Of a stretch of DNA of 64,000 nucleotides, positions 1-64,000 are shown one piece after another. Position numbers and translations under genes: made by a program. The stretch covers positions 64,001-128,000 of the forward strand of contig JAWLBL010000006.1 of NCBI GenBank assembly GCA_041687695.1, given 5' to 3'. This DNA is from Myxococcota bacterium (GTDB taxonomy: Bacteria; Myxococcota_A; UBA9042; PHBI01; JAWLBL01). The notes below the pieces were generated by a model, which was not told where the DNA came from, searched no databases, and saw only the letters and a program-made list of their open reading frames with translations. The stretch's first letter is position 1. Every line of letters starts with the position of its first letter.

Positions 1-3000
1 GCATGAAGCCAGCCGGGAACCAGTGGTCCGGGGTCGGCGCTTCGCGGCGGGCCACGAAGGCCGTGAACTTGAAGCGGCTGTCGATGTCGAAGGCCCACTT
101 GCGATAGTTCTCGAAGACGAACAGCTCTTCGACCGCGTGCTGCTCGAGCAGCAGCCGGCGAAGGCCGGTGCAGCCCTCGGCCTGCCAGAGCGTGCTGGGC
201 GTCAGCAGGGCGACGCGGCCGCCGGCGCGGGCCGCCTGGACCGCCCGCTCGACGAAGTAGCGGAAGGTGTCGGGATCGCCGCCGGTCTTCTTGCCGTTCA
301 CCTCGACGACCTGGTGCTGGTACACCCCGCTGTCGCGCAGGAACCGGGCGAGGCGGGTGGTGCCTTGCTCATAGTCCAGCCAGGCTTCGGCGAGGCCCGG
401 CTGCTCGCCGTGAAGCTTCTGGATGAGCGCCTCTAGTGACGGCCCCTGCCGGTTGGCGACGTCCCACTCGGGCCCCTGCTCTGGCCTCCCGTAGGGGCCG
501 TAGAAGTGGCGACGCTCGGGCCGGATGCGATCCCAGGGCGGGTTGCCCACGACGGCGTCGAAGCCGAACCCCGGGCGCGCCTGGCCCGCCCCGTCGAACG
601 CCACCTCGGGGAACTCGAGCTGCCAGTGGAAGTAGGTCTCGGGCCGCGGACCGTAGCCGACCTCGCGACCGCGGCGCAACCGGGCGACCAGCGGGTGGTC
701 ACCGAGGGCGCGGACGGCCTCCAGCCGCTGCGCGTCCGAGGGCAACCCGCAGATGGCCTTGACCTCGGCGTATAGGCCGTCGAGCCCTTCATAGGCTGCG
801 ACGTCCTCGGTCGTCGGTTCTCCCAGGAACCATTGCAGGCACCACAGGTCGGCCAGCAGCCGGTGGGCGGCCAGCCGCTCCTCGACCGCCTTGGCGTAGT
901 CCTGTCCCTTGCGTTTGATGTCCATGGCCGTGTCGCTCGGGCGCGCCAGGATCGCGCGGATGCTGGCCAGGATGCCCGAGAAGAGCGAGGTGTCGATCGG
1001 CAGCGGTAGGGCGATCTGCAGGTCGGCCGCTCCCTTGCGCTTGCGCTTCTTGCCCTTCTTCGGAGCGGCATCCACGGCCTCGGACTCGGCCTCGGCCGGC
1101 GGCGGGATCGCGACCCACTCGGTGCCCTTGCGCGTGCTCTTCGACCGCAACCCAGGCGCCGACAGGCGGTCGAGGGTCGTGCCGACGAGGCTGTTGCCGA
1201 CCTTGAGGTGGTGATCCAGGAACGACAGCGGCTTGCCCGGCTCGGCGGTGTAGAGCCACAGCGCGACCCGGGCCAGCTCGACGGCCATGGGGTTGTAGTC
1301 GACCCCGTAGATGCAGGACTCGACGACCTTGCGCTTCCAGTACGCCCGCTCGGCTGGGCCGTTGTCGCGGGGCGCGTCCGGGTCGACCGGGTCGCAGCGG
1401 ACCGTCAGGTAGTCGGCGATGACGTCGACCACCTTGACCAGGAAGTGGCCGCTGCCCATCGCGGGATCGAGGACCCGCAAGCGCAAGACCTGCTCGGGGT
1501 CGCTGCCGCAGGCAGACAAAAGCGGCTCGACGGCGCGGCGAACCAAGCGCTCGACCAGCGAGTCGGGCGTGAAGTACGAGCCGCTGGCCTTCCGCTCGCC
1601 CTTCTGGTTGGTCAGGCTGAGGCTCGGCGGGTCGGTGCGGCGGCCGATGAGGCGTTGCTCGAGCAGGCCCTCGTAGATGTCGCCCAGGTCACGGACGTCG
1701 AGATCGGCGTAAGGGACCGGCGCGTCGGTGTTGCCCTGCAGGTAGATGAGCCGCGTGAGCACCTGATGAAGGGCGCCGTCCAGCAGCTTCCAGGTGGCCA
1801 GCTCGGGGTGCTTGTCGCGATCGAACAGCCCGCCGTTGTAGGCCGGGATCTCGAAGCCGGGGTCGCCGCGGTCGATGGCCTCGAAGAGCCTCAGCAGGTC
1901 ATCGTAGACGTTGGAGTAGCGCTCGCGCTCCTCAGCGGGGGTCTGGTCAAGGCGGCGAAAGATCGCGCGTGTCGAGCGCATCTTGGCGTAGGCCGTGTCG
2001 GCGCCTTGCGAGTCGCGCAGCGGTAGCAGGGCCTGCGCCTCGGCCTTGAGCACGAACAGCAGCCGATAAAGCAGGGTCAGCGACACGTCGCGCAGATGGT
2101 CCAGCGCGGACTGGCCGGGCAGCTCGGGCGAGACCGGGAAGCCGCAGTACCGGTTGGAGGGACAGGCCCAGAAGCCCTGGGCGATGGCCTCCACGGCCTG
2201 ATGCGCCTGGTCGCGCAGGACGTCGCGAACGCGCCGGGTGTCGGCCTCGCTCTCGCGAGCCAGCGTGTCGAGGTAGCCGCCGTCCACGGCCGGTGGACCG
2301 AAGAGGTGCCAGAAGAGGTTGAACACCTCGAGGTCCGCGTCGGTCACCTCGCGCCCGCGCAGGTCTTCGAGGAAGAGCACCAGGTCGAAGCGGAGGTTCT
2401 CGTGCAGCCGCCCCTTCTGCATCAGGCGCCAGGAGCGACCGTTCGTCAGGACGCCCCACGGCCGATCGTAGCCGCGCAGGTAGCGGTCGACCTGCTGGAT
2501 GTCCTCGATGGCGGTGGGTTCGGAGCGCTTCTTCTTGCTGGTCGCTTCGTCGGAGGCGACCTCGTCCGCCCCCACGCCCTTGTCGAACCGCTTGACGTCG
2601 ATGATGAAGGCGGCCGACCGGCAGAACTCGGGTCCGTCGGCAACCCGGGCCGCGGAGTCGGCGCCGAAGCGCTGCACCACGCTGTCTCGCACGGCCGGGT
2701 CCGAGTAGAGGACAAGGTCGGGCCGCTGCGCCGCGCTCTTCACCTCGTCGGAGGCGGCCCCGCGCAGCATCAGATGCCGGTTCTGGACCACGGCGTAGCC
2801 CAGCACGGACTCGCACACACGGCGAACGAATACGTTCTCGATGTCGGACTCGGTTGGACCGCGTAACGCCTGCTGGTGGGGGAGCAGACCGACGTAGCGC
2901 CGTCGGGGCGGGTCGGCGTCGAGACGAGCGTCGCGGACGTACATGGACCGCACGGACTCCCAGAGCCCCATCAGGGTCTTCAGCCGTTCCAAGGCATCCT

Positions 3001-3100
3001 TCGGGAGCACACGGAGCCGTGGGAAGCTGGGCTCGCGCGCGACCCGCTCGAAGTAGCTGCGGGTGAAGAGGCCTTCGAGGTGCATGTACGGGTGGTCCAT
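1..3100 (-). CDS. Eco57I-like type IIG restriction-modification enzyme (endonuclease + N6-adenine methyltransferase fusion), 3' end runs off window
   Basis: Not in the ORF track because there is no stop in the window. Manual minus-strand translation from ATG at 3100 (MDHPYMHLEGLFTRSYF) gives RPDLVL...FIIDVK (PD-(D/E)xK), WGVLTNGRSWRL, RKASGSYFTP, VLDPAMGSGHFL (SAM-binding motif I) and FDAVVGNPPW (motif IV); the ATG and the NPPW motif were checked to be in the same frame. Confidence 0.88.
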   Translation of the reverse strand, partial: MDHPYMHLEGLFTRSYFERVAREPSFPRLRVLPKDALERLKTLMGLWESVRSMYVRDARLDADPPRRRYVGLLPHQQALRGPTESDIENVFVRRVCESVLGYAVVQNRHLMLRGAASDEVKSAAQRPDLVLYSDPAVRDSVVQRFGADSAARVADGPEFCRSAAFIIDVKRFDKGVGADEVASDEATSKKKRSEPTAIEDIQQVDRYLRGYDRPWGVLTNGRSWRLMQKGRLHENLRFDLVLFLEDLRGREVTDADLEVFNLFWHLFGPPAVDGGYLDTLARESEADTRRVRDVLRDQAHQAVEAIAQGFWACPSNRYCGFPVSPELPGQSALDHLRDVSLTLLYRLLFVLKAEAQALLPLRDSQGADTAYAKMRSTRAIFRRLDQTPAEERERYSNVYDDLLRLFEAIDRGDPGFEIPAYNGGLFDRDKHPELATWKLLDGALHQVLTRLIYLQGNTDAPVPYADLDVRDLGDIYEGLLEQRLIGRRTDPPSLSLTNQKGERKASGSYFTPDSLVERLVRRAVEPLLSACGSDPEQVLRLRVLDPAMGSGHFLVKVVDVIADYLTVRCDPVDPDAPRDNGPAERAYWKRKVVESCIYGVDYNPMAVELARVALWLYTAEPGKPLSFLDHHLKVGNSLVGTTLDRLSAPGLRSKSTRKGTEWVAIPPPAEAESEAVDAAPKKGKKRKRKGAADLQIALPLPIDTSLFSGILASIRAILARPSDTAMDIKRKGQDYAKAVEERLAAHRLLADLWCLQWFLGEPTTEDVAAYEGLDGLYAEVKAICGLPSDAQRLEAVRALGDHPLVARLRRGREVGYGPRPETYFHWQLEFPEVAFDGAGQARPGFGFDAVVGNPPWDRIRPERRHFYGPYGRPEQGPEWDVANRQGPSLEALIQKLHGEQPGLAEAWLDYEQGTTRLARFLRDSGVYQHQVVEVNGKKTGGDPDTFRYFVERAVQAARAGGRVALLTPSTLWQAEGCTGLRRLLLEQHAVEELFVFENYRKWAFDIDSRFKFTAFVARREAPTPDHWFPAGFM

Positions 3101-3319
3101 CGGGATGACCTCGGCAATGGTGGCGGCGGCTGGCCCCACGGGATCACGAGCGGCGCCACCGTAGCCCCGAAGAGTGAGGAGGCGCAACCAAGGCGTCGAG
3201 CGTGTGGCCGGCCCGTCGTTGCAGACGACGGGCGGCCGGGGGAGCCCGGACGTGGGGCGCGCCGGACGACGCTTGCTGCTCGGGCGCCGGGTTCGGGCGC
3301 TCACCCGGCCACGCAGGCC

Positions 3320-3585
3320 GGTACCGGACCACCCTCGGTCGCTCGCTGACCGACGGAGGGTGGTGCGATACCAGGCTGCGTCGCTCGCTGGACGGCGGTG
3401 GCCGATAGCAGACCCGGCGGGCCTCGCCCGCTGGGCGACGGAGGCTGGTATCGGACCAGGTGGCTTCGCTCGCTGAGCGATCGAGGCTGGTGTCAGACCA
3501 CCCCCCGAGGGGGTCCGACCCCCTCAGGGGGTGGTCTGATACCGGCTGGCGTGGGCCAGCGGACGAGCGAGGGTGGTCCGATGCC
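3320..3585. repeat. Degenerate ~42-bp tandem repeat ending in a 27-bp-arm hairpin
   Basis: TCGCTCGCTG-like core at 3339, 3381, 3424 and 3466 (spacing 42/43/42). Inverted repeat 3489-3515 / 3517-3543 with 2 mismatches, followed by a reverse-complement unit. Confidence 0.7.
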
Positions 3586-3648
3586 GCTGGGAGTGAGTGA
3601 CGCGGGGCGATCGGGCGCGTTGGCCGCGGAGGCAGGCGGCGGAGGGCG

Positions 3649-3692
3649 AAAACGTCAAGGGCCCGGTCACGCGCGCAGCCGGGCCCTTGACG
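3649..3692 (-). terminator. Intrinsic terminator of the 3712-4533 gene
   Basis: Perfect 14-bp stem CGTCAAGGGCCCGG / CCGGGCCCTTGACG followed by TTTT on the minus strand, ~20 bp after the stop codon. Confidence 0.65.
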
Positions 3693-3711
3693 GGATGATC
3701 AGGCGACCGGT

Positions 3712-4533
3712 TCAAGCGATCGCTTCAGCCTCCGACTCGGGCACGGGCGCGACCGTCGTCTCGGGATCGGCCTCGTCTACGATCTCCTCGCCGCTGACGG
3801 GGTCGACGTCACGGACGGTGCGACGGGCCGACAGAGCCGCGCGGATGGCCTCGTCTTGATGTCGGATGGGCTCCAGCAGGGCCGCGCGGGCCTCGGCTTG
3901 GTGGGGGTCCGGGAACTGGCCCAGGATCCAGGCCACGATGGCGCGGAGGCGCTCGTCGCCTTGGGCGTTGGCCGCGCGGACGTGATCCCAACGGACCAGT
4001 TCGTCCGTGCCCTTGGGGAGCAGGTCGAGGAACTCGGCGTTGAGCTTGCCGAGACGCGCGACCTGGGCCACCAGACCGACGGTCTGGGCCTGGGCGCCGA
4101 GGACACCGTCCGGCGACAGGTGCTCGACGATGGCTCCGACCTCGCTGCCCTGATCCACGTAGGTCAGCGTGGTGATTGCGATGGGCCCTCCCGGGTACAG
4201 CTCGCGAACGATCCGGGCCGCCGCATCCCCCTCGAGCTCGCCAGCGAGCGAGGCCGTCACCTCGACGCAGATGCGGTAGATCGCGCCGACCAGCTTGTCG
4301 ATCTGCGGATCGAGCGCCTGAAGGCGCGGGTCGACCCGGCGGTTCTTGTCGACCTTGTAGCGCCGCTCGAGCTCGCGCACCTGCTTGTCCAGCTGCTCGG
4401 CCTGGGCGCAGCGCTCGACCAGGGCGCTCAGCCCGCGTCCTTCGGCCAGTCGCTTGACTTGCGCGATGGCGAACAACCTACGACCGACCGTGAACTGGTT
4501 CAGCCGGATCCAGGGATTCAGGGACAGCTTCAT
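3712..4533 (-). CDS. Hypothetical alpha-helical protein (DUF6261-like, myxobacterial type)
   Basis: Part of ORF 3712..4851. ATG at 4533 (MKLSLNPWIRL) preceded by a GGAGAGGAG RBS. Family resemblance is from memory only. Confidence 0.6.
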   Translation of the reverse strand: MKLSLNPWIRLNQFTVGRRLFAIAQVKRLAEGRGLSALVERCAQAEQLDKQVRELERRYKVDKNRRVDPRLQALDPQIDKLVGAIYRICVEVTASLAGELEGDAAARIVRELYPGGPIAITTLTYVDQGSEVGAIVEHLSPDGVLGAQAQTVGLVAQVARLGKLNAEFLDLLPKGTDELVRWDHVRAANAQGDERLRAIVAWILGQFPDPHQAEARAALLEPIRHQDEAIRAALSARRTVRDVDPVSGEEIVDEADPETTVAPVPESEAEAIA

Positions 4534-4954
4534 CCCGCCTCTCCTCTCCTCCCAATGCAGACTGCACCGCAAGGGGACCCCGCGATCCCTTCGGACGCAT
4601 CGCACATACGGGAGGCGTGTTGATGGTGGTTCCGGGCCATGTTGCCATCCCATCGCACCGACGCACAACCCGCCCGCAGGATCGAAGACCATCAAGCATG
4701 CTGCGAAGCAGGATTGTCGCCCCCTACGTCTCAGTGACCGCCGGAACAGGGACGGAGCAGGGCCCGGGAATTCGGCCGAAGTGTGGACCGCGGTGGTCGG
4801 CGCAGCGGACGTGGTCCAGCGCGGCCTCGACGCCGGGGAGCCGACGCGCACGCCGCCGTCGGGGCCGGCGTGGCCACGGACGGGTGGCGCAGCGCGCTCT
4901 TGCGGGTGCCGTCGTGGAGGTGGAGGCCGCCCCAGGCGCCCGGCGTCCGCCGCG

Positions 4955-6103
4955 TCAGACCATCTGCTCGGGGCGGCCGCCGGAGCTGGCGGGGCGCCGC
5001 GCGGACTGCACGATGCGGTAGCCCAGGTCGGAGCGGATGAAGAGGTACAGGAACGCCAGGATGGTCACGAGGACGCCGCCCGCGAGCCAGAGGTTGTAGA
5101 CCTCGCGGACGAAGATCTTGCCCTCGCCGACGTTGGGCATGGTCTTGGGCTGCAGCGGCAGGCCGTAGCGCAGGGCCAGCTGGTCCACGTTGACCAGGTG
5201 GATGACGGGGACGCCGTCCTCGACGAAGCGGGCCATGACCGAGTCGAGGCCGGAGGCGCCCTCGGGCAGCGTCCGGTTCAGGCCCGGCTTGAACAGGCGC
5301 TTGCCGACCTTGGTGCCGACCGAGGTCGTGCCGCCGCCGATGTTGACGTAGGCCTTGACGGGCGTGCCGGCGGCGCCCTCGACGAACAGGCGCATGCGCT
5401 CTTCGACGCTGGCGTTGTAGTTGGCCGGCTTGATGTGCGCGACGTCGTTGCGGACGATGGCGTCGACCAGCTCCTTGCGGCCCTCCTTGCTCATCCCGAG
5501 CCCGCGGTCCTCGATGCCGCCCATCGAGGCGGCCAGGGACTTGTAGGGGAAGAGGTTGCGCTGGCGCAGGACGCGCTCCATGTCGAGCCACGAGAAGCCC
5601 GGGACGTTGGCGCCCCACTGCGAGGCCGCGACGGACGAGACGATGACGGGCTTGGCGCCGACGGTCTTGAGGGCCGCGTAGGTCGCGACGTTCAGGGCCG
5701 GGAAGGAGCCCGACACGCCGACCGCCACCACGTCGCCCTCGTTGACGCCGGCCCGCTTGAGCATCTGCACGATGACCGCGGCGAAGTTCGGGTTCACCGA
5801 GGTCTGCTTGGCCGGCAGGCTGCCGCTGTTCGAGGTCACCGCGCTCATCAGCAGGCCCATCATCCCGGACCGCGTCGGGTCGGTCTCGGGATCGATGGCC
5901 GGCTGGCGGCGCGTCCGCTCGATGCGCAGCGCCTCGAAGGCGTCGCGGGTCAGGCGGGCCGCGGCGAGCTTCTCGGCGTACCACGGCTGCTTGGCCTGGG
6001 TCAGGAACGCCTCGACCGCGGTCATGCCGCCGAGCGCCAGGATGGCGACCAGGGCTAGGACCGAGCGGGAGACCTTGTTGGGGCGCCAGTAGAGCTTCTT
6101 CAT
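4955..6103 (-). CDS. pgsW: Poly-gamma-glutamate system protein PgsW
   Basis: 382 aa; GSLPAKQTSVNPNFAA, SGSFPALN and ASQWGAN motifs; N- and C-terminal TM segments; directly downstream of pgsC with an ATGA overlap. Confidence 0.85.
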   Translation of the reverse strand: MKKLYWRPNKVSRSVLALVAILALGGMTAVEAFLTQAKQPWYAEKLAAARLTRDAFEALRIERTRRQPAIDPETDPTRSGMMGLLMSAVTSNSGSLPAKQTSVNPNFAAVIVQMLKRAGVNEGDVVAVGVSGSFPALNVATYAALKTVGAKPVIVSSVAASQWGANVPGFSWLDMERVLRQRNLFPYKSLAASMGGIEDRGLGMSKEGRKELVDAIVRNDVAHIKPANYNASVEERMRLFVEGAAGTPVKAYVNIGGGTTSVGTKVGKRLFKPGLNRTLPEGASGLDSVMARFVEDGVPVIHLVNVDQLALRYGLPLQPKTMPNVGEGKIFVREVYNLWLAGGVLVTILAFLYLFIRSDLGYRIVQSARRPASSGGRPEQMV

Positions 6104-6564
6104 GAGATGGCCAGCAGCTCCGAGCCCACGGTGAGGACGAGCACGAGGCGGACGATGACGGAGACGGTCATCAGGGTGGCGATGGTCTCGACGACCCCCT
6201 GGCGGTCGAGCCAGATGGCGATGAGGCCGGGGATGATGAAGCCGATGACCTGGTAGACCTCGCCGAAGGCGCCTTCGGTGCCTGCGAAGAGGCTGCGCAG
6301 GCCGATGCCGACCAGGTAGCCGGTCAGGATCATCAGGGCGGTGCGGCGGCGGCCGTAGAGGATGACGATGGGCGACAGCAGGCGCACGAAGGCGAAGGTG
6401 ATGAAGCCGGCCAGCACGGTCAGCGCGATGTCGACCGGCTGCGTGAGGCTGAGCGCCATGTAGCCGGGCACGACCATGCCGCCCGGCGCGACGCCGAAGA
6501 CTTCCGAGAAGATGAGGCTGACGGCGAGGCCGAGGCCGATGGCGACGGGGAGGAGCTCGATCAT
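6100..6564 (-). CDS. pgsC: Poly-gamma-glutamate biosynthesis membrane protein PgsC/CapC
   Basis: C-terminal part of ORF 6100..7749: MIELLPVAIGLG...PGGMVVPGYMAL...ILYGRRR...IGFIIPGLIA. ATGA overlap with the pgsB stop. Confidence 0.9.
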   Translation of the reverse strand: MIELLPVAIGLGLAVSLIFSEVFGVAPGGMVVPGYMALSLTQPVDIALTVLAGFITFAFVRLLSPIVILYGRRRTALMILTGYLVGIGLRSLFAGTEGAFGEVYQVIGFIIPGLIAIWLDRQGVVETIATLMTVSVIVRLVLVLTVGSELLAIS

Positions 6565-7820
6565 GCGGCGGCGTCCTTCGAGGATGCGTCCGAGGCGTCT
6601 TGGGAGGCCCGCTGCGAGGGGGCGCTCGGGGAGAGGATGCTGCGGTTGCGGAAGTAGGCGACCAGATCGAGGCCCTGGCCGCCGATGTTGCCCATGCCGA
6701 CGATGAGGGCGGAGCGGCCCGACAGGCCGATGAGGGTCTCGAAGATCTGGTCGGTCGAGTAGTCGTCGACGTGGTGGACGCGGCTCGAGTCGAGGCCGCT
6801 CGGGACGCCGGCCTTGGCGAAGATGTAGGTGCCGCTGCCCATCAGGACGAGCTCGTCGGCCTGCTGCCACTTGGGGTAGGCCTCGCCGAGCTGGATGGAG
6901 CGGTCGGGGCGGTCGGCGCGGCAGTTGAAGACGGCGATGCGGCGGTCGACGTCGGGGAAGCGCTCGATGGCGATGTCCCAGACGCGCTCGGTCGACTCGG
7001 GGTCGTTGGCGGCGAAGGCGTTGACGAAGGTGATGCGCCGCCCGAAGAAGTCGACGTCGTAGGTCATCATGGCGCCGGGGTCGGGCGTGGCCTCCCACAT
7101 GCCGCGCAGCGCGGTGGCGCGGTCGACCCCGACGGAGGCGCAGATCTTCAGGGCGAGCGCGACGTTCTCGGCGTGCTCGATGTAGCGGAAGCCGGCGAGG
7201 TCCTCGGCGGAGATGGCCTGGACCTCCTCGAGGGTGATGCCGACGCACTTGGAGCCGCGGTCGGCGGCCGACATCTGGAAGACGTCGAGGTGGTCGCGCT
7301 CGGCCGTGTACAGGGTCTGCCCGTGCGGGGTCATGCCGGCCAGGGCCAGGGCCACATCGCGCTCGGTCGGCCCCATGACGTCGAGGTGGTCGGGGCGGGC
7401 GTTGGTGATGACGCCGTGGGTGGCGCGCACGATGCGCGCCTCGCTGAGCCACTGCAGGTAGGGCTGCAGGGCCATGCACTCGATGACCAGCGCCTGCGCC
7501 TTGTAGGCGTTGGCGGCCGAGACGATGCGCAGCTGCTCGATGATGTTGGCGCGCGCCGGGCGGAAGACCGGGTACTCGCGCCCGTCGGGCATGATCATGC
7601 GGGGCAGGGTGCCGGTCGTCTTGGCGCAGGTGGTGACGCCGCCGGCGCGCAGGCCCGCGGCGATGAGCCGCGTGACGCTGGATTTCCCGCGCGTGCCGTT
7701 GACGTGCACCCGGATGGGGATCCTGGCCAGGCGCTTTCGGTGCAGCCACAGCTCGATCGCGCCCAGCGCCACGATGAGCACGGTCGTCGCGGAGAGCAGC
7801 ACGATGTACCAGGTGTCCAA
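6561..7820 (-). CDS. pgsB: Poly-gamma-glutamate synthase PgsB/CapB (Mur-ligase-like)
   Basis: VHVNGTRGKSSVTRLIAAGL P-loop, AKTTGT, VIECMALQP, DHLDVMGPT, FAANDPEST; TTG start. Confidence 0.92.
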   Translation of the reverse strand: MDTWYIVLLSATTVLIVALGAIELWLHRKRLARIPIRVHVNGTRGKSSVTRLIAAGLRAGGVTTCAKTTGTLPRMIMPDGREYPVFRPARANIIEQLRIVSAANAYKAQALVIECMALQPYLQWLSEARIVRATHGVITNARPDHLDVMGPTERDVALALAGMTPHGQTLYTAERDHLDVFQMSAADRGSKCVGITLEEVQAISAEDLAGFRYIEHAENVALALKICASVGVDRATALRGMWEATPDPGAMMTYDVDFFGRRITFVNAFAANDPESTERVWDIAIERFPDVDRRIAVFNCRADRPDRSIQLGEAYPKWQQADELVLMGSGTYIFAKAGVPSGLDSSRVHHVDDYSTDQIFETLIGLSGRSALIVGMGNIGGQGLDLVAYFRNRSILSPSAPSQRASQDASDASSKDAAA

Positions 7821-8054
7821 TGTCGCCGAGCCCCTGAAGGCAGCCGATTGCCTCGATGGACCGTCGTGGGAGCCCGCCGGCTCGCCCCGTCGCCTGGCGT
7901 GGGTCGCGACGCGCGCGGCCCGATGCCTCCTCGAGGTCCCCTTCGCCAGGTGGCGCCCAATCTGCGCCCGTCCATGGCGCCCGTCAACGAGGATTGATGG
8001 GCGGGCATTCCCCCGCCGCCGCAGGGGCGCGCGGCACGCCCGCTGCGGTGCCGC

Positions 8055-9028
8055 TCAAGGCTCGCCGACGATCCCCAGGTGCAGGATGCGCGCGCCCATG
8101 GGGCTGACCGGGTTGGTCGACTTGCCGACGACCACGCCGTCCTCGGGGGCGCGGTACTCGGTCAGCACGTCGCCGTAGATGTTGGTCAGGCGGGCGACGA
8201 CCTCGCCGCGGCGGACGGTGTCGGTGACGCCGGGGAAGACCTCGAGCAGGCCGCCGCGGTCGGTGTACAGCCAATAGGAGTGGCGGCAGACCACGGGGTC
8301 CTCCTCGGACTCGAGGATCTCGCCGGGGACGACGCCGAGGTGCACGAGGACGTTCTCGATGCCCTCGACCGAGGTGCGGATGAGCGACTTCTGGAAGCGC
8401 AGCGGGTTGCCGACCTCGACCGTGATGGCGTGCAGGCCCATGGACGCGGCGGCGCTGCGCAGGGTGCCGTCGGCGCCCTTGTTGTGGACCAGGATCTGCG
8501 CGGGCTGCAGCCGGGCGAGCGCGGCGGTGACCGGGTCGGTCAGGTCGGCGCGGACGTACAGCGAGTTGACGCGGCCGAAGGACGCCGTGTGCAGGTCGAC
8601 CAGAAACGCGAGGGGGCGCAGGACGCGGTCGAGCAGGCGGTGGGCGTAGACGGGGGCGGCGGCGCCCTGGGGGCGGCCGGGCATGACGCGGTTGAGGTCC
8701 GAGCCGTCGGCGTAGCCGCGCTGGTGGGCGTGGAAGCCGGGGACGTTCAGGACCGGGACGCCGACCACGGCGCCGCGGAGGCGGGCGAGGTCCAGGTTGC
8801 GCAGGACCTGGTGGACGACGGGGAGGCCGTTGACCTCGTTGCCGTGGATGGCGGCGGTGAGGCCGACCACGGGGCCGTCGTGGGGCCCGCGGGCGACGAT
8901 GACCGGGACGCGGACCGGATCGCCCATGGCGTCGCTGGCCAGGGTGACGCGCAGGCGGGAGACGGCGCCGCGGGGCAGGGTGTCGATGTCCAGGCGGTCG
9001 ACCTCGAGTGGGTCGGAGGCGCCCGAGA

Positions 9029-9032
<4 letters not shown>
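8055..9032 (-). CDS. Succinylglutamate desuccinylase/aspartoacylase family (M14-like) metallo-amidohydrolase
   Basis: C-terminal part of ORF 8055..10652: [29 protein letters not shown] and a C-terminal biotinyl-like segment. Probable TTG start overlapping the upstream TGA. Confidence 0.85.
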
Positions 9033-10585
<1,553 letters not shown>

Positions 10586-10698
10586 GTCTGCGGGAACCTC
10601 GAAGGGGGCGCGTGGTGCGTCGAGCATGACCACGGCGCCGCGGCCGCGGCAAGGCCCGGGCCGGGGGAGCGGGTTACGCGGGTGGGATGGGGGATGAG

Positions 10699-10776
10699 GA
10701 GGGGCAGGGGAGAGGGGCAGGGGAGAGGGGCAGGGGAGAGGGGCAGGGGAGAGGGGCAGGGGAGAGGGGCAGGGGA
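10699..10776 (+). repeat. (GAGGGGCAGGGGA)x6 G-rich tandem repeat abutting the left end of element 1
   Basis: Direct reading; 13-bp unit. Confidence 0.9.
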
Positions 10777-10782
10777 GCGGGA

Positions 10783-11070
10783 GAGGCGCGGTAGCCTCCG
10801 CTTCGGCCGGCCTCAATGGCTTTGTCCCCCTTGGCCGGCCTGGTCGGCCGGCCAATTCCTCGCGGACGACAAAGCCATTGACCCCGGCCTACGCTGCGGC
10901 TGGGGGGCTGATATCGGCCCGGAAGGGGGCCTTCCGGGCCGCTTCGCGTCCCGGCGCGGGCACTGGCGGCGGGTGCTGGGGAGGGCGGCTGTTCGGGGCT
11001 TCCAGGGGGCCGGAGCGGTGCTTGGTCGCGTGGGCCTGGGGTGGGGTGTAGAATTAAACAACCGTGTGAT
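10783..11070 (+). repeat. Left terminal module of element 1 (structured; possible ncRNA or ssDNA hairpin)
   Basis: Nested stems TCAATGGCTTTGTC/GACAAAGCCATTGA, TTGGCCGGCC/GGCCGGCCAA and CGGCCCGGAAGG/CCTTCCGGGCCG. Homologous to 28281-28564 and to the reverse complement of 13711-13990. Confidence 0.85.
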
Positions 11071-11337
11071 TAGTCGTCCCGGGGCGGAAGCTGGCCGTCG
11101 TCCCGGGGCGGAAGGGCGCGGGTCGTCGTCCCGGGGCGCGAGCGCGCGGGTCGTCGTCCCGGGGCGGGAGCGCGCGGGTCGTCGTCCCGGGGCGCGAGCG
11201 CGCGGGTCGTCGTCCCGGGGCGGAAGCGCGCGGGCCGTCGTCCCGGGGCGGAAGGGCGCGGGTCGTCGTCCCGGGGCGCGAGCGCGCGGGTCGTCGTCCC
11301 GGGGCGGGAGCGCGCGGGTCGTCGTCCCGGGGCGGAG
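11071..11337 (-). repeat. Tandem array A: 10 units, mostly 28-bp period, core GTCGTCGTCCCGGGGCG(G/C)(A/G)AG
   Basis: Counted by eye; begins immediately after the HNH stop codon. Confidence 0.92.
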
Positions 11338-11338
11338 G

Positions 11339-12619
11339 TCACCCACGAGCTGCTCGCCCGGACTGAAGGTCGGCGCTTCCGTCCCGGGGCGGAACGGACC
11401 CGGCCCGCCGTTCGCCGATCTTCCGCGCGACGACGCGAGCCCCCAGCTCCTGGCGGGCGATGAGCAGGTTGTGGGCCTGACAGACGACCCGGATGTTGTC
11501 GACCGAGTGAGCGCCGCCCCTGGCGAAGGCCTCATCGTGGTGCAGCTCCAGCCGGCGCGTCTCGGTGCACCGCCCTCCCGGGCCCTCATAGGTGCACCGC
11601 AGCCCGTCCCGCTCGACCACGGCCCGCTTCACCTCGGCCGGGATGGCACGGCTGCGTTCCGTCACCTCGGCCACCGGCTCGCTCGCCGCGGCCTCGACCG
11701 ACTCGCCGGCCATGGCCAGCCTCTCGGTCGACTCATCGGCCATGGCCGCGCTCTCGACCGACTCTCCGGCCACGGCCACGCTCTCGGCCGACTCGCCGGC
11801 CACGGCCACGCTCTCGGCCGACTCGCCGGCCACGGCCACGCTCTCGGCCGGCTGGGGCGCCTTCACGACGACCTTCTTCACCCGCCGCTTGGCCCCGATC
11901 CCGAACCGCTGCTTCTTCTTCGCGGCCAGGAAGACGTCCAGGGCCATCTCCAACAAGGCCTCGTAGTCCCCGGACGCGACCTGATGGCCCGCCAGCGCCA
12001 TCGCCTCCTCGAGCTTGGCCGCTACCCGCGCGCCCACTGTCACCTGGACCCGGTACCGGGTCTCTGACAGCGGCTCGACCCGGTGCTTCGGCTTCGGCTG
12101 CTCCAGCGTCAGCTCGGCCACCTCCCGCGGTGCGCCCCGCTTCGCCGCCTCGACCCGCGCTCCGCCCCGGGACGGCGGCAACCGGAACACCCGCGCCGGC
12201 ACGTCCGGCCGCGGCGACCACTTGGCTACGAGCTCGGCCAGCTCGCGCTTGCTCTTCCCGGCCGCCTCGGCCAGCCGCTCGCCGGCGTCCTCGTCGCTCA
12301 GGTGAGGTCCGATGACCCGCACCCCGCTCAGGCTCAGCCGTCCGTCGGCCAACATGGCGCCCATCTCGGGCCACCGCCGCACCCACCCGACGGCCTTCAC
12401 ATAGTTGTAGGCCTTGTCCTCACCAAAGCCCCACCGCGTCCGGCACCACTCGAACAGCGACGGGCTGCCGTCCCGAAGGTGAAGCTCCCTGGCCTCGACC
12501 TCGGCCAGATGGACGACCAGGTTGGCCGTCGTCCGCCGCTCCAGATCCACCAGCTCACCGACCCGCCCCAGCAGCCCCTCGTCGGACAACTTCCCCAGCA
12601 ACTCCAAGCCCTTGCTCAT
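11339..12619 (-). CDS. HNH endonuclease with N-terminal helical (DUF222-like) domain, copy 1, 426 aa
   Basis: MSKGLELLGKLSDEGLL...ERRTTANLVVHLAEVEARELHL; C-terminal RAIPAEVKRAVVERDGLRCTY...RC...LELHH...GGAHSVDNIRVVCQAHN. GGGAGG RBS before the ATG at 12619. Confidence 0.9.
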   Translation of the reverse strand: MSKGLELLGKLSDEGLLGRVGELVDLERRTTANLVVHLAEVEARELHLRDGSPSLFEWCRTRWGFGEDKAYNYVKAVGWVRRWPEMGAMLADGRLSLSGVRVIGPHLSDEDAGERLAEAAGKSKRELAELVAKWSPRPDVPARVFRLPPSRGGARVEAAKRGAPREVAELTLEQPKPKHRVEPLSETRYRVQVTVGARVAAKLEEAMALAGHQVASGDYEALLEMALDVFLAAKKKQRFGIGAKRRVKKVVVKAPQPAESVAVAGESAESVAVAGESAESVAVAGESVESAAMADESTERLAMAGESVEAAASEPVAEVTERSRAIPAEVKRAVVERDGLRCTYEGPGGRCTETRRLELHHDEAFARGGAHSVDNIRVVCQAHNLLIARQELGARVVARKIGERRAGSVPPRDGSADLQSGRAARG

Positions 12620-12870
12620 CCCGCAGCCCTCCCAATCGAGGCCTGCAGCATAGCACGGGGGTCCCAATCCCCTCGGAGCACCCCCTGGACGGCCGTTCAG
12701 GCCTCTCGGACGACCCGCGACGACCCTCACCCCTGATCAGCGCGTTGTGGAGCCTGGAAGAGGCCTCCCAGCCCCTCCACCTGGCCGACCGCGGACTTCC
12801 AAAATCGGGCCCCCAAAACCCGTCAACAACTATTCGCCGTCTCGACCCGTCCACATGTCGATTTCTCGTC

Positions 12871-13710
12871 CCGACTTCCGCCCCGGGACGACGACCCGCC
12901 CCGGGACGACGACCGGCGCGCTTCCGCCCCGGGACGACGACCGGCGCGCTTCCGCCCCGGGACGACGACCGACTTCCGCCCGGGACGACGACCGACTTCC
13001 GCCCCGGGACGACGAGCGACTTCCGCCCCGGGACGACGAGCGACTTCCGCCCCGGGACGACGAGCGACTTCCGCCCCGGGACGACGAGCGACTTCCGCCC
13101 CGGGACGACGACCCGCGCTTCCGCCCCGGGACGACTGCTGGGTTCCGCCCCGGGACGACGACCGGCGCGCTTCCGCCCCGGGACGACGACCGGCGCGATT
13201 CCGCCCCGGGACGACGACCGGCGCGATTCCGCCCCGGGACGACGACCACCGCGCTTGCGCCCCGGGACGACGACCGACTTCCGCCCCGGGACGACGACCG
13301 GCAGGCTTCCGCCCCGGGATGACGACCGACTTCCGCCCCGGGACGACGACCGGCGCGCTTACGCCCCGGGACGACGACCCGCGCTTCCGCCCCGGGACGA
13401 CGACAGGCAGGCTTACGCCCCGGGACGACGACCCGCGATTCCGCCCCGGGACGACGACCCGCGATTCCGCCCCGGGACGACGACCGGCGCGCTTACGCCC
13501 CGGGACGACGACCCGCGCTTCCGCCCCGGGACGACGACCGGCAGGCTTCCGCCCCGGGACGACGACCGACTTCCGCCCCGGGACGACGACCGACTTCCGC
13601 CCCGGGACGACGACCGACTTCCGCCCCGGGACGACGAGCGACTTCCGCCCCGGGACGACGAGCGACTTCCGCCCCGGGACGACGAGCGACTTCCGCCCCG
13701 GGACGACTAA
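12871..13710 (+). repeat. Tandem array B: ~33 units of TTCCGCCCCGGGACGACGA(C/G), mostly 24/26/28-bp periods
   Basis: Counted by eye; linkers CGAC, CCGCGC, CGGCGCGC, CGGCAGGC and others; terminal unit GGGACGACTAAT mirrors the outer unit of array A. Confidence 0.92.
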
Positions 13711-13990
13711 TTGCGCGGCCGTTTAATTACCAACCCCACCCCAGGCCCAATCGACCAAGCACGACCAGCCGCTGGAACTCCCGCACACCCGCCTCCCCCC
13801 AGCACCCGCCGCCAGTGCCCGCGTCGGGACGCGAAGCGGCCCGGAAGGCCCCCTTCCGGGCCGATATTGGCCCCCCAGCCGTCCGCTACGGCCGGGGTCA
13901 AGGGCTTTGTCGTCCGCGAGGAATTGGCCGGCCGCCAGGTCGGCCAAGGGGGACAAAGCCCTTGATGCCGGCCGTAGCGGAGGCTACCGC
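13711..13990 (-). repeat. Right terminal module of element 1 (inverted homologue of the left module)
   Basis: Reverse complement reads GCGGTAGCCTCCGCTACGGCCGGCATCAAGGGCTTTGTC...GACAAAGCCCTTGACCCCGGCCGTAGCGGA...; followed by a C-rich tract at 13991-14068. Confidence 0.88.
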
Positions 13991-14107
13991 ACCCCCACCC
14001 ACCCACCCCCAACCCCCCCACCCACCCCCAACCCCCATCCCCCAACCCCGCCCACCCCCCAACCCACCGTGGCCCCCAACCGCCACTTGCGATAGCCTCC
14101 CCCCGCC

Positions 14108-15364
14108 ATGAACAAGCTGCTCGTCGCCATCGTCGTCGCCATCGTCCTCGCCTTCGCGTCCGTGTTCACCCTCGGCGGGGCGATGGCAGACGTGTACTGG
14201 GTGGGCGAGCTGTTCTTGCGGGCGCTGAAGATGATCATCGTCCCGCTGGTGGTCTTCTCGATGGTCAGCGGCATCGCCGGGCTCGGGGACGTGCGCAAGC
14301 TGGGGCGGCTGGGCGGCCGGACGGTCCTGTATTACGCGACGACGACGCTGCTGGCCGTGGTGCTGGGCGCGGTCGTGGTCAACCTGATGCAGCCCGGCGT
14401 GGGGATGGTGACGACCGGGCTCGAGGTGCCCGAGCGGCTGGCCGCCAAGGAGGACATCGGCCTCCCCGAGATCCTGATGGGCTTTCTGAGCGACAACATC
14501 GTCGCGTCGGCGGCCGAGATGCAGATGCTGCCGCTCATCGTCTTCAGCCTGGTCTTCGGCGGGGTGCTGACCACCATCGGCGACAAGGGCAAGCCGGTCA
14601 TCGCCTTCTTCGAGGGCGGCAACGAGGCGATGATGAAGATCGTCCACCTCGTCATGTGGCTGGCGCCCGTCGGCATCTTCGGCCTGGTCGCCGGACGCTT
14701 CGGCGTCGCCATCGACCAACTGGGCATGGAAGGGTTCTGGAACGAGCTGTCGGCCGTCGGCTCGTACATGCTGACCGTGCTCATCGGCCTGGCCATCCAC
14801 TCGCTGCTCGTCCTGCCGCTCATCCTGTGGGTGACGACGCGGCGGAGCCCGCTCCTGTACGCCCGCGGCGTCGGCAAGGCCCTGCTCACCGCGTTCTCGA
14901 CCGCCAGCTCGGCCGCCACGCTGCCGCTCACCCTCGAGGGCGTCGTCGAGGAGAACCGCGTCGACCCGCGCTCGGCGCGCTTCGTCATCCCGCTCGGCGC
15001 CACCATCAACATGGACGGCACGGCCCTGTACGAGGCGGTCGCCGTCATCTTCATCGCGCAGGCCCTCGGCGTCGACCTCAGCATCGGCCAGCAGATCCTC
15101 ATCGTCCTGACCGCCGCCCTCGCCGCCATCGGCGCCGCCGGCATCCCCGAGGCCGGCCTCGTCACCATGGTCATCGTCCTCAACGCCGTCGGTCTGCCGC
15201 TCGAGGGCGCCGGCCTCATCCTCTCGGTCGACTGGCTGCTCGACCGCTTCCGCACCGCCGTCAACGTCTGGGGTGACGCCGTCGGCGCCGGTGTCGTCGA
15301 GCGCTACGTCGATGGTGACCAGCCCGAGCGCCCCGAGCTGTCGGCCGCGGTCGGCGGCCGCTGA
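14108..15364 (+). CDS. Dicarboxylate/amino acid:cation symporter (DAACS, GltP/GltT-like)
   Basis: FLRALKMIIVPLV, AFSTASSAATLP, GATINMDGTALYE, DRFRTAVNVWGD. Confidence 0.92.
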   Translation: MNKLLVAIVVAIVLAFASVFTLGGAMADVYWVGELFLRALKMIIVPLVVFSMVSGIAGLGDVRKLGRLGGRTVLYYATTTLLAVVLGAVVVNLMQPGVGMVTTGLEVPERLAAKEDIGLPEILMGFLSDNIVASAAEMQMLPLIVFSLVFGGVLTTIGDKGKPVIAFFEGGNEAMMKIVHLVMWLAPVGIFGLVAGRFGVAIDQLGMEGFWNELSAVGSYMLTVLIGLAIHSLLVLPLILWVTTRRSPLLYARGVGKALLTAFSTASSAATLPLTLEGVVEENRVDPRSARFVIPLGATINMDGTALYEAVAVIFIAQALGVDLSIGQQILIVLTAALAAIGAAGIPEAGLVTMVIVLNAVGLPLEGAGLILSVDWLLDRFRTAVNVWGDAVGAGVVERYVDGDQPERPELSAAVGGR

Positions 15365-15414
15365 CGCCCGCGCCAGGCCTTCGCCGGCCCGCCCCGGGTG
15401 TCTAGGGTCTCGGG

Positions 15415-17577
15415 GTGCCCCCCGAACCCCCCGAGATCCTTCAGCCCGGCCGCAACGTCTGGCGCCGCGCGCGCGCCGGTCGCCTCGCCTGGCTCATCGA
15501 CGCCGCCCCCTACGCGCGCGCCTTCCTCGAGGCCGCCGAGCAGGCGGACGAGGCCCTGTACATCCTTGGCTGGGACCTCGAGAGCCGCCTCGCGCTGGTC
15601 CGCGACGACGACGACCCGCGCGCGGGGCTGACCCTGCGCGACCTCCTCGAGGACCTGGTCCGGCGCAAGCCTCGCCTGCACGTCCACCTGCTGGTTTGGG
15701 ACTACGCCGCCGTCTACGCCCCCGACCGCGAGGTGCTGCAGCGCCTGCGGCTGGACTGGAGCACCCACGCGCGCATCCACTACCACCTGGACGATCACCA
15801 CCCGACGGGCGCCTCGCACCACCAGAAGGTCGTGGTGTTCGACGACGTGCTGGCCTTCGCCGGTGGCATCGACCTGTCCAAGGAGCGCTGGGACACCCCG
15901 GCGCACGAGCCCGACGATCCGCGCCGCCGCGACCTCGACGGCCAGCCGTATCCGCCGTTCCACGACGTCAGCGTGGCCGTGGACGGCGCCGCGGCGCGGG
16001 CGCTGGGCGCGCTGGCCCGTGAGCGCTGGCGGCTGGCGACCGGCCAGGTGGTGTCCCCGCCGACCGCGCGCGCGCACGACCTGTGGCCTGAGAGCGTCCG
16101 GCCGGACCTGACCGACGTCGAAGTCGGTGTGGCCCGCACGCTGCCCGCGTGCGGCGAGCAAGAGGCGGTCGCCGAGATCGAGCAGCTGCACCTCGACGCC
16201 ATCGCGGCCGCGCGCCACGCCATCTATCTCGAGAACCAGTTCCTCAGCTCCGAGCGCATCGCCGAGGCCCTCGTGCGGCGCCTGGAGGAGCCCGATGGCC
16301 CGCAGGTCCTGGTCGTCACCGCCCGCGACCTCGAGGGCTGGCTCGAGCAGCTCACCGAGCGCGTGGCCCGCCACCGGGTCACGTCGCGGCTGCGCGAGGC
16401 GGCCGCCGAGGGGCGCCTGCGCATCGTCACGCCGGTCCGGCGCCTCTCGGACGGGCTCCCGGTCAAGATCCACAGCAAGGTCAGCGTCATCGACGACCAG
16501 CTCGCCCAGGTGGGCTCGGCCAACCTGACCAACCGCTCGCTGGGCCTCGACACCGAGTGCGACCTGGTCATCGAGGCCCGCGGCGACCCGCGGGTGGCGC
16601 GCGCCGTGCGCGGGCTGCGCGACCGGCTCGTCGCCGAGCACCTGGGCGTGGCTCCCGACGACGTGGCGCAGGCCATCGACGCCGAGGGGGCGCTGCTGGG
16701 GGGCGTCGCGCGCTGCGAGCAGCGGCCCGAGGCGCGGCCCTTCGCGCCGCTCGCGGACGAGGTCTCTCCGTGGCTCGACGCCCTGCTCCCCGGGACCGAG
16801 CTCATCGACCCTGGCGCGCCGCTGACGCCTCGCCGCATCGTGCAACAGGTCGCGCCGCCCATGACCGGACAGGAGCCCAGCAGGATGAGTCGCAAGGCGA
16901 TCTGGTGGACCCTGGGGGTCGCGGCGTTCCTGGCCCTGGCCGCCGCCTGGCGTCTGACGCCGCTCGCCGAATGGCTCGAGCCGACGCGCCTCGCCGCGCA
17001 GATCGACGCGCTGGACGCGTCCGCCTGGGCGCCGCTCGTCGTCCTGGGCGCCTACGTCGTCAGCGGTCTGTTGTTCATCCCGCTGACGCTGCTCATCGTC
17101 GCGACGGCCATCGCCTTCGACCTGCTGCCCAGCGTGGCCCTGGCCATGGCCGGCAGCCTGCTCAGCGGCCTGGCCAGCTACGCCGTCGGTCGCGGCGTCG
17201 GCGCCGAGGCCGTCGCCCGCGTGACGCATCCCAGGGTGCGCGAGGTCGCGCGCTGGGTCGGCGCCCGCGGCACCCTGGCCGTCGCCCTGGTCCGCGTCCT
17301 GCCCATCGCGCCCTTCGCGGTCGTCAACCTGGTCGCCGGCGCCACCCGAGTGCGCGTGCTGCCCTTCGTGGTCGGCTCGTTCATCGGCCTCGTCCCGGGC
17401 ATCCTGGCGGTCAACGTGTTCGAGGCCTCGCTCGAGGCCATCGTCGCCGACCCCAACCCGCTCGCCGTGGCCGTGGCCGTGCTGGTCGTCGTCCTGGTCC
17501 TGCTGGGCCTGCGCGCGCTGCGTCGCGCCCTGAGCGCCCACGGCCCCGGCCGCGAGGGGCTGGGGGACCATGGCTGA
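15415..17577 (+). CDS. Phospholipase D family protein fused to a VTT/DedA (SNARE-associated) membrane domain
   Basis: Two HKD motifs (HHQKVVVFDD, IHSKVSVIDD) and a C-terminal hydrophobic region with RVLPIAPFAVVN. Confidence 0.88.
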   Translation: MPPEPPEILQPGRNVWRRARAGRLAWLIDAAPYARAFLEAAEQADEALYILGWDLESRLALVRDDDDPRAGLTLRDLLEDLVRRKPRLHVHLLVWDYAAVYAPDREVLQRLRLDWSTHARIHYHLDDHHPTGASHHQKVVVFDDVLAFAGGIDLSKERWDTPAHEPDDPRRRDLDGQPYPPFHDVSVAVDGAAARALGALARERWRLATGQVVSPPTARAHDLWPESVRPDLTDVEVGVARTLPACGEQEAVAEIEQLHLDAIAAARHAIYLENQFLSSERIAEALVRRLEEPDGPQVLVVTARDLEGWLEQLTERVARHRVTSRLREAAAEGRLRIVTPVRRLSDGLPVKIHSKVSVIDDQLAQVGSANLTNRSLGLDTECDLVIEARGDPRVARAVRGLRDRLVAEHLGVAPDDVAQAIDAEGALLGGVARCEQRPEARPFAPLADEVSPWLDALLPGTELIDPGAPLTPRRIVQQVAPPMTGQEPSRMSRKAIWWTLGVAAFLALAAAWRLTPLAEWLEPTRLAAQIDALDASAWAPLVVLGAYVVSGLLFIPLTLLIVATAIAFDLLPSVALAMAGSLLSGLASYAVGRGVGAEAVARVTHPRVREVARWVGARGTLAVALVRVLPIAPFAVVNLVAGATRVRVLPFVVGSFIGLVPGILAVNVFEASLEAIVADPNPLAVAVAVLVVVLVLLGLRALRRALSAHGPGREGLGDHG

Positions 17578-18295
17578 GGCGGCCCGGGCGCGGCGCGCGC
17601 TGCGCGTGGCCACCTGGAACGTCCACGGGTGCGTCGGCGCGGGCGACGTCGCGCCCGACCCGGAGCGCGTCGCGCAGGTCGTGCGCGCGCTGGACGCCGA
17701 TCTGGTCGGGCTGCAGGAGGTCAGCTGCTGCCGCCTGGGGCCCGGCGGCGAGTCGCACCTGGCCCACGTCGCGCGCGTCGCCGGCCTGCGGGCCCTGCGC
17801 GGGACCACGCGCCACAGCCTGGGGCTGCACTGCGGCAACGCGCTGCTGGTCCGGCCCGAGGCGCGTGTCGAGGGCGTCGCCGTGCACGACCTGAGCGTCG
17901 CCCGGCGAGAGCCGCGCGGGCTGCTCGAGGCGGTGGTCGCGACCGCGGCGGGACCGCTGCGCGCCTGGGTCACCCACCTGGGGCTGGCCGCGCCGGAGCG
18001 CTGCGACCAGGTCGCGCGGCTGCTGGCCCACTTGCCGGCCGACGATGAGCCGTTGGTGGTCCTGGGCGACCTCAACGAGTGGTGGCCGTTCGGGACCTGC
18101 GCGCGGCGGCTGACGGCCGCCCTGGGCCGCTCGGCGCGGCTGCGCACCTTCCCGGCGCGCCTGCCGGTGCTGGCGCTGGACCGGGTGTTCGCGCTGGGCG
18201 GGGCGCGGGTCGTCGAGGCGCGCGTGCACCGCAGCCGCGAGGCGCGGCGCGCCTCGGATCACCTGCCCGTGGTCGCCACGGTGAGGCTGGACTGA
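17570..18295 (+). CDS. Endonuclease/exonuclease/phosphatase (EEP) family protein, YbhP-like
   Basis: ATWNVH, LQEV, THLG, GDLNEW, LDRVF, SDHLP. Confidence 0.88.
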   Translation: MAEAARARRALRVATWNVHGCVGAGDVAPDPERVAQVVRALDADLVGLQEVSCCRLGPGGESHLAHVARVAGLRALRGTTRHSLGLHCGNALLVRPEARVEGVAVHDLSVARREPRGLLEAVVATAAGPLRAWVTHLGLAAPERCDQVARLLAHLPADDEPLVVLGDLNEWWPFGTCARRLTAALGRSARLRTFPARLPVLALDRVFALGGARVVEARVHRSREARRASDHLPVVATVRLD

Positions 18296-18299
18296 GGCC

Positions 18300-18959
18300 T
18301 CAGCTGCGGACGGCGGCGATCGCCTCGGGGACGCCCAGCGGCTTGGGCTCGAGCTTGACGACCAGCAGGCCGTCGCCGTTGCCGCCCTGGGTCGCGACCT
18401 CTCGCACGCCCAGGACCGGCGAGACGGTGCGGACGACCTTGAGGAAGCGCGGGTTGGCCGCCAGCTTCGGCGCCTTCATCAGGTCGACCACGATGAGGTC
18501 GTCCTTGGCCGAGGCGATGACGGCGGGCTTCTTGCCCATGAAGTTCAGCAGATTCGCGGGCTTCTTCAGGTCGATGGCGCCCGACTTGAGCAGCTTGCCC
18601 AGGTTGCTGTTGGGCTGCGAGGGCGTGTCGGCCCGCACGTCGGACAGCCGCAGCGACACGCGCACCTCGTCGGCCGACAGCCGCACCTCTTCGATGCGCA
18701 CGGTCGCCTCGAGCTCGAGCTTGGTCCCCATCAGATCCAGGACGGTCTCGACGCGCAGCCCCGGCGGACGCGCGGACAGGCGCAAGCGCTCGGGCCGCTT
18801 GTTCGTGGGCACGACGTTGTCGACCAGCCAGCCGAGCGCGTCCACGGGGACGGACAGGCCGAACCGCGACGCGTTCTTGGCCATTCGGACGAGCACGGTC
18901 GGGTGGCGAAGCAGCCACGTGGCCGAGGACTGGACGGCGTTCTTCAAGGGGATGCGCAT
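18300..18959 (-). CDS. Hypothetical protein
   Basis: 219-aa ORF with normal composition and strong GC3 bias. Confidence 0.7.
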   Translation of the reverse strand: MRIPLKNAVQSSATWLLRHPTVLVRMAKNASRFGLSVPVDALGWLVDNVVPTNKRPERLRLSARPPGLRVETVLDLMGTKLELEATVRIEEVRLSADEVRVSLRLSDVRADTPSQPNSNLGKLLKSGAIDLKKPANLLNFMGKKPAVIASAKDDLIVVDLMKAPKLAANPRFLKVVRTVSPVLGVREVATQGGNGDGLLVVKLEPKPLGVPEAIAAVRS

Positions 18960-19120
18960 GGCCCGGAGCCTACACGACAGCCTTTCGGGCGGCCAAGCGG
19001 AAACCGGCTCGACCGTTGGCGCCTCCGTGCCTCCCGTTCAGGCTCTGGCGCCGAGCGGGAATCGGGCGCGCCCGCGCGGCGTTGGCGCGCCCCGACCCCC
19101 GCCTGCCGAAGGACGCCACG

Positions 19121-20407
19121 ATGTCAGCCCTCACCTGGTCCCTCGAGGTCCTGTTGTCGACCGCCCTGTCGCTGCTGGGCGGCGCCGGGGACGCCAAGCC
19201 GGCGCCCGCTGCGCCCGCGGCCCGCGCCGTCGAGGCCGCGGTGTGTGGCGAGCGCAGCCCCTGCCGGGCCGTCGGCGTGCACGCGGCGGGGCAGGGCGCC
19301 AGGAAGCAGCCGCTGTGGGTGGCCGAGGTGGCGCTGCACGACCGCGAGGGCGAGGACTGGAAGCAGCCCGATCTGCAGGACTGCGCGTCCTGGGAGGTCT
19401 GGCTGCTGGAGGGGCCGGCCGGCAAGCCGCGCGCGACGCAGAAGCTGCTGGCGCTGTGCAACGACGGCTACGGCGCGGCCATGATGGGCGAGGACGTCCT
19501 CGAGGTGGGGCCCAACCGGCTGACGCACACGCAGCACGGCGGCTCGAACTGGCGGTGGTCGACCACCAAGGCGCTGCGGCTTTCGCCGCTGGCGCTGCTC
19601 GAGGAGCGCTCGGAGGGGAGGTGGACGGTCGGGCCCAACGAGGAGACGCAGCGCTGGAGCTGGGCCGAGGCGCGCGGTGACGTGAGCTGGGCGGCTCCGG
19701 TCTGCCGTGATGACGGCACGATGCCCGAGCCGGTCGAAGGGGCCGCGCTGCCGCGTCATCGGTATGAGACGCTGCCGCGGGTCGACCTGGCGCGCGAGGT
19801 GGTCGAGGGCGGCTGGAAGGAGCTGGGCCTGGGGACCTGCGCGCTGCGGCTGGACGCGTCCGAGCGCCGCGGGTTCGTTTTGGATCCCACCGCGCCCGCC
19901 GCCACGCCGGGCGACGGCGCGCTGCGGGCCCTGATGGTCGACGGGACGACCCTGCTGCTCGAGGTGACCGACGACGCGCTGACCTCGGCCAAGGCCGACG
20001 ATCGCGACCAGATCGAGGTCTACCTGGGCCCGCAGCTCGGCTTCTCGGACCACTGCGTCGACCCGCAGGCCCGCGTCCACCGCTTCATCGTCGATCTGGC
20101 GACCGGCGACGTCCGCGGCGACGGCGCCCTGCCGCGGGTCGAGCGGCACGTCGCCAAGGCCGGCAAGGGCGTGGCGGTGCGCCTGAAGGTCACGCTGCCC
20201 GAGGAGATCGGCAACCTGACCCTGGTCCACGTCGACGCCGACCCCGGCGAGCACCCGCGCCGCGTCGCCTCGAGCGCCCTCGACCCGCTGTCGGCGGCCA
20301 CGCTCGGCGGCTGGCGTCACCTGGGCGACGCCAGGTGCGTGCCCCGCAAGGGCCAGCTGACCCTCCAGCCTCCCGGACCGGCGGGTCGCGACACGCCGGC
20401 CCTCTGA
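19121..20407 (+). CDS. Hypothetical secreted protein
   Basis: Part of ORF 19016..20407; ATG at 19121 gives a signal-like N-terminus; several Cys residues. Confidence 0.65.
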   Translation: MSALTWSLEVLLSTALSLLGGAGDAKPAPAAPAARAVEAAVCGERSPCRAVGVHAAGQGARKQPLWVAEVALHDREGEDWKQPDLQDCASWEVWLLEGPAGKPRATQKLLALCNDGYGAAMMGEDVLEVGPNRLTHTQHGGSNWRWSTTKALRLSPLALLEERSEGRWTVGPNEETQRWSWAEARGDVSWAAPVCRDDGTMPEPVEGAALPRHRYETLPRVDLAREVVEGGWKELGLGTCALRLDASERRGFVLDPTAPAATPGDGALRALMVDGTTLLLEVTDDALTSAKADDRDQIEVYLGPQLGFSDHCVDPQARVHRFIVDLATGDVRGDGALPRVERHVAKAGKGVAVRLKVTLPEEIGNLTLVHVDADPGEHPRRVASSALDPLSAATLGGWRHLGDARCVPRKGQLTLQPPGPAGRDTPAL

Positions 20408-20647
20408 AAGTTCCGGGACCGCCACGCAGCCTCTCTCCTGCGCGGCCCTGCGAAGCCGTGACGCCCGGCGGCCACGGCGACGTCGCCCGCAGCCCCGAGG
20501 GCATGCTCCACGCCCTGCGCTTCCTGCCGACCTGGGCCGCCGGTCGGGGTCCAACCCTCCTGGCCCCCTGCGCCGAGCTCGGCACGCCGCCCCGGTGACC
20601 TCGCGGCGTCCTTTGCGTCCGAGCGCGCACGCTCCTATGCTCGCGCC

Positions 20648-21499
20648 GTGACGTCGACGTCTTCCGCACCCCCCCTCTCGCGCCCCATCGCGGCGCTCAC
20701 CATCGCCGGCAGCGACTCGGGCGGCGGCGCCGGCGTCCAGGCCGATCTCCGCACCTTCGCCGCCCACGGCCTGCTGGGCTGCACGGCCATCACCGCCATC
20801 ACCGCCCAGAACACCGTGGGCGTGCAGCGCGCCGACGCCCTGGACCCGTCGCTGGTCGTCGCCCAGATCGACTCGGTCCTCGCCGACCTGCCCGTGCGCG
20901 CCGCCAAGACCGGCATGCTGGCCAACGTCGCCATCGTGCAGGCGGTCGTGGCCGCCCTGGCGCGCCACCCGCGCCTGCCGGTCGTCGTCGACCCGGTCTG
21001 CGTGTCCAAGCACGGCCACCCGCTGCTCACCGACGACGCGCTCGTCGCCCTGCGGTCCGAGCTGCTGCCGCGCGCGACGGTCATCACGCCGAACCTGCCC
21101 GAGGCCGCGGCCCTGCTGGGCGTCGCCGCCATCGACGACCCGGCCGAGGCCGCCGACGCCCTGGCCGCGCTGGTCACCGGCGCCGGCCCGCCGCCCACCG
21201 TCGTGCTCAAGGGCGGCCACCGCGAGAACACGCCCGTCAGCTGCGATCTCGTGCGCCTGCCCGACGGCCGCCGCGTCTGGCTGGACGCTGCGCGCATCAC
21301 GACCCGCTGCGATCACGGCACCGGCTGCACCCTGTCGGCCGCCATCGCCGCCCACCTCGCGCTCGGCCATCCCATCGAGGAGGCCATCCGACGCTCCAAG
21401 CGCTACCTGACCGGCGCCCTCCGCCACGCGCGCCCCGTGGGCAAGGGCCACAGCCCGGTCGACCACCTCTGGCAGCTGCAGCGCGCCGACGACGAGTGA
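20648..21499 (+). CDS. thiD: Hydroxymethylpyrimidine/phosphomethylpyrimidine kinase
   Basis: LTIAGSDSGGGAGVQADL, AKTGML, VVDPV, ITPNLPEA, VLKGGH, HGTGCTLSAAI. Confidence 0.93.
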   Translation: MTSTSSAPPLSRPIAALTIAGSDSGGGAGVQADLRTFAAHGLLGCTAITAITAQNTVGVQRADALDPSLVVAQIDSVLADLPVRAAKTGMLANVAIVQAVVAALARHPRLPVVVDPVCVSKHGHPLLTDDALVALRSELLPRATVITPNLPEAAALLGVAAIDDPAEAADALAALVTGAGPPPTVVLKGGHRENTPVSCDLVRLPDGRRVWLDAARITTRCDHGTGCTLSAAIAAHLALGHPIEEAIRRSKRYLTGALRHARPVGKGHSPVDHLWQLQRADDE

Positions 21500-21514
21500 G
21501 CCCGCGCGGCGTCC

Positions 21515-22219
21515 TCAGCGGCCCCGCAGCTCGCGCAGCCGCATCTGCACGATCTCGCCCAGGACGTGCCGGATGCGGCGCAGGTTCGCGACCTTGCTGT
21601 GGCCGTGCAGGCGCGGCTGCGCCTCGATCTGCACGACGGCGTGGGGCGTCCGCAGCCGCAGCGCGCGGATGGGCAGCTCGAGGTTGACGAAGAAGCTGTC
21701 CGAGCGCAGCGGGCCGACCCGGTCGAGCAGCTCGCGCCGGAACATCATCGTGCCCGTGAAGTCGCCGCGCTGGCCGGTCATCAGCCGCACCGTCGTCTGG
21801 AACCCGCGCGACAGCACGGCGCGGCCCAGGCCGTCGTCGCGCTGCCGGTAGGTCGACAGGACCAGATCGCTGGTCGCCATGTGCGGGAAGAAGCGCAAGA
21901 AGACGCGCGGGTCGATCTGGCAGTCGGCCGGCAGCTGGGTCACCCAGCGGCACCGCGCCGCGGCGTAGCCGGAGCGGATGGCGGCGCCCATGCCTCGGTT
22001 GACGCCGTGGTGCAGCGCGGTGATGTGCTCGGGGTCCTGCGTCATGTACGCGTCGGCGATGACCCCGGTGCGGTCGGTCGACCCGTCGTCGACGATGACG
22101 ATCTGCCAGTCGGCCGTGTGCTCGCGCAGGAAGTCGCGCGTGCGCTCGACCTGGACGGGCAGGTTGTCCTCCTCGTCGAGCGCCATGATGACCACGGTGA
22201 GACTGATGGGTTCGGCCAC
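21515..22219 (-). CDS. Glycosyltransferase family 2 (DPM synthase-like)
   Basis: IVIVDDGSTD, NRGMGAAIRSG, PADCQ, R..G.SK. Confidence 0.85.
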   Translation of the reverse strand: MAEPISLTVVIMALDEEDNLPVQVERTRDFLREHTADWQIVIVDDGSTDRTGVIADAYMTQDPEHITALHHGVNRGMGAAIRSGYAAARCRWVTQLPADCQIDPRVFLRFFPHMATSDLVLSTYRQRDDGLGRAVLSRGFQTTVRLMTGQRGDFTGTMMFRRELLDRVGPLRSDSFFVNLELPIRALRLRTPHAVVQIEAQPRLHGHSKVANLRRIRHVLGEIVQMRLRELRGR

Positions 22220-22290
22220 CCGGCACCTCCGCCGCCACCATCGAGGCGGCGGAGGCGGGTGTCAAGGCTGGCGCAAGGCGCCGTCGTCAC

Positions 22291-23505
22291 TCAGGTTCCG
22301 CGCAAGATGGCGGCGACGCCCGAGTCCGCGGGCAGCCGCCCCGGCGGCACGACGACGACCTCGGCGCCGTGCAGGACCGCCTGCTCGGCCAGCTCGTCGA
22401 TGAGCTCCACCGAGTCCTGGGTCGGGCCGCTCCGGCCGTCGCCCAGCACCTCGAGCGTGCCCATCTCGGTGTCGTAGCGGCCCCAGTACTGGCGCCCGCG
22501 CTCCATGATGAGCATGCGGATCTGGTTGGCGACGAGCAGCTGCCCGATGCTGGCCAGGTCCGTCTCGAGCTTGCCGCGCCCGAAGCCCACCTCGAAGTGC
22601 TTCAGCGCGCGCTCGACGAGGGCGTCGCGCTGGCGCTTGGCGATGGGCCAGGCCTGCTCGTGCAGCTGCGCCGTGGACCACCGCTCGACGTTGGCGCGCA
22701 CGGCCTGGTCGGCCAGGTTCTCGATGGAGCAGACCTCGCGGAACAGCGGCTCGTTGATGTCCACCGTCGCCAGGATGAGCGGCCCACGCTCGTCGCGCAG
22801 CAGCTCCTGCACGCCGTCGGCGACCATCCGGAAGAACTTCTTGCGCTCGACCTTGTCGTCGTCGTCGCCATAGCCCTGGCCGTTGTAGATGACGCCCTTG
22901 CCGACCGCCCAGCTTCCGCGCCCCCCGTGCTCGGTGGACGACACGGCGCCCGTGCCGCGGAAGTCCAGCGCGTCCTGCGCGACGGCGTACCCCAGCGCCT
23001 CTTTGAGCGAGCGCGGGACGCCGGCGAGATCGATGGGCCAGCAGCCGCCCTGGTTGCCCTCGTACAGGCGCACCGCGCCCTGGCTCAGGGCCAGGACCCA
23101 GTAGCGCTCGGGCGACTGCAGGTACTCGATGAGCGGCCGCGTGTGGAAGTTGTCGTTGATGGCGACGCGGTCCTCGAACCGGACGGGCAGGCCGTAGACC
23201 CGGAAGAAGTCGGGGCCGCGGAAGATGCACAGCCCCTCGGTCGTGTGGGCGCGCCAGAACGCAACGTCGTCGACCAGCCGCGCGATGGGCTCGATGAGCG
23301 CGGCCGTGGTCCGCTTGTCGAGCTGCCCGGCGAGCTGACGCTCGGCCTGCTCGACGAGGCCCCGCAGGCGGAGCCGCTCCTCGGGCATGTGCTGCTGGTC
23401 CCGCTCCGTCCGCAGGTAGATGGAGATGGCCGGCCCGACGGCCTCCTGGCCGGAGACCCGCTCGTCGAGGAGCTCCCTCAAGTGTTCTTGTCCGAAGTAG
23501 TCCAT
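22291..23505 (-). CDS. Bacterial archaeo-eukaryotic release factor family protein (baeRF3-like)
   Basis: ATG at 23505 with AAGGAGG RBS; AISIYL, FHTRPL, YWVLALSQGAVRLYEG, PLILA, IDELAEQAVLHGAEV, GVAAILR. Confidence 0.75.
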   Translation of the reverse strand: MDYFGQEHLRELLDERVSGQEAVGPAISIYLRTERDQQHMPEERLRLRGLVEQAERQLAGQLDKRTTAALIEPIARLVDDVAFWRAHTTEGLCIFRGPDFFRVYGLPVRFEDRVAINDNFHTRPLIEYLQSPERYWVLALSQGAVRLYEGNQGGCWPIDLAGVPRSLKEALGYAVAQDALDFRGTGAVSSTEHGGRGSWAVGKGVIYNGQGYGDDDDKVERKKFFRMVADGVQELLRDERGPLILATVDINEPLFREVCSIENLADQAVRANVERWSTAQLHEQAWPIAKRQRDALVERALKHFEVGFGRGKLETDLASIGQLLVANQIRMLIMERGRQYWGRYDTEMGTLEVLGDGRSGPTQDSVELIDELAEQAVLHGAEVVVVPPGRLPADSGVAAILRGT

Positions 23506-23701
23506 GCGCTCGGCCTCCTTCACGAGTGGTCGGGTCAGCGAGGGTGCGCTTCGGCCGGTCCCTCCCGGCAGGAGACACCTTAGGAACGCGGGCGGCGAGG
23601 TCAGCCGGGGCGAGGTCTCGCGGCCCCGTGGGTGGCCAGGGTCACGGGCCGGCGGGGCGCGCCGATTGTGGCGGCCGCCCGGGGTCGGGTAGCATCGAGG
23701 C

Positions 23702-24811
23702 ATGCGAAGCCGATGGGTGGTCTTTGGGGGCCTCGTCGCGGGGCTCGGGCTGGTGGCGTGCGCGGCGCCCGACGGATGGGGTGGGCCCGGGACGCGGGTC
23801 GGCGGGCTCTGCGATCCCGTCGACGGCGGCGCGGCGGACGCTGGGAGCGACGCCAAGGTCAGCCAGGACGCGGGTGCCGACGTCACAGGGCCGCCCCCAG
23901 AGGTCTGGGTCGCGCCCCCGCTGCCGCCGTGCGACGCGGCCTGCGACCGGGTGGTGCGGTGCGCGGTGGACGGCTGCGAGGGGTTCTCGTGGGTGAACGC
24001 CGGGGCCCTGACCGAGCAGTGCCTGGACACCTGCGGCGCCGGCTTGTCGGCCGAGGTCGAGGCGGCCGCGGACTGCGGGGCGGTGCTGGACGCGGCGCGG
24101 ACGCGCATGTCGGGCTTCGAGGCGGCCTGCGAGCGCGACCCGTGCCTCGAGGCCTGCGAGCACTTCGCCGGCTGCATCACGCAGGAGTGCGAGGCCGTCG
24201 GGGCCGACTTCGCGGTGCAGATGAAGCTGGGCTGCCATCAGGGCTGCACGCCGGCGCAGGCCGAGCAGATCCTGGCCGTGACGTCCTGCGAGACCCTGGT
24301 CGGCTACGTAGAGGCCGACTCGCCGGACTTCGCGCAACAGTGCCACGGGCCGCCGCCCTCCGGGACCTGCGCGGGGCCGGAGCTGTGCGAACCCTACGCC
24401 GACAAGGTGGCCGCCTGCATGGTCGACCACTGCGGCGATCCGATGGCGCCGTGGGAGGACGGCCTGCGCGCGGCGCTGCGGTCGTACTGCCTCGAGGCCG
24501 CCGATTGCCCGCCTCCGGCCGCGGTCGCCTACGTCGTGAGCGAGGCGGTGACCTGCGACACGGCGCCGCTGGACGAGGTCGGCCCGGCGCCGCCCTTCAC
24601 GGCGATGTGCGAGGGGACGGTCGGGGCGACGGCGGCCGAGCTCGAGGCCGGCTGCGCCAAGATCCTGGCGTGCCCCGGGGGCGAAGGGCTGGGGAGCGCC
24701 GAGGCGTGCTCGGTGCTGCTGGCGATGCAGCCGGGGGCCGGGACGCGCGCGGCTTGCCTGCTCGAGGCCGAGGGCTGCCCGGCCGTCTACGCGTGCCTGG
24801 AGGGGCTGTGA
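23702..24811 (+). CDS. Cys-rich putative lipoprotein
   Basis: Lipobox LVAC; repeated C-x3-C-x5/6-C helical modules. Confidence 0.75.
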   Translation: MRSRWVVFGGLVAGLGLVACAAPDGWGGPGTRVGGLCDPVDGGAADAGSDAKVSQDAGADVTGPPPEVWVAPPLPPCDAACDRVVRCAVDGCEGFSWVNAGALTEQCLDTCGAGLSAEVEAAADCGAVLDAARTRMSGFEAACERDPCLEACEHFAGCITQECEAVGADFAVQMKLGCHQGCTPAQAEQILAVTSCETLVGYVEADSPDFAQQCHGPPPSGTCAGPELCEPYADKVAACMVDHCGDPMAPWEDGLRAALRSYCLEAADCPPPAAVAYVVSEAVTCDTAPLDEVGPAPPFTAMCEGTVGATAAELEAGCAKILACPGGEGLGSAEACSVLLAMQPGAGTRAACLLEAEGCPAVYACLEGL

Positions 24812-26229
24812 TGAGGGCGGCCACGTTGCTGCTGGCGGGGTTGGCGCTGGTCGCCTGCGGGTCGGACCCGGCCGGGACCGGGGCCATCGACGTCGTGCCG
24901 GAGCAGGGCCTCGACTGCCCGCCGTCTTCGGGCGCGCCGGTGGTGAGCCTGCCCGAGCCGCCGAAGTTCGGGCCGCCGCGGCCGCCGACGGCTGGGCCCG
25001 GCTATCTGTTCGACGACCTGGCCCCGGTGCGGCGCTTCGACCTGACGGTGGCCGAGGACGACTGGGCCTGGCTGCGTGACCATCCACTCGAGGAGAGCTG
25101 GGTCCCGGCGACGCTGGACCACGCGGGGCAGCGCTTCGAGGGGGCCTCGGTGCGCTTCAAGGGCAGCTACGGGTCTCTGGTCTCGTGCGTCGACGCCGAC
25201 ACCGGCGAGGTGACCTGCCGCAAGCTGTCGCTGAAGGTCAGCTTCAACGAGGCCGACCCCGACGGGCGCTTCCACGGCGTGCGCAAGCTGGTCTTCAACG
25301 CCTGCCAGCGCGACGACACGTGCCTGCGCGAGCGCCTGTCCTACGCGCTGTTCCGCCGGGCCGGCCTGCCCGCGAGCCGCGCCGTCCACGCGCTGGTCAG
25401 CGTCAACGGCGGCCCCGCCAGCCTGTACCTGCTGGTCGAGCACATCGACCGCGAGTGGCTCGAGGAGCGTTACGACGACCCCGACGGCAACCTCTACAAG
25501 GAGGCCTGGCCGCGCGCGACCGACCCGGCGGTCTACCAGGCGAAGCTCGTCACGAACGAGGCAGAGGGTGACGTCTCGCGCCTGGTGGCCTTCGCCAAGG
25601 CGCTGGCCGCGGCCCCGGAGGGCGCCCTCGGCGAGCACCTGTCGCTGTGGATCGACCCCTTCGCCATGGCCCGCTACTTTGTCGTGGACCAGATGACGAA
25701 CAACTGGGACGGCATCTGGAAGTTCTACTGCCAGGGCCCCTACTGCGGGAACCACAACTTCTACCTGTACGACGACCCCTCGTCCCGGCGCTTCGTGGTC
25801 ATCCCCTGGGACCTCGACCACACCTTCAACGTGCCCAACGAGGACATGGCGCGCTCGTGGCTCGACGACAGCCCCGCGGCCTGCCAGATCAAGCCCATCA
25901 ACCTGGGCGTGGGCGTCGGCGTGCAGGCGCCGCAGTGCGACAAGCTGCTGCGCGGGCTGATGCAGACGCAGTGGGAGCAGTACCGCGCGCAGGTCCACCA
26001 GCTGGTGGTCGCCCCGGGGGCGCCGCTGGGCCGCGACGCTCAGCTGGCGCTGCTCGATCGCTACCGCGCGACGATCCTGCCCCACGTCGAGGCCGACCCC
26101 CGCTCGCCGCCGCCGCTGGTGTGGCGCAAGGCGGTCGCCCAGCTGCGCGAGATCGTCGTCGAGCAGACCCGGCAGGCCGAGGCCTTCCTCGAGGACCCGA
26201 TCGCGCCGCCCGCCCCGGTCGCCCCGTGA
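24811..26229 (+). CDS. CotH kinase family lipoprotein
   Basis: C-terminal part of ORF 23632..26229: lipobox LVAC, VRFKGSY, KLSLKVSF, RERLSY, GNLYK, NWDG..HNFYLY, IPWDLD. TGATG coupling to the upstream gene. Confidence 0.85.
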   Translation: MRAATLLLAGLALVACGSDPAGTGAIDVVPEQGLDCPPSSGAPVVSLPEPPKFGPPRPPTAGPGYLFDDLAPVRRFDLTVAEDDWAWLRDHPLEESWVPATLDHAGQRFEGASVRFKGSYGSLVSCVDADTGEVTCRKLSLKVSFNEADPDGRFHGVRKLVFNACQRDDTCLRERLSYALFRRAGLPASRAVHALVSVNGGPASLYLLVEHIDREWLEERYDDPDGNLYKEAWPRATDPAVYQAKLVTNEAEGDVSRLVAFAKALAAAPEGALGEHLSLWIDPFAMARYFVVDQMTNNWDGIWKFYCQGPYCGNHNFYLYDDPSSRRFVVIPWDLDHTFNVPNEDMARSWLDDSPAACQIKPINLGVGVGVQAPQCDKLLRGLMQTQWEQYRAQVHQLVVAPGAPLGRDAQLALLDRYRATILPHVEADPRSPPPLVWRKAVAQLREIVVEQTRQAEAFLEDPIAPPAPVAP

Positions 26230-26828
26230 CCCGCTTCGAGCGGGCCATCGCGCGCCTCGACGCCGAGCACGCCCAGGACCCGCGCACCGAGGAGGTCCCG
26301 GGCGAGGGCCCCGTCCCCCAGGAGCTGGCCTACGCACGGCGCATGACCGCCTGGCTGGAACGCCTGGCCCCCGACGCGTCCGAGCCGCTGAGGCTGGCCG
26401 TGCGCGCCCAGCACCTGTGCCGCTGGCGCATCCCGCGCGACCGCTTCCCGATGGATCGCGTGGGCTACCTGAGCTGGCGCGCCGAGCTGTCGCGCCTGCA
26501 CGCGGAGCTGGCCGGCGAGCTGCTGGCCGAGGTCGGCTACCCGGCCGAGACCATCGCGCGTGTGCAGGCGCTGGTGCGCAAGCGGCACCTCAGGAGCGAC
26601 CCCGAGGCGCAGCTGCTGGAGGACGCGGCCTGCCTGGTCTTCATCGAGACGGGGCTGGCCGCCTTCGCCGAGGGGCGCGACGAGACACAGCTGCTGGGTG
26701 TTTTGCGCAAGACGTGGGCGAAGATGGGCGAGCGGGGCCGCGCCGAGGCGCTGGCCCTGCCGGTGCCCGAGCCGGTGCGTGCGCTGGTCACGCGGGCGCT
26801 CGCCGAGTCGGACGAGCCGCCCGCGTGA
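26226..26828 (+). CDS. DUF4202 family protein
   Basis: GTG overlapping the CotH stop; DPR...ELAYARRM...LAVRAQHLCRWRIPR...GYLSWR...LLEDAACLVF...KTWAKM. Confidence 0.8.
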   Translation: MTRFERAIARLDAEHAQDPRTEEVPGEGPVPQELAYARRMTAWLERLAPDASEPLRLAVRAQHLCRWRIPRDRFPMDRVGYLSWRAELSRLHAELAGELLAEVGYPAETIARVQALVRKRHLRSDPEAQLLEDAACLVFIETGLAAFAEGRDETQLLGVLRKTWAKMGERGRAEALALPVPEPVRALVTRALAESDEPPA

Positions 26829-26834
26829 GGTGCG

Positions 26835-27377
26835 TCAGGCCGCGGCCTTGACCGAGGCGTCGTCCGCGCCGGCGGCCGTCGCGCCGCGGGTGAAGACCTG
26901 CGCCAGGTCCCAGGCCGGCCCGGCCAGGAAGGACAGCGGGTCGTCGCTGAAGGCGGGCTTGTTCTTCTCGTAGACCGCGTGGCCGACGATGTTAAGGGCC
27001 CAGCCGCCCGCGAACAGGCCGGCGGACGCGAGCCACGGCGGCGTGTAGGAGGGCGAGGCCAGCAGGCCCACCGCGCCGCCCACGATCATCGGGATGCCCA
27101 CGATGTGCAGCTTGCGGTTGACGTCGTTCTTGTGCTGCGTCTCGTAGAAGTCGATGGCCGCCTTCCAGCGGTCCTTGAGGCCGCCCTGGAACTCGGGGTG
27201 GGCCTTTCGCCAGCGCTTCTCGATGCCGGCCGCGCCCGCGGCGAACATCGCGAGGCCCGCGAGCTTCTGGCCGGCCAGCAGGGCCGCCATGCCGCCGACA
27301 GCGAGGCCGACGCCGACCTTCTCGTTTTCGAGCAGCTTGGTGTTGTTCATGACGAGCCCGAGGAGCTTGTCGCGCAT
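26835..27377 (-). CDS. DUF962/Mpo1-like membrane protein
   Basis: YETQHKNDVNRKLHIVGIP...GWALNIVGH...EKNKPAF. Confidence 0.8.
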   Translation of the reverse strand: MRDKLLGLVMNNTKLLENEKVGVGLAVGGMAALLAGQKLAGLAMFAAGAAGIEKRWRKAHPEFQGGLKDRWKAAIDFYETQHKNDVNRKLHIVGIPMIVGGAVGLLASPSYTPPWLASAGLFAGGWALNIVGHAVYEKNKPAFSDDPLSFLAGPAWDLAQVFTRGATAAGADDASVKAAA

Positions 27378-27529
27378 GGTCTCTCCTTCAGTCGCACCGG
27401 TGGGAGCGCCCAGCATAGCCGCCGCGCGTCAGACGCCAAGGTCCAGTGGGGAGCGGGCGCGCAAGGCGCCGAGATCACGGCGCCTTGCAAGGAGCGGGCG
27501 TGCCGGCGCGCTGCGGCCGGGCCGATCGG

Positions 27530-27991
27530 TCAGAGCGAGAACTTCACCAGGCGCCAGTCGTTGCCGGCGGCGGGATCGCGCCGGAACTCGATGGGCGCGG
27601 GGTCGGTGAAGCGGTCGACCTTCTTGACGAAGCGCTTGGCGAAGATGCGCAGCTTGGCGTCGTCGGACTCGTCCTTCTTGAGGTAGGCGAACTCGCACTT
27701 GGCGTACAGCCGGGCGAAGTCCTTGCCCTTGCCGCTCGAGCCCCACCAGTAGCGCATCGCGTCGCTGGGGGCGTCCGAGTGCAGGATGGCCTTGAAGCCG
27801 GCCTCGTCGGTGGCGAGCAGGATGCCGCAGAGCTTGGCCGTCAGCGTCTTGGCCTGCGTCTCGCGGGCGTCCTCGGGGGCCGGGGCCGGTTCGGCGGGTC
27901 GCGCCGGCGCCGGCGCGGGCTCGTCGCCAGCGACGGCGGCGCCCGGGGCGAGCAGCAGCGCGAAGGCGAGGCCGGTCAACAGCTTTCTCAT
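27530..27991 (-). CDS. Hypothetical secreted protein
   Basis: MRKLLTGLAFALLLAPGAAVA signal peptide; GGAGG RBS. Confidence 0.7.
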   Translation of the reverse strand: MRKLLTGLAFALLLAPGAAVAGDEPAPAPARPAEPAPAPEDARETQAKTLTAKLCGILLATDEAGFKAILHSDAPSDAMRYWWGSSGKGKDFARLYAKCEFAYLKKDESDDAKLRIFAKRFVKKVDRFTDPAPIEFRRDPAAGNDWRLVKFSL

Positions 27992-28129
27992 GGGTTCCTC
28001 CGAGGTCGGCCCGCCAGGGGCGGCGCCGGTGCGTGGGTGGCGAAGGGGGTAGGACAAGAGGGAGCGCCGTCGGCGCGGGCCCTGCGACGCACGATGCGCG
28101 CCGGATATTCGCGCGAGTTGGGCGGTCGT

Positions 28130-28193
28130 GGGTCGTCGGGTCGTCGGGTCGTCGGGTCGTCGGGTCGTCGGGTCGTCGGGTCTTCGGGTCGTC
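28130..28193 (+). repeat. (GGGTCGTC)x8 microsatellite, followed by a G-rich tract to 28280
   Basis: Direct reading; one variant unit GGGTCTTC. Confidence 0.9.
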
Positions 28194-28564
28194 GTTAAGG
28201 CTAGCTTGGAGGGGGGAGGGCGTCTAGTGGGGTGGGGGCGGGGGGGAGAGGTTGGGGGTGGGGGGGAGAGGGATTGGGGGGAGGCGCGGTAGCCTCCGCT
28301 TCGGCCGGCATCAAGGGCTTTGTCCCCCTTGGCCGGCCTGACGGCCGGCCAATTCCTCGCGGACGACAAAGCCCTTGACCCCGGCCTACGCTGCGGCTGG
28401 GTGGCTGATATCGGCCCGGAAGGGGGCCTTCCGGGCCGCTTCGCGTCCCGGCGCGGGCACTGGGCGGCGGGTGCTGGGGGAGGTTGGTGGTCGGGAGTTC
28501 CGGGGGGCGGGGCGGTGCTTGGTCGCGTGGGGCTAGGGTGAGGGGAATTAAACGCTTGTGTGAT

Positions 28565-28839
28565 TAGTCGTCCCCGAGGCGGGAGGGCCGGGGTCGTTGG
28601 TCCGGGGCGGAAGCGCGCGGGTCGTCGTCCCGGGGCGGAAGGGCGCGGGTCGTCGTTCCGGGGCGGAAGCGCGCAGGTCATCGTCCCGGGGCGGAAGGGC
28701 GCGGGTCGTCGTCCCGGGGCGGCAAGCGCGCGGGTCGTCGTCCCGGGGCGGGAGCGCGCGGGTCGTCGTCCCGGGGCGGCAAGCGCGCGGGTCGTCGTCC
28801 CGGGGCGGGAGCGCGCGGGTCGCCGTCCCGGGGCGGAAG
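28565..28839 (-). repeat. Tandem array C: 10 units, ~28-29-bp period
   Basis: Same core and CGCGCGG/GGCGCGG linkers as array A. Confidence 0.9.
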
Positions 28840-29058
28840 TCGGGGACAAAAAACGACATCCGGTCGGGGCGAGGAGGCAAATAGTTGTTGACGGAATTTC
28901 AGGGGACGTTTCGGGGGACCCGCGGTCGGCTTGGAGGAGGGGCCGGGAGGCCTCTGGCAGGCTCTACAGCGCGCTGATCGGGGGTGAGGGTCGTCGCGAG
29001 TCGTTCGAGAGGCCTGAACGGCCGTCCAGGGGCTGCTCCGAGGGGATTGAGACCCCCG

Positions 29059-29067
29059 TGTTATGCT
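29059..29067 (+). promoter_or_regulatory. Candidate extended -10 promoter (TGnTATGCT) of the HNH gene
   Basis: TGTTATGCT ~30 bp upstream of ATG 29095; conserved as TGCTATGCT in copy 1 (minus strand, ~12647-12655). No -35 match seen. Confidence 0.4.
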
Positions 29068-29094
29068 GCAGGCCTCGATTGGGAGGGGTGCGGG

Positions 29095-30261
29095 ATGAGC
29101 AAGGGCTTGGAGTTGCTGGGGAAGTTGTCCGACGAGCGGCTGCTGGGGCGGGTAGGTGAGCTGGTCGATCTGGAGCGGCGGACGACGGCCAACCTGGTCG
29201 TCCATCTGGCCGAGGTCGAGGCCAGGGAGCTGCACCTTCGGGACGGCAGCCCGTCGCTGTTCGAGTGGTGCCGGACGCGGTGGGGCTTTGGTGAGGACAA
29301 GGCCTACAACTACGTGAAGGCCGTCGGGTGGGTGCGGCGGTGGCCCGAGATGGGCGCCATGTTGGCCGACGGGCGGCTGAGCCTGAGCGGGGTGCGGGTC
29401 ATCGGACCTCACCTGAGCGACGAGGACGCCGGCGAGCGGCTGGCCGAGGCGGCCGGGAAGAGCAAGCGCGAGCTGGCCGAGCTCGTAGCCAAGTGGTCGC
29501 CGCGGCCGGACGTGCCGGCGCGGGTGTTCCGGTTGCCGCCGTCCCGGGGCGGAGCGCGGGCCGAGGCGCCGAAGCAGGCGAAGGGCGACGCGCAGGGGAC
29601 GACGGAGCTGACCTTGGAGCGTCCGAAGCCGCAGCATCGGGTCGAGCCGCTGTCAGAGACTCGGTATCGGGTCCAGGTGACCGTGGGCGCGCGGGTGGCG
29701 GCGAAGCTCGAGGAGGCGATGGCGCTGGCCGGTCACCAGGTCGCGTCGGGGGACTACGAGACCTTGTTGGAGATGGCGCTGGACGTCTTCCTGGCCGCCA
29801 AGAAGAAGCAGCGGTTCGGTCTCGGTGCCAAGCGGCGAGTGAAGAAGGCCGTCGCCAAGGCGCCCGAGTCGGCCGAGAGCGTGGCCATGGCCGGCGAGTC
29901 GGTCGAGGCCGCGGCGAGCGAGGCGGCAGTGGAGGTGACCGACCGCAGCCGTGCCATCCCGGCCGAGGTGAAGCGGGCCGTGGTCGAGCGGGACGGGCTG
30001 CGGTGCACCTACGAGGGCCCGGGAGGGCGGTGCACCGAGACGCGCCGGCTGGAGCTGCACCACGAGGAGGCGTTTGCCAGGGGCGGCGAGCACTCGGTCG
30101 ACAACCTTCGGGTCGTCTGTCAGGCCCACAACCTGCTCATCGCCCGGCAGGAGCTGGGGGCCGGGTTCATGGCCCGCAAGGTCGGAGCGCGCCGTTCGAG
30201 GGCGCTTCCGCCCCGGGGCGGAAGGGTCGACGGTCAGTCCGGGCGAGCAGCTCGTGGGTGA
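29095..30261 (+). CDS. HNH endonuclease with N-terminal helical (DUF222-like) domain, copy 2, 388 aa
   Basis: Near-identical to copy 1 outside two linkers; HH...N...C..HN motif intact. Confidence 0.9.
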   Translation: MSKGLELLGKLSDERLLGRVGELVDLERRTTANLVVHLAEVEARELHLRDGSPSLFEWCRTRWGFGEDKAYNYVKAVGWVRRWPEMGAMLADGRLSLSGVRVIGPHLSDEDAGERLAEAAGKSKRELAELVAKWSPRPDVPARVFRLPPSRGGARAEAPKQAKGDAQGTTELTLERPKPQHRVEPLSETRYRVQVTVGARVAAKLEEAMALAGHQVASGDYETLLEMALDVFLAAKKKQRFGLGAKRRVKKAVAKAPESAESVAMAGESVEAAASEAAVEVTDRSRAIPAEVKRAVVERDGLRCTYEGPGGRCTETRRLELHHEEAFARGGEHSVDNLRVVCQAHNLLIARQELGAGFMARKVGARRSRALPPRGGRVDGQSGRAARG

Positions 30262-30527
30262 CCTCCGCCCCGGGACGACGACCCGCGCGCTTCCGCCCCG
30301 GGACGACGACCTGGGCTTCCGCCCCGGGACGACGACCTGGGCTTCCGCCCCGGGACCAACGACCCGCGCGCTTCCGCCCCGGGACGACGAGCAGCGCTTC
30401 CGCCCCGGGACGACGAACAGCGCTTCCGCCCCGGGACGACGACCTGGGCTTCCGTCCCGGGACGACGACCAGCGCGCTTCCGCCCCGGGACGACGACCGG
30501 CGCGCTTCCGCCCCGGGATTACTGATT
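30262..30527 (+). repeat. Tandem array D: 10 units, 26-29-bp period
   Basis: Starts directly after the HNH TGA; core TTCCGCCCCGGGACGACGAC. Confidence 0.9.
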
Positions 30528-30823
30528 GCACGAGCGTTTAATTGCCGTCCACTGCCCGACTGCGCGACCAAGCACGCCCCGTCGCTGGAACTCCCGACCA
30601 GCCACCTCGCCCAGCACTCGCCGCCCAGTGCCCGCGCCTGTCCGCCTGTCCGCCTGTCCGCCTGTCCTCGTGCCTCACCCCCGCCGAGTCATCGGGCCGC
30701 ACGCACGAACACCTATCGACCGCGCTCCGCGGCGCCCGGCGGGTTGATGGTCGGCCAGCGGTGCCGCACGGTTAGGCGGGTCAGCAGAGAGAAGAGAGCC
30801 TGGACGACAGCGGAGGAACGGCG

Positions 30824-31102
30824 ATGAGCCAGCAGCTACGAAACGCGCTCGCGCGGGCCGAGCGGACCTGGAACCGGCTGGCCGCGGCCGGAGGGCGACA
30901 CGGCAGCGAGCAGACCGCCCTCGTGCACGCGCGGCGGGCCAAGGAGCGTTTGGACGCCAAGGACTACGACGCCGCGCTCGAGCACGCGCGGACGGCGGCG
31001 GGCTTCGACGTGGTCTGGGAGGAGCTCGCGAACCACATCCACGAAGCGCAGCGCTTCGCCCACATGCAGGACCGCGGCAAGGGCAGCTGGGCGCCCGGCT
31101 GA
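30824..31102 (+). CDS. Small hypothetical protein (92 aa)
   Basis: GGAGGA RBS; helical composition. Confidence 0.65.
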   Translation: MSQQLRNALARAERTWNRLAAAGGRHGSEQTALVHARRAKERLDAKDYDAALEHARTAAGFDVVWEELANHIHEAQRFAHMQDRGKGSWAPG

Positions 31103-31171
31103 GGGGCGCCGGAGACGAGAGGGGCTCGGACGCGAGGTGCGTCCGGGCGCCTTCAGGGGCGCGCCGGGGAC

Positions 31172-32182
31172 TCAGCCTGGCGGCTCGGGGCGGGCGCGCT
31201 TGAAGACGCGGAAGAGGAACCACAGCGAAGGCGCCAGCAGGGCCACGCCGAAGGCCAGGGCGGGCAGGAGCGCCTCGATGACCTCGGGCCGGCCGCCCGC
31301 GTCACCCAGGCGCACATCGGGGACGATCAGCCAGTCGCCCATGGCGAGGCCCCAGCCGACCACGACCAGGCCGACCTGGGTGGCGGCGGCGAGGCGGGCG
31401 AGGCCGAAGCGCCGGGTCCACAGCGTGGCGATGGCGGTCAGGGCGGCGAGCGCGGTGGCGCCCTGCACGGGCCAGGTCCAGGGTGAGGCGGAGAGCCGCT
31501 CGAACAGCAGCGGCGCGTCCACCGAGGCGCGCCAGAAGACGAAGGCGGCGAGCGCGGCGGCGACGCCCTCGGCCACCAGGGCGCGGCGGCGGAAGTCGTC
31601 GGCGAGCGCCGGGTCGGTGACCTCTCGGGCCAGGTAGACGGCCGCGAGCAGGGCGAACAGGGCCAGCGTGAAGAGGCCGACGCCCCAGGCGAAGGGCGTG
31701 GTCCAGCCGGCCAGGAAGCCGGTGGTCACGGCGCCGTCGGTGACGCGGATGGCGCCGCTGGAGACGCCCGCCAGGGTCGTGCCCAGGAAGACGGGCGTCA
31801 GGGCCGACGACCAGGCGAAGACGTGGCCCCAGCGCTCGCGGGCGGGCTCGGGCTGCAGGCCGTAGGCGCGGAAGGTGAAGGCCGCGCCGCGCATGACGAT
31901 GCCGACCAGGGCGAGGGCGATGGGGATGTGCAGGGCGGTCCCCAGGACGGCGAAGGCCCGCGGGAACACCGTGAACATCACGACGATGACGAAGATGAGC
32001 CAGACGTGGTTGGCCTCCCAGATGGGGGCGATGGCTTGCTCCACGGCCTCGCGCTGCGGGCGCTTTCGGGGGCCCGAGGCCAGCAGATCCCACACGCCGC
32101 CACCGAAGTCGGCGCCGCCGGTCAGCACGTAGGCGACGAAGCCGGCGCCCATGACCAGGAAGATGAGGGTCTCGCCGCTCAT
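31172..32182 (-). CDS. cydB: Cytochrome bd ubiquinol oxidase subunit II
   Basis: GGADFGGG, IAPIWEANHVWLIF, MRGAAF; ATGA overlap with cydA. Confidence 0.9.
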   Translation of the reverse strand: MSGETLIFLVMGAGFVAYVLTGGADFGGGVWDLLASGPRKRPQREAVEQAIAPIWEANHVWLIFVIVVMFTVFPRAFAVLGTALHIPIALALVGIVMRGAAFTFRAYGLQPEPARERWGHVFAWSSALTPVFLGTTLAGVSSGAIRVTDGAVTTGFLAGWTTPFAWGVGLFTLALFALLAAVYLAREVTDPALADDFRRRALVAEGVAAALAAFVFWRASVDAPLLFERLSASPWTWPVQGATALAALTAIATLWTRRFGLARLAAATQVGLVVVGWGLAMGDWLIVPDVRLGDAGGRPEVIEALLPALAFGVALLAPSLWFLFRVFKRARPEPPG

Positions 32183-33528
32183 GCGCCGGCTCCCGGGTGG
32201 CCGGCCTCGTCGGGGACGTCGCCGCGCGGGGCGCTGAAGACGTGGGCGCGGAGCAGCAGCACCACGATGACGCCCAGGAACAGGTAGATGGCGGTCATGA
32301 TCGTGAGCGGCACGACGAGGTGGGGCATGGGGGTGACCGCGTCGGCGACCTTCATGACGCCTTGGATGATCCAGGGTTGTCGGCCGACCTCCGTGACCAC
32401 CCAGCCGGCCTCGAGGGCGAGCAGGCCCAGCGGAGAGGCCAGCAGGGCGGCGCGCAGGAAGGGGCGGCTGTCCGCGAGCCGGGTCTTGAGGACCAGGCGC
32501 ACGAAGGCGCCCGCCAGCACCACCGCCAACATGGCGAACCCACAGGCGACCATGATCTGGAAGGCGATCTTGACGATGGGCACGGGCGGCCACAGGTCGC
32601 GCGGGAAGTCCAGCAGGCCCTGGATCTCGGCGTCGAAGTCGCCCTTGCCGAGGAAGCTCAGGGCGCCCGGGAGCTCGATGGCGTAGCGCACCTCGAGCGC
32701 CTCGGTGTCGGGCCAGCCGCCGAGGGTGAGCGGGGCGCGGGTGGTGGTCTCGAACAGGCCCTCGGCGGCGGCGAGCTTGAGCGGCTGGTGCTCGGCCAGG
32801 TGCTTGGCGGACAGGTCGCCGCTGGCGATCTGCAGCGGCGTCGCGACGGCGGCCAGGGCGAAGGTCAGGCCCAGGGCGGCGCGGTGGAAGCGGCTCTTGG
32901 GGTCGCGCAGGAGCGACCAGGCGTGGATGCCCATCACGGCGAAGGAGACGGCGACGTAGGCCGCGAGGACCATGTGGAGCGCCTGGGTGGGGAACGAGGT
33001 GGCCGAGAACGCGGTGTAGGGGTCGACGGCGGCGATGGCGCCCGTGGCGTCGACCTCGAGGCCGGTGACGGGCGGCGTGTTCATGAAGGCGTTGACCGCC
33101 ATCACCAGGACGCCACCGGCGATGCCGCTGAGGGCGATGACCCCGCCGCAAGCGAGGTGGACGGCCGGGCGCAGGCGGTCCCAGCCGTACAGGTACAGGC
33201 CCAGGAAGATGGCCTCGAGGAAGAAGGCGAAGCCCTCGAGGCTGAAGGGCAGGCCGATGAGCGGGCCGGCGTGCTCCATGAAGGCCGGCCAGAGCAGGCC
33301 GAGTTCGAAGCTGAGCACGGTGCCGCTGACCGCGCCGACCGCGAAGAGGATGGCGGTCCCCTTGGCCCAGCGGACGGCGAGATCGCGGTAGATGGCCTGC
33401 CCGGTGCGGATGAAGCGCCACTCGCTCATCACCATCAGCATGGGCATGGCCATGCCGGCGACGGCGAAGAGGATGTGGAAGCCGAGGGAGATCGCCATCT
33501 GGGTGCGGGCGGCGAGGAGATCGGTCAC
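32179..33528 (-). CDS. cydA: Cytochrome bd ubiquinol oxidase subunit I
   Basis: AARTQMAISLGFHILF, GAVSGTVLSFE, EGFAFFLE, QPLKLAAAEG, EAGWVVTEVGRQPW. Confidence 0.92.
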   Translation of the reverse strand: MTDLLAARTQMAISLGFHILFAVAGMAMPMLMVMSEWRFIRTGQAIYRDLAVRWAKGTAILFAVGAVSGTVLSFELGLLWPAFMEHAGPLIGLPFSLEGFAFFLEAIFLGLYLYGWDRLRPAVHLACGGVIALSGIAGGVLVMAVNAFMNTPPVTGLEVDATGAIAAVDPYTAFSATSFPTQALHMVLAAYVAVSFAVMGIHAWSLLRDPKSRFHRAALGLTFALAAVATPLQIASGDLSAKHLAEHQPLKLAAAEGLFETTTRAPLTLGGWPDTEALEVRYAIELPGALSFLGKGDFDAEIQGLLDFPRDLWPPVPIVKIAFQIMVACGFAMLAVVLAGAFVRLVLKTRLADSRPFLRAALLASPLGLLALEAGWVVTEVGRQPWIIQGVMKVADAVTPMPHLVVPLTIMTAIYLFLGVIVVLLLRAHVFSAPRGDVPDEAGHPGAGA

Positions 33529-33599
33529 GCGCGGCTCCGTCGGGGCGGTCGAAGGGGCTGCGACCATAGCCTCGCGCCGGCCGCCGGACCACCTCGGGT

Positions 33600-34832
33600 T
33601 CATGGTTCGGTGGGCACCTCGGGGCGAGGCGTGAAGGCGACGCGGGCGACGCGGCGCTCGTCCATGATGTCGACGCGGAAGGTGCCCCAGGGGGACTCGA
33701 TCTCGTCGCCGACGGTGGGGATGCGGCCGATCTCGCCGAAGACGAAGCCGCCGACGGTGTCGTACTCGTCCTCGGGGACCTGGGTGCCGTAGCGCTCGTT
33801 CAAGGCCCAGACCGGGACGGCGCCGTCGATGAGCACGCGGCCGTCGACCTCGACGAAGTCGGGCGGCTCGACCTCGTGCTCGTCCTGGATCTCGCCGACG
33901 ATCTCCTCGAGCAGGTCCTCGAGGGTGACCAGGCCCGCCGTGCCGCCGAACTCGTCGAGCACGATGGCCATCTTCACGCGCTGCTGGCGCATCTCGACGA
34001 TGAGCCGCTCGACCGGCTTGGACTCGGGCACGAACATGGGCGTGCGGACGATCTCGCGGACGCGCGACAGGCCGTGCGCCTCGGCGCGCCACAGCTCGCG
34101 GGCCAGCAGGATGCCGACCACCCGGTCGATGGACCCCTCGTAGACGGGCAGGCGCAGGTGGCCCTCGGCCAGCATCACGGCCTTGGCCTCGGCGACGGTC
34201 GCCTCGATGGGGATGGCCACGATGGCGGTGCGCGGTGTCATGACCATCTCGGCGGTGATCTGGTCGAGGTGCATGATGTTGGTCATGACCTGCCACTCGT
34301 TCTCGTCGAGCGTGCCCTCCTGCCGGCCGATGCTGGCGAGGACCTCGATCTCGGCGCGGCTGATGCGCGGGTCCTTGCGGCCGCGGGTCATCAGGCGCCC
34401 GAGCAGCTTGAGCGGGATGAGGACGGGCTTGAGGACGACGATCATCCAGCGCAGCGCGTGCGCGACCGGCGCCGCGAGCTGCTTGTAGTACACGGCGCCG
34501 AGGGTCTTGGGGATGATCTCCGACAGGATGAGGATGGCGAAGGTGAGCAGCGCCGAGAAGAGCGCCATCCACTGGTTGCCCAGCACCTGCAGGGCGATGG
34601 CGCCGGCCAGGGCCGCGCCGACCGTGTGCGAGATGGTGTTGAGCGTGAGGATGGCCGCGATGGGCTCGTCGATGTCCTCGCGCATCCGGGACAGGATCTC
34701 GCCGGCGCGCGAGCCGCGCTCGCGCATGACGCCGAGGTGGCCGTGCGAGACCGACAGGAGCACGGCCTCCATGACGGAGCAGGCGAACGAGACGGCCAGG
34801 GTGATCGCGATGACGGCGAGCAGGGTGGTCAT
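33600..34832 (-). CDS. CNNM/hemolysin-family protein (DUF21-CBS-CorC)
   Basis: SEIIPKTLG, VMTPR, VLDEFGGTAGLVTLEDLLEEIVGEIQDE, YDTVGG. Confidence 0.9.
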   Translation of the reverse strand: MTTLLAVIAITLAVSFACSVMEAVLLSVSHGHLGVMRERGSRAGEILSRMREDIDEPIAAILTLNTISHTVGAALAGAIALQVLGNQWMALFSALLTFAILILSEIIPKTLGAVYYKQLAAPVAHALRWMIVVLKPVLIPLKLLGRLMTRGRKDPRISRAEIEVLASIGRQEGTLDENEWQVMTNIMHLDQITAEMVMTPRTAIVAIPIEATVAEAKAVMLAEGHLRLPVYEGSIDRVVGILLARELWRAEAHGLSRVREIVRTPMFVPESKPVERLIVEMRQQRVKMAIVLDEFGGTAGLVTLEDLLEEIVGEIQDEHEVEPPDFVEVDGRVLIDGAVPVWALNERYGTQVPEDEYDTVGGFVFGEIGRIPTVGDEIESPWGTFRVDIMDERRVARVAFTPRPEVPTEP

Positions 34833-35162
34833 GGTGGGTCGGTGGGTGTCCTCGGTCGTGTCCTGCACAGGCTAGGCACGCCAGATGCGGCCGGCCACCG
34901 AGGCGCGGTCCCTTGGTCGGCAGGGGCGGCGCCTTGTCACGACCGGATGGCCGGGCCATGCTGAGGGCGCCTCGGCCGTCGCGCCGCGCGCCCGCACCGA
35001 TGGGCTCGCGCGCGCCGCGCCTCGGCGACGCCGGAATGGCCACCGGGCCGGGCGTCGTTGCACTCGTTGTACGACCCATGCCCGATTCACCCGGCGCGTT
35101 CGACGACGCACCGCGCTCCAGCCCGGGGGGAACCGCCCGGGGCCGACGGTCCGCCTTCGCCC

Positions 35163-36986
35163 ATGCAAGACCCGCAGCACGACGCCAAGCCGCGCATCCT
35201 CGTCGTCGAGGACGAGGCCGTGGTGCGCAAGATCCTGGTGGCCGCCCTCAAGGCGACCGGCGCCTACGAGGTGCTCGAGGCCGAGGACGGACTGGCCGCG
35301 CGCGAGCTGCTGGCGGCGCGGCCCGCGGCCGCCCCCGTCGACGTGGTCGTCACCGACGTGATGATGCCGCGCATGGACGGCCTGGCCCTGATGGAGTGGG
35401 CGCGCGAGCACGTGTCCGAGACGACGTTCATCATCCGCTCGGGCGTCGACACCTTCGACACGGCGCTCAAGGCCTTGCACCTGGGGGCCTTCGACTTCGT
35501 GTCCAAGGCCGGGCAGTCCAACCAGGAGCTGGTCGTCACGGTGCGCAACGCCGTCGCGCAGCGGCGCCTCGTGCAGGATCGCCAGCGCCTGACGACCGAG
35601 CTGGCCGCCAAGAACGAGCGCCTGCGGGAGCAGGTCGTCCAGCTCGAGCGCGTCGTCAGGCTGCTCAACGAGCAGGCCGAGATCATCCGCAACGATCTGC
35701 GGCGCGCCGAGCGCATCCAGCGCGTGCTGCTGCCGTGCGGTGCGCCCGAGGTCGAGGGGCTCTCGTTCGCGGGCGTCTACCGGCCCAGCCACAACGTCGG
35801 CGGCGACTTCTACGACATCCAGCGCCTGGACTCGCGCTACGTCGCCATCATGATGGCCGACGCGGCGGGCCACGGCGTCAGCGCCGCCATGCTGACCGTG
35901 CTGTTCAAGCACCGGCTGAACCTGCGGCTCGAGGGCAAGCGCCCGCGCCCGCCGTCGGACGTCTTGTGCCGGGTCAACCGCGCCCTGTTCCAGGAGTGCG
36001 CGGGCTCGGGGCTGTTCGTGACCGCGGTCTACGGGCTGCTCGACACCAAGACGCGCGAGCTGGTGCTGGCGTCGGCCGGACACACCCCGGTGGCCTTCCA
36101 GGCGCAGGGCAAGCTGCACTTCGTCGAGCGGACGGGGCCGGCGCTGGGCGTCGAGCGCGACGCGGTCTTCTCGGAGCGGCACCTGTGGCTGCGCGAGGGC
36201 GACCGCCTGCTGCTGTACACCGACGGGCTGGACGACCCCGACCGGACGCGCTGTCCGCTGGCGAGCGAGCTGGTGGCGCGCGAGCTGCTCGAGGGCGACC
36301 GGCAGGGGTACGACGCGCTGATGCACCTTCTGAAGACGGCGGGCGGCGAGCCGGACGGCGAGTGCGAGGCCGGGCTCGAGGACGACGTCACCATGCTGCT
36401 CATCTCGGCGACCGAGGGGCCGTCGGTCCTGGACAACGGCCAGGACCGGGCCGAGTGCGCGGTGCTGACGAGCGCCAACCACGCCGCGGTGCAGAAGGGG
36501 CGGGCGGACGGCGCGACCTACCTGACGGTCGCGGGCCGCGGCACCTGGGTGCTGGCCGACGCCTTCCGCGACGAGGCCATGGCCGCGCTCGAGGAGGGCG
36601 ACGCGCTGGTCGTGGACCTGTCCGAGTGCAACTACCTGGACAGCACCTTCCTGGGGACGCTGCAGGAGATCGTCTCGCGCGGCGACGAGCGCGGCCAGTC
36701 GGTGCGGCTCCAGGGCGTGTCGGCGCCCATCCGGCGCCTGTTCGACGAGCTGTTCATGGGCCGGGTCGTGGCGCACGTGTCGCAGTCGGTGCGGCCGCTG
36801 CCGGAGGGGCTCGAGCGCCTCGACGAGCACCGCGAGAGCAGCGAGCGGATGCAGCGGCGCATCCTGGACGCGCACCAGCGCCTGGCGTCGCTGAGCGACC
36901 GCAACCGCGAGCAGTTCGCGCAGGTCATCGACGCGCTCCGCGCCGAGCTCGACGGCGAGCCCGGCGCGAAGGGCGACCGTCAGTAG
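35163..36986 (+). CDS. Response regulator receiver - SpoIIE/PP2C phosphatase - STAS fusion
   Basis: ILVVEDE...TDVMMPRMDG; VGGDFY, ADAAGHG, YTDGL, EDDVT; C-terminal VDLSECNYLDSTFLG. Confidence 0.85.
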   Translation: MQDPQHDAKPRILVVEDEAVVRKILVAALKATGAYEVLEAEDGLAARELLAARPAAAPVDVVVTDVMMPRMDGLALMEWAREHVSETTFIIRSGVDTFDTALKALHLGAFDFVSKAGQSNQELVVTVRNAVAQRRLVQDRQRLTTELAAKNERLREQVVQLERVVRLLNEQAEIIRNDLRRAERIQRVLLPCGAPEVEGLSFAGVYRPSHNVGGDFYDIQRLDSRYVAIMMADAAGHGVSAAMLTVLFKHRLNLRLEGKRPRPPSDVLCRVNRALFQECAGSGLFVTAVYGLLDTKTRELVLASAGHTPVAFQAQGKLHFVERTGPALGVERDAVFSERHLWLREGDRLLLYTDGLDDPDRTRCPLASELVARELLEGDRQGYDALMHLLKTAGGEPDGECEAGLEDDVTMLLISATEGPSVLDNGQDRAECAVLTSANHAAVQKGRADGATYLTVAGRGTWVLADAFRDEAMAALEEGDALVVDLSECNYLDSTFLGTLQEIVSRGDERGQSVRLQGVSAPIRRLFDELFMGRVVAHVSQSVRPLPEGLERLDEHRESSERMQRRILDAHQRLASLSDRNREQFAQVIDALRAELDGEPGAKGDRQ

Positions 36987-38569
36987 TCGAGGCAGTCGAC
37001 GACGTCGACCTGGTACTGGATGGTCTGGGCGAGGCCGGTGACGGTCACGTCGTAGACCATGCCCGCCTCCATCTTCCAGCCGGAGGGCTTGAAGGACAGG
37101 GCGTACTTGCTGCCGTAGTTGGCGGCGAGGACGGTCTTGGTGACGGGCAGGGCGACGCCGTCGGCGCTGACCGCGACCTGGGCCTTGGTCAGGTCGATGG
37201 AGTCGCTCTGGATGGACCAGGCGGTCTTGTCGAGGGTGCTCCAGCCGGCCGCGTTGGCCTCGATGGGGAAGGGGCCGGGCGGCGGCCAGGCGACCCAGTC
37301 GGCGCCGGCCTTGCCCGAGCCGGACAGGACCCACATGCACGAGTAGTCGTCGGTCGAGCCGAGGCCGATGGGGCCCAGGGCGTTCGACAGGATCCAGCGG
37401 CGGTGACCGAGGGTGGTCGCGTTGCCCGGGTCGACCATGTACAGGTCGACGGCGATGACGCCGGGGGTGGTGGCGATGTTGCTCTTGCCGGCGGCGGCTG
37501 CGCCCGTGCTGGAGTAGCACTTCCAGCTGCTGGGCGGCGTGTGGGTGATGGTGCCGTTGGCGTGCATCATCAGGGCGCACTGCTGGGCGGCGTCGTTGCG
37601 GGTCGGGTCGGTGGTGACCGGCGGCAGGCCGGCGAGCCAGCGGAACAGGTTGACCTGGCGCAGGGCGGTGTCGCGGGCGGAAGGGGAGATGGCGCCGGCG
37701 TTGCAGGTGGTGGCGCTGCCGGACCAGGTGCCCTCGTCGAGGTCGGCGCGGTCGGCGTTCCAGCGGGCGCACATGGCGGCGGCGGGGTCGTCGTCCGGGG
37801 CGGGGCCGGGGTCGGGCGAGGCGTCGGCGGTGGCGTCGGCGTCGGGGCCGGTGTCCACGGACATGTCCAGGGAGACGTCGGTGGTGTCGGAGGCCGTGTC
37901 GGAGGCCGTGTCGGAGGCCGTGTCGGTGGCCGTGTCGGTGGCCGTGTCCTTGGCCGTGTCCGAGGCGGTGTCGGTGGCCGTGTCGGTGGCCGTGTCTGTA
38001 GCCGTGTCCGTGGCCGTGTCGGTCGCCGTGTCCACGGCCGTGTCCGGAGCTGTGTCGGGGGCCGTGTCCGAGGCCGCCGAATCATTCGCATCTTCGTCGC
38101 GCGGGTCGAAAGCGTCGGTGGCGTGCGAATCGCTCTCGCGAGCGTCGCCATGGTCATTCGCAGATTGCGAATCGCCGTGGCGAGCGTCGCCATCATCATT
38201 CGCAATCTGCGAATCGCCGTGGCGAGCGTCGCCATGGTCATTCGCAATCTGCGAATCGCCGTGGCGAGCGTCGTCATGGTCATTCGCAATCTGCGAATCG
38301 CCGTGGCGAGCGTCGCCATCGTCATTCGCAATCTGCGAATCGCCCGCGCGAGTGTCGCCATCGTCATTCGCGTCCCGCGCGTCGCCTTCGCGGGTGTCGA
38401 CAGCGTCGTCGGAGGCGCTCGAGTCGGGCTCGGGGAGGGCGTCGGGGTCGCCGGGGGGGAGCTCGGTCGCCTTGGTGTCGGCGGTCGCGTCGGCGAGGGG
38501 GAGGGGGGGCTCGGTGTTGCAGCCGGCGAGGGCCGCGAGGAGGGTCAGCGCAAGGGCGCGCATCGGCAT
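36980..38569 (-). CDS. CAP/SCP-domain lipoprotein with repetitive acidic linker
   Basis: Lipobox LAGC; VNLFRWLAGL, AQQCALMM, THTPP, SNIA, LGHRRWIL. Confidence 0.85.
   Translation of the reverse strand: MPMRALALTLLAALAGCNTEPPLPLADATADTKATELPPGDPDALPEPDSSASDDAVDTREGDARDANDDGDTRAGDSQIANDDGDARHGDSQIANDHDDARHGDSQIANDHGDARHGDSQIANDDGDARHGDSQSANDHGDARESDSHATDAFDPRDEDANDSAASDTAPDTAPDTAVDTATDTATDTATDTATDTATDTASDTAKDTATDTATDTASDTASDTASDTTDVSLDMSVDTGPDADATADASPDPGPAPDDDPAAAMCARWNADRADLDEGTWSGSATTCNAGAISPSARDTALRQVNLFRWLAGLPPVTTDPTRNDAAQQCALMMHANGTITHTPPSSWKCYSSTGAAAAGKSNIATTPGVIAVDLYMVDPGNATTLGHRRWILSNALGPIGLGSTDDYSCMWVLSGSGKAGADWVAWPPPGPFPIEANAAGWSTLDKTAWSIQSDSIDLTKAQVAVSADGVALPVTKTVLAANYGSKYALSFKPSGWKMEAGMVYDVTVTGLAQTIQYQVDVVDCLDY
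37880..38075 (-). repeat. 12-bp coding tandem repeat (DTAT/DTAS)n
   Basis: GCCGTGTCGGTG-type units. Confidence 0.85.
38124..38371. repeat. 42-bp palindromic tandem repeat, 5 full units plus partial flanking units, in frame
   Basis: Units start at 38142, 38184, 38226, 38268 and 38310; consensus TCGCCATGG-TC-ATTCGCA-ATC-TGCGAAT-CG-CCGTGGCGA. Confidence 0.9.
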
Positions 38570-38602
38570 GCTGGGGAGCGCTCCGTGGAGCGGCGCCTGG
38601 GG

Positions 38603-39595
38603 TCAGGCGCCGGCGCAGTCCACGACCTCGACCCGGTAGCTGATGGTCGCGCCCGCGCCGGTCACGACCACGTCGTAGGCCCGGCCGGCCTGCATCACCC
38701 ACCCGGAGGGCGTGAACGAGAGGGCGTGCTTGCTGCCGAAGTTGGCGGCCAGCACGGTGGTCGTGACGGGCAGCGGCTGCCCGCCCGAGGTGACGGTGAC
38801 CTGGGCCTGGGACAGGTCCAGCGAGTCGCTCTGCAGCGACCAGCCGGTCTGGTCCAGCGAGGTCCAGCCGAGGTGGGCGGCCTGGATGGGGAAGGGGCCC
38901 GGCGGGGGCCAGGCGGTCCAGTCGGCGCCGGCCTGGCCGCTGCCGCTCAGGACCCACAGGCACGAGTACGCGTCGGTCGAGCCGACGCCCACCGGGCCGA
39001 GCGAGTTGGACAGGATCCAGCGGCGGTGGCCCAGCGTCGTCGCGTTGCCGGGGTCGACCATGTACAGCGGGACCGCGGCGACGGCGGGCGTCGTCGCGAG
39101 GTTGCTCTTGCCGGCCGCCTGGGAACCCAGCGACGACCAGCAGTCCCAGGACTGCGGTGGGCCGTGGGACAGCGCGTCGTTGGCGTGCATCACCAGGGCG
39201 CAGGCCTGCGCGGCGGCGTCCCGCTCGCCCGAGCGCGTGACCGGGGGGAGGCTGGCCAGCTCGCGGTACAGGTTCACCAGCGCCAGCGCGCCTTCGCGGC
39301 CCGCCTCGCCCAACGCGCCCGCGTCGCAGGTGGCGACGTCGCCGGTCCAGGCGCCCTCGCTCACGGCGCCGGTGACCTGGCTCCAGCGCGCGCAGACCGC
39401 CTCGGCGTCGCCGCCGCCGACCGCCGAATCACCGGCCCCGCCGTCGTCTGGCGCGCCGACCTCGGGGGCGTCCTTCGCGTCGGGGCCCCAGCCGTCCGGC
39501 CACGCGCCGAGCCCGCCGCCCCCCGGGGCGTCGCAGGCTGCCAGCGCGCCCGCCACCGCCAGCACCCGGCCAAGCTCGTTCCACGTCGCGCGCAT
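38603..39595 (-). CDS. CAP/SCP-domain lipoprotein, tandem paralogue
   Basis: Lipobox LAAC; YMVDPGNATTLGHRRWILSN shared with the neighbouring gene. Confidence 0.85.
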   Translation of the reverse strand: MRATWNELGRVLAVAGALAACDAPGGGGLGAWPDGWGPDAKDAPEVGAPDDGGAGDSAVGGGDAEAVCARWSQVTGAVSEGAWTGDVATCDAGALGEAGREGALALVNLYRELASLPPVTRSGERDAAAQACALVMHANDALSHGPPQSWDCWSSLGSQAAGKSNLATTPAVAAVPLYMVDPGNATTLGHRRWILSNSLGPVGVGSTDAYSCLWVLSGSGQAGADWTAWPPPGPFPIQAAHLGWTSLDQTGWSLQSDSLDLSQAQVTVTSGGQPLPVTTTVLAANFGSKHALSFTPSGWVMQAGRAYDVVVTGAGATISYRVEVVDCAGA

Positions 39596-39731
39596 GGGCC
39601 CTCCCGGCGCGCCGAGAGCGTCCATCGCCCCGGCGCGGTCCAGGCAACCTACCCGCGCGCGGCCCCGCGGCGGAAGCTACGGGATCGTGCAATGCAGTAA
39701 AAACGAAGACTTGGAGGGCTCGGACGGCGGG

Positions 39732-40460
39732 TCAGCGGACGTCGAAGGCCAGGGTGCGCAGGAGGACGCCGTCGGCGTCGAGGAGGTCGACCGTCCAGGC
39801 GCCCGCGTCCTTGGGGCCCATCTTCTTGCGCGACCAGGTGCGCCAGTGCGGGCTCTTCTTGACCTGCAGATCGATGCGCCACTTCTCGGCGCCGTCGCGC
39901 TTCCAGACCATGGTGACGGTGGTCGGCTCGCCGTCGTACTTGACGTTGACGTAGGCCCACACCTCTCCGACGTCGAGGCCGAACGCGCTGGAGACGCCCA
40001 CCGGGGCGCGCTGCTCGACGCCGGTGCCGGCGGACAGCTCGAGGATCTCGAAGGCGTAGGCGCTGTCGCCGCTGGGCGCCGGCTGGGCGGGCGGCGGCGT
40101 CGGCGCGGGGGCGGCGGGCGCCTCGGCGGCCGTGGGCTCGGGCGCCGGCTCGGGGGCCTGGGCGGCGGCCGGCGCGGCCGACGGGGCCGAGGGCTGGGCC
40201 GCCGGGGCCGGGGGCGGGGTCGGCGGGGCGGCGGGCGCGGGCCGGGCGGGCTGGGGCTCGGGCTCGGCGGCGACCTGGGCGGAGGGGGCGGGCGGGCGGA
40301 CCGGCTCGAGGCGGGTCGTGTCGATGGTCGGGAGCGCCGCCGGGGTCGGGCTGGGGGCGACCGGCTCGGCGGCCTCGGGGGCGGCGGCGGGCTGGGCGTC
40401 CTTGTTGTCACAGGCGGCGAGGGTGCAGGCGAGGGCGAGGGCCAGCGCGACGAGACGCAT
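39732..40460 (-). CDS. Lipoprotein with Pro/Ala linker and C-terminal DUF2914-like domain
   Basis: Lipobox LAAC; VTMVW...WRTWSRK...GAWTVDL; GGAG RBS. Confidence 0.75.
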   Translation of the reverse strand: MRLVALALALACTLAACDNKDAQPAAAPEAAEPVAPSPTPAALPTIDTTRLEPVRPPAPSAQVAAEPEPQPARPAPAAPPTPPPAPAAQPSAPSAAPAAAQAPEPAPEPTAAEAPAAPAPTPPPAQPAPSGDSAYAFEILELSAGTGVEQRAPVGVSSAFGLDVGEVWAYVNVKYDGEPTTVTMVWKRDGAEKWRIDLQVKKSPHWRTWSRKKMGPKDAGAWTVDLLDADGVLLRTLAFDVR

Positions 40461-40788
40461 GGGAGGCTCCTGAGGACGAGGTAGGTGCGTGGTGGTGGCG
40501 TGGGGGCCGCGCTCGGTCGGTCGCGGCGGGACGGAGCGGCGTGTCAGCAAGTCCCGTGCCAGCGCCCGGGAGCCCGGCGGCGGTGGAGGTGCCGATGGTG
40601 GCGGCGAGCGCCCGTGTCCCCCAGGACACGGAGCCGTGTCAACGCCGGTCGCGAGCGAGTCGGTTCGTACGCGACGACGCCCTGCGCGTCTCGCTGCAGC
40701 GCACACCCCCTGGTCGCCTGCAGGCTTGAGCCCGTCGGCCGCTTGCGCGAACATCCCGGGCCATCCAACGACTCCGCTGCGAGGTCCC

Positions 40789-41679
40789 ATGCGTCTCACC
40801 CATTGCATTGCGCGCATCGCGCGCGCGCTCCCTCCCGTCGCGCTCGCGGCCCTGCTTTCGGTCCCGGCCTGCCGCGGCGACGCCGACGGCCGCGGGCCCG
40901 GCACCAACCCGCCCACCGCCGTCGAGCCGGCCGCCCCGGGCGCTGCCGAGGGGGACGCCGCGCCCCAGCCGGCGACGCCTCCGCCGGCCGAGGGCGACGC
41001 CGCCCCGACCGCGCCCACCGGCGAGGGCGACGCCGCCCCGACCGCGCCCGCCCCGACCGGCGAGGCCGACGCCGCCGCGGCGCCCCCCGCTGGCGACGCC
41101 GGAGCCCAAGGTGCCGCCCCGTCCGCCGCCCCGACCGCCGGCCAGACGGCCGAGCTCGGCCAGCCCGCGCCGGGCTTCACCCTGAACGACCTCGAGGGCA
41201 AGCCGGTCAGCCTGGCCGACTACAAGGGCAAGACCGTCGTCCTCGAGTGGTTCAACCCGGACTGCCCCTACGTGCGCCACGCCTACACCGAGGGGCCGCT
41301 CAAGGGCATGCCCGGCCAGCACCGGGGCGTCGTCTGGCTGCGCATCAACTCGGGCGCCGAGGGCCAGCAGGGCGCCGGGCAGGCCCGCAACCAGCAGGCC
41401 GTGCAGGACTGGTCGCTGACCGAGCCGATGCTGCTCGACATGGACGGGCGGGTCGGCAAGCTCTACGAGGCCAAGACCACCCCGCACATGTACGTCATCG
41501 ATCCGCAGGGCACGCTGGTGTACCGCGGCGCCATCGACAACGCGCCCCTCGGCCGCGTGCAGGGCGACGGCGAGGCGGTCAACTACGTGGCGCAGGCGCT
41601 GGCCGATCTCAAGGCCAAGCAGCCGGTGCGCGTCAGCGACACGCGCCCCTACGGCTGCTCGGTCAAGTACGCGAAGTAG
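40789..41679 (+). CDS. Thioredoxin-fold (AhpC/TSA, redoxin) exported protein
   Basis: APGFTL, VVLEWFNPDCPYV, AKTTPHMYVID, YRGAIDN, PYGCSVKY. Confidence 0.88.
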   Translation: MRLTHCIARIARALPPVALAALLSVPACRGDADGRGPGTNPPTAVEPAAPGAAEGDAAPQPATPPPAEGDAAPTAPTGEGDAAPTAPAPTGEADAAAAPPAGDAGAQGAAPSAAPTAGQTAELGQPAPGFTLNDLEGKPVSLADYKGKTVVLEWFNPDCPYVRHAYTEGPLKGMPGQHRGVVWLRINSGAEGQQGAGQARNQQAVQDWSLTEPMLLDMDGRVGKLYEAKTTPHMYVIDPQGTLVYRGAIDNAPLGRVQGDGEAVNYVAQALADLKAKQPVRVSDTRPYGCSVKYAK

Positions 41680-41829
41680 CCGCCTCCCCGGCGGGGCATC
41701 GGCCTGGACCCGGGCCCCGGCGCCATTGTGCATTTGCGCAATGCGTCCGGGGCTCGCTATCTTTCGGTCCAGGGGAGCCGGACGGCGCCGCGCGTCGTGC
41801 GGGGCGGCTGCCGGCGCGGGAGAACTTCG

Positions 41830-42747
41830 ATGACCGACGATCGGCTGCTGGCTTGCGCCCGGGTGCGCCTGCCGGACGGGCTGAGCGCCGCGCTGGGGCC
41901 TGGGGCGCTCATCGGACGCGCCTTCACGGCCGACGCGCGGGTGGACGACGGGCGCGTGAGCGAGGCCCACGCGATGGTGAGCCTGCGGGGCGGCGAGCTG
42001 GTGCTGTTCGCGCTGCGCGGGCGGCTGCGGGTGGGCGAACGCAACGTGACGCGGGTGACGCTCGAGCCCGGGCAGCGGATCGAGCTGGCCGCGGGGGTGG
42101 AGCTGCTCGTCGAGGAGGTCGAGCTGCCGGAGACGCTGCTGGCGCTGGAGGGGCCGGGGGTGGCGCGGCAGGCGCTGGTCGGGGTGACGTCGGTGCTGAC
42201 GGCGCCGGCGCTGCACCTGGTCAACGGGCCGCACCCGAGCGCGGCGGCGCTGGTGTGGAGCGACGGCGTGCGCTGGCGCGTGCGGGTGGGGCAGGGCGCG
42301 CCGCGGCCGCTGCAGGCGGGCGATTGCATCGAGGTGGGCGGGCACACGCTGACGGCGACCGAGATCCCGCGGGTGGTGGTGGGGGTGGCCGAGACGACGC
42401 CGCGGACGAGCGCGCTGGGGCGGCTGCGCATCGTGAGCCTGTTCGACAGCGTGCAGGTCTGGCGCGAGGGCGCGACGAGCCCCTGTGTGCTGCGCGGGCA
42501 GCAGGCGCGCCTGTTCGCCGAGCTGCTCGCCGTGGGCGGCCCCATGCGGTGGGAGCTGGTGGCGGCCGAGCTGTGGCCGGGGGGCGAGGAGTCGAGCGCC
42601 CTGAGGCATCGGCTGGACGTGACGCTGGCGCGGCTGCGGCAGACGCTGAAGGCGGCCGGGGTGCGCCGTGACCTGGTGACGGCCCACCGCAACGGGCACC
42701 TCGAGCTGCTGCTGTACCCGGGTGATCAGGCCGAGGATCGCGGCTGA
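41830..42747 (+). CDS. FHA-domain protein with C-terminal winged-helix-like region
   Basis: LIGR...VSEAHA FHA motif; C-terminal ELWP...LDVTLARLRQTL. Confidence 0.7.
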   Translation: MTDDRLLACARVRLPDGLSAALGPGALIGRAFTADARVDDGRVSEAHAMVSLRGGELVLFALRGRLRVGERNVTRVTLEPGQRIELAAGVELLVEEVELPETLLALEGPGVARQALVGVTSVLTAPALHLVNGPHPSAAALVWSDGVRWRVRVGQGAPRPLQAGDCIEVGGHTLTATEIPRVVVGVAETTPRTSALGRLRIVSLFDSVQVWREGATSPCVLRGQQARLFAELLAVGGPMRWELVAAELWPGGEESSALRHRLDVTLARLRQTLKAAGVRRDLVTAHRNGHLELLLYPGDQAEDRG

Positions 42748-42749
42748 GC

Positions 42750-45629
42750 ATGGGGGACGACGGTGACTTCCGCTCGACCTTCGCCGGCGACGCGAGCCTG
42801 TTGGGCGAGGTGGGCGAGCCGAGCGGCGAGGTCCCGCGCGAGGTGACGCCCAGCGGGCCCCGGTACGTCTCGGGCGGCGAGCTGGGCCGCGGCGGGATGG
42901 GGCGGGTCCACGCGGCCTTCGACCCGCTGCTCTCGCGGCAGATCGCCGTGAAGGTGGCGAGGGCCGCGGACCCGGCGGCCGAGCGGCGGCTGCTCGAGGA
43001 GGCCCGCATCACGGCCGGGCTGGACCACCCGGGCATCATCACGGTCCTCGACGCGGGGGCCGACGCCGAGGGGCGGCCGTTCTACGCCATGCGCGTCGTG
43101 GCGGGGCGCAGCTTCGTCGAGGAGGTCGCGGCCGCGCCACCCGGCCGGGCGACGCGCCGGCACGTGCGTACGCTGCTGGCCGCGGCCCAGGCCGTGGCCT
43201 ATGCGCACGAGCACGGCGTCGTGCACCGCGATCTGTCGGCCTCGAACGTGCGCGTGGGCGACCGGGGCGAGGTGGTCGTCATGGACTGGGGGCTGGCGGC
43301 GCGGGTCGAGGACTGCGCGCGCGGGGGGCTGCGCTGCGGCACGCCCGGGTTCACCGCGCCCGAGCTGGCGGCCGCCGAGCCGTCGGGCCCGGCGAGCGAC
43401 GTGTGGAGCCTGGGGGCGCTGCTGCACCTGGCGCTGGCGGGGCGCGCGCCGTCCGTGGAGGGGCTGCCGCTGGGGGCGCCGCCCCGCGGCTGCCCGCCGG
43501 CCCTGTGGTCCATCGCGCGTCGGGCGCTGGCGCACGCGCCCGAGGACCGCTACCCGAGCGCCGCCGGGTTCGCGGACGACCTGACGGCCTGGCTCGACGG
43601 GACGCGCGTGTCGGCGCACCGCGAGGGGCCGTGGGAGCGCGTGACCCGCTTCGGGCGCAGGAACCCGCTGGCGCTGTCGCTGCTGGCGGGGGGCGCGGTG
43701 CTGGTCGCGATCCTGGGCTCGGTGCTGGGCCTGGTCGCGCAGGCGGCCAAGCAGGAGACGCTCGCCGCGACGACGCAGCTGCTGCTCGACGCGGCGCGCG
43801 AGGCCCTGCTGGAGGACGACCACCGCAAGGCGCTCGAGCACGCGCGGCGCGCGCTGAATCAGGCGCCGGAGTCCCCGGACGCGCGCGGCGTTCTGGCGGC
43901 GCTGGCGGCGCTGCCCGAGGTGCCGCGGACCTCCGTGGGCGGCCGCGACGGCTGCGCGACCTTCGACGTCGACGCTGCCGGGCGGCGCGCGTGCTTCGAG
44001 GGCGACCAGCTGTGGCTCGTCGACGGTGGCCGCCGGGTCGCGCTGCCGCTGCCGGCCGAGCACAGGCCCGTCGCGGTGCGCCTGCTCGCGGGCGGACGTG
44101 TCCTGGTGGTCCACCGGGGGCCGAGGCTCGTGCACATGGTCTCGCTGCTCGCCGGCGACGGCGCCTCCCTGGCGCGGTCGCTGATGCACGGCGCCCTGCG
44201 CGCGATGGACGTCGGGGCCGACGGCCGGGACGTCGTCGTGGCCGGGTCGGACGAGATCCTGCTGGTGTGGGACTCAGAGCCCGAGATCCAGCACGCCGTC
44301 CCCTGCCGGGATGGGATGACCCGGCTCGCGGTGTGGCTGGGTCCCGAGCCGGGCCGCGTCGGGATCCTGTGCGACGACCACAGCTTCGTGCACGTCACCC
44401 GCGACGGGATGACGAGCGGCCTGGTGCCCGACCTGACCTACCTGCTGCGGGGGCCGTTCGCCGGGGCGGGCTTGCGCGACGGACGCCTGGTCGTCGGCAC
44501 CATCGAGGGCCGCGTGGGGCTCGTCGACGGGGAGCGGCGGCGCATCCTGGCGAGCGACGCCTCGCCGGTGGGGCCGGTGCGCGAGGTGCGGGTGCTGCCC
44601 GAGGCCCAGACGGCCGTCGTGGTGGGCGAGCGCGGCCACGCCCTGTGGCGCTACGAGATCGGGGCGTGGGCGGCCGTCGATCCTCGCCGGCTGGACGGCG
44701 TGGCGGTGGTCGGCGAGCTGGTCCACGCCTTCACGGGTGACGCCGTCGAGACGCTGCGCGTGCCGAGGCGCGCGAGCTGGCACCGCAGCGCCTGGGGTGA
44801 GGCGCGGACCGTGCCGGCCTTCTCGCCCGACGGCGTGACGCTGGCGCTGGGGGATGGCTCGGGGAGCGTGGATCTGTTCGGGATCGCGACGGGCGAGGCG
44901 CGGCGCCTGCCGGGCGAGCTGGGGGTGGTCAAGGCGGTCGCGTGGTCGCCGAGCGGCCGGCATCTGGCGGTCGGCGCGTCGCGCGATTTCGGCATCGGGG
45001 TGTACGAGGTGGCGACGCTCGCGCCGTTGCGCGGGTCGTGGCAGGTGGCGACGGCGCGGGGCCGCCATGTGGGCTTTCTGAGCGACGCGCTGCTCGTCAC
45101 CATCGCCTGGGGCGAGGGGAGGTACGGCTTCGACGTGGGGACCGGGCGGCCCGTCGGGCTGCCGCCGATGCCGGGTGAGGACGTGACGGACGTAGTGTTC
45201 GAGCCCAAGGGTGGGCGCTTGTGGGCCCTGTTCGACGGGCACGGGGTGTTCTGGGCCACGGCCGAGGAGGTCGCCGAGGTGCGTCCCGCGCCCTACGCGC
45301 GGGCGCTCGCCGTGTCGCACGACGGGCGGCTGCTGGCCCTGGCCGAGGCCGGCGCGGTCGAGGTGCGGGACACGGCGAGCGACGCGGTCCGGGTCCGCTA
45401 CGAGGCGCCCGGGGCCACCATCGACGCGGTGCACGTCGCGGACGACGGGCGGGTCGCGCTGGGGCGGCGGGATGGGACGGTCGAGGTGCGGGCGTCCGAC
45501 GGCGCGCTGGCGCTGCGGCTGACCGCGCACGGGGTGCGGACGGGCGGCGTCGCCTTCTCGCCCGACGGGACCCGGCTCGCCACCACCGGCTGGGATGGCG
45601 TCGCGCGGGTCCTGGTCGTCGGCGAGTAG
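42750..45629 (+). CDS. Ser/Thr protein kinase with TM segment and C-terminal WD40 repeats
   Basis: LGRGGMG, IAVK, LDHPGI, HRDLSASN, DWGLA, GTPGFTAPE, DVWSLG; AFSPDG...TTGWDG. Confidence 0.9.
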   Translation: MGDDGDFRSTFAGDASLLGEVGEPSGEVPREVTPSGPRYVSGGELGRGGMGRVHAAFDPLLSRQIAVKVARAADPAAERRLLEEARITAGLDHPGIITVLDAGADAEGRPFYAMRVVAGRSFVEEVAAAPPGRATRRHVRTLLAAAQAVAYAHEHGVVHRDLSASNVRVGDRGEVVVMDWGLAARVEDCARGGLRCGTPGFTAPELAAAEPSGPASDVWSLGALLHLALAGRAPSVEGLPLGAPPRGCPPALWSIARRALAHAPEDRYPSAAGFADDLTAWLDGTRVSAHREGPWERVTRFGRRNPLALSLLAGGAVLVAILGSVLGLVAQAAKQETLAATTQLLLDAAREALLEDDHRKALEHARRALNQAPESPDARGVLAALAALPEVPRTSVGGRDGCATFDVDAAGRRACFEGDQLWLVDGGRRVALPLPAEHRPVAVRLLAGGRVLVVHRGPRLVHMVSLLAGDGASLARSLMHGALRAMDVGADGRDVVVAGSDEILLVWDSEPEIQHAVPCRDGMTRLAVWLGPEPGRVGILCDDHSFVHVTRDGMTSGLVPDLTYLLRGPFAGAGLRDGRLVVGTIEGRVGLVDGERRRILASDASPVGPVREVRVLPEAQTAVVVGERGHALWRYEIGAWAAVDPRRLDGVAVVGELVHAFTGDAVETLRVPRRASWHRSAWGEARTVPAFSPDGVTLALGDGSGSVDLFGIATGEARRLPGELGVVKAVAWSPSGRHLAVGASRDFGIGVYEVATLAPLRGSWQVATARGRHVGFLSDALLVTIAWGEGRYGFDVGTGRPVGLPPMPGEDVTDVVFEPKGGRLWALFDGHGVFWATAEEVAEVRPAPYARALAVSHDGRLLALAEAGAVEVRDTASDAVRVRYEAPGATIDAVHVADDGRVALGRRDGTVEVRASDGALALRLTAHGVRTGGVAFSPDGTRLATTGWDGVARVLVVGE

Positions 45630-45641
45630 GGGCGGCGCAGG

Positions 45642-48600
45642 TCAGAGCGAGAAGATCATCGAGTTGCCGGTCGAGACCTCGAGCACGACCAGCCCCATCC
45701 CGTCGTGGGAGAAGTAGACGCGGTCGGCGTCGTCGGGGGCGAACCAGAAGCCGCCGTAGTTCTGCGACAGGCCCGAGTCGAGCGAGCCCGAGATGCAGGC
45801 GAGGCCGGGGTCGGCGGGGGCGTCGTTGCACGACAGGGCCACGCGCGCCGCGGTCGCCGGGTCGACCAGGACGACCTGGGTGCCGCCCTGGCGGCCGACG
45901 GTCCAGTAGCGGGCGCGGGCGGCGTCCCACTTCACCCAGCGGTGGCCGACGCCGGACGAGCCGGTGGGGCCGGACCCGAGCGGGTTGGCGGTCGAGGCGC
46001 CCGTGAGGCGGGCGCGGTCGCCGGTGGCCAGATCGATGGCGTACAGGGTCAGGTCGAAGGCGTTGAGGGCGAGCAGCTTGCCGTCGTGCAGCCCGAAGCC
46101 GGTGAGGACGCCCGAGGTGAAGGCCCAGCCGGCGCCGACCGAGGTGCCGGCCATGGCGTTGCCGGCCATGGTGCCCGCGCGGGTGACGTACTGGCAGGTC
46201 TGCTGGGCGCCCGTGCCGCTGATGCGGATGACGCCCAGGCCTTCGCCGACGGGCGAGGTGTTGGAGAAGCCCAGGTAGAAGGCCCCGGCCGCGTCGATCG
46301 CGAAGCCGTCGGCGCGGGTCTGGACCGACTTGCCGTCGCGGCCGTTGTCGCAGACCGCGAAGCCGGCGCCGTCGCGCTGCCACACCAGGGTGCGGTCGCC
46401 GGTGGCCGGGTCGACGGCGACGATCTCGCCCATCACGTTGGTCCCGGACCAGACGTACAGCGTGCCGTCGGGGCCCCGCTGCACGTCGATGACGTTGGTC
46501 AGGCGGTGGCCGGCGCCGACCTCGGCCGGGGCGCCGCCCGCGGAGAGGTGCTCGCCCGACAGGACGGTGCGGTCGCCGGTGGCGAGGTCGAAGGCCATGA
46601 CGAAGCCGGCGTCGGGGTTGGCGGCGCTGGACCAGGCCACGGCCGCGACGATCTTGCCCTGCGCGGCGTCGAGGAAGCCGCCGAGGAGGGTCGCCTGCGG
46701 GTGGGCGCCGACCCGGACGCCCGCGCCGACGGTCACGCCGGACTCCGAGATGTAGGCCTCGTAGGGGCGCCAGCACACGGGCAGGCCGCCGGTCAGGGCG
46801 CGGTTGGTGAGGCAGCGGCAGTCGGCGTCGAGGGCCGTCGGCTCGGAGACGAACTGCTCGAAGACGCACGAGTCCGCGTAGTAGGGGCTGTCCGGGTCGC
46901 CGACCGAGCTGGTGCAGGTCGCGCCGTCGCCGTAGTCGTAGCAGACCAGGCCTTCGGCGCAGGCCTCGGCCACGCCGTCGACTACGCCGCAGCTGTTGAC
47001 GGTCACGACGGCCGCGCCGCCCTCGGCCGTGGTGCCGCACTTGGTCGAGGTGGCCGGGGTGCAGGCGCCGCAGACCGGGGTGGCGCCGCTGTCGTCACAG
47101 GGCGCGCCCGGGTTGCAGGCGACGTCCAGCGTCGTCGCGCCGCAGCTGTCGACCCACACCACGTCGCCGTCCTCGCAGGCCTTGCCGACCTTGGGCGTGC
47201 AGGCGCACCAGAAGTCGACGTTGTTGGTCGTGCACTGGGCGCCGCCCGTGCAGGCCTCGGCCACGGTCCAGCTCTTGCCGTCGGCGGCGCACACGCGGAC
47301 CTCGCCGAGATCGGGGGCGCAGTAGGTCTTGCCCGCGTTGCACACGATGCCGACGTCGTCGACGCAGCTGGCGGTGCCGTCGGCCTCCTGGCAGATCTTG
47401 CCGCTGGCGCAGGTGGCGTAGACGAAGGTGCCGATGCCGGTGGTCTTGCACTGCAGCACCTGCTTCAGGTCCGCAGAGCACGTCCGCTCGTTCTTGGTGC
47501 ACAGGAGCGCCGGGTCGTCGACGCAGCTCGCGGTCGTGCCATCGGCCATGCAGATCTTGTTCGTGGCGCACAGCTGGAAGTTCTGGGTCGCCGTGCCCGT
47601 GGCGTTGCACTGCAGAACGTACTTCGCGTCCTCCGAGCACAGCTTGCTGTTCGGGACGCAGACCAGGCTCGGGTCGGGGACGCAGGCGGCGGTGCCGTCG
47701 CTCGCCTGGCAGATCTGGCCGACCGGGCAGGTCGCGGAGGGGGCGCTGCCCGAGCCGTCCTCCACGCACACGAGCACGCCCTTCGCGTCGTCCGAGCAGC
47801 TCAGCGCGCCCGGGTCGCAGACGCTGACGTCGACGCAGGTCGGCGTGCCGGCGACGGTCTGGCAGGCGTGCGTCAGGGGACAGGCCTCGACCGGGTCGGC
47901 CCCGGAGCCGTCGGCCCTGCACTGCTCGATCCCCTCGCCATCGGCCGCGCAGCTCAGCGCGCCCGGCGAGCACACGCTGACGTCCACGCAGACGGCCGCC
48001 TCGGCGACCAGCTGGCAGGCGTGGGTGATGGGGCAGGTCTCGGCCGGCTCGAAGCCGCTGCCGTCGCCCGCGCACACCCACACCGAGGCCCCGTCCTCGC
48101 CGCAGTCGGTCTCGCCCGGCGAGCACACCGGCGGCGTCACGTCGGCGTCGGCCGCGTCCTCGGCGACGTCGGGCTCGACCGCGTCGGGCCCGGAGACGTC
48201 CTCGACGGCGTCGGGCATCGAGACGTCCTCGACGGCGTCGGGCACCGAGACGTCCTCGACGGCGTCGGGCCCGGAGACGTCCTCGACGGCGTCGGGCTCG
48301 GAGGCGTCCTCGACGGCGTCAGGCTCGGAGGCGTCCTCGACGGCGTCGGGCACCGAGACGTCCTCGACGGCGTCGGGCACCGAGGCGTCCTCGACGGCGT
48401 CGGGCCCGGAGACGTCCTCGACGGCGTCGGACTCGACGACGTCCTCGACGGCGTCGGGGCCCGAGCCGTCCTGCTCGGCGTCGGGCCCGGCGGCATCCGC
48501 GGAGGCGTCCTGGCCGGCGTCGTCATCGGCGTCGTGGCCCACGTCCGGATCGCCGGTCACGTCGCCGCCGCCGCCGTCCTGGTGCGCGTCCTTGTCGCCG

Positions 48601-48725
48601 TGGATCGTGTCGCCGGCCGCGTCGATGTCGGCCGTCGCCCCTTCATCCCCGCACCCGGCCGCGCCGAGCGCCAGCAGCACCGCCGCCACCATGTGGGTGC
48701 ACGGCCTCCGCATGCCCATCTTCAT
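45642..48725 (-). CDS. Large Cys-rich surface lipoprotein with acidic 9-aa repeats and probable C-terminal beta-propeller
   Basis: Lipobox AAGC; (PDAVEDVSx)n at ~48175-48470; repeated Cys modules of ~50 aa. Confidence 0.8.
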   Translation of the reverse strand: MKMGMRRPCTHMVAAVLLALGAAGCGDEGATADIDAAGDTIHGDKDAHQDGGGGDVTGDPDVGHDADDDAGQDASADAAGPDAEQDGSGPDAVEDVVESDAVEDVSGPDAVEDASVPDAVEDVSVPDAVEDASEPDAVEDASEPDAVEDVSGPDAVEDVSVPDAVEDVSMPDAVEDVSGPDAVEPDVAEDAADADVTPPVCSPGETDCGEDGASVWVCAGDGSGFEPAETCPITHACQLVAEAAVCVDVSVCSPGALSCAADGEGIEQCRADGSGADPVEACPLTHACQTVAGTPTCVDVSVCDPGALSCSDDAKGVLVCVEDGSGSAPSATCPVGQICQASDGTAACVPDPSLVCVPNSKLCSEDAKYVLQCNATGTATQNFQLCATNKICMADGTTASCVDDPALLCTKNERTCSADLKQVLQCKTTGIGTFVYATCASGKICQEADGTASCVDDVGIVCNAGKTYCAPDLGEVRVCAADGKSWTVAEACTGGAQCTTNNVDFWCACTPKVGKACEDGDVVWVDSCGATTLDVACNPGAPCDDSGATPVCGACTPATSTKCGTTAEGGAAVVTVNSCGVVDGVAEACAEGLVCYDYGDGATCTSSVGDPDSPYYADSCVFEQFVSEPTALDADCRCLTNRALTGGLPVCWRPYEAYISESGVTVGAGVRVGAHPQATLLGGFLDAAQGKIVAAVAWSSAANPDAGFVMAFDLATGDRTVLSGEHLSAGGAPAEVGAGHRLTNVIDVQRGPDGTLYVWSGTNVMGEIVAVDPATGDRTLVWQRDGAGFAVCDNGRDGKSVQTRADGFAIDAAGAFYLGFSNTSPVGEGLGVIRISGTGAQQTCQYVTRAGTMAGNAMAGTSVGAGWAFTSGVLTGFGLHDGKLLALNAFDLTLYAIDLATGDRARLTGASTANPLGSGPTGSSGVGHRWVKWDAARARYWTVGRQGGTQVVLVDPATAARVALSCNDAPADPGLACISGSLDSGLSQNYGGFWFAPDDADRVYFSHDGMGLVVLEVSTGNSMIFSL

Positions 48726-48809
48726 CCATCACCTCGAGATCCCTGGATCGGGAGGCCACGCTACGGGCACCGCGCCGCGCTGGGATCTCACGTTGATCTC
48801 ACGCCCGCC

Positions 48810-50807
48810 TCACGGCCACCCGTCCCCGCGCCGGACCCGCACCGCCCGCCCCGTGGCCGCCGCCTCGCGCTGCGCCGCCCCCAGGACGTGCGCCGTCGTC
48901 AGCCGCGCCCCCTCGCGCGCCGCCGCGTAGGCCCCGATGAGGATGGCGTTCTTGATCTCGCCGCCGCTCAGCTCGACGTCCGCCAGCGCCTCGAAGTCGA
49001 TGGGCTCGGCCGTCTCGACGTCCTCGGGCAGCAGGTACCGCCACAGCCGCACCCGCTCGTCGAACCCGGGCAGCCCGAAGGTCACCCGGAAGGTGAAGCG
49101 CCGCTCGAAGGCCTTGTCGATGGCCTGCTTCAGGTTGGTCGTCAGCACCGCGATGCCCGGGAAGCGCTCGACCAGCTGCAGCAGGACGTTGACGTCCATG
49201 TTCGAGTACCGGTCGGCGGACCGCTCCACCGACGTGCGCTTGGAGAACAGCGAGTCGGCCTCGTCGAACAGCAGCAGGCTCCCCTCGGGCCGCGCCCGCT
49301 CGAAGATGCGCGTCAGGTTCTTCTCCGTCTCGCCGATGTACTTGTCGACCACGCTCGCGGTGTTGATGCGGACCAGCGACAGGCCCAGCTCGGCGGCGAC
49401 GACCTCGGCCGCGTGGGTCTTGCCGGTGCCCGGCTCGCCGTCGAACAGCGCGATGATGCCCGTCCCGCGGCAGATGCGCCGCCCCAGCCCCCAGCCGCTC
49501 AGCACCAGGCTCCGCGCCCGCCCCGCGGCGATGACCTCCTCGACCCGCTCGCGCGTCTCGTCGTCCAGCACGAGATCGGCCAGGCGCGCCCGCGGCTCGC
49601 TGACCACCGCCAGGTCCCCCACGTTGCGCGTCAGCTGCGCCCGCGCGGCCCGCTCGAGCCCGGCCGGTTCCAGCCCCTCGGGCGCGCTCACCAGCGCCGC
49701 CAGCCGCACCGCCTGCCCGACCTGCCGCGGGCTCAGGTGCACCCGCGCCGCCAGCTCTCGCAGCGTCTCGGGCGCCAGCTCGGCCTCCGTCGGCAGGTTC
49801 AGGCGCCACACCCGCGCCTCGTCCGGCCCCCCGGCCAGCGCCAGGCGCCGCCGCAGCAGCGTCACCCGCTCGAGCGCCGGCTCCAGCCCCGCGTCCGACG
49901 GCGTCACCAGCACCACCGCCGCGTCGCGCCGCCGCACGAACCGGGCCAGCGCGTGGGCGGCCGCCCCGGTCAGCCGATGCCCGTCGCGCACCAGCACCAC
50001 GTCGCCGTACAGCTCGCTCATCCGCGTCAGCGCCGACAGGACCTCGCGCTGCTGGCCCTCCGACGCGACCGACAGCGCCCCGCCATCGACCTCGAGCGTT
50101 CGCCGATCGATGCCCCGCGCCGCCGCCCGCGCCGCCGTCGCCCGGCCCGACCCCTCGGCGCCCTCGAGCACCAGCAGCACGCCCTCGGCCGCCGGCCCCG
50201 CAAGCGCCCCCAGCCACCCCGGCGTCGGCGCGGGACGCGCCGCCCACGCCGCCAACACGGCGCATAGCCACCCGATGGCCTCGCCCTCGCTCGACGGCGC
50301 CTCGCCGCCGCCCGCCGGCTCCGTCACCTCCAGGTAGGGCGCCGTCGTCAGGGGCGCCGCCTCGACCCCCGCCAGCAGCCCGGCCACCACCGGGTCGGCC
50401 GCCAAGGGCGCGAACAGCGGCGCCTGGCCCGCGGCCGCGTAGGCCACCAGCAGCTCGCGGCGGGCCAGCGTGCCCTGCGGGGCCAGCGCCGCGCGCAGCA
50501 GCCGCTCGTCGTCCGGCCCGTCCGACAGCAGGCGCAGCAGCAGCGCCAGGTCCAGCCGGTCGCGGCGCAGGTCGTCGTTGGCGCGCGCGACGCGCTCGCG
50601 GTGGCCGGGGTCCAGCTGGTCCATCGCGACCAGCCACAGCACCAGCAGCTCGAGCTGCGTCAGCCCGTAGCGCGCGGCGACGGGCGCCCCGGGCGCGTCC
50701 GGCCCGGTCAGCTGGGCGGCCACCTCGCGGCGCGCCACGGTCAGGCCGGCCTCGTCGCCCAGGCTGGCCAGCAGGACCTCGACGCCGTGCAGGAAGGCGG
50801 GGCTCAC
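48810..50807 (-). CDS. AAA+ ATPase, eCIS (Afp15/Pvc15)-like
   Basis: GEPGTGKT, VVDKYIGETEKNL, LLFDEADSLFSKR, DRYSNMDVNVLLQ; degenerate first AAA module (GAEGSGRA); GTGA overlap with the upstream giant gene. Confidence 0.85.
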   Translation of the reverse strand: MSPAFLHGVEVLLASLGDEAGLTVARREVAAQLTGPDAPGAPVAARYGLTQLELLVLWLVAMDQLDPGHRERVARANDDLRRDRLDLALLLRLLSDGPDDERLLRAALAPQGTLARRELLVAYAAAGQAPLFAPLAADPVVAGLLAGVEAAPLTTAPYLEVTEPAGGGEAPSSEGEAIGWLCAVLAAWAARPAPTPGWLGALAGPAAEGVLLVLEGAEGSGRATAARAAARGIDRRTLEVDGGALSVASEGQQREVLSALTRMSELYGDVVLVRDGHRLTGAAAHALARFVRRRDAAVVLVTPSDAGLEPALERVTLLRRRLALAGGPDEARVWRLNLPTEAELAPETLRELAARVHLSPRQVGQAVRLAALVSAPEGLEPAGLERAARAQLTRNVGDLAVVSEPRARLADLVLDDETRERVEEVIAAGRARSLVLSGWGLGRRICRGTGIIALFDGEPGTGKTHAAEVVAAELGLSLVRINTASVVDKYIGETEKNLTRIFERARPEGSLLLFDEADSLFSKRTSVERSADRYSNMDVNVLLQLVERFPGIAVLTTNLKQAIDKAFERRFTFRVTFGLPGFDERVRLWRYLLPEDVETAEPIDFEALADVELSGGEIKNAILIGAYAAAREGARLTTAHVLGAAQREAAATGRAVRVRRGDGWP

Positions 50808-53800
50808 AGCTTGCCCTGGAAGGAGGTGAAGGGCATCAGGACCTTCAGCGTGGCCTCGGTCGGGTAGCGGCGCTCGAAGCGGGCGCGGCTCAGCTGGCGC
50901 AGCGTGGTCACGTCCGTGGCGTCTTCCATCCAGCACTCGCGCGAGAAGAAGGTGTCGAGGGACTGGCGCATGGCGGCCAGGTTGGCGGCGTTGGCCGGCC
51001 GCCCGTACCGGGTCAGCGTCGCCTTGGCGTAGGCGTCGTCGAACACCGGGGCCGAGCCCTCGCGGGCGCGCCAGTCGTTGGCGCCGGTGGTCGACGCCGT
51101 GGAGAAGAAGCGGGTCTTGGGGTTGGCGACCGCGGGGCCGTAGGTGGTGTGGCCGATGACGGCGCCCTCGCGCTTGCCCTCGGCGTGCAGGGCGTCGCGC
51201 CAGGCGTCGGCCATGCCGCCCTCTTGCTTGGCGGCGGTGCTGCAGGCGAACAGGCGGACGCGCACGTCGCTCGACAGGTGCCGGGCCATGCGCGAGACCA
51301 GCGACGGCACGTCGGCCTGGCCGATGTGGGCGCCGGCCGCCGCCCCGCGGCCGTGCATCGAGCCCGAGGAGCCGTGGGTCGCCAGGGCCAGGAAGCGGAC
51401 GCGCGCGACCTGCGCGTCGGCGGCGGCGCGCGCGGGTGTGGCCGGGTTGGCGGCCAGCAGGGCGGCCACGGCGGCGGACGTCGAGGCGACCAGCTTCGGG
51501 ATGTCGTCCTTGGTGCGGTAGGTCAGGTGACGGCCCAGCTCGACCTTGCCGCGGTCGGCGGCCACCGCGCCCTCGGCGCTGGCGAACTGCTTGGCCTCCC
51601 ACTGGAAGACCAGGTTGTTCTTGCAGGCGACGGTGCCGACCCGCTGGCGGAGGTTGGTGTCCGCGAACATGGCCGCGTTGACGGCTGCGACGTCGTGCAT
51701 GGCCGCGGCGATCTGGTTGCGTTGCGCCTTCGTGGCCTGGGTGACGTCGGCGGGCAGGGGCGAGGTCGGCTTGCGCGCCGCGGACCACAGCCGCTGCAGG
51801 CGCGGGTGGTCGGCCGGGGTCGCGGCCATCTGCGACAGCACGTAGCGGAAGGCGTAGGGGTCCAGGTCACCGGGCCCCTTGGCCTGCTTGGCCGCGTCGG
51901 CGCCGCTCTGGAACGCGTCCGGGATGCTCAAGGCGACCACCACGCCGCCAGGGAAGCGTTGCCGCAGCGCGTCGGCCGCCCCGGGATCCTTCAGCGCCTT
52001 GGCGTCCAGCGGCGTCGTCGGCTCTCCGCCGCCCTTGCCCTTCGGCTCGGGCAGCAGCCGGACGTGGCGCGGCTCGCTCGGCTCCTTGACGGTCGAGCCG
52101 CCCAGCGAGGGCTTCTTCATCGGGCCGGTGTAGCGGTACGCCTTGGCGTTGCCGCTCTTGACCCGCGCGGCGATGTCGTCCGCGGTCCAGGCGCCGGTCA
52201 GCCCGATGTAGCCCATGTTGTAGCCGGCCTGGATGACGTTGCCGAAGGTCAAGGTCTCGTCGCCCACCTTGCGGCTGCCCACGCCCTTGGTCGGCACCGC
52301 CAGCGCGATGTGGCCGGTCGTGTAGGCGTCCTGCTCGCCGGCCTTCCGGCCCGCCTTCAGGTCGCCCCGCGACAGGATGAAGACCAGCTCGCCCCGGTTG
52401 ACGTGCTCGTCCCAGATGGCCCGATGCAGGTCCAGGTCGGGCAGGGCCAGCACCTGGAAGTCCTTGGGCGGCGCCTTCTCGTAGACCGTGAACATGTCGC
52501 TGGTCCGATGCGCGCGCGAGACGTTGGCGTGGGCCAGGTTGTCCAGCGCGTCGATGACCAGGTGGTTGCAGTAGGTGGCGCTCGGCCGCTCGACGTAACC
52601 CCGCTGCTTGCCCCAGTTCGGGTCGTCATCGTCGTTGCCCTGCCGCAGCCGCGTCCACAGCTCCGAGGCGACCGCGCCGCCGCCCACCGCCTCCATGAAG
52701 GCCACCTCGTCGTCGAAGGACCCGACGATGAGCGCCTTGGCCTGCGCGCCGGTCCGCCACGCCGCCGCCTGGCCGGCTTTGACGTACACGCGGCTGCCCG
52801 CCGGCAGGTTGTCCCCCATGTTGCCGATCTGGAACAGCACCTCGAGCGCCTGGTGGTCGCCGTCGACCTCGAGCAGCCGGTAGGGGACGTTGCGCCCCGC
52901 CAGATAGTTGGTCTTGTCGAACCGCCCGTCCCGCTTCACGTACAGCCACGGGCTCGAGGTCGAAAAGCGCACCTTCGGGTCGTCGTGCACCCGCCGGAGA
53001 TCCGACAGGTCCCCAGGCGGCGCCGGCTCGCCGCCGCCCCGCAGCGCCTTGCCGCCCTTGGGGTCGACCGGGCCGACGTCCTTGCCCGTCCCCAGCGCCG
53101 GGTAGCGCGCCGCAACGTCCAGCGCCACGTCCGCCGCCCGCACCAGCCGGTCGAAGGCCTCGGCGTCCCCGTCCTTCATCGCCCAGCGCGCCAGCACCCC
53201 CAGCTCCAACGCCCAGCTCCCGTGCGCCGCCAGCAACTCGAACGGCCGCATCACGTCCCACGTCGGCCGCGCCTCCATCAGCCGCGCCCGCGCCGGCCCC
53301 ACGAACGCGTCCAGCTGCCGGGCCCCCGCCTCGCTCGCGTGCACCGCGTCGACCCGCCGCCGCAGCGCCACGTCCGCCTCCAGCGCGAACAGCCGCGCCG
53401 CCCGCGCCCCGTCGATCACCCGCGGCCGGTCCGGCGCCGCCGGCTCCTCCCGCGCCTCCTGCGGCCCCTTCCCCCGCGCCTGCTCCATCCGCCGCTCGAT
53501 GAGCGCCAGCGCCCCGTCCAGATCCAGCGCCGCCCCCGCGTCGGCCGGCCGCGTCTTCGGCCGCGCCGCCGACAGCTTGCCGACGTCCCCCGTCCCCTCG
53601 CGGATGACGTCCGCCAGCGTCTTGCCGCCCGCCTTCCTGGCCCTGGGCGCGTACGCCCCGCGGAAGAAGTCCTCGATCTCCTGCGTCCACGCCGCCGGGT
53701 CGTCCACCGCCACGCCCGCGAAGCGCGCCTTCGTCTCGGCGAAGGCCGCCGCGAACAGGTCCTCTCGCTTGCCCAGGTGGTCGCTCGTGTAGGCGTAGCA

Positions 53801-56800
53801 GTACCGGGTCAGCGGCGCCCAGATGTAGTCGTAGGCGCTGTGCCCCCCCTGCACCTTCTTGTTCACCGCCATGTGGCGCTCCTCGGCGATGGCCCGCCCC
53901 GTGATCGCCGCCTGCACCCGCGGGTCGGCCATCAGCGCGTTCATCACCGCCAGCTTCGCCACGTCGTAGCGCATGACCAGCTGCGGCAGGTTGCTGGCCC
54001 CGGACCCCGCCTTCCCCTTCGCCGACAGCGTCCGGTCCGCATGGAAGGACGTCTTCACGTTCGCCTCGAGCAGCGCCCTCGCCTCGGCGTCCCCCGCCTT
54101 GCCCGCCGCCGCCAGCGTCGCCAGCCCGTCCTTCAGCGGGTCGCGCCCGTACGCGGCCAGGATCGCCCGCACCTGCGCCTCCGAGCCCTCGCTCCGCTCC
54201 GAGTACGTCTTGCCGTCGGCCGCGTCGACCTCGAAGAAGAACCACTGCGCCGTCTTCGCGTCCCCGCCGACCGGCCGCACACGCACCCCGACCGACGCCA
54301 GCAGCGCCCCGATCTCGCCCCGCGCGTCGTGCCGCATGGCCTGCCCGAACGCGTTCGCCAGCAGGCTGCACCCGTGGCCGTAGTCGGTGCCGGCCAGCCC
54401 GTCGAGCCCCATCGTCACGTGCATCCGGTCGTACGTGTTCGACGCGAAGTGCCCCAGCTCGCCGCCCTCGGTCGCCCCCTTCGCCCGATAGATGGCCAGC
54501 TCGTCGTCGCTCGCCCCCAGCGCCTCCTGCACCAGCGCCCAGTGGTGGCCCTTGCCCGCCGCCGTCGCCCGCTCGCCGTCCACCGTCACGCCGTGGATCA
54601 TCCAGCCCGACAGCCACCGGTTCGACGCGTCGTGCCGGGTCATCGCGGTCCACCGGTACACCAGCGTGACGTTGCCCACCTTCACCGTGCAGGTCGTCTC
54701 GAACGGCACCAGCTCCCGCGTCGAGTAGACCGGCTTCACCTCGCCCACCGCGCCCAGCGCCAGCGCGCCCTCCACGGCCGCCCCACCCGCCTTCCGCGCG
54801 TCCTTCACCCACAGCGCCGCGAAGTCGTCGTCCTCCGGCGTCGTCCGCGCCGGCCGCAGCCCCTCCGCCCGCTCATGCCACCGCGCCGCCTCCGCCTCGC
54901 TCAGCAGCCCCAGCCCCTTGGCCTCGCCGACCCGCCCCAGCGCCCGCTGATACGCCGCCTCGCTCGGCGCCCCCCGCAGCGCCGCGCCCAGCAGCGCCTC
55001 CACCTCGCGCCCGATCTCGGCCCGCATCGCCGCCGCGTCCCCCCCGAGCGCCCCCAGCGGCTCCACGAACCCCCGCCGCACCTCCGCCAGCCCGGCCAGC
55101 CCCGCCGCCCGCGCCTGCATCCACCGCCGAAACGCCTTGCCCTGCGCCCCCGGCGGCATCCCCGCGACCTCCGCCGCCTCCGGTCGCCACCCCTTCAGCC
55201 CCGCGGTCGCCGCCTCGCCGTGGACCTTCGCCCCCTTCCCCAGGTACCAGGCCTCCTCGGCCGCCGGCGTCGCCCCGAACACCTTCCCGGTGAACGCCTC
55301 CCGCACCGCCTCCGCCCCCGCCAGCCGCGGCACCTGCCGCGCCACCTCGCCCCGGTCCACCTCGACCGCCACCGCCAGCGCCACCAGCGCCGCCCCCTCC
55401 AGCGTCCCCACCGTCACCCGCCGCCCCGCCACCGGGTCGTCCACCTCCCACCCGTCGTCCACCCGCCCCACGACCCGCCGCACCTCGGCGCCCGGCCCGA
55501 CCGCCAGCACGGCCTGCCCGCTGCCCAGCGCGCCCGAGACCCCGTCCGGCGCCACCACCTCGGCCCCGACCCCGAACGCCCGCGCCAACGCCGCCACGCC
55601 GCCCGCGTCCAGCGCCTCCGGCAGCCCGCGCTCGAGCCGCACCATCTCCAGCGCGTCCGCGAAGCACCCCGCCTCGGGGTAGGGCGAGGCCACCCCCAGC
55701 GTCTCCAGCGCCAGCCCCAGCGCGGCCAGCGGCCCCCGCCGCGCCTCCGTCACCACCGTCGCGGCCGCCGCCGGGACCAGCTTCGCCTTGCGCTGAAGCC
55801 GCTCGAACCACGCCTGCCGCGTCGGCCCGTGCGCCACCCCCACCACGAACGCCCGGCAGCGCGCGATCTCCAGGGCGCTCAGCGTCTCGCGGTGCAGCAG
55901 CCGCTCCTCGTCGGTCGCCACCCGCAGCGCCGCCCGCGGCGCATGGACCGGCCGCCCCCGATGCAGCACCTCCACGAAGTCCGGGTCGTTGTCGGCGGTC
56001 TTCCCCACCAGCGCCGCCGGGTCCTCGCCCAGCTCGCCCACCGGCCGGGCCGTGTCCTCGGCATACACCCCGGCGTAGACCGGCACCTTCGCCCCGGCCA
56101 CCGCCGGCCGCAGGTAGTCCACGACCGTCAGCCCGCTCGGGGTCACTCCCAGCAGCGTCCGCTGCGGCGCCTCGGCCTCCACCCGCGCCTCGTTCGTGAA
56201 CGCCGTGTCCAGCCACCCGAGCCGCGCCGGCCCGCCCTCGGGCGCGTCCACCAGCGCCCGCGCCCAGGTCCGCCCGCCCGCCTCGCGCCGCTCGCGCGTG
56301 ACCGGCACCCGGTCGCCCACCCGCAGGTCCCGCAGCCGCGGCGCGTGGTGGTCCGGCTGCGCATGGACCCCCAGCACCAGCTCGACCAGCTCCTGATAGA
56401 CCGCCGTCAGGAACGCGTCCGGCCGGGTCCCCGCCTCGGCCGGCTCGGCCGCCTCCAGCGCGCCAGCGTCCACTCGGCTGCCGGCCGCCGGCTCCGTCGC
56501 CAGCTCGGGCGCCCGCGTCCCCGCCCCCGGCAACCCGGCCAGCCCCAGCGGCGCCAGCGCCTCGGCCAGCGTCGCCTCCAGATCCGCCAGCGACTTCACC
56601 GTGTCGACCCGCGCCTCGATGGCCCCGTCGAACCCCGTCGCCGCCCGCGCCTCGGCCGGCCCCCGCGGCGTCTGCGCGAGGATCCATGGCTCCAGCAGCG
56701 CCGGCGCCGCCTCGCCGGTCCCCACCAGCGCCGCGACCGTCCCCGGAGGCGGCGAGTCGCCCGGCCCGATCCGGCCCCCGGTCAGCCGCCCCGCCAGCTC

Positions 56801-57676
56801 GCCCGCGTCGCGGTGCCCCAGCCGGTGCGCCACGGTGCGCAGCCGGTCCTTGCGGTGGGCCCGCAGCGCCTCGGGGTCCGTCGCTCGCAGCGCGCGCCGC
56901 TCGTCCCGGCTCAGCCGCTCGACCTGGAAGTGCCGCCAATACGTCGCGACGTCGCCCAGGTACTGCTGCGCCACCCGCCCGGCCAGCACGCGCCGCGTCA
57001 GCTCGGCCGTCATCGCGTCGACGTCCTCGCGGGTCAGCGCCAGGCCCTTGACGAAGACCAGCTGGTTGACCAGCTCCGACACGCGCTGCAGGACCAGCGC
57101 CCGGTCCCCCGGCACCTCGCGCCCGTGCGCGTCGACCGCCGCCTCGGCCAGCCGCGCCGGCTCGGCCGCGTCACCCATCAGGCCCAGGTGGGTCAGCCGC
57201 GCGCGCCGCCGCGCCCGCGCCCGCTCGGGGAACAGCAACGGATCGACCCCGGCGATCTCGGCCTCGGCGTTCGCCTCGTGCGCTTCGTTGCTCGCCACCT
57301 GCGCGGCGCTCACCTCGGCCTCGGCGGCGTCGACGGGCCGCTCGCGCTCGGCGTCCAGGGCCTGTGGCTGCTGCTTGAGCCGAGCCCGGAAGGCGCCGAC
57401 CCGCAGGTCCTGCGCCTCCTTGTCGGCCAGCGCGTCGGCCGAGAGCGTGGCCTTCGGGTCCAGAGGCGCCGGCTCGGCCTCGGGCGCGGGCGTCGGCGTG
57501 GGCTCCTGCGGTCGCGGCCGGACGGCCTCGCGCGCCTCCTCGTACCCCTGCGGCGTCCGCTCGTCGGTGGCCAGCGGCGACCGCTCGGCGCGGGCCAGCT
57601 CGCTCGCCTGGTCGTCGTGGCGCGGCGCGTGCGGCGTCAGGGTCGGGACCGGTTCCTGGTGGCGCGGGACGACCAT
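50804..57676 (-). CDS. Giant (~2290 aa) multi-domain effector/toxin-like protein
   Basis: Long open frame with GC3 bias; GAGGAG RBS before ATG 57676; CHAP/NlpC-like TYCN...GHIA...QAG and C-terminal HG...FACST motifs. Confidence 0.7.
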   Translation of the reverse strand: MVVPRHQEPVPTLTPHAPRHDDQASELARAERSPLATDERTPQGYEEAREAVRPRPQEPTPTPAPEAEPAPLDPKATLSADALADKEAQDLRVGAFRARLKQQPQALDAERERPVDAAEAEVSAAQVASNEAHEANAEAEIAGVDPLLFPERARARRRARLTHLGLMGDAAEPARLAEAAVDAHGREVPGDRALVLQRVSELVNQLVFVKGLALTREDVDAMTAELTRRVLAGRVAQQYLGDVATYWRHFQVERLSRDERRALRATDPEALRAHRKDRLRTVAHRLGHRDAGELAGRLTGGRIGPGDSPPPGTVAALVGTGEAAPALLEPWILAQTPRGPAEARAATGFDGAIEARVDTVKSLADLEATLAEALAPLGLAGLPGAGTRAPELATEPAAGSRVDAGALEAAEPAEAGTRPDAFLTAVYQELVELVLGVHAQPDHHAPRLRDLRVGDRVPVTRERREAGGRTWARALVDAPEGGPARLGWLDTAFTNEARVEAEAPQRTLLGVTPSGLTVVDYLRPAVAGAKVPVYAGVYAEDTARPVGELGEDPAALVGKTADNDPDFVEVLHRGRPVHAPRAALRVATDEERLLHRETLSALEIARCRAFVVGVAHGPTRQAWFERLQRKAKLVPAAAATVVTEARRGPLAALGLALETLGVASPYPEAGCFADALEMVRLERGLPEALDAGGVAALARAFGVGAEVVAPDGVSGALGSGQAVLAVGPGAEVRRVVGRVDDGWEVDDPVAGRRVTVGTLEGAALVALAVAVEVDRGEVARQVPRLAGAEAVREAFTGKVFGATPAAEEAWYLGKGAKVHGEAATAGLKGWRPEAAEVAGMPPGAQGKAFRRWMQARAAGLAGLAEVRRGFVEPLGALGGDAAAMRAEIGREVEALLGAALRGAPSEAAYQRALGRVGEAKGLGLLSEAEAARWHERAEGLRPARTTPEDDDFAALWVKDARKAGGAAVEGALALGAVGEVKPVYSTRELVPFETTCTVKVGNVTLVYRWTAMTRHDASNRWLSGWMIHGVTVDGERATAAGKGHHWALVQEALGASDDELAIYRAKGATEGGELGHFASNTYDRMHVTMGLDGLAGTDYGHGCSLLANAFGQAMRHDARGEIGALLASVGVRVRPVGGDAKTAQWFFFEVDAADGKTYSERSEGSEAQVRAILAAYGRDPLKDGLATLAAAGKAGDAEARALLEANVKTSFHADRTLSAKGKAGSGASNLPQLVMRYDVAKLAVMNALMADPRVQAAITGRAIAEERHMAVNKKVQGGHSAYDYIWAPLTRYCYAYTSDHLGKREDLFAAAFAETKARFAGVAVDDPAAWTQEIEDFFRGAYAPRARKAGGKTLADVIREGTGDVGKLSAARPKTRPADAGAALDLDGALALIERRMEQARGKGPQEAREEPAAPDRPRVIDGARAARLFALEADVALRRRVDAVHASEAGARQLDAFVGPARARLMEARPTWDVMRPFELLAAHGSWALELGVLARWAMKDGDAEAFDRLVRAADVALDVAARYPALGTGKDVGPVDPKGGKALRGGGEPAPPGDLSDLRRVHDDPKVRFSTSSPWLYVKRDGRFDKTNYLAGRNVPYRLLEVDGDHQALEVLFQIGNMGDNLPAGSRVYVKAGQAAAWRTGAQAKALIVGSFDDEVAFMEAVGGGAVASELWTRLRQGNDDDDPNWGKQRGYVERPSATYCNHLVIDALDNLAHANVSRAHRTSDMFTVYEKAPPKDFQVLALPDLDLHRAIWDEHVNRGELVFILSRGDLKAGRKAGEQDAYTTGHIALAVPTKGVGSRKVGDETLTFGNVIQAGYNMGYIGLTGAWTADDIAARVKSGNAKAYRYTGPMKKPSLGGSTVKEPSEPRHVRLLPEPKGKGGGEPTTPLDAKALKDPGAADALRQRFPGGVVVALSIPDAFQSGADAAKQAKGPGDLDPYAFRYVLSQMAATPADHPRLQRLWSAARKPTSPLPADVTQATKAQRNQIAAAMHDVAAVNAAMFADTNLRQRVGTVACKNNLVFQWEAKQFASAEGAVAADRGKVELGRHLTYRTKDDIPKLVASTSAAVAALLAANPATPARAAADAQVARVRFLALATHGSSGSMHGRGAAAGAHIGQADVPSLVSRMARHLSSDVRVRLFACSTAAKQEGGMADAWRDALHAEGKREGAVIGHTTYGPAVANPKTRFFSTASTTGANDWRAREGSAPVFDDAYAKATLTRYGRPANAANLAAMRQSLDTFFSRECWMEDATDVTTLRQLSRARFERRYPTEATLKVLMPFTSFQGKL

Positions 57677-57881
57677 GCGGGGCTGCTCCTCGCGCCGCCC
57701 TGCGACGCCTGGACTCGGGGTGGAACCCGGCCAGCCTACGGACCGCGCGCCGCCTCGGGATCTCACCGGAATCTCACCCGTCGCGGCAGACGCTCGCGCC
57801 GACCCCACACCTGCCGGCAGGTGGCGGCGCAGCTGCAGCTGAAGTAGCTCCGCGGGGCCGGGGTCGGGTAGGGTCGGCCCC

Positions 57882-58820
57882 ATGGAGGACCCGACCCTGG
57901 TCTCGTTCGTGGTCGAGCCGTCGTGCGACGGCTGGCGGCTCGATCGCTACCTGTGCCACAAGCTGCCGCGCCTGAGCCGCAATCGGGCCCAGTGGCTCAT
58001 CCGGCAGCGGCTGGTCGCCGACCGGGTCCTCAAGCCCGGCACGCTGGTCCGCGCGGGGTTGGCCTTCAGCCTGCGCCACGAGGGGCAGGCCGTCGCGCCG
58101 CCGCCGCCGCTGGTGGTCCTGCACGCCGACGAGGCGGTGGTGGTGGTCGACAAGCCCGCCGGCGTGCCGATGCACCCGACGGCGCGCTATCGCCGGGGCA
58201 CCCTGGCGTGTCTGCTGCGCGAGCGCTTCGGCCCCGAGTGCGAGGCCGCCCACCGGCTGGATCTAGAGACCTCGGGCGTGCTGGTCTGCGCCCTGGGGTC
58301 GGCCCACCGCCGCCGCGTGGGCGAGGCCTTCGCCGCCGGCCAGGTCGACAAGACCTACCTGGCCCTGGTCGAGGGCCACCCGCCGCAGGACGCCTTCGTC
58401 GTCGACGCCCCCATCGCCGAGGGCACCGCCCTGGTCCGTGTCGCCGTGCGCATCGACCCCGCCGGCAAGCCTGCGCGCACGGCCTTCGAGGTCGTCCGCC
58501 GCTTCGGGCCGCCCGACACGCCGCTGGCGCTGGTCCGCGCCCACCCGGAGACCGGCCGCCAGCACCAGCTCCGCGTGCACCTGGCCCACGCCGGCCACCC
58601 GATCGTCGGCGACAAGATCTACGGCCCCGACCCGCTGTACTTCGACCGCCACAGCCGCGGCGCGCTCGAGGCCGAGGCCATGGAGCGCCTGCGCCTGCCG
58701 CGGCAGGCCCTGCACGCCTGGCGCACCCGCTTTCCGCACCCGCTCACCGGCGCCGCCGTGAGCTGCGAGGCCCCGCTGCCCGAGGACCTCGCCGCCTTCG
58801 TCGCGCGCCACGACCGCTGA
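57882..58820 (+). CDS. RluA/RluD family pseudouridine synthase
   Basis: RLDRYL, VDKPAG, HRLDLETSG, TGRQHQLRVH, IVGDKIYG, QALHA. Confidence 0.92.
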   Translation: MEDPTLVSFVVEPSCDGWRLDRYLCHKLPRLSRNRAQWLIRQRLVADRVLKPGTLVRAGLAFSLRHEGQAVAPPPPLVVLHADEAVVVVDKPAGVPMHPTARYRRGTLACLLRERFGPECEAAHRLDLETSGVLVCALGSAHRRRVGEAFAAGQVDKTYLALVEGHPPQDAFVVDAPIAEGTALVRVAVRIDPAGKPARTAFEVVRRFGPPDTPLALVRAHPETGRQHQLRVHLAHAGHPIVGDKIYGPDPLYFDRHSRGALEAEAMERLRLPRQALHAWRTRFPHPLTGAAVSCEAPLPEDLAAFVARHDR

Positions 58821-58833
58821 GCCGCGCCCGCCC

Positions 58834-60984
58834 TCAGTCGGGCGTGCAGCCGTCGCCGCCGCAGACGTCGATGATCTCGCCGGTCCGGAAGAAGTGGACC
58901 ATCTGCTGCTGGTGGTGGTCGGCCCGCCGGGGCTTCTCGTGCGGGTCGCCCAGGTCGTCTTCCGGCGGGATGTTGCCCGGCGGCGGCCACGGGTTGCCGA
59001 AATCGTACAGGACGACGCCCGACCCCTGGTGCGGGTAGGGCTGCTCGGTGAGGCCCCAGACGTCGGCGCCGTAGTGGGCCATCAGCGGGATGCCGACGTC
59101 GGTCCGCGCCAGGATCTCGTTGGTCATCACCGACACCTGGTAGTCGCCCTTGGCCGGCGCGACGATGACGTCGTGGCTGGGCGTGCCGGGCAGCGGGTCG
59201 GCCTTGAGGCGCCGGTAGTAGCTGACCGGGTCGGTCGCGTCCCACAGCAGCTGCGCCAGCGCGATGAGGATCGTCTGGTCGGCCCGGTCGGGGTAGCGCA
59301 GGTTCATCAGCGTCAGCGACGCCTCGAAGTCGTGCGAGCGGTGCAGCAGGGTCGCGTAGTTGTTGCCCGGGACGCCCAGATGGCCGCGCGTCAGATCGGT
59401 GCTGAGCGCGACGACCGTCCCTCCGAAGATGCCGCCCTGCGAGATGCCCGAGTAGAACAGCTCGTCCTGGTCGACGACGACGCCGCGATCGGTCAGCTCG
59501 GGCAGCTGGGGCAGGCGCTGGCGCATCGCCCGCTGCAGCAGCAGGAACTCGAGCACGCCCTGATGCAGCCGGTCGCCGACCCACCGGAAGTGGCTCATCT
59601 CGACCAGCGCCGACGCGACCAGCGGCACGTCCGCGCCCGACATCCCCGTCCAATCGCAGGCGAAGAAGATGAGGTCGTGGGCGTTGGCGATCTTGCCGTT
59701 GTAGCCGGCCTCGACCTCGCCCTGGCCGCCCAGCAGGCCGTGGCCGTACTGCACGAGGCCGTGCGGCGTGCCGTCCAGCGCGCTGTGCGGGATGCGCACG
59801 GTGAACGTCGGCTCGCGCCACCCCGCCGGCTCGGGCAGGCCGTCCTCGCCGCGGCTGGTGCGCCAGCCGCTCGCGTACTGGCCCTCGTCGGGCACCATGT
59901 ACTCGGGCACCCGGAAGGTGCCGCGGATCATCAGCGCGACGTCGGGGTTCACCGGCGCGCCGCTGCCGTCGTCCTCGGCGAGGTAGCTCACGACCTCGGT
60001 GACGGTCAGCTCGGGGCCGTCCTCGCCCACCAGGGCCTGCGCCTCGTCGCGCATGTGCAGGATGTCGCCGTGCAGGGCGTCGCTGCTGGCCGTGACGAAG
60101 TCCCAGGTCAGCTGCAGCGCGTCGGTCTCGACGCCCGCCGCCTCGAGCAGCCCGAACACCTCGTCGAAGCGCGCCTGCCGCTCGGCCAGCAGCGGCTCAC
60201 CCTCGGTGTCGCCGCCCCGCAGCCTCACGAACGCCTCGCTGGGCGCGAAGGCCTGCCCGTCCGCGTCGCGTAGCTCGCGGAAGGCGACCACGTACCGCGT
60301 GGCCTCCTTCAGGATGATCGCCGGCCGCACGAAAAGGACGCGCCGCGCCGGGTCGGCCTCGCGCTGGTCCAGCTCGGCGAAGTAGGGCACCCGCGTCAGG
60401 CCGTCCTCGCCCACCTCGAACAGCAAGATGGCCGCGTCGGCGTCCAGCGAGGCCCCGATGGCCAGCTCGTCGGGCAGCCCCGTCGCGTCCAGGTTCGGGA
60501 AGTGCGCCATGATGGGCGTCCCCAGGCCGTACCCGTCCATGCGGCGCCAGGGCGCGGGGTCGACCCGGTCGCCGTCCAGGTTCACCGGCAGGCTGTCGGC
60601 GAAGCTGAGCGTGTAGCCGGTCGCGCGCGCCGGATCGGGCTCGAGGTACAGGTTCGACGGCCAGGGCAGGGCGCAGACCGTCGGCACCAGCGGGTCGCAG
60701 CGCTCCGCGCTGGGCGTCGGCCCACCGTCGCTCCCGTCGCCCGCGTCGCCCGCGTCGCCCTCGGCGTCTGCGTCGGACGCCAGCGTGTCCTCGTCGACGT
60801 CCGGCGTCTTGGCGTCGTCCTCGCCGTCCTCGGCGGCGTCGGCGGCGTCGACCGACCCGCTGGCCGGCTCGGTCCCGCAGCCGGCTGCGGCGGCCAGCGC
60901 CGGCCCGAAGCCGAGACACACCCCGAACGCCCACGCCCTCGTCCACCGCCGCATCGTCGCCTCCCGATCGAGATCGGGCGCCAT
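58834..60984 (-). CDS. Secreted lipoprotein, alpha/beta-hydrolase (extracellular lipase-like)
   Basis: Lipobox AAGC; LPWPSN..., YGHGLLG, GISQGG nucleophile elbow, C-terminal PH. Start may be 60954. Confidence 0.75.
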   Translation of the reverse strand: MAPDLDREATMRRWTRAWAFGVCLGFGPALAAAAGCGTEPASGSVDAADAAEDGEDDAKTPDVDEDTLASDADAEGDAGDAGDGSDGGPTPSAERCDPLVPTVCALPWPSNLYLEPDPARATGYTLSFADSLPVNLDGDRVDPAPWRRMDGYGLGTPIMAHFPNLDATGLPDELAIGASLDADAAILLFEVGEDGLTRVPYFAELDQREADPARRVLFVRPAIILKEATRYVVAFRELRDADGQAFAPSEAFVRLRGGDTEGEPLLAERQARFDEVFGLLEAAGVETDALQLTWDFVTASSDALHGDILHMRDEAQALVGEDGPELTVTEVVSYLAEDDGSGAPVNPDVALMIRGTFRVPEYMVPDEGQYASGWRTSRGEDGLPEPAGWREPTFTVRIPHSALDGTPHGLVQYGHGLLGGQGEVEAGYNGKIANAHDLIFFACDWTGMSGADVPLVASALVEMSHFRWVGDRLHQGVLEFLLLQRAMRQRLPQLPELTDRGVVVDQDELFYSGISQGGIFGGTVVALSTDLTRGHLGVPGNNYATLLHRSHDFEASLTLMNLRYPDRADQTILIALAQLLWDATDPVSYYRRLKADPLPGTPSHDVIVAPAKGDYQVSVMTNEILARTDVGIPLMAHYGADVWGLTEQPYPHQGSGVVLYDFGNPWPPPGNIPPEDDLGDPHEKPRRADHHQQQMVHFFRTGEIIDVCGGDGCTPD

Positions 60985-61208
60985 GATGCCAAGGCCGCGC
61001 GGACATTGCGAAACGAATCGAGCCCTGCGCGCTCGTCACCCGAGGGGACGGTCGCGCAGGGCTCGGGGGTCGCCGCGTCCCGGTTCGCAGCGGACGACCG
61101 GCGCGCCGGGACGCGGCGGCCGTCGTGGAGACACGCCACGAGGGAGGCGGAGCGTCGACCTCCCCCGCGGCGTGAGGCACCCGGGAACAGAAGCCGTCGG
61201 GAACCCGA

Positions 61209-62006
61209 TCAGAAGACCTCGGCCGAGGTCGTGAACAGGTTCGTGCAGCGATCCTGGTTGAGCAGCTGCGCGTTCTGGCGCAGGTGCTGGCGCAGCTGGG
61301 CGATGTGCGCCGCGTCGCGCGCCGTGAAGGTCAGCTGGGCGCCGTTGTCGATGTCCATGACCTGCAGATCGGCCGCGGGCGGGATGTCGAGGTTCGCCGG
61401 CATGATCACCTGGCAGCCCTCGTCGGCCGCCGCCAGGGTCGCGGTGCCCAGGTTGACGCCGCGGCGCCAGGAGACCATGCAGCCGTTGTCGAGGGTCGTG
61501 GTCTGCCCGACCTGCTCACCCGGCAGCGTGGCCCCGACGGGGTAGTACACGGGCTGGTTCGACCAGCTCGGCGCCATCGCCTGGTACTTGAGAAAGATCT
61601 GGCCCTCGTTGCGCAGCCAGTTGCGGATGTGGTCCTGGTAGCGCTCGGGGCCGGTCATCGTCAGGGTGATGCCGTTCGGGGTGTCCATCGTGGTGACGTA
61701 CACGCCCTCGATCTGGGACGGACACGACACGCCCGCGGGCAGGCCGCGCGCAGCCGCCCGCTCGTAGCGCGTGAGCATGTCCGCTTGGACCCGCGTCATC
61801 TCGACGTCGGCCCAGCGGTTGGTCTGCATGGTGCCGGAGGTCTGGGACCAGGTCTGGCCCTGGACCGGCTGCACCTGCTGCTGCTGGTAGGGCTGCTGGT
61901 GCTGCTGGTGCTGGGGCATGGCGGGGTCGACCTGCGCGAACGCGGGGAGCGCCAGCAGGCTCGACATGAGGCCGGCCATGAACAGAGTGGGGAGAGTCAG
62001 TCTCAT
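61209..62006 (-). CDS. Hypothetical secreted Gln-rich protein
   Basis: Signal peptide ending AFA; GGAGG RBS; two similar D..NG..LT.T modules. Confidence 0.7.
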   Translation of the reverse strand: MRLTLPTLFMAGLMSSLLALPAFAQVDPAMPQHQQHQQPYQQQQVQPVQGQTWSQTSGTMQTNRWADVEMTRVQADMLTRYERAAARGLPAGVSCPSQIEGVYVTTMDTPNGITLTMTGPERYQDHIRNWLRNEGQIFLKYQAMAPSWSNQPVYYPVGATLPGEQVGQTTTLDNGCMVSWRRGVNLGTATLAAADEGCQVIMPANLDIPPAADLQVMDIDNGAQLTFTARDAAHIAQLRQHLRQNAQLLNQDRCTNLFTTSAEVF

Positions 62007-62354
62007 TCGTCATCCTCCATCGCATCGGACCCCCCGGGAGCGTGGCGCCTACCGTCGGGGCCAGCGGGGCCGGTCGGTCGGCGGAGCCGTCGCGCGGGGG
62101 TGCGGAGCCTGAGGCTCGGGGATTCGGGTGGCGTGGTGGCCGACAAGCGCTCACCGCCTGCCCACGAGGCCGGGCCAGACGCGCGAGGCGCGCGCCGTGG
62201 CGGATGGCCGAGCAGGGCTGTGAGCCGTTCGAGATGGGAAACGGGGGCGAGGCGAGGCCCGGGTGGCCGGGGCAATCCGGAGATCCAGGGGCGGGCTCTC
62301 GTAAGGCTAAACATCGGGAATGGCAGACATCTTCCTGCCGAAGTGCGCGGACCC

Positions 62355-62585
62355 AGGAGGCTGTAGTGAATAAGCTGATTCGCCGGCTCCGGCCGATCTC
62401 GGGCAGCTCCGGCCCCGAGAGACGCTGCGGCCGTGCGAAGCGCGGCCGCGCTGGCCCACAGGGCCAGAGGAGCCGGCGACCGGAGGGAGCCGGTGAACCG
62501 CCCGGTTCACCTCGGTCTCTCGGAACCGGATCTGCTCCGACCTCGGCTCGGATCCGACAAATCCCATTACTCACTACAGCCTCCT
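62355..62585. mobile_element. MITE-like element with terminal inverted repeats
   Basis: Perfect 15-bp TIR AGGAGGCTGTAGTGA / TCACTACAGCCTCCT extending imperfectly to ~32 bp; several internal hairpins. Confidence 0.6.
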
Positions 62586-64000
62586 ATCCGGGCAGCGTGT
62601 GGAGCGTCAGCATCAGCTGGCGGATGGCGTCGCCGTGCGGCCCGCCGGCGCGCATGCGCTCGCCCAGGGCGTCGACGAGGTCCGGCACGAGCTGGATCTC
62701 GCTCGCCTCCTCGGGGGCGCGCTCGAGGCCGATGGCCGCCAGCGCGGCCAGGGTGGGGGCGCCGAAGGCGGCGTCGAGGCCCAGCACCTCGAGCGTCTCC
62801 GCGCGCGCGCTGCCGCAGGCGCCCAGGGCCAGGTCGAGCAGGCCGCGCATCTCGTCCGAGGTCACGCGGGCGCGCGCCTCGAACAGATCCTCCTCGATGC
62901 CGGGCCGCCGGCGCCCCAGCCACCCGACCACGTTGGCGGCGCGGCCGCAGCGCAGCTCGCGCGAGACGTCGGTGGCCAGCGGCATCAGCATGCGCACGAG
63001 GCCGTCGCGGATCTCCTCGGCCAGCGGGCCGTCCGCGTGGAACGGCCCCTCCTCGCGCTCGGCGCGGGTGGCCTCTGCGATGGGCTGCAGGATGGCCAGG
63101 GTCGCGTCCGCCAGGCCGTCGTCCGACAGCTCCTCGCCCAGGGCCAGCAGGCTCTCGGCGATGCCGGGGCTGCGGCGTAGCGCCGCCCCGAGCGGGCGGC
63201 CCAGCACGTCCGGCGAGACCCCTTGCGCCACGAGCCCGACCGCCAGGATCGGCAGGACCGGGTTGAACGAGCCGAGCTGGAGCGCGGCGCCCACCGCGCC
63301 GGCGCGGCGGCCGGTGTCGCTGGCCGAGAGCTCGGCCTCCAGGGACGGCAGCAGGGCGTCACGGGACCAGGCGAGCAGCTCCGGGTGGGCCGACAGGGCG
63401 CGGGCGGCCGCGACGCGCAGCTCGGGCGGGCCCGGGTCGCGCACGAGGCCCGTCAGCACCGGGTCGAGCAGCTCCGCCCACTCGGGCTCGGCCGAGGCGC
63501 GCTGGGCGACCGCCTCGCATGCGGCGACGGCCGCGGAGACCGCCGCCGGGTCGGCCTCGCCCGCCGTGCGGGCCCGGTCGAGGACCCGGTACACGAGGTC
63601 GCGCGCCTCGGGCGTCAGCTCGGTGAGCGCGGTCAGGGCCCGCATCCCCGTGGGGTCGCCCTGCTTGGTGGCCGTCCTCGCCGCCAGCACCAGATCGCGG
63701 TCGGTCGCCTCGCCCGGCGCGAAGACGCGGCTCACGGCCGAGGCGATGCGCCCGGCGTGCCCGGGAGCGCGCTCGAGCAGGTCCTGCACGCCGCCCTCGC
63801 GCTGCTCGCAGGCGGCGACCAGCGGGACCAGCGTCCCGTCGAGGCAGGCCCACAGCTCGGGCTTGGTCGCCACGTCGACGCCGCGCAGGCCCTCGACCAG
63901 CGCGTCCAGCCGGTGCGACAGCCCCTCCTGCAGCTCGTCGCGGTAGGGGCCCTTGCGCAGCTCGGTCGCCAGCGCGGCCGCGCCGACCCAGGCGTGCATG
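62584..64000 (-). CDS. Alpha-helical (HEAT-like) hypothetical protein, 5' end outside window
   Basis: Open frame to the window edge; Leu/Ala-rich, LRVAAARAL-type segments. Confidence 0.65.
   Translation of the reverse strand, partial: MHAWVGAAALATELRKGPYRDELQEGLSHRLDALVEGLRGVDVATKPELWACLDGTLVPLVAACEQREGGVQDLLERAPGHAGRIASAVSRVFAPGEATDRDLVLAARTATKQGDPTGMRALTALTELTPEARDLVYRVLDRARTAGEADPAAVSAAVAACEAVAQRASAEPEWAELLDPVLTGLVRDPGPPELRVAAARALSAHPELLAWSRDALLPSLEAELSASDTGRRAGAVGAALQLGSFNPVLPILAVGLVAQGVSPDVLGRPLGAALRRSPGIAESLLALGEELSDDGLADATLAILQPIAEATRAEREEGPFHADGPLAEEIRDGLVRMLMPLATDVSRELRCGRAANVVGWLGRRRPGIEEDLFEARARVTSDEMRGLLDLALGACGSARAETLEVLGLDAAFGAPTLAALAAIGLERAPEEASEIQLVPDLVDALGERMRAGGPHGDAIRQLMLTLHTLPG

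Follow-up and report, generated by a model that had tools for sequence, protein, structure and literature searches.

To our knowledge, the known prokaryotic transposons rely on DDE, HUH, serine or tyrosine enzymes, or on reverse transcriptases. Among the described systems that keep a nuclease gene together with repeats, the REP/REPIN/BIME-RAYT (TnpA-REP) elements have palindromes on both sides of the gene, derivatives that lack it, hairpins formed by single-stranded DNA and a terminal tag resembling GTAG. The 13E12/REP13E12 repeats, in turn, encode DUF222 (PF02720) and HNH domains; mycobacterial members are LexA-bound and termed insertion elements (PMC3381160), the repeats "lack defined biological function" (PMC13061034), and those of M. 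tuberculosis, related to the element analyzed here, have been presented as insertion elements for which no function is defined. This element is absent from the literature searched (DUF222-HNH, 13E12/REP13E12, REP/RAYT and HNH in Myxococc/Bdellovibrio, with most subscription papers outside its scope), and none of the myxobacterial genus names searched occurs in PMC3733652, on REP/RAYT.

In this work, we analyzed a window, that is, the whole stretch of 64,000 nt of genome G000 in which an HNH gene lies within a giant imperfect palindrome. The best reading of this locus is that of a sister of the 13E12/DUF222-HNH repeats, with which it shares a homologous N-terminus, a C-terminal HNH domain, dispersed multicopy genes and, putatively, an SOS-type box. 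The layout put forward in the original prediction was borne out (Table 1): a terminal module, 10 repeat units, the HNH gene, its leader, about 33 inverted units and an inverted module. The two modules share 87% identity across 289 nt, and the AATTAAAC segment placed outward of both arrays was located at 11052 and 13721. A second copy in the window, to which the same layout had been ascribed, is complete on the left only: on the right it breaks off past the AATT segment, and the main hairpin block is missing there.

Table 1. Features of the element and of its second copy (coordinates on the + strand of the 64,000-nt window)
Feature	Position	Strand	Remarks
G-rich tandem repeat, 13-mer x6.4	10699..10781	.	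directly outside module; halo typical for the element's ends
Terminal module, gene's 3' side	10783-11072	+	sharp edge at GGTAGCC (10790)
Hairpin core of that module, ~165 nt, conserved	10790..10955	+	starts GGTAGCC
Variable linker, ends in AATTAAAC segment	10956..11072	+	closest match is the linker at the element's other end
Array, 10 near-palindromic sites, core CGYCCCGGGRCG	11073..11336	.	mostly 28-bp period
P0001 ORF, 426 aa, HNH	11339..12619	-	predicted ParB/Noc-like HTH ~26-138; possible RHH ~180-240; HNH ~325-393
Palindromic site copy within coding linker	12160..12177	.	in 21/22 paralogs
Leader	12620-12870		
Extended -10-like motif (TGnTA)	12647..12656	-	
SOS (LexA)-box-like motif CTGAAC-N4-GTCCAG	12685..12700	-	
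TTGAC (-35-like) motif, AT-rich 5' side	12822..12834	-	171 bp from TGnTA in most G000 copies
Array, 33 sites, opposite orientation	about 12878-13707	.	24-28-bp period; few spacer types, reused
Terminal module, gene's 5' side (linker + hairpin core)	about 13706-13990	-	inverted relative to 10790-11072
C-rich tandem halo (G-rich read inward)	13990..14068	.	outside module
Second copy	28288 to about 30637	+	full left module, array, leader, ORF, 9-unit array, truncated right module, 8-mer x4 repeat
Second-copy ORF, 388 aa	29095-30261	+	

That the element is a multicopy insertion is strongly supported. Its HNH gene belongs to a set of 22 intact paralogs scattered through G000, about 50-93% identical to each other and with no near-identical pair among them (closest pair, 92.9%). 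Another assembly encodes seven proteins, each of which matches a different copy at 90-99%, and the copies thus appear stable rather than bursting. The array cores are not scattered with respect to these genes, since 130 of the 146 exact cores are found no more than 1.5 kb from a paralog, in a zone that makes up 1.07% of the genome, and 14 of the remaining 16 sit at contig ends. The search for empty sites proposed with the original prediction succeeded at two loci. Copy c8 separates the aldolase gene from era by 3.15 kb, whereas 13 of 17 order-level relatives have these two genes side by side, with base-level coupling in 6/6 relatives inspected; the flanks of copy c13 adjoin each other in 7/17 relatives. 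No empty site turned up in relatives for the flanks of the window element itself, and the gene order around three other copies yielded no information. As claimed earlier, no target-site duplication was found in the six two-ended elements with correct bounds (C27, the seventh, is left out) and no DDE transposase came to light, family searches of P0001 and its homologues having returned HNH families only. Homologue P0059 had no match among plasmids and phages.

Contigs often break within the arrays and two copies contain N gaps; unit counts may therefore be inexact. These features would suit an assembly artefact of a repeat-rich genome, which we hold to be extremely improbable, as gene, linker and spacers differ in every copy, matching proteins are encoded in another assembly, and an analogous layout of unrelated sequence is found in genome G011.

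Regarding the protein, P0001 is modeled as a ParB/Noc-like helix-turn-helix and an HNH domain, with what may be a ribbon-helix-helix between them. Eight residues of the HNH motif and its zinc site do not vary among the 22 paralogs, which strongly supports an intact HNH site in every copy, and each of the three domains is under purifying selection (dN/dS 0.10-0.22). The N-terminus is homologous to DUF222 over residues 20-132 only (~113 residues; hhalign probability 97.1, E 4.9e-11). Unlike 13E12 proteins, however, this family fails the PF02720 cut-off: P0001 has no match, one of 22 paralogs reaches 21.2 bits (cut-off 24.4), and 3/64 homologues match at E<=0.01, while other G000 genes do pass. 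The clusters returned by the ESM Atlas are unnamed or HNH, and two of them carry DUF222 on 12-23% of their members. The middle domain fails to align with DUF222 proteins, gave weak rows only against Pfam and PDB sequences (3no7, E 0.16) and nothing at Z>=5 in VIA structure comparison; Foldseek returned no match at E<=0.001 for it or for the whole model. Its modeled topology fits a beta-alpha-alpha ribbon-helix-helix, with residues 186-238 in the predicted dimer interface; structures that we take to be ribbon-helix-helix entries scored Z 3.3-4.1, tied with unrelated rows. For the N-domain, six ParB-type entries (ParB, KorB twice, Spo0J, SopB and Pnob8 ParB) rank in the top 50, among them the ParB DBD-parS complex 6s6h (best Z, 7.1; rmsd 6.5, 117 aligned), KorB 8qa8 (Z 7.0, rmsd 3.6, 97 aligned) and Spo0J 1vz0 (Z 6.2, rmsd 2.9, 91 aligned), all below the chance band of this comparison, which reaches Z 8; Foldseek matches of this type are weak as well (E 0.4-1.3). 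The N-terminal half models as a homodimer (residues 1-250: score 0.74 versus 0.00 for the best control, contact agreement at least 51%, pLDDT at least 68), at a mark reached by 20/30 solved homodimers and 1/23 monomers.

The arrays appear, from sequence comparison, to be amplified copies of a family-wide palindrome of ~20 bp, whose presence at both gene ends and within the gene, across several phyla, is strongly supported: by a palindrome rule set post hoc, it occurs in 42 of 63 complete GTDB loci versus 3 of 97 control windows. Its centre, TCCCGGGA, is shared with the Noc site TATTTCCC-GGGAAATA (PMC7383237). A putative helix-turn-helix fold of this type, a predicted dimer and 16-20-bp palindromes with an NBS-like centre recall ParB/Noc/KorB with parS/NBS, whereas here no ParB CTPase domain or ParA partner was seen, a nuclease is fused, and the sites travel with the gene. 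The expectation that repeat sequence covaries with the N-domain met with a suggestive pattern. The palindrome tracks recognition-helix residue 71, which pairs with half-site position 4 (aromatic-T 42/45, A/S-A 6/6, C-C 3/4), but once kinship is counted there are 3.3 independent pairs in the same sense and 0 in the opposite one (p 0.25), so that the association is suggestive and not significant. For this set, five doubtful automatic half-sites were dropped, c17 (G000) was replaced by clade representatives and six half-sites were set by eye. A similar link between residue 68 and half-site position 8 was discarded as kinship-confounded (1-2 independent pairs).

The leader has a nearly fixed length, its TTGAC and TGnTA motifs lying 168-172 bp apart (180-184 in one genome); among the top offsets at 55 loci, a deleted form with canonical spacing was absent, and a sigma-70 promoter and terminator scan of the element gave none. 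Of 22 genome-wide matches to the SOS-like box, 19 fall inside these leaders, and the element is probably SOS-induced; the box is imperfect and outside G000 is present in a single locus. Ten canonical DUF222-HNH loci differ from this family in having neither the palindrome nor this TTGAC-TGnTA spacing. The conserved length of the leader and its folding (z -2.4, single sequence) would also fit an RNA-guided or RNA-associated nuclease, IscB/omegaRNA- or CRISPR-like, whose RNA would be the leader, a module or an array, and P0001 does show weak similarity to IscB in the HNH region only (25.9 bits versus a cut-off of 175). Nevertheless, no Rfam match came near the gathering score, the leader consensus structure is weak (two-sided changes at 3/35 pairs), the array spacers, with 12 types among 30, are short and recur instead of being unique and guide-length as in a CRISPR array, and the module loops look DNA-type. 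With no RuvC region in the P0001 model and no omegaRNA, the element also departs from IscB/HEARO. An RNA guide is unlikely and the RNA-associated alternative of the original prediction, which these results speak against, seems to us quite improbable. With IscB/HEARO and free-standing HNH homing endonucleases the element has in common the HNH catalytic module and a plausible selfish spread via host repair; in contrast to a homing element, which would disrupt its own sites, it keeps them and enters many unrelated loci.

The terminal module folds better than 200/200 shuffles (z -4.7), and its paired positions show 35 two-sided versus 3 one-sided changes (0/500 shuffles), which avoid G-U. Such two-sided changes could also arise by template switching without selection. 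On one strand, 35 of 40 parsed loops read G..A, consistent with the DNA-type assignment. Left and right linkers are mutual best matches in 4/5 two-ended gene-bearing copies (rank 1 of 34), and tandem halos occupy 20/34 outer flanks versus 198/1811 controls. The array-plus-inverted-repeat symmetry, once proposed as the defining trait, did not hold up as such: the right module is present in 7/21 evaluable G000 copies (the two-ended ones), which, with three gene-less module-array-module derivatives, have terminal inverted repeats, and an inverted repeat of at least 60 nt surrounds the gene at 2/67 loci of other genomes (G011 excluded). Tandem array-plus-module units also occur in G000. In G011, both modules stand at 8/9 copies, and 27/31 palindromes and 33/39 module motifs adjoin its nine copies; these modules are unrelated in sequence to those of G000, and most relatives have none. 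The module pattern had no match in metagenome contigs and four single ones, each with one mismatch, in 106 other genomes of the class. Judged from these comparisons, the long terminal hairpins are presumably lineage add-ons to a smaller conserved core, and the window's giant palindrome is best explained as the fully elaborated form, in one lineage, of a minimal element made of the gene, its fixed-length leader and single palindromes.

TIR-bounded autonomous and non-autonomous forms and intergenic insertion liken the element to TIR-type IS and MITEs, from which it differs by the absence of a DDE enzyme and of target duplication, the often missing right end and the lineage-specific ends. Like REP/RAYT, it has flanking palindromes, gene-less derivatives, predicted single-stranded hairpins and a GTAG-like tag at the module start; unlike them, it has HNH instead of HUH/Y1, 22 gene copies, a helix-turn-helix of the double-stranded-operator type, modules of about 165-280 nt, and palindromes that are not dispersed genome-wide away from the enzyme gene.

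The idea of a selfish element with a repeat-binding protein gains from the cores beside paralogs, the empty sites, the gene-less derivatives and the ParB/Noc-like N-domain, whose binding is a prediction. We lean, with modest confidence, towards a selfish IS-like element in which an HNH nickase and host repair replace a transposase, and we infer that its mobility is driven by the P0001-type protein. Upon DNA damage, LexA would leave the leader; the protein would dimerise and bind the palindromes through its ParB-like helix-turn-helix, the two leader motifs, a whole number of helical turns apart, possibly setting a loop or the cutting register. The HNH domain might then nick close to the bound sites, and strand displacement would expose single-stranded DNA in which the terminal module could fold into G..A-capped hairpins. 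These would prime fold-back and template-switch synthesis, copying the unit into a new intergenic site and forming its second end by inverted copying of the first one, while repeated nick-and-slip cycles would expand the arrays and leave tandem halos with no target-site duplication. It is conceivable, if somewhat short of probable, that a transposon class across many phyla has an HNH nickase as its sole enzyme, with ParB-like helix-turn-helix targeting, co-evolving palindromic operators, a phased leader loop of ~150 bp, single-stranded hairpins and copying by host repair. Such a class would also account for the spread of 13E12/DUF222-HNH repeats, and an HNH-only element inserting at many unrelated sites would represent a further transposition chemistry. 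The family offers test substrates, since its operator is defined, one residue is a candidate for specificity, mini-elements occur naturally and the leader spacing is quantised. A compact nickase that comes with a natural protein-DNA code might also be of use as a tool.

The purifying selection and the lack of a recent burst would suit an SOS nuclease or regulator kept by the host, whose palindromes are autoregulatory operators, whose copies arose by ordinary duplication and whose modules are independent REP-like hairpins brought beside the gene in trans, for instance by Y1/RAYT. The unrelated modules of G000 and G011 and their absence from most relatives, the similar TGTGGAAAA hairpins preceding 3/10 canonical DUF222-HNH genes, the GTAG-like tag and the 11 Y1 transposase matches in G000 point the same way, as does a mycobacterial HNH nuclease that mediates cell death (PMC9416677). 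Yet none of these Y1 matches lies at a module and their flanks have no sequence in common with module or arrays, modules are found almost only together with arrays, and neither the insertion between the coupled aldolase and era genes nor operators at both ends, gene-less derivatives or self-matching ends would be expected; we consider this explanation rather unlikely. Improbable, in our opinion, is an addiction or defence module, in which the nuclease, restrained by its own many sites, attacks incoming DNA, or that of the host after site loss, and spread is a by-product. The HNH site intact in all copies, array amplification, which would increase titration capacity, and the McrA-type and Cap5 nucleases among the fold neighbours of P0001 agree with it, but the 41 flanking proteins scanned revealed no partner gene, methylase or island context, and hairpin ends, fixed leader spacing and halos are left unexplained. 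Copies that are intact, under selection and diverged also fit a host function, which counts against the selfish-element reading.

Every part of the layout originally predicted for the main copy of the element, an HNH gene with its leader enclosed by opposed site arrays and terminal hairpin modules, was borne out (see table), and the folding of the module surpassed 200/200 shuffles. The second copy predicted with the same layout has a complete left end and a truncated right end.

Features of the main copy (10783-13990), of the second copy and of their surroundings in the window
Feature	Position	Strand	Remarks
PgsB	6561-7820	-	poly-gamma-glutamate synthase; score over cut-off
Left neighbour of element	9029-10627	-	532 aa; kept in relatives; no Pfam or NCBIfam match
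Terminal module	10783-11072
Repeat array	between module 10783-11072 and ORF		10 units
HNH ORF	11339-12619	-	426 aa
Leader	between ORF and 33-unit array		250 nt
Repeat array			33 units, opposite orientation to 10-unit array
Inverted terminal module	ends 13990
HNH ORF, second copy	29095-30261
Further tandem arrays	37884-38371 and 48174-48490		12-mer x16, 42-mer x6, 27-mer x12; probably coding repeats

The reading frame next to PgsB presumably terminates in a PgsC-like peptide.

The element is multicopy, inserted and associated with its sites. The window's own genome, G000 (7.97 Mb, 63 contigs), holds 22 HNH paralogs in two clades, A and B (pairwise identity about 50-93%), with eight HNH and zinc positions invariant in 22/22 and a dN/dS of 0.10-0.22 for every domain; in copy c11 the leader is missing, together with codons 1-71. 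That they serve as addiction or defence modules seems improbable. There is no near-identical copy pair and therefore no sign of a recent burst. A left module is present in 19/19 evaluable copies and a complete right module in 7/21; the 42 modules share a sharp outer boundary at GGTAGCC. Gene-less module-array-module units lie at three loci (contigs C3, C7 and C27), and tandem array-plus-module units at C3 and C47. The array repeats are enriched near HNH genes, as anticipated: of the 146 exact 15-mer cores, 130 have a paralog at most 1.5 kb away, in a zone that makes up 1.07% of the genome, and contig ends account for 14 of the other 16. In another assembly, seven proteins match seven different G000 copies at 90-99%, and we regard an assembly artefact as extremely unlikely.

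Comparison with order-level relatives, proposed at the outset as a search for empty sites, found them for copies c8 and c13. The genes on either side of copy c8 encode a threonine-aldolase-family protein and an Era-like GTPase. They are adjacent on one contig in 13/17 relatives, with stop and start codons overlapping or nearly touching in 6/6 inspected; G000 has 3.15 kb between them, a gap holding c8 plus new tandem repeats on either side. The c13 flanking genes are adjacent in 7/17 relatives and separated by 2.5 kb in genome G009 and by 37 kb in genome G011. Synteny at three other loci, the window's own among them, was uninformative on empty sites. As predicted, no target-site duplication was seen at six correctly bounded two-ended elements. 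Tandem repeats occupy 20/34 outer flanks, versus 198/1811 intergenic controls, and G exceeds C on the inward strand in 34/34 outer flanks, versus 41-55% of controls. A 440-bp segment outside the c13 left module (L196:4644-5082) recurs at G000:C39:34180-34860 with 87-88% identity. Two loci of genome G059 (L045, L060) have paralog-specific palindromes and 41-47-bp direct repeats bracketing the gene, which suggests insertion into a pre-existing site in that lineage. Tandem arrays of a 54-bp REP-like unit with CCGGCTTCCAGCCGG abut left modules on the outside at L013:20-480 (G000:C1) and near G000:C12 105300, and likely belong to a REP family of their own; another palindromic family (GAGCCCGCGCGAGCGCGGGCACTCC type) occurs near elements or single sites (G000:C27:86560-86800, C42:42280-42370 and, on C44, downstream from c21).

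Within the modules, 11/48 pairs covary (35 two-sided versus 3 one-sided cells; 0/500 shuffles reach this), as computed on 23 of the 42. In 35/40 parsed loops the outward strand reads G..A, as in stable DNA mini-hairpins described in excerpts of PMC13037366 and PMC3201870; this points to modules acting as single-stranded DNA rather than RNA, and we consider an RNA-guided nuclease very improbable. The left-end linker, the variable inner part, is closest to the right-end linker of its own copy in 4/5 two-ended copies with a gene (first among 34; rank 4 in the fifth), so that one end probably derives from the other by copying or conversion; the self-match is absent in two gene-less units. Directly outside the module, partial re-duplications of its outer 40-70 nt (G000:C9:2194-2333, C13:389-451, C33:12334-12447 and C2 near 186860) fit with restarts at the terminal hairpin. 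In the nine G011 copies, 8/9 two-ended, the palindrome is a different one and the ~230-nt module, which lies inside the palindromes, is unrelated; 27/31 palindromes and 33/39 module motifs adjoin these copies; in both genomes the G..A-loop strand is directed from sites to module. Array-plus-TIR symmetry, which the original prediction took as the defining trait, did not generalise: inverted repeats of at least 60 nt occur in only 2/67 loci of genomes other than G000 and G011, and direct repeats of at least 30 nt in 11/67. Because long ends are rare elsewhere, the symmetry is a lineage elaboration.

Array units are a perfect 16-bp palindrome in clade B and combine two half-site variants in clade A. 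The coding linker of 21/22 G000 paralogs also contains this site, its type following the protein clade. Of 80 GTDB loci, drawn from Acidobacteriota, Eiseniibacteriota, Armatimonadota and other groups, 63 are complete, and 42 of these 63 carry a 20-bp palindrome, AAC-N5-CCGG-N5-GTT, ahead of the gene, in its linker or at its 3' end, versus 3/97 control windows, by a rule fixed only after looking at the data. The Noc site reads TATTTCCC-GGGAAATA in the excerpt of PMC7383237. Residue 71, in the predicted recognition helix, accompanies half-site position 4 across 56 rows, some with half-sites assigned by eye or dropped: aromatic with T (42/45), Ala/Ser with A (6/6), Cys with C (3/4). The covariation of repeat and N-domain proposed for checking at the outset has a candidate residue, but corrected for kinship 3.3 pairs agree and 0 oppose (p 0.25), and the sequence association is suggestive only.

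Protein binding to the palindromes is supported. The AlphaFold2 model (pLDDT 81.6) comprises a helical N-domain, a beta-alpha-alpha middle domain and the HNH domain. The middle domain may be a ribbon-helix-helix (RHH), whose known structures it matched at Z 3.3-4.1, level with unrelated entries. The best natural structural matches of the N-domain are ParB-family DNA-binding domains, with middling scores (6s6h: Z 7.1, rmsd 6.5, 117 aligned; KorB: Z 7.0, rmsd 3.6, 97 aligned; Spo0J: Z 6.2, rmsd 2.9, 91 aligned) and Foldseek matches to ParB and Noc at E 0.4-1.3 only. A homodimer model of residues 1-250 reached 0.74 versus 0.00 for the best control (contact agreement of 51% or more, pLDDT of 68 or more), a mark reached by 20/30 solved homodimers and 1/23 monomers. 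Homology to the first part of DUF222 covers residues 20-132 (probability 97.1), and the family fails the DUF222 profile PF02720. The element stands beside the 13E12/DUF222-HNH family as its sister and does not belong to it; ten canonical loci of that family lack both palindrome and leader spacing. Excerpts describe 13E12-type repeats as LexA-bound 'insertion elements' (PMC3381160) and as without defined function (PMC13061034). Searches of the literature on DUF222/HNH, 13E12, REP/RAYT and relatives yielded no description of the element. Two canonical G000 DUF222-HNH genes (C40:19432-20355, C12:173568-174680) have SOS-like boxes without palindromes, and TGTGGAAAA...TTTTCCAC hairpin modules like those of G011 lie ahead of canonical genes in the upstream regions of L222, L223 and L230.

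In the leader, TTGAC lies upstream in 54/84 loci of other genomes versus 6/71 controls, followed by TGnTA at +168 to +172 in 43/55 distinct loci and 19/19 G000 copies; in G011 the spacing is +180 to +184 in 9/9 copies. For control TTGAC sites the peak is at +20, and 1/95 has TGnTA at 168-172. The sequence between is not conserved and shows an AT periodicity of ~10 bp (p 0.001 by rotation, kin rows not being independent). The motifs resemble a sigma-70 promoter whose two halves stand farther apart than usual by 14 or 15 turns, an arrangement that we interpret as a phased loop or a ruler. In G000 the -10 motif has an SOS-like box ahead of it, these leaders holding 19/22 genome matches; a perfect box precedes a gene that we take to be dnaE2. 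Among the other-genome loci surveyed, one further locus has such a box. The M. xanthus SOS box is given as CTRHAMRYBYGTTCAGS in the excerpt of PMC9705874. A host-kept SOS nuclease with the hairpins as passengers is a rather unlikely reading, against which 11 matches in G000 to Y1, the REP/RAYT HUH-type transposase, share nothing with the modules.

We lean towards a damage-induced, HNH-nicking element spread by host repair, which would work like REP/RAYT and MITE but with an HNH enzyme; nicking and movement by the protein we infer. DNA damage would induce the HNH gene, a dimer would bind the palindromes and the HNH domain would nick DNA, whereupon host repair, primed by fold-back hairpins, would copy the unit and build the second end, the same repair expanding the arrays and the tandem repeats outside the modules. 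Elsewhere in G000, a different tandem repeat combines a AGTCCCGGGACT palindrome with a perfect SOS-like box (C9:212300-212600), and a second recA appears to lie in two pieces ~35 kb apart (C19:107865-108425 and 143717-143947).
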